NCBI RefSeq assembly: GCF_963506605.1
Contig: NC_083276.1
Location: 104,408,001 to 104,472,000, forward strand
Length of the DNA stretch: 64,000 bases
Source of the DNA: Zootoca vivipara
Lineage: Eukaryota
Reading direction: 5' to 3'
Positions 1 to 64,000 of the stretch are shown here, one piece after another. How positions within the stretch are numbered: the stretch's first letter is position 1; each line of letters begins with the position of its first letter. The notes beneath the pieces were generated by a model. The model ran no database searches, was not told the DNA's origin, and saw only the letters and a list, made by a program, of their open reading frames with translations. The position numbers and the translations under genes are program-made.

Positions 1-653
1 TCCACTCAAGAACATAGGTTTGTGGGTCGTCGTCCTCACCGCTCAGATATGTATACTTTTGGGGGATATGTGTGTGCACACATTGCTTATGTAGACAGAC
101 ACAGGTGGCAAACATACTTTCAATGATTACAAATTATCACTGTACAATGTTTTGCATTTAGTGAGATTTCAAAGCCCGTTACTTTGGCACACGAATGAAT
201 ATTGCAGCTACAGTACAATCTTCTGGCAAGATCTGCTGCTTTTATTCCCCCCCCTTTATTCTCTCTCTCTCTCCCCCCACCCCACCCCCGCTTCTTCTCT
301 TGTCCCCTCGTTTGGAAGCTTCTCGCTTTGATTTCTTTAGACCTCACCATATGAAGCTTTCCTCACAACTTAAGTTTAAATCCATATTTTTGCACGGGGA
401 AAAGAAAAACTGGGGAGGGGGGAGGTACCATAAATTATGCTGGATCTGATGTGTAAGAAGGTGAGATGTTCAAAGAGTTAATCCTTTTGAATAAACTTTC
501 CACAGATGAGGTGCTGTAGATACATCTTGTTCCTCACACAAAGGCAAACAGGTTACAAATGTGACTTCAAGCTTCGTTCACTGCAGTCTTCAACGTACGT
601 CACGAGGACAAAATTCAGCAGCAATTTCAGCTTCACTTACACTAGATATGTCA

Positions 654-655
<2 letters not shown>

Positions 656-695
<40 letters not shown>
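656..695. repeat. (GT)n microsatellite
   Basis: About 20 perfect GT units; explains the poly-VC/HT ORFs. Confidence 0.98.
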
Positions 696-702
<7 letters not shown>

Positions 703-2916
703 CAGATATATAGATATTTTCCAAGGCAAGAATTTCTAGACATAGTTTGAAATGGGGGAGGAGAGTGATTAGAAGGAGAGAGAAAAGGCAACCACAGATA
801 CTTCTAATGTTTAGTAATCCTTGAAAATCATATATAAAAACACACACACACCCTTTTGTGTTTGGATTTTTAGTTTCCATGTTACACCAGAGCAGACGAC
901 TAATATAAGATTTACAGACTCCTGGCAAAGGTTAGGGAAGTTGTGGAGACACAGGTGAATTATACATTTCAGTGATTTGTTTCTTTTATTTTATTTATCA
1001 CGTTGAGCAGATAAACAGACCCATATAGCCACACAAAAGCTCATTGTTGCAAAGGAATGAGTCCCATTTAAAAACAATCAGTGGAACAAATAATCAGCTG
1101 AAATCAGTTTGTACATCAGATATCATCATTTCCGTTAGCATGCCTCAGATTTTGACTGGAAATAAATAGCATATATATCAATCAGCAGGTGAGAATTTGC
1201 GGCCAGATAACTTTTAACATTTTAGCTACCTTCATTATTTTGTTTTGTTTTTGCGTAGGAGAGGCACACAAAACCCAAAATTAGAGATGACTAATTTCCC
1301 AGACGTGTTTGGATACTGCCAATTTGGATTGTTTTATAGCATTATAGCAGGATGGGGGAGTCCACATGTTTGTTTGGGGTTTTTAATCAAGGGCATCAAG
1401 AATGTAGAAAATCAAATTTTACCTTTGATGTACTTAAAAAAAAATGCCTCACAGTAGTCAAACTGTATTAAAAGGTAGTTTTCACTCTCCCTCTCTGTAC
1501 CACATACACACACAAATTAGAACTGAACAGTAAATAAGCAACATAATTTTTTTTAATCTGCTAAACTCTTAAGAAGCATCAGCTAATTTCTCTCCTTTGA
1601 AGTGTACATTGGGAAGCAGCCTCCAAGTATATCTATTGAATTTATATGTATGCATGTATTCTATATATATACAGAATACATACATACACACATAGATGGA
1701 GGCTGCATCTCAATGTACAATTTAGGGATATCAACCAATTGATACTTCTTAAGAGTTTAGTATTTGAAACAACAACGCCTGTTCATGTTATTCACTTCCC
1801 AGTTTTAATTCTATTAAGCATTTTTTTTACGTACTACCAAAACCTTCACAGCACGCCTGCAAACTTTATTCAGGATTTTTGCCAGAGTTTCCATTCGGCG
1901 AAATCATTCTTCTTCATTCTCCCCAGCATATTCTCTCTCTCTCTCCCCCCCCCCATTTGCTCAATCATTGCAGGAAAACAAGAGGGTTGGCGAAGTTAAA
2001 CTTCAGGCGATGCAGTGGGACAAATAAATAAATAAATAAACAAATAACTCTCCCAGTTTTGGATAAAGCAGGTGGACAGTTTGTATGACAGTGCTTTTGA
2101 TTTGTACATGCTTTGGGTTCAGATTAAGATTCCCCCGAAACAGCATGCTCAATTCTGTAAATGGAGGAGGCGTGTGGCGGTGGGGTGGGGGTGGGAAGAG
2201 TGAGGAGGATCTGTGCATTATTTATTTATGGCTGTTCATGTCTATAGCACAAATTAATCACCTCTGATACTGCCAACGTAACCAAGCTGCAGCTCTTACT
2301 GGAGACTCATCAGACTTGCTCCATTAAATACTACATACCGCAAATCAAAGTTTTCATCGCTCGAGTCAAAGGCACAACAACATATTTTAGTGTCACTTTT
2401 GTTGATCTTAACATAGCTCCTTATAAACCCTGCTTTTGTGCACTCTTCCTCCTTCTGTTTTGTTTGGAGGTGTGTGTGTGTTTCTGTAATTTTTCCTTCT
2501 TTTCCGTTGTTGTTTTTTTTGGGGGGGGGAGGCAGCAGGCTTGTCACAGCACATATCAGTAAGGAAAATCTCAGTAATGACAGATTGACTAATCCTCAGT
2601 GAAGTGATGCTACAGCACTTTCAAATGTCTCTCTACATATGTTGCTTGTGCCCCTACTGTAAACATATTACATGAAAGTCAATCCTATTCAAATCAGTGA
2701 GAGTCAAAAAAAATAATCTCCCTAAGCACCCGGGTGCACAAACACACAGCCCTCCTGGATTCATCCTCCTCCCTCAGTGTGGGAAAGGGGTGCTCAGTGG
2801 GTGGGTGGAAACCCATACAGTACTGAGAATCAATGGGTAAGTGTGGGGCACTTGCCTTTGCTCCAAAACTATGTACAGATTTGGGTCTGTCCACATGTTT
2901 TTCGTCTAATTGACAT

Positions 2917-3000
2917 TGCAATCCTATGCATGTTTACTCAGAAGTAAGTCCCTCTGTGTTCAGTGGGGCTTATTTCCTAGCAAGTGTGTTTAGGATTGCA
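2917..3000. mobile_element. Short palindromic squamate repeat (~85-bp MITE-like hairpin element)
   Basis: Termini TGCAATCCTA/TAGGATTGCA and internal GTAAGTCCC...GGGGCTTAT symmetry; decayed relatives near 14860, 31550, 34790 and 49500. Confidence 0.7.
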
Positions 3001-3814
3001 GCCAAATCCTTTAATAATTTGCCTGGCTTTTGCTTCTGTCCTTTGCAAAGTGCCTGTGATGAGCCGCAGGCTCTCCTGACTATTTCATTCCCGTTTGCTT
3101 TAGGAGATTTTCATTCAGAAAGTTGGTGGTCGGCCTGAAGAAAGCACATCATTCTCTTTTGTTTTAAACCTGGACCCCATGTTCAAATGAAAATGAGATG
3201 AAGACCAAGGAAGGGTATCTTGATCGCTTATTCCATAGTTGGGCCTCTTTCAGCCTTTAAAAAGAGGAATAAATAAATCCTCCAGTGGGTTGCAAAAGAA
3301 ACAGACAGACATGCTTTCAAGGAAGCACAGTATTCTACAACCATTGCTTTTTCTATTTATAAAGGCTGCTATTTTTAGAATGGAATAATTTTTTTTGTGT
3401 GTGGAGGGGCAAGAGATGCTATGTGAAGGAGCTGTTTCCAGGTTCAAAAGCCTATTTACATACTACAGCATGGTTCTCGTTTGCAACTGGCGTGGAACAA
3501 CACTTTTGCCAGCATAATGTCAAGTGGGGTTATACAGGGTTATACTGCATCACTAGACACAGCAGACGTAGCAGCTGTAAAATGGCAACGAGAAATATCC
3601 AACTAGATATGCCTGTCCTTCGACTACAACAGCTTGAAAACATTCCCCTTATTGCCCCATCTAAGGATCATTTAGTACACTGAAGCATTATGCACTATGC
3701 AACTTCCAGCTCATTCAGATATAATACGTGTCATGACACCTGCACTCAGAGAACACCCTTCTTCTTCTTCACTACACAACGGCCAAATACACTACTCTGG
3801 ATTCAGGAGTCTAA

Positions 3815-4117
3815 GGTCTCATCCACCCTATGCATTTAAAGCACTCTTTATACCATTTTAACAGTCAAGGCTTCTCTCAAAGTAGCCTAAGAACTGTAGT
3901 TTATTAAGGGTGCTGAGAGCTGTTAGAAGATCCCAATTGCCCCTCAGAGAACTACAATTCCCAGAATTCTCTGAGAAAAGAGATTGATTGTTGAACAACT
4001 CTGAGAGCTGCAGCTCTGTGAGGGGGTCCTCTAACAACTCTCAGCATCCTTAATAAGCTACAGTTCCCAGGACTATTTTGTTGCAGGAGCCACGACTGTT
4101 CAAGTGATATAACAGAG
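3815..4117. mobile_element. Palindromic (foldback) non-autonomous DNA transposon, lizard type
   Basis: 3891-3927 is the imperfect reverse complement of 4030-4066, with further inner symmetry; fragments near 42705-42800 and 61780-61840. Confidence 0.75.
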
Positions 4118-4316
4118 CCCAGGTGGAAGAGTGGGGCAAAAGAAAAAGAACCATCAAGGTATTTATTTGTTAAAAATATTCAAATATGAGCCATACGGGA
4201 AAGTAAACAAACTCCACCCACCCCCCAAGACATTAACAGTCCACTGGTTGTTATCTGTTCACATTACTGAATCCCAATGATACATTGGCATAAAGCCCAA
4301 TATCTTTCACTGGCAC

Positions 4317-4343
4317 CTGAAGAAGTGTGCATGCACACGAAAG
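4317..4343 (+). mobile_element. Penelope-like fragment with truncated hammerhead core
   Basis: CTGAAGAAGTGTGCATGCACACGAAAG is identical to 14700-14726 and stops before the cleavage site. Confidence 0.8.
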
Positions 4344-4604
4344 TGTTAGCATAAATCCTCTACATGGCACAGATGCTAACATGTGACTATTGTTTACTTC
4401 ATGTGACTGTATTGTTCCCCACGCAGGACCCTGGCTGTAACCCGACTCCTGTCATGTGATGTTCATTGTTCCTCACTTTCCTTTCGCTTTCACCGAGAGC
4501 AGATGGCTGCTTGCATCTGTCTCTTTAATAAATTAGTTTTGCAACTAATAAAAATGTGTACTGGAAAGCCGCATCGCAAGAATACTGGGCATTCCCTTAT
4601 GGAC
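4344..4604 (+). mobile_element. Possible LTR fragment
   Basis: Starts TGTTAGC abruptly at the Penelope break; three CATGTGA..ATTGTT repeats and two AATAAA; right end and TSD not resolved. Confidence 0.35.
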
Positions 4605-5697
4605 ATCCTTGCCGGGGCCACATGGTAGTGGTGGGCGAGCCAGAGGCCAAAGGGGGAGGAGCAATGAATATAAATTTTATACAAGTAGGCTGGCTTCCAC
4701 ACATACCCCTTTCTATCCTCCATCCAGGTGAACATGAAACAGACTTCAAGGACACAATCTAGGTGGGCAAACAGCCCCGTGAAGGGTATAAAGCTGGACT
4801 AGTTAAGGGTGTGGCCTGGGGAGCGTGTGTGACCTGGAGAGCCTTCCAAGGGCCAGGTATAGGGCTCTGGAGGGCCACATTCCACCTCCATGCCCGAGGT
4901 TCCCCATTTCTGGAACAGAACTATTCAACAGTAGTCAAAATGTAGTTATTTAATTCTAACATCATCAAATATCATTAACCTGCTGCATGCTGGACAACTG
5001 ACAGGTAGCGAGTGAAAGAGGGAGACGGCCACGAGAAAGGCAGTGTAATAACGGCTTTAAATAATGCATAAATAAATGTGCACTGAGATGTGGCTAGGGA
5101 TGTGCAGACACCCCCTCTGGAACGTTATACAAGAGCTCTGCCTTCCGTCAGTCAAGCTTGCACTTCAGGAGCGGAAATTGCAGCAATACAACAGCAGATC
5201 TGACTGTCTCCTCTCATTGAAAAGATAGACACAGAGCAAGCCAGGATGCCTCCTAGGATGAGACTCTTGCTGACAACAGAAGGTTAGTTTCACAAGCTGC
5301 AGATGAGTTTTTCTGGCTGCATGCCCAGCAAATTTGCTAGGATCTCTGGACTCAGCAAGGGAACTGAACCCTGGGATGGATGCAATGAGAAGGAGAAACA
5401 TGCAGTCCTGCTTGTGGAGTAGGCAGGAAAATCTGGTCTCCCATTGCAGTCCATTAGCTAAAAAGGTGACCTCTACACCTTTCTCGTTTTGCAGAAATAG
5501 GCCAGGAGAGCCCACAGCCTTCTGCAAATGGTTGATGCCACATATAATCCAAACATGTGAAGGCAAAGCATAAGGAAGCCAACTGGTCCATTTGGCCCAC
5601 ATTGTTCAGCCTGCCAGTCCCACACCCTCAACACCTTCACTTACAATGAGATGTCTGTGATGGGGAATGTATGCATGCACAACTGAACATGCACAGG

Positions 5698-6222
5698 TGT
5701 CAGGGACTGGCTGGACGAAGAGGGATGATGGGAGACATCAGCCGGGGAACCCCCAAGGGAAACCCCAGAGGAGGGAGGCTCAGAGCCAGGGGGTTGGTGG
5801 TGGCACACTGAGGAGAAGTCAGAGGGAGAAGATTGGGAGAAAGGGCTGGATGCCAAAGCAGCAACAGGGTTTAGTGATCAGGAAGAGCCTGTGGCAGGGA
5901 GCAGTTCAGACTCAGAAGCTGAAGCAGAGGATGGGGTGGGGCAGGTCAAGAGACTGCTAAAGAATGCAAAGACTCTCCCTCTCCTGCTGCGACAAGCTCC
6001 CCTTCCCCCTGAACTCCAAGAACATGCAAGTAACGAGGAGGGCATAAAGGTGACGAGAGGTGCACAGATGGAAGTTGGGAAACATCCGGGAGAGCAGGAG
6101 CCTTAGAAATGGTGGAAGGCAGGGAAGTGTTGCTGAGTTGTCTGCCATTTCCTTGAACCAAGAGTTAACTTCACTGACAACAGAGCCTTGCTTCAGACCT
6201 GTGTCTGACTCCAGCCCTGACA
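5698..6222 (+). mobile_element. Solo LTR (Gypsy/ERV-like), 525 bp
   Basis: TG...CA ends with inverted termini TGTCAGGG/CCCTGACA; flanked by ACAGG/ATAGG (5-bp TSD, 1 mismatch); purine-rich body; strand tentative. Confidence 0.8.
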
Positions 6223-7622
6223 ATAGGTTCTTCATACAATTGGGAATCCTGATCCTGCAGGATTCCCTAATGCATGGATATCCTGCTCAATGTATGTCAG
6301 GCAGGTCACGTCTGGGCCAAGGTCAGCCCAACTCCACCTTCATACAATTGTGGCGTCAGCCTTGTGAACAAATATTTCATGCCTGGACCAGTCAACAAAT
6401 GGCAATCAAGATCATTTCCAGATAAACATACAACACCCCACAATCTCTGAATTCAAAGTGACCCCTGTGTTGCTTTTTTATGTGCAGATTTCAGTTTGCA
6501 CTTGAGATCAACATGAGCAATATACTTCATCCATGTGTTGGATCTGATGGAAGATTATGCAAAATAAATCATATCACAACTGTTTGTAGCTCAATGGCAA
6601 TATGACCAAGCCGAGCAGATCTATAGCCTGAAGCATAGCACGATCTGATCCTTTCCTTTGGTTGGTACTCAATGGAAATGAAATGTTGATCATTTTATTT
6701 TGTATTGTCCTGGATTCATTATTTCCAGAACAAGGCTTATATAATTTTCATTAACAACACAGCACTAGAAAATATTCAGTATGCAATGGCAGTAGCTTTT
6801 TATTTTTATTTATTTTTGCTCTGTGCATTAACTTACCTGCATAGCTTTTCTCCTCCCAAAGTCTCTTATGTTCTTAAAAAGTATAGGAGGAGAAAAGTTG
6901 TGTAAGCATGTATATGTATTAATGAACGTGGAAGTTCAGAATGCATACTTTTCTTCTGGCACTCAACCATCATGGCTAGTGTTCCTTGGCTCGGAAATTA
7001 ATATCGGAACAAAATTTATAAATTGGACACATTTTCATGCCAACCTCCACAGCACAAATTTACTTCTCTTTCAAAAAGGATGAAAGGGAATAAATGTAAT
7101 GGAAGCCTACTGTCTCATGCACGTTCCCATGGCAGCATAGCAGGCTTGAGAGTCATCAGACAGTGAGGGGCGAAAACAGACACAGAGAATGGGGGATGCT
7201 GGATCTCACACATGGAATCACATCAGACAGAAAGAAAAAGGGGCAAGCAAGCTGATGTTGTACAATGTGCGGTAACTTATCCAAAGTGTGAGGTGACTGA
7301 AGGAGGGAATTAGTGTTTCCGGAAACTTGCACAATTCTTTATTGTGTTCTTATTATGAAAATTCATTGCACATACCATCATCCATTCCCCTCGTTAGTTT
7401 TCCTTGTACACTTTCGGCTGGTCTCAAACAGCACCTTCCCTATTTTTATCGGTTTTCACTAGAGATGAGCTGAAATTTCTCAGAAGCCTTTTTTCCCTGA
7501 TAAAATTGCTTAAATTACTATTATTTTCTTTCTCTCCCTACCCCTCCCTCTCTCACACACACCTTTTAGGGGGGGGGAGACTATTTTTCAGAATTTTCTC
7601 ACATATTCTGTGTTGGCTACCT

Positions 7623-8270
7623 CAGTGTTTCTCAACCTTTTTTGGGCCACGGCACACTTGTTCCGTGAAAAAAATCACGAGGCACACCACCATTAAAAAA
7701 GTTTAAAAAATTAACTCTGTGCCGCCCTATATTATAATTATGACTGTAAGAAACACTTGCCAAATATTGCTTTCCGGCGGGTCAGCGCTGCCGAGTTCTT
7801 AAAAGATCCGGGTTTCTGATCCACCCCACCCGACCTCGCCGTCCCGTATCTTACCCTGTGCGTGTTCTCGGACTTGTGAGAGGACAATTTGGTCTTCATG
7901 CCTCCGTGAATTAGCAACAAACTACCTTTTGAATGATGGAGATTGAATATTTTAAAAGTAGCTACTTGAAGTCTGCTCGATTTTCCAAAAAAGAGACACA
8001 CATGCGGCACTATTAGCTGCTGGGGGCTGCCATCTTGGCTAAAGGATTCTGGGATGATCCTGTCACGTGAGGCATGGGGAAAATGGAAATAATGAAAGCT
8101 GATTGGTCTGTGGAAACTAGAAGGGGCGAAGAAATAGGACGCCCAGGGAGGTGGAGTTTGCAGCTGCAAAATCACCCTTCTCGTCGCCGCACGTCGCCGC
8201 ACGTCGCGGCACACCAGCCAGCGTCTCGCGGCACACTAGTGTGCCGTGGAACAGTGGTTGAGAAACGCTG
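7623..8270. mobile_element. Non-autonomous hAT (Charlie-like) DNA transposon, 648 bp
   Basis: TIRs CAGTGTTTCTCAACC/GGTTGAGAAACGCTG; perfect 8-bp TSD GGCTACCT (7615-7622, 8271-8278); CpG retained. Confidence 0.93.
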
Positions 8271-8531
8271 GGCTACCTGACCAAAATTCTACATCTTCCA
8301 CAATGGCCTCAGCCTAGTGTCATTCTGCAAAAAAGAGAAAAAACTTTGTACGTATGTGTGTTTCACTGAAATATCGAATAACCATTCCATATAGATAGTA
8401 CACTATGGAATACCCTCCCCAGGGAGGTGTGCATGGCACAAACCTTCCTGTCATTTATGAACCAGACATTTAAAAAATAAAATAAAATAAATTCACCTAG
8501 GCATCTGAAAACAGTTGTTCGTCAGTACCAC

Positions 8532-8532
<1 letters not shown>

Positions 8533-8577
<45 letters not shown>

Positions 8578-8590
8578 AACAACAACAACA
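8533..8590. repeat. (CTG)n(CAA)n compound microsatellite
   Basis: About 15 TGC units followed by AAC units; source of the poly-Q/L/S ORFs. Confidence 0.95.
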
Positions 8591-9815
8591 AACCTTCAAC
8601 AAAAAGAAGGAAAGTGGGGCTACTGCCACTGCTAATGCTGAACCCCACTTTTTTGGGGGGGGTTTGAAGGTTTGCCCCTGTTGTTGTTGCTGCTGCTGCT
8701 GCAAGTGGTACTGGAAAACAACTGTGTTGGCTACCTGTCCAAAATTCTACATCTTCCACAATGCCCTCAGCCTAGTGTCATTCTGCCAAAAAGAAAAGAA
8801 GAGGAATGAAGAGAGTGGAGCAAAGAGAGACAAGATGAAGGAGCCTTAGGCTGCTAGAGAAGGACCATGGGGAGGAGCCTGAGAGAGTAGTGGAAGGTGG
8901 GGACTTTCAGTCCTCACAACTGCCTCATTGGGGCAAAACCTGCTGGGAAGAGTTGCTGTGATCACTAGGCCTGAGCTGTTTGCTTCTTTGAATAAAGAAT
9001 TAACTACACCAACACCTTGTGAGTCATTGCTCCCGACTCCTGCCATGACAGTTCACCTCACCAACACCAAACCATGCAGCCAATCTCCTATCTGACTTCA
9101 CAAATGGTATTGCCCTTGGGAAACTCTGAGGAACACCAACCTACATTTTCTCCTGCTTTGAACCTATGCTGACTGCACATATTTTTACATATAAACTGAT
9201 GAGATCCTTACATTGCTGCTTCTTTTATGCATGAATTAAGGTCAAGTTGTGTTTGTCTATCATTTCTGATTTTAGCACACAGTACTAGAGTCTCTGTATG
9301 TGGTATGAGCAAACATCATATTATTTACTGCAAGCAAAATAGCATGCCTTGATCTGGCATAACATTTCAGGTCTTTTTCCTTGAATGTTGCTACTTATGT
9401 TAGTTTTGGGTTCCTGCCAAGATTTATGAACTTGCTAAAGTATCTTTCATGTATTGGCTGCCTAAACTCAAGATACGACGCCTGGGGTTACTTTTGTATA
9501 GCCCCGCCATTGTCCATCATCTGGGTTCGAGTCAGTGGGAAACCAAAACAAATTGCACTCCAAATTACAGTTTTACCTGTGGGAAGGAAACTTCTGAATG
9601 TTAATTTGTTGTGAATGCGCTGCAATATAATGACCTAATCTGCTTTTATCTTGTATTTAAACAACACGGTGCACAGCAAGCTTGCCCCGAAACAATATTT
9701 CAGCTTTTACAGAATTCAAAGTTCCCAACACAGTACTGTAGAACTTGTGGCTGCTACAAAATTCCTAAAAGCTACTTGGAAGGTACTCCTGATTAGTAAT
9801 GGGAGGGGAGAAGTA

Positions 9816-10136
9816 CAGTGGAACCTCGGTTTATGAACACCTCGGTTTACGAATTTTCAGTTTACGAATGCCGCGGACCCATCTGGAACGGATTAATTCA
9901 CTTTCCATTACTTTCAATGGGAAAGTTTGTTTCAGTTTATGAACGCTTCAGTTTATGAACAGACTTCTGGAACCAATTACACCCATGCTTCGGGTTAAGT
10001 ACGCTTCAGGTTGAGTACTCCGCGGACCCGTCTGGAACGGATTAATCCACTTTTCATTATTTTCAATGGGAAAGTTCGCTTCAGTTTATGAACAGACTTC
10101 CGGAACCAATTGTGTTCATAAACCAAGGTACCACTG
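9816..10136 (+). mobile_element. Tc1/mariner-pogo (Tigger-like) MITE, family A
   Basis: TA TSD; TIRs CAGTGGAACCTCGGTTTATGAACAC/TGTTCATAAACCAAGGTACCACTG; internal ~150-bp tandem duplication; related copy at 42001. Confidence 0.92.
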
Positions 10137-12792
10137 TAGTATATGCTACACAGCTGCACAAAATGGAACATACAAGATTATTCCTCCATCTAGCTGAGAA
10201 TTGTAAATTCCAGCCTTCCCCAATCTGCTGCCCTCTAGATGTACAAGTCCTGTTAGCCCTGACCATAATGGATGAAGCTGATGGTAGTTCTAGTCCAAAA
10301 CAGCTGGAGGGCACAGGTTGGAAAAGGATGGTCTACTCTCACCAGCAGTAACTGTTCAGCGGCTCCAATCACCTGCTACCTGTTCCTTTTTACTGGAGAT
10401 GCTGCGGACTGAATTTTGACCCTTCAGTATTCAGTCTGCCACTGAAGGATGGTCCGTCTGTGTAGATTTTTCATTTGTGTGCACAATGCTGACCAGCTGC
10501 AGTGGGTTGTGGTTTCCCAACAGATGTGCACTGAGAGATACATGCAGTTGTGGGGAAATCTACAGATGGAGAAATATAGCCCATGTCCTCTCAGTAATGG
10601 ATGCAGAAAATCCAAATGGCTCCACCACAGTAGGAAAGCATGTTTCGTTTTTGTTTTTACACACAATTAAAGAGTAGTGCATGGTCAATTATTTTGTTAT
10701 CGCTTCTTATTTGCTCTTTAATGTTCTCCCCAAATGTACTCCCTCATGTGGGGCCACTGCATCCTGCCTGATGGTAAGGTAAGCTCACATTTCACCAACT
10801 ACATGTGGGCTTTCTGATAAATTACGGCGCAGAAATATACCCATTTCTTTAGTACATTTGTATTCCAGCTTTCATCCAAAGCGTTCACCTCTTCCCAATG
10901 CCTTCCATATAGACAAGCATGCTCTGTGTGAACTGGAGCAGCTCTTGTTCCTCCTTCACAAATCCAAATATGAATATTAGAGAGCACTTGTTGAGTTATT
11001 TAAATAAGCAGGACATCAATTGAAGCCCACCTCAGTGGCAAAACAAGGCTACCCTCAACGGTGGCCACCATACCATGTGACATTTGGTTGGTATCCTAAC
11101 AGGCTTCTGCCTTCTATAATAAAATGTCCTGTGAGAATGTGAGTGCAGCATTCCCACTCCATGAATGTTTCACTGAATCCATCCATGGGTCCCTGGATTT
11201 GTGGTTTTAACTAGGTGCAAAGAAGCGGAGAGTCTATTAATTGCAAAATTAAGAAAGAAGCTGTTTGTTACTCAGATTAATAGATAATGAACAAAAATTT
11301 ATTTTATTCATCTGGGTAACAAACAGCTTCTTTCAAAAGTCCATATTGGGACTGACAAACACAGGGGAGGCAAAACCTCCTCCTATTTTTTAATATTTAC
11401 AAAGTCTAGTAACAAAACAACTGGATGTGTGCATTGTTGGGTTTGGGGTTTGATGCCTGGAAAATCTCTCAAGTTCTAATATGAAGTTCTAAATGAGCAG
11501 AAAAGTTATTGGGGATATGCAGGCAGATGGCCGATAAAGACCTGACTCATTGATCAATCTAGAATGTTTTCACTTACAAATACAGTGCTTTGACTTTGGG
11601 GCATGCTGAGAGGTATATCTATGCAGACTGATACAGAGGCTTACAAGGAAAGAGAGTCAAAGGATGTGTTGGAAGAAACACATTTTAGTTAGGTGATTAT
11701 TGTGCTTTTCATTATTCAGAGCCTCGAATCAAAATTTATTCTCACATAAATATAAATCAGAATAAATTTATTTAGTTTAATAGCTCTCCATAGTAAGTAT
11801 GACTGTTGACAAGGCAGTGACCATCTTTCCTTCTAAGTTCCTGTGTTGTGTTGTAAATCTGAAAAGATTAATGCTACCTGGTCCCAGGCAAAAGGACATC
11901 GGTCACATTTCAGCACTGTTGAAATTGACTGGACAGGTTAGTCCCGGTTTAGACACTGAGCAGACACCCGTCTTCTATTGGGGCTGTCGCAATCAGGCAA
12001 ATGGCAGCAGACACAACACTTGTTCCTATGTGGAAGTGCTGATTCATAGCTCCAAGGAATCTCCACTGGGTCATGGATGTGCTTGCAGCCCCAGTTGCTC
12101 CCACAGGCAATAACATGGGGCCTGTCAAATATCTGAGCCAAACCAGAAGTGAAGACTAATTTAAGCCCCATTGATTCCAGTGGGAATCAATAACTTTATA
12201 ACTTTATGGAATTAGAGGGAGTAGATTGGATCAAAAAGCGGGGTTGGCAGAGAAAAGCAGAATAAATCCATGGCAGCAGAAGGACCATCGACATGGGCAT
12301 TCCTAGACCTGTTACTCCACTCCACCATTGTAACTTGCTTCTTCACCCACCTAAATAACAGGGTGTGAATGAGAAGCAGCAGAGGCCACTGCCTGCTTGT
12401 TCACTGGCTGTCTGCCTAGCAAGAAAGCTAGTAGTAGCAACAATGAAGAAGAAGAGTAGCAACAATGAAGAAGAAGTGAGCATCAGGAGCAACTGGTAAT
12501 AATGGTGGTGAGGAGATAAACTCATTGAGGAAGGAGGGTAGGCCCACAGAATATGTCTTGCTCAAGGTCCCTTTGAAACCTGAAGGCAGCATTGCTCATT
12601 CCAGGTAGCAAAAGTCTAAAGTAGATAGTGCAATCTACTTAGGCCCACACAGAGAGGGTTTGCATGCTATGGGCAGTGGTGTACTTGAGTATTTTTAGAC
12701 TCCGAACTTAAAGGTCTTACATGTCATACTGAGTAATATACACACCCCACAGTTATTTACATTGGGTGATTGGGGCACAAATGTCTGGGAAA

Positions 12793-12835
12793 CCCACACA
12801 TCTCATTTATTTCCCACACATCTCATTTATTTCCC
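12793..12835. repeat. Perfect 20-bp tandem duplication
   Basis: CCCACACATCTCATTTATTT x2. Confidence 0.95.
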
Positions 12836-14324
12836 TTTAAATATACAGTATTACAGTCATCCTCAGATATTGTCCGAAGGTGAGATACGCTGCAGAGGAA
12901 ATTCACAATATCTTTGACACTTTGCATCATGAGTTGAGATGCTGCTGGGTGCTGGGCAGCAGGAGAAATACTTAATGAACATCTCCACTCTAAGAGACCC
13001 CCAAGACAAGTCCCATATGATTTATCAAGATAGACAACAAACTTGCTTCTCCCTTAGAATTTAAACAGACTGGAATTAACCCCCCAATCATCTTCCACCA
13101 GTTGTACCACACCGGTTCCCAGTCTCATATGAAGAGTGGGTAGAAATTGTCCATATGAAAGGATAGTCTAATGATAACACTTGATGTCAAGGGGGGGGGT
13201 TATTGAGGGGGGGGGAAGAGAGAGAGCGCATATTTTGACTTCCAAGTCAGATGCAAACCATCACAAAGAGCTAAACTACACATGATTAGACCATGAATCT
13301 CCAGGCATCTATTTCTTCCCTCAAAAACAGCCATGGGAACAGGAAAGGCTAATTGGATTGAGATCATGGAAGAAAGGAGTTCAGCACATTTTTCACCATG
13401 CCACATCTCGAGTGAAATTTTAGGTGGCCAAAATGCACAAGAGGACAGGTGTGCAGAAGAGGAAACTGCACCAGGTGTTGCTTGCATGGCAAGCCATACC
13501 TGCTGAATCCCCTCCTTCTCCACACAACTATTCAAGGACTAGGAGCCCTGTCCTCATTTAGAGATCCAGCTTCCTTATTGAAATTGAACTGGGGAAGCAC
13601 CTGCCTTGAATGCACAATGAATCAGGTTCAATATTCCCCCAGGCCCCATCCAACATGCTCAGAAAGCCTTCCTATCTTTTTTAGGGGGTGGTGCAGGCAG
13701 CTGCAAAAAAAAAGTGGCGGGGCAGAAGTTTTTCTTCCTTGCACTCCTTTAGTTTAATTTATTTTAGGTTCCAAGTCACTGAAAATATTACATTACCCAT
13801 AAGTGTGACGGAAAACAAACAGAAATAATTTCATAAAATATTTTAACCATGAAGCTTTTCATACAAGCACTTCCAGAATGGAGGGTGAAATTAGTAGGCA
13901 GCATAGCGATTTTAAGAGAATGCAACTCTCCCCAAAATGCACCACTGTGTAACAAGTGAAGCTAAAAAAAAGTGGGAAATGAAGGGGCTTGTGCATTTCA
14001 TTATCCATTATGGAATCACCCTAAATTGACAGCCAAAATGATCAAGAATTCAAATATATCATAGAGAGTTAAAAGCAAGCTTCATTGGAGTCACAGGGAG
14101 CCAAATCAATAACTTATTTCAGTTTGCTTCTGGTTTAACAAACACACACAAAGTTAAATATTTGGGGCTGTTTAGTTTCAAAACAAGTTGAATAAGTGGA
14201 AACAGGACACAGGAGTATAAAATAATGCAGATAGAGAGAAAAAACTTGTATTTGTTCAGTTTCTCTCATTATACCAGAACTGGGGTAATCCAGTGAAGCT
14301 GTAGGAGTTTCAGGACAGAGTTTT

Positions 14325-14560
14325 AAAAAGTAGTTATTCACATCACACAATGAATCTATGGAACTTGCTACTGAGACATATGCCACCAACTTCAGTTGCT
14401 TTAAATAAATTCAAGGCTATAAATGGCTACTTATCAGGACCTGTTGCAAAGGAGCAAGAACAGGAGAGGGCTATTGCATTCTTGTCTTACTCACGGGCTT
14501 CCCATGGGCATTCGGTTGACTGCTATGGGAAACAAGGTGATCCAGCAGGGGTCTTCTTAG
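14325..14560 (+). mobile_element. Decayed CR1-type LINE 3' fragment
   Basis: GGCTATAAATGGCTAC...GGCTTCCCATGGGCATTCGGTTGACTGCTATGGGAAACAAG...TGATCCAGCAGGG; similar tails on the minus strand at ~49720 and ~55225. Confidence 0.55.
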
Positions 14561-14584
14561 GTCGACTGGAACTGAATGCAGATA

Positions 14585-14832
14585 AAATAAAAAAATTCCT
14601 TCAGTAGCACCTTAAAGACCAACTAAGTTTATATTTTGGTATGAGCTTCCATGTGCATGCACACTTCTTCAGATACACTAGAAACGGTTTCTAGTGTATC
14701 TGAAGAAGTGTGCATGCACACGAAAGCTCATACCAAAATATAAACTTAGTTGGTCTTTAAGGTGCTACTGAAGGAATTTTTTTATTTTGCTTCGACTCAG
14801 ACCAACACGGCTACCTACCTGTAACTAGAACT
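14585..14832 (+). mobile_element. Penelope-like retroelement insertion with inverted terminal segment
   Basis: 14-bp TSD ACTGAATGCAGATA (14571-14584, 14833-14846); arms 14584-14685 and 14687-14788 are inverted copies; tail GACCAACACGGCTACC as recalled for reptile Penelope elements. Confidence 0.88.
14696..14733 (+). ncRNA. Minimal type I hammerhead ribozyme motif (Penelope-associated)
   Basis: GUAU-CUGAAGA-A-GUGUG(CAUG)CACAC-GAAA-GC-UC-AUAC: stem I GUAU/AUAC, both catalytic boxes, stem II and loopless palindromic AGCU stem III; predicted cleavage after C14729. Confidence 0.8.
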
Positions 14833-16164
14833 ACTGAATGCAGATAGTCTCAAAATAGGGTGCAGTCCAGGAAACATAAGCATATACTTAACTTTCCAGC
14901 TGAAATCAATGGGAAGCAAACATGCTTAAACTTGTCTCCATTGCAACTCACGGAATGCAAATATTTTGAACACAAATTCTTATTGAATTACACAAAGCGA
15001 CCACTAGCACACAATATGGCTGTGACTTGTATTTGGCATATTGATGTCTTCTTACAAGCGGGTTTTTTTTTTTTTTTTTTGGTCCTCAATTTCAATCTGT
15101 TGTATTTCCCCCTTGAATTTGCTCTTTGACAACTATGGTACACTTCCCCCCCCCCATTATGCGTGTTTTTCTGTACAATAGAATGTTTAAAAAGCAAACA
15201 AGCCTTCTCTGTTCCTAAACCATTTTATCTGTGTAATCCTACCTACACAATTCCTGAAATGTAATTCTGCTTCTCTTCCCTCTCCCAGCTGGCTGAGATC
15301 CACAGGTTAAAGGCTTTACCTGCAGAAAACTCTTTCAAAACTTTTGTCCAAAGGATTACAGTTATCATTCTAAGGCAACCAAACATCCCTCCTTCTCTTA
15401 GGATTTGATTGCTCAAACATGCTCCTTTTTGTTCTAAAGATTTCATTAAATTCAAGGAATGGGTGTCAAGAGTGGACTGAGCTAAAATGCTTCATTTTGA
15501 AGCGTTATTCCAGAGGTTCTTACTGCTTACTCATTTAAAAGGTAAACTTTTCTTGCGTTGAGCCTTGTGTCAATCATCACTTTCTTACGGCCCCTAAGCT
15601 TCTCTTTTCTCCATTAGAAGCTGTTAGCATCTTCAAAGTCATATCAAAACACTGTTTGTTCTGCCCTTTGATTTCCCTCACACAGAAATTTCAAAGACGA
15701 CAGATCTATTTGAGAGAAGGGGGAAGGGTGTCTATTAGGTGGGCATTTGTCTCTGAGTGTTAAAGAACTTGGCAGAAGTAGCAATACTTCTCATAAAAGA
15801 AATTTGGATGCAAATTGTTTGTATCCTACCAGCCTTTCCAGACTATTTCTGTCACTTCATAAAATGCACCCACCTCGCAGTAGTTTGCCAGCCAGCAAAG
15901 CTCCCTTTAGAGAGGCAAATGGCGTTTGTTTATTTCTGATGCACTCGTTTTTTTATGCCTGGCATATTTCAAATGCTTCGAACAAGTAGGAAGGTTCTTT
16001 TAGATCAGGATTGCTCCTTGATGACCCCAGCGATGACTCACAATGACAAAAGTCTTACCTCAGAACAGAACTCTATGTTTTGCAACTATCATTAATTGAC
16101 TTGTAGCTTTTCCCTAACACCCCCCCCCCAAAAAAAATTCCCGCCTTGGACTTCTGTGTCATTC

Positions 16165-16175
<11 letters not shown>

Positions 16176-16218
<43 letters not shown>
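16176..16218. repeat. (TG)n microsatellite
   Basis: Perfect TG run preceded by (AT)n. Confidence 0.97.
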
Positions 16219-16221
<3 letters not shown>

Positions 16222-16669
16222 ATGCCTACTATCAAAAGATATAATCAGCCATATTATTTAAGGGAGAGCAAACCCACAGAATTATTATACGGTTATGGGT
16301 TTTTTTGAAGGAATGGAGCCAAATGATAATACTCTGGTGTGTGTGTTTCAATTCTGCATCAAAATAATTATTATAAAAGTGCTCCCTGGGGAAGCTGGAT
16401 CACAGTTTCCAAGCACTTTAATGGCATTACAATAAATAACAAATGGTATCTATTGCTGCTGAAGGAAGTACACCATACTGTGGGGAAGTGGCACAGTTGT
16501 GGTTTCACTGCAGAAGTTAAGAATCTCCTAATCACTTGGTCGAGGAGGAGAAAAACTGTCTAAGCATATCACAGAGTTTTCTCCCCAGTGCATCTCGGTA
16601 CATTTGTCAGGAATGCGTAGCACAGATCGTTGCAGAACCTCATAGTTGGAAAGGCACCAGATGCTAGGC

Positions 16670-16805
16670 CAGGCATCCCCAAACTGCGGCCCTCCAGATG
16701 TTTTGGCCTACAACTCCCATGTTCCCTAGCTAACAGGACCAGTGGTTGGGGAAGATGGGAATTGTAGTCCAAAACATCTGGAGGGCCAAAGTTTGGGGAT
16801 GCCTG
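16670..16805. mobile_element. URR1-like hAT MITE, 136 bp
   Basis: TIRs CAGGCATCCCCAAACT/AGTTTGGGGATGCCTG; 8-bp TSD TGCTAGGC; almost fully palindromic. Confidence 0.93.
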
Positions 16806-17937
16806 TGCTAGGCAATGCATTGCAAAGAGGTCCTCGTCTCAGTCATTGCCCCTCTGCATTTTGCTCAAACTGGAGATCATCAGTTATAGGTAATCCTATG
16901 ATCCTTAGAATGTTTCCCCCTGGCGATTGCAGCTTCCCTGCATATTTTCTCAATGGGCTTCAGTCTTCATGTTCTGACAAGTCGCTATTGCTGCTCCACT
17001 CATGTTTCTAAATTGACCACAGGCCAACAGTACATCACCCCACTCTCAAATCTCCCTTTTCTTGCTACTGGAATATCATGCTTGGCCCAACCTCATCTCC
17101 CCATTGAGTTGAGACATCCACCCCTCCTTAGTGCACAAGAGGTGCACATGGAGAAAAATGGCTCTGTGAAACCCTCTTCTATCAACTGCCAACCAACTAA
17201 GCAACCAAATGTCCTGCCAGAGACAAAACACTGCTATAGGTAAGATTCATAATAATGATTGTCTAAGTCATTAAAGGACAGCGCAGCTTGCAACATTGCA
17301 GAGGACTGGATTTGGTGATCCTGAAAGACTCTTCTGGTTTCTCTATTGTCTTCTCTCATGCCGTCTTCAGTTCACTTGTTTCTTTTACACAATTTACTTT
17401 CACTAAATGGCCAGGGGGAGATTGCTAGATACCTTTCAAAGTCAATATATCCTCTACACCTAATTGCCGCCTCTTGACACCATGAAAGACCTGTAATGCG
17501 CAATTATGTGCTGATGAAAGTCTCTTCTAAATAGTACCTAGTGGGAGTATTGTTGAAATATGGAATTTCATTTTCCGAAAGCAGTAAATCAGCAAGGCCT
17601 GCTATTTGGTTAGATTTGCCCAACTTCCTGTATCACAGCAGGCTTAATTTAATTAATTCTAACCTATCCTTATCATTTGTGGAGGTAGCGCTAATTGCAA
17701 CGACACCACAGCAATTTATGGCTGATTATCCTATGGCCCCCAAAATGCCCTTACACGTTCCCCTAATATTTAAACTAGCATTTCACTGCTGCAGCTTAAT
17801 CTCAGTCTCATTAACCTGCACAAGAACAGGACGGGGGGCACCCTGATATAATAACCACCCTACTGAAACATTTCTTTAAGTATTTATAGGCAGAAATCAT
17901 ATCTTCCTTCAGATCTTGTTTAACAAACTTGCAGCCA

Positions 17938-18035
17938 GAAGAAGTGTGCATGCACACGAAAGCTCATACCTATGACAAACTTAGTTGGTCTCTAAGGTGC
18001 TACTGGAAGGATTTTTTATATTTTTTGTTTCGACT
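17938..18035 (+). mobile_element. Penelope-like fragment; hammerhead lacking the 5' CU of CUGA
   Basis: GAAGAAGTGTGCATGCACACGAAAGCTCATACC...CTTAGTTGGTCTCTAAGGTGCTACTGGAAGG...TTCGACT aligns to 14702-14797. Confidence 0.88.
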
Positions 18036-19524
18036 TCATTCTTTTGTAATTTGTGCAGGTATTGTGCTCTTAAGTCATCTCCACTGCGTTTCTCCACCCC
18101 CCCAACCCCCCCAAAACCCTTGCAAAATATTCTCCCCTCCCACAAGCTGTCCTTTGAACTTTCCCCGGTTTGTCTACACTGCATTAAAAAATGTGTCACC
18201 ACCCTTGTGCATATTTGATATGTGCATGGCACATTACTTCAAAACCATACCCTCAGGTATTATGCTGCTGTATCTGATCTTCTAGAGGGTACATGTGTGA
18301 TTGTTTATTGCTTTCAGTCTTCATCCGACCGCACTTTTCACTGGCTATTGTTTTCTGCTTCCCTAACACCCTCAGCAATTTTATTAAGGGCTTATTTACA
18401 GGAGTATTGACAAATGCATAATGGCGTGAATTGAAGTGGATCCAAAGTTTATTTCTTTCTATTTTATTTGACCTTGTTAAAGTGAGGCAACAATTATTCT
18501 CTCTCAAATACCTATATGTGAACGCTTTCCCTTTTTGCATTTATATGTTAATAACTCAGAATTATATGGTCCTTATTTAGCTCTTTACATGGATAAAGCA
18601 ATTCTCAGCACTTTTAAATAATTCATTGAAGGCTTTGCTGCAGGGCTGCTGTGTTCTGAAAATTATACAAATTATATGATTGAAAGGAATGATGCAGGAG
18701 TTTACCAACTTCTTTTTAGAAAGGAAATTGATACGCACGTCATGTTGCATAAAGGTTGGATTAGAGTAGGAACAACATTTTATTGAATAAGTTGTTAAAT
18801 CAGGAAAAGAGGGGGGGGGATGCAGCATTTGCTTTTGTTTCGGATGCAAATTCTCTTCAAGCCCAACAGTAAAAAGTATTGGGTGTTGTTGCTATTGTTT
18901 TCCTTTTCCTGAACTGTAAAACTTAAAGAATCCCAGTTTTGCAACCAGAAAATAAAACATATTGTGGGTTTGGTTTGCAGGCATTCTCCCACCTTTCTCA
19001 CTTTCCTGCTTCCAAAATCAGTTACACGCAGGTCTACACTATCAAAACGCCCGCTATCCAAAATTTCAGTTAACAAAACGCAAAGAATTACACCCAAACC
19101 TTGCTACGTGAACAGCTGATTCAGATGTCTGAAATTTGCCCACTTCCTTACTTGTTTGTGTTTTGCTGGCAACCATTTCTGGTGGAAAGCATGAGGGGGG
19201 GGGGAAGGGAAGAGAATAGACAAATCACAAATTAGAAGTGTTCCCATATGAAACAATGGAAACCACCAGCTTGTTATGTGAACGCTCGTCTAACAAACAA
19301 TTTCCTGGGAAAGCCTTGTGTTTGGAACAGAGGCGCCAACTTGTGCCCAAGTTTGAGGGGCATGGTGTGTGATGTCACCACCCTCCCCGACCCGACCCTC
19401 TCACCACCCCAGTATGTGGCAGCTACACTGCAGTCAGGAAGGCAGCGGCATACTAGCCTACCACCTGCATATTTTAGCCTCTGTATTACTGTTCATTCAA
19501 GTTTAGTTTGTGGTCCACTAAAAC

Positions 19525-19700
19525 ACCCAGTTCCTTGTAAGTACAGCGTTCTTTCTAAATGCTCAAAGACAAATTGCTCAACGATCTCTTCCTGAACCTT
19601 TCCAGGTAGCCACTTCAATTTGATCAATTGGGTCTTCTTCCCTTCCCTGTCTTTGAAGATCAGGAAGACATTTGCCCCCTTCCAATTTCTTGGATAGGAA
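19525..19700 (-). mobile_element. CR1 LINE ORF2 (pre-RT/RT start) relic
   Basis: Translation PRNWKGANVFLIFK...LPGKVQEEIVEQFVFEHLE resembles CR1 PEDWKxANVxPIFKKG...PGKIMEQII..HLE. Confidence 0.7.
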
Positions 19701-21942
19701 ACCACAAGGCTGGGGGGCAGCCCCTATCCAAACTAGCTCTTGGTGGCTGGAAACTCAAAGCAAAGCTGAAGCATTTCCCCCCCCCCAAAAAAATGGCTCA
19801 ACCCATTTGCTAGTGCAGTTTGTGCAGCGGCAGCTAAAACCAATTTATTAGGCTGGTCTGCCAGACAGCAATAAAACATAAATACATATATATATATATT
19901 TAAGTCTGGAGCTCATAGAGAGATGAAACTATTTTACATGATTTTTAATTAGTCTAAGATATATTAAGGCTGCTTTATTCAATTGGATTTTCTGATCTTG
20001 TTTAACAAACTTGCAGCCAGGATTTAGCCAATGTGAAGCATTCTCAAGTCCCATTTATTTCGATGGGAGAGATCCGATTGCATGCATAAGCCTCCCATTG
20101 AAGTCAAATTGGCTAAAAAGTACTTAACTTCAGATGAAATGTGCCCATTAGGATTAAGTTCCTTTAAAGGAAATGGTCATTTTAAAAGAGAGAGAGAGAG
20201 AGAGAGAAAAGTATATCACCTAATTAAACTTGACAGCTTATTCACAATGGGTTCTTGCCTGGTGGCAGCTTGGACATGTTACATTTAAGAAGACAGCATA
20301 ATAAAGCCTATAACAAGCTGAATTAGACAGTGGAGTTTTGTTTCCTGCTTGGTGTGTTCCTTTCATTGTTTGAGATTGCCAGGCTTTGCCCTTGGTTAAG
20401 ACACAATATAGCGGAGTGTATCACATTGAGGAGCATGAAAGCGCAGAGTATTTTGAAAGATTGTTTGGCTCCATCCCCATCTGTCTTTGTTTGCTGTAGC
20501 GGAGATTCCCACCCCTGAACCTCCCTTATTACTTCAACACAAAGCACACAGTCCCTACCTACTTGAGGGCATACATATATAAAATGGAAGGTGCCACCAC
20601 CTACCTTACAGGCAGATTCATGAAGAAGGTGGTGATCTCTTAGGTACCTGGTCCCCAAGTCACATAGGAATTTAAAGCCAGGTGTGTGGCAGGTAGAAAT
20701 TTGGCTCAGCTGGAAGGGGGTTTGCAGTCATCACCAATCAATTGATTGGTTCTGCTCCCCATGAAAAACCCTGTGCTCAGGGCTTCAAAAGACACAATGA
20801 TCAGCTTATTGTCAGGTGTTGAAAAGCCCCTTTGCAAAGCCCTCTGCATTACTAGGCTGGATGGTTGGTTGGGTCTTGTGAAGCACATTAAAGGGAGGCT
20901 TTGCAGTGCCAATAATCAGCTGGTCACCATGTCTCCTGGAAAATCTTGCAAGGGGATTTGCAAGACCGTTGGCACTTCACAGGCCATGCTTTTGCCCATT
21001 TGGTTTGACTTCAAAGCACTCAAACAAACAAAGAATTGCCTGGTGTCATTGTAGACCACAGGCAGTGAGGGAGAAAACAATCTGCACCACCAGTCTGACC
21101 CAGTTCCCCACCCATTTATGCATTGGTGAGATGCGTTCTCAACTCCTGGTCCCAGTTAGCACAAAATCAGCCATATTTTGCACTACGGGCAGTTCCAAGT
21201 GTTTCCCCCCCTAAAGAGACTTGTTACAGAACAACCCCAGGCAGAACATTAGAATTCCTACCAAATCCCAAATTCCAAAATTTCATTGAATATTCCTCTC
21301 CAAATTCAGCACAGCTCTCCTTGGTGAGGGTCAAACGCAACTCTCGCTCTTTATGAAGCATTACCATGGAAACGGGGAGGCTCACACAAAGCTAATACTA
21401 TCCTGTCATTTTTATTCTTTTTAACCACCTACTGTGGGCTTCATCCCCCCTGCCTGACTTCCTCATTGGTCTTTCGTGGTCTTATTTTTGTAAGTAAAGA
21501 TTACCATTATCTTCCTAATGTTGAGTGTTCTACTTGTAGATTGTACTTCCATTCCCATGGGCAACCTACATACTCCTTCAGGCCCCAATCAGGTTTTCTA
21601 ATCAATTAAGCAAATTAATCCGTTTCTCAAATTATGATTAGTCTGCAATAATTATTATAAATCCATGATTGGAAGAAAGCTCTCAAACAAAGTGTTGTTT
21701 TTTTAAAAAAGAAACTCTTAAAGGCTAACATGATCAAGAGGAGTTGGAAAACAAATGGGGAGACTGTGAGTGAGTGGAGGTTCCAGTCTAGCACCTATGA
21801 CTCTTTGGGGGAAGTGGGGACTTTTTAAATTCTACATACATACTTGTTTATGCCATCTATGTATTAAAATTAAGTCTTCTTTTTTTAAAAAAAGCACAGT
21901 ATTTATCATGTTTGCCATGGCCATCCAAACTCTCTTTACAAA

Positions 21943-23009
21943 ACGCGTTCTCCAATCTGGGAGAGCGCGAGTTGCGGAAGGGTTAATGAGACATCCCCTG
22001 GGTTAGGGCAGGGTAAGCTAGATAGTCTCTGGGGTTTGGGGCATTCTTGTTGCTGGGGTAAAAAGCATGTAGCGAGTTTTGATTGACAGGCTTGGCCAGT
22101 AAAAAACCCCGGCATGCAGCTTACGGTTTCACTTTTGCAAAGTGCTTCGGGTCTCCCGCCCACCCACCCACCCTCTTTACAGGTCGTTAGCTATTGACCT
22201 TGCTGTGCCCGTCATGGGGTCGCCTGCTTTGGCGCAGGGGCCCGGTAGGAATTTTGTCCATTTGGCTGATTGGCTGTGGCCATCTGGTTTTTGCCTACTG
22301 CATAGCATATCGTCACAACTTGTTAGGTTGGCGTTTGGGCATTGGTTAAAAAATTTGGTTGGTGTAGGGGTATGGATACTTTGGCCACCTCATGAGAAGA
22401 GAAGACTCCTTGGAAAAGACCCTGATGTTGGGAAAGATGGAGGGCACAAGGAGAAGGGGACGACAGAGGATGAGATGGTTGGACAGTGTTCTCGGAGCTA
22501 TGAACATGAGTTTGACCAAACTGCGGGAGGCAGTGGAAGACAGGAGTGCCTGGCGTGCTCTGGTCCATGGGGTCACGAAGAGTCGGACACGACTAAATGA
22601 CTAAACAGCAACAACCCCTCAAACAAATGATGCTGCTTATAGAGTTATTCCGTTAAAGGAATCCTGGGGCTCGACGGGCTCTCGTCTTTACCCCCGCAAG
22701 GGGCTAGGGCCTTATAAGAGCAAGAGCCTCGGGGAGCATTTTGGGGAGGGGAGAGTGCCTGACTCACAGCTACATCCTCTCCCTCGGGGTGTTTACCTAC
22801 TGACTTCCCTAGATGGCTAGCAGACGTCAGTGCGGATCTGTCCCAGGGCAGGGGACAGATGGATTTACTAATGCCTAAGCCAACACTCACATTTGGTTGT
22901 ATTTAAATAAAGTTGTGGCCAAAGTAATGCCAAAAACCTTAAAACTTAAATATTGTGTGTGGTGTGAGTTATTGGGGGGGGGGGGTGTCCCGGGACCTTG
23001 ACACACAAA
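21943..23009 (+). mobile_element. Inserted ~1.07-kb element, tentatively DIRS/Ngaro-like terminal region
   Basis: Interrupts CR1 precisely with ACAAA at both junctions; CpG-richer than flanks; several hairpins; AATAAAGTTGTGGCC near the end; family name from recalled similarity only. Confidence 0.55.
22376..22615 (+). mobile_element. Bov-B (RTE) LINE 3' end
   Basis: Translates YFGHLMRREDSLEKTLMLGKMEGTRRRGRQRMRWLD...WRALVHGVTKSRTRLND; (CAA)n tail. Confidence 0.96.
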
Positions 23010-24037
23010 CCTCCAAGGAAGGAGAGTCCACCACCTTCGGAGGCAGTCTGTTCCACTGTCAAACAGCTCTTACCATCAGAAAGCTCTTCCTAGTGTTTAG
23101 TCAGACTCTCCCTTCTTGTATTTGAATTCATTGGTTTGGGTTCTACTCTCTGGAACAGCAGAAAACAAGCTTGCAGAGTCTTCTATGCGACACCCATTCG
23201 GTTATTTGGAGATTATTGCAAACCTGCAAATCATCAATAGATAGGATTGTGGTCCTCGTTCCATTTTGAGGACCCACCATAACTAATGCACATGGTGAGA
23301 TAATCTAGACTTGGTGCTGTTTAGGGTTAGGGGAAGTGATGCCTAAAAACAGCACAAAGCAGCGATGGGATTATAATGCAGAATCCATAATGGAGGTGAA
23401 CACCAGAAGACACGAGCAATGAATCCCTATTTAATCTTGCTGAATGACAAAAGGGAGGCAGTTGCCGTTTTTAAATGTAAAGCAGTGGTGGAAAAGGCTG
23501 CTCTATTTGCTGGAAAATAGACATGATAAAACACTTTTATCTAGTGAACCTGTTTTGTAATGTCTTAGTGCAACACTCAATAATGGATTGTAATCTAATT
23601 TATATTGCACTATTGGGAAGCCCTTCTAAGACAGCTGTCTTCAAGAGTGTTCTAATGACATTGCTATTATTGACCTTATCATCAAATTTACATGCCACAA
23701 CACTGGGGAAGTTCTTAAAATTCATTTTATCAGAGTTATGCAAATAGCAGATAACTTCTCTTTCTGTTGAAGATTTTATTGGTCTTCCCCAATGGGCTGA
23801 AGCCCTTTAATAAAAAACAAAAGTCCCCTCAAAAAGCCACAAGATCAGATTGATAGTTTTGCCAATTTCCAAAATGAGCTTCATTGCTTTGTGGGAGGGG
23901 GAAAGAGCGGGGATAATTATTTATTAAGATGTCAGAAGAGCAAGGGGATTTTGTCACACTTTGGGAAGACTGAAATAACCCATCCGGCAGGTAGTAAACA
24001 GGCCATGTTGCATGCCAGTTATTTCATCCAACTATCG

Positions 24038-24174
24038 CAGGCACCCCCCAAACTTCGGCCCTCTAGATGTTTTGGACTACAATTCCCATTATCCCTGAAC
24101 ACTGGTTCTCTTAGCTAGGGATCATGGGAGTTGTAGGCCAAAACATCTGGAGGGCCGCAGTCTGGGGATACCTG
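24038..24174. mobile_element. URR1-like hAT MITE
   Basis: Same family as 16670 in opposite orientation; TSD AACTATCG/ACCTATCG. Confidence 0.9.
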
Positions 24175-24195
24175 ACCTATCGTGTGAACATATGA

Positions 24196-24329
24196 CAGGC
24201 TTCCTCAAAATCGGCCCTCCAGATTTTTGGCCTACAACTCCCATGATCCCTAGCTAGCAGGACCAGTGGTCACGGATGATGGGAATTGTAGTCTCAAGAC
24301 ATCTAGAGGGCCAAGTTTGAGGAAGCCTG
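24196..24329. mobile_element. URR1-like hAT MITE
   Basis: TIRs CAGGCTTCCTCAAA/TTTGAGGAAGCCTG; perfect TSD ACATATGA. Confidence 0.93.
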
Positions 24330-24339
24330 ACATATGAAC

Positions 24340-24477
24340 TAGGCTTTTCCCTCAAGAGGGACCTTTCAGGTCATGCTAATTACAACTCTCATCATCCCTA
24401 GCTTGCAGGACCAGTGGTCAGGGATGATGGGAATCGTAGTCCAAAAACACCTGGAGACCCGAGGTTGGGAAAACCTG
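24340..24477. mobile_element. URR1-like hAT MITE with degenerate left half
   Basis: TACAACTCTCATCATCCCT...AGGGATGATGGGAATCGTAG core; right end GGGAAAACCTG; no clean TSD. Confidence 0.75.
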
Positions 24478-24494
24478 TGCTAGGTCATGGCAGT

Positions 24495-62610: not shown

Positions 62611-64000
62611 AAAGCTAAGTCAGAGATGGGAAGCCTATGACCTTTCAGATATTGTTGGATTCCAACTCCTATCAGCACTAGCTCGCAAGGCTACCGGTGA
62701 AGGCTGTTAAGAGTTGTAGTTGAGTCAGCTGACCGGCCCACAAGGTGGATCACAGGAAAAAAGGATGTTTTAAAACTTCACTTCCTCTTCCTTAAGCTTG
62801 GGGGGAAGCTAAATAGCAGTATGGGGGGGCTAATCATCATCAGAATCATTGGGGAGGGGTGAGTTAACCATCTTGAGGGTTACCCGGCAGAGAAAAGGGG
62901 GCTGGGAGAGACCGAAGTACCTCTGGTCCCACTCAACTGCCATTTCTGGGGAGACCTTCTGCTGAGAGTGGTGGAAAGGAAACTGAACTGCAGAAGAAGT
63001 TAATCCTTTTCCGGAGCCCCATCCCTTCCTCCTGCTGATCAGTGGGAGGGTATGTTGTGGGACATGTAATATTATGCTGCAGGCTGCAAGCATCCAAAGG
63101 GTGTTTGGGGGTGCAGATTGCATGTACACTTCTTCTCAGCTAGAGGGGGGGGGATTGGATAATGTGCATACTGACCAGATCATGCATAATGACCAGAGAA
63201 TGAACATAATTCAAGTGAGATATCACATTCCCGAAAGCCTGTTGGGAATTATGCACAATGGCCCAAGAATGTACAAAATGAAGTTAAATATTCCCCAACA
63301 GGGATTATCTGTTTAGGATGGAAATAGGCACACTTCCCCCATTATTGATGGGCTATGTACACATTCTGCATGAGGCCTGGGGAATGGGCACAATGGCCAG
63401 TTGTTATGCACACTAACCACTCAATTTACATTCCCCTTAAATCGTGTACATGAAGGAAATAAGATGAATGCAAAATGCTGGAAAAATTGCATATGTGTAT
63501 GGTAATTAGGTGCTGGTTACTATTATCTATTTATCTATTGCCCACCCTTCACCCGTAATGTCCCAGGGCATTAAAAACAATTAAAAACAACTTTGAACCA
63601 TAAAAATAAGGTGGGTTCTAAAAACACCCACCTCAGGCCTACTGCAAAACCGAATGCTAGATATTCCCAGCCTTAAATTGTAATAAAGGAAATAAAGACC
63701 AACAACGTTATTGCACAATATTTCATGCATATGATTTAAAAGATACCTTAAGGGAGTTTATATACTGTAGATTGGGGGAAAGTGGAAGAGAGAGAATCAC
63801 TTCTGTGGGGAGGGGCGAATCCGCCACGGAAATAGGAAGCACAAGAATACCTCCCTTCTTGGAATTACTTGCATTAGCTCTACAAATCCTGTTTCTTTCC
63901 CATCCCCTTTCTAACCGTGTGTGTGAGAGAGAGAGAGAAAGAGAGAGAGTGTGTGTGTGTGTGTGTGCATTGTCTCAGAGAAATCTCTTTTAGATACATT

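What the first reader, a model, noticed from the sequence alone, without database searches (positions are those of the whole stretch)
14571..14846. Hammerhead-bearing Penelope insertion forming a 205-bp palindrome with a ribozyme motif on each strand
Seen: ~102-bp arms (14584-14685 and 14687-14788) meet at a 1-nt centre with only 2 mismatches, inside a perfect 14-bp TSD. The plus arm has a complete minimal hammerhead. Both mismatches fall in the minus-arm hammerhead, at the stem II base and at the catalytic GAAA (now GGAA). Established: Penelope-like elements carry minimal type I hammerheads with a loopless palindromic stem III that are reported to cleave as dimers, and they often insert with an inverted segment. 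Inference: a read-through transcript would fold into ~100 bp of dsRNA that sequesters the ribozyme and could be an ADAR or Dicer substrate. The two changes may be simple decay (one is a CpG transition) or loss of cleavage on one strand.
Basis: partly seen in the sequence, partly recalled or inferred. Interest (0 to 1): 0.72.

Follow-up and report, generated by a model that had tools for sequence, protein, structure and literature searches.

The report
Mirror-image stump of Penelope retroelement
This 205-base DNA palindrome is real but ordinary: it is one of over a thousand back-to-back stumps of a very abundant Penelope-type jumping gene, likely built on the spot by copying the start of the element's RNA onto both cut ends of the target DNA, and its two mismatches look like plain decay.

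Summary
Observation confirmed: arms, 1-nt centre, two mismatches, 14-bp TSD and hammerhead motifs are as described. The right arm is 100% identical to the pLTR of a young Neptune-type Penelope-like element with an intact RT/GIY-YIG ORF. The genome holds 17,000 exact hammerhead copies and about 1,400 tight head-to-head sites. Inverted copy, one-sided tail and TSD are the published PLE architecture.

Across copies, one arm ends at a U-tract and the other about 40 nt further on. The short arm usually reaches further 5' (38:5), so each arm holds sequence the other lacks. 5' ends pile up at the first base of hammerhead stem I, often with an extra G, and not at the cleavage site. This favours priming from both cut ends on a capped RNA over simple fold-back (inferred).

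The mismatches match family-wide decay, with no sign of selected ribozyme loss. No RNA covered this locus's flanks in the one run laid. This scan reached the same two-ended reading before, in other genomes.

The parts
14571..14584 (+). left target-site duplication (14 bp; its last A is shared with the short arm)
14584..14685 (-). short, inverted pLTR arm: element positions 1-102, ending in the U-tract; substitutions at 14649 (A13>G) and 14651 (C11.1>U)
14639..14676 (-). minus-strand minimal hammerhead motif, damaged (G10.1-U11.1 wobble, GGAA)
   Evidence: sequence
14686..14686 (.). single G at the centre, templated by neither arm (full copies have T before position 1)
14687..14832 (+). long pLTR arm, element positions 1-146, 100% identical to 14 other listed copies; in full elements the ORF start codon follows directly
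14696..14733 (+). intact minimal type I hammerhead motif; G14696 (element position 10) is the family's commonest 5' end; predicted cut after C14729
14789..14832 (+). 44-nt one-sided tail between the two 3' end sites
   Evidence: PMC11167929, PMC8557442
14833..14846 (+). right target-site duplication

Best explanation
This is a 5'-truncated, head-to-head insertion of a young Neptune-type Penelope-like retrotransposon, likely made at this site when both ends of a staggered cut primed reverse transcription on the element's RNA. Shown: identity with the element's pLTR, one arm ending at the U-tract and the other 44 nt further on, and one TSD around both. Inferred: the element's GIY-YIG nuclease cut both strands 13-14 nt apart. 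One 3' end primed just before the start codon and the other in the U-tract, both on the 5' pLTR of a transcript. Both cDNAs ran off at the same RNA 5' end (position 1 here, position 10 in most copies), one gained an untemplated base, and the two were joined end to end. The hammerheads are passengers of the pLTR; the insertion lacks the TATA box and ORF. The two substitutions are most likely later neutral decay.
For: Family: an intact 901-aa ORF with RVT_1 and GIY-YIG follows this pLTR in L091 and L092.

Architecture: I examined 95 tail-anchored insertions (95 of the first 100 of 6,182 places). 62 have an adjacent inverted arm, and 51 of these close with a TSD of >=8 nt (11 dropped). TSDs are 12-15 nt in 42 of 51, and the inverted arm ends at 94-107 in 44 of 51. 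41 of 49 centre-anchored sites are one long plus one short arm.

Neither arm is a plain copy of the other: the short arm lacks the tail yet reaches further 5' in 38 cases, against 5 for the long arm and 7 ties (p=2.5e-7). The arm starting at position 10 is the short one in 13 of 16 further pairs. The short site primes on its own: window 32368-32447 is a lone short arm inside a 13-bp TSD.

RNA 5' end: 41 of 142 5' ends fall at positions 7-14 and 2 of 142 at the ribozyme cut. 5,426 copies have a non-T base before G10, and 57 of 63 inspected are true junctions. That base is G:A = 69:20 in the first 100 rows, against 19:33 at control position 12 (hand counts; p=2e-6). The extra G occurs on long (12) and short (28) arms, and on both arms of L298. 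An untemplated C after G10 recurs in DNA contigs of X3 and X4 (table 5c). A TATA-like run starts about 33 nt upstream of G10.

One source: the arms share the subfamily allele in 40 of 40 scoreable pairs (10 unscoreable) and share rare variants (L298, L333).

Biochemistry: the Anolis PLE protein cuts and extends both strands, starts at two sites one tail apart, and does not need ribozyme cleavage (PMC11167929, main text).
Against: The mechanism is read from genomic scars only. At this locus both arms begin at exactly the same base, which fold-back also allows. A hybrid route gives the same end product: the short cDNA folds back and meets a tail cDNA from the other end. Central deletions after insertion could also create asymmetry. 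The extra G can come from microhomology with the other arm. The RNA reads showed no pile-up of starts at G10 (table 6; these are not 5'-end libraries). Position 1 is a rare 5' end (21 matches), so a start site there is a guess. The junction samples come from the first 45 Mb of one contig. A published discussion prefers self-priming on an antisense template (PMC3846280, Discussion).
Confidence: 0.7

Rival explanations
1. Same element, but the palindrome formed by fold-back: one cDNA snapped back at its 3' end and copied itself, either alone or in a hybrid route where a second primer supplied only the tail.
For: The arms share alleles and rare variants. Some junctions sit on self-complementary sites or on a 2-bp stem with a 4-nt loop, recurring at 5 loci. 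Self-priming is proposed in PMC3846280 (Discussion). The hybrid route also predicts that the short arm reaches further 5'.
Against: Pure fold-back cannot give each arm private sequence (38 of 43 unequal pairs). Cap-like bases occur on both arm types and on both arms of one insertion. 1-nt centres, and offsets of several hundred nt between the arms' 5' ends, fit end joining better than a loop.
Confidence: 0.22
2. The locus works as a regulatory dsRNA or ribozyme switch, with cleavage selectively lost on the minus strand.
For: A read-through RNA would fold at -172 to -183 kcal/mol. Both changes lie in one hammerhead. A13G is 11 times commoner than A14G (256 vs 23). Short arms carried more private changes than long arms in two sets (53 vs 15). 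RNA reads cross head-to-head joints of other copies.
Against: There is no core-specific excess of changes, and the short-arm changes spread over positions 23-85. The arm bias did not repeat in a third set (17 vs 13). A>G is about 9 times commoner in G[A]A than in A[A]A along the whole element (7/2022 vs 1/2618, p=0.025). There was zero RNA depth on the unique flanks in X21. In the hairpin the core is buried whether mutated or not.
Confidence: 0.05
3. The palindrome is a non-autonomous mobile unit (MITE-like or retrozyme-like) that is copied whole.
For: Tight palindromes are numerous, and a few junctions recur.
Against: None of the other 19 position-1 matches has this centre. Centres and both outer ends vary from site to site. 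There are no head-to-tail ribozyme repeats at this locus.
Confidence: 0.03

Closest known systems
EN+ Penelope-like element insertions with an inverted 5'-truncated copy, a one-sided 30-40 bp tail and a TSD (PMC8557442 passages; PMC3846280 passages and Discussion)
   Same: Head-to-head pLTRs, a palindrome at the junction, a tail at one end only, and one TSD around the whole unit.
   Different: This is the minimal form, with no ORF sequence. The tail is 44 nt, and the centre is a single untemplated base.
Minimal type I hammerheads of metazoan PLE pLTRs (PMC4209133, parts 1-2 of 4 read)
   Same: Bulged base between positions 9 and 10.1, G10.1-C11.1 pair, 4-bp helix I, palindromic helix III without a loop. 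Pairs of motifs on opposite strands are already noted there.
   Different: Stem II is itself a 14-nt palindrome. The predicted most stable dimer pairs through stem II (-30.6 kcal/mol), not as the active double hammerhead (-11.1).
Poseidon element of Anolis carolinensis, PAc (PMC11167929, main text read)
   Same: Two reverse-transcription start sites one tail apart. Both strands are cut and extended, and the ribozyme is dispensable for insertion in vitro.
   Different: This element has the Neptune/Nematis linker zinc-finger motif. Its hammerhead and both end sites lie upstream of the start codon, not inside the ORF.
L1 twin priming (recalled, from no call)
   Same: Both ends of the cut act as primers and give a 5' inversion.
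   Different: In L1 the two pieces copy adjacent, non-overlapping parts of the RNA. Here they overlap almost fully, which gives a palindrome.

Membership tests
EN+ Penelope-like element | single ORF with RT and C-terminal GIY-YIG endonuclease | tested here: met
   901-aa ORF in L091 and L092, RVT_1 E 6e-12, GIY-YIG E 5e-5, both above the curated cut-off; their pLTR is 99-100% identical to this arm. The insertion itself holds no ORF.
EN+ Penelope-like element | DKG motif, and CCHH motif with two cysteines inside GIY-YIG | tested here: met
   read from the translation against the definitions in PMC8557442
EN+ Penelope-like element | pLTR-ORF-pLTR partial tandem | tested here: met
   pLTR copies about 3.0 kb apart around the ORF in L091-L094
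EN+ Penelope-like element | inverted 5'-truncated copy, one-sided tail, variable TSD | tested here: met
Neptune/Nematis type | CX2-5CxxC motif in the RT-EN linker (absent in Penelope/Poseidon) | tested here: met
   C-x4-C-xx-C ahead of the nuclease (definition)
Neptune clade | RT phylogeny separating Neptune from Nematis | not tested
   no reference RTs were on hand; Neptune is inferred from the vertebrate-type host and PMC4209133
Minimal type I hammerhead | CUGANGA, bulge, G10.1-C11.1, GAAA, palindromic loopless stem III, UH, short stem I | tested here: met
   plus arm complete; minus arm has two changes
Minimal type I hammerhead | core held constant while N7 varies among source lineages | tested here: met
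   N7 differs in 22 of 103 arms; the other six positions in 3 of 596
Minimal type I hammerhead | stem covariation | tested here: inconclusive
   within the family the stems barely vary; of 11 unrelated motifs found by a core pattern, about 4 keep a 4-5 bp stem II of other sequence and stem I is mostly decayed (read by eye)
Rfam hammerhead families | match to a covariance model | tested here: not met
   no hammerhead family at E<=10 on the locus or on a single pLTR
Minimal type I hammerhead | self-cleavage as a dimer or with protein help | not testable with these tools
   indirect only: 2 of 142 5' ends at the cut; no read starts listed there
Non-LTR retrozyme | head-to-tail tandem units, each with a hammerhead | tested here: not met
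   two head-to-head motifs only (definition in preprint 10.64898/2026.07.22.740005, part 1 of 5)
microRNA precursor | Rfam score above the gathering threshold | tested here: not met
   all hairpin hits are below gathering, e.g. 72 vs 90 bits

The most novel reading that the evidence does not exclude
Penelope-like elements insert by two-ended priming. A dimer cuts both strands and copies one capped RNA, whose first base is the first base of hammerhead stem I, from two fixed sites about 40 nt apart. The leading (U-tract) cDNA reaches the cap and the trailing one stops earlier. This single step would explain the inverted copy, the one-sided tail, the TSD and the thousands of palindromic stumps, with the ribozyme uncut in the templates used.
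Probability: 0.55. Interest if true: 0.6.

Novelty: new member of a known kind. Interest (0 to 1): 0.3.

Why it matters
The locus itself matters little: it is one of well over a thousand similar stumps. The family is useful. How PLEs form their inverted and tailed insertions is called undefined in PMC8557442, and this young family, with intact ORFs and tens of thousands of copies, gives fixed end sites, a candidate start site and junction statistics that make the two-ended model directly testable. I did not find that model for Penelope in four paper searches (listings only), but this scan's notes already hold it for other genomes.

Tried and rejected
Rfam gave no hammerhead hit, only sub-threshold miRNA hairpins.

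Host gene context: of 112 window reading frames of >=85 aa, only one had a Pfam match, a weak one below the cut-off. Whether the insertion is intronic stays open, and the N stretches could not be read.

Expression: no RNA holder was listed by the run search. In three raw RNA runs (about 6% of each read) pLTR reads were many, but 88-89% ran on into unrelated sequence and the ORF was nearly bare. No start-site pile-up at G10 or at the ribozyme cut was listed.

ADAR imprint: A>G was not enriched in palindromic arms (3/1713 vs 3/749). A>G and T>C places in RNA were about equal and cannot be told from copy differences.

A13G as a selected or subfamily change: rejected. It occurs on several subfamily backgrounds (20 of 256 places inspected) and fits the context rate.

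Position 1 as a common capped start: rejected (21 matches, 3 with G).

A splice acceptor before position 9 as the source of the 5' ends: considered, but the ends lie at G10 with unrelated upstream sequence.

Faster decay of the short arm: seen in two sets, not repeated in a third, so not claimed.

Ribozyme cleavage as the maker of template 5' ends: not supported.

Presence or absence in other species was not tested. No supplementary files were read; those of PMC11167929 (Figs S1-S2) may bear on strand-specific start sites.

Full report
Observation. The palindrome is as described: arms 14584-14685 and 14687-14788, centre G14686, mismatches only at 14649 and 14651, and an exact 14-bp repeat at 14571-14584 and 14833-14846. 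I number the right arm 1-146 from 14687. The plus-strand hammerhead spans positions 10-47 with the predicted cut after 43 (C14729). The minus arm covers 1-102 and carries C11.1>U and A13>G. The right arm has a 44-nt unpaired tail. Contigs of runs X3 and X4 enter the insertion from both flanks, and those of X6, which differs at several flank letters, from the left. No listed piece spans the centre.

Identity. The 146-nt arm is 100% identical to 14 other listed places. In full copies the start codon follows position 146 and opens a 901-aa ORF with RVT_1 and GIY-YIG. The protein has the DKG, CCHH and C-x4-C-xx-C motifs, which PMC8557442 gives for the Neptune/Nematis type. The genome has 17,000 exact matches to the 35-nt hammerhead, 6,182 to the tail motif and 1,415 head-to-head matches with a gap of at most 16 nt, against 2 for the control. 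An inverted truncated copy, a one-sided 30-40 bp tail and junction palindromes are described in PMC8557442 (passages) and PMC3846280 (passages and Discussion). Minimal hammerheads in pLTRs, including pairs on opposite strands, are described in PMC4209133 (parts 1-2). The structure is therefore known.

How it formed: the ends. I parsed 95 of the first 100 tail places. 62 have an adjacent inverted arm, 30 do not, and 3 run off the locus. Of the 62, 11 were dropped for lacking a TSD of 8 nt or more, or for not reaching the pLTR. Among the 51 kept, TSDs are 12-15 nt in 42 and the inverted arm ends at 94-107, a U-tract, in 44. The tailed arms of 94 of the 95 end at 135-147. Of 49 sites chosen by their centre, 41 are one long and one short arm. 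A lone short arm with a 13-bp TSD at window 32368-32447 shows that the U-tract site can start an insertion alone. The short arm reaches further 5' than the long arm in 38 of 50 insertions, the long arm in 5, and 7 tie (p=2.5e-7). Each arm then holds sequence the other lacks, which a single fold-back cannot give. The arms share the subfamily allele in 40 of 40 scoreable pairs and sometimes share rare variants, so both come from one source.

How it formed: the 5' ends. 41 of 142 lie at positions 7-14 and 2 of 142 at the ribozyme cut. 5,426 copies have a non-T base before G10, and 57 of 63 inspected are real junctions. By my hand count of the first 100 rows that base is G 69, A 20, C 11, against G 19, A 33, C 48 at position 12 (G vs A p=2e-6). 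The extra G appears on both arm types and on both arms of L298. An untemplated C after G10 recurs in DNA contigs. A TATA-like run starts about 33 nt upstream of G10. I infer a capped transcript starting at the first base of stem I; copying of a cap as an extra G is recalled from other retroelements. RNA reads did not show that start, and microhomology may supply some of the Gs. PMC11167929 (main text) shows a PLE protein extending both strands from two start sites one tail apart, with ribozyme cleavage dispensable. Two-ended priming is therefore my best reading (0.7), and fold-back or a hybrid route the main rival (0.22). This locus is a minor case: both arms stop at position 1, a rare end (21 matches), and no other match shares its centre, so it was built in place.

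The two mismatches. Of 25,642 copies of the 27-nt motif, 256 carry A13G and 37 carry both changes. About 23 are expected, given the CpG change in 9 of the first 100 rows. The 30 double-variant loci inspected are mostly old copies of 81-96% identity. A14G is much rarer (23), but along the whole element A>G is about nine times commoner in G[A]A than in A[A]A, so no selection is needed. Core and non-core sites change alike (5/1132 vs 49/7103), while N7 varies between source lineages (22/103), as expected if selection acts only on source elements. Short arms carried more private changes than long arms in 84 insertions (53 vs 15; 27 vs 10 insertions, p=0.008), spread over the whole arm. The tail-anchored part of that set is biased, and a third set of 16 pairs, itself biased the other way, gave 17 vs 13. 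I leave it unconfirmed. Two changes 2 nt apart in an otherwise pristine insertion could also be one clustered event.

Function at this locus. A read-through RNA of either strand would form a hairpin of -172 to -183 kcal/mol and bury the core, so neither ribozyme should fold. Even as free monomers, two copies are predicted to pair through the palindromic stem II (-30.6) rather than as the active dimer (-11.1). No RNA depth lay on the unique flanks in X21, of which about 6% was read. RNA reads do cross head-to-head joints of other copies, so the family as a whole may make dsRNA; siRNA from Penelope inverted repeats is known in flies (PMC3681739, passages). The host gene context is unresolved.

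Novelty and verdict. This is a new member of a known kind, interest 0.3. Four searches did not list a paper giving two-ended priming or cap copying for Penelope (listings only). Notes of this scan on other genomes reach the same reading. I had formed mine before that look-up (notes), and their agreement is not independent evidence.

Noticed in passing
window 32368-32447: Lone short arm of an older subfamily (positions about 50-103) inside a 13-bp TSD: the U-tract site primed an insertion with no partner arm.
   Followed up: yes
window 37999-38118: Lone minus-strand short arm with an intact hammerhead core, inside a TSD of about 13 bp with one mismatch.
   Followed up: partly
window 17938-18035 and 4317-4343: Two further fragments of the family; the second holds only the hammerhead core and stops three bases before the cut site.
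   Followed up: no
L333, L334, L335: Both arms share the rare A13G change (L333 shares a second rare variant too), so templates with a damaged ribozyme core can be inserted, or the arms were homogenised later.
   Followed up: partly
84 insertions; 16: Short arms carried about 3.5 times more private substitutions than long arms, more so in older subfamilies; not repeated in a third set. Unexplained.
   Followed up: yes
L238, L241, L247, L250, L253: Five independent insertions share one junction near position 1, a 2-bp microhomology around a 4-nt loop.
   Followed up: partly
G000:C1:2777825-2779653: Four hammerhead copies in the same orientation 598 bp apart: a possible head-to-tail, retrozyme-like array.
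   Followed up: no
L260, L269, L289-L297: Decayed hammerhead-like motifs with other stem II sequences, probably from older PLE families.
   Followed up: partly
L006, L010, L018, L025, L026, L217: Insertions of this family sit directly against the first bases of their own ORF, consistent with tandem arrays or self-targeting at the pLTR-ORF joint.
   Followed up: no
L332 (= L031), position about 90-98: The U-tract of the long arm looks locally inverted (A-run), a possible template-switch scar near the short priming site.
   Followed up: no
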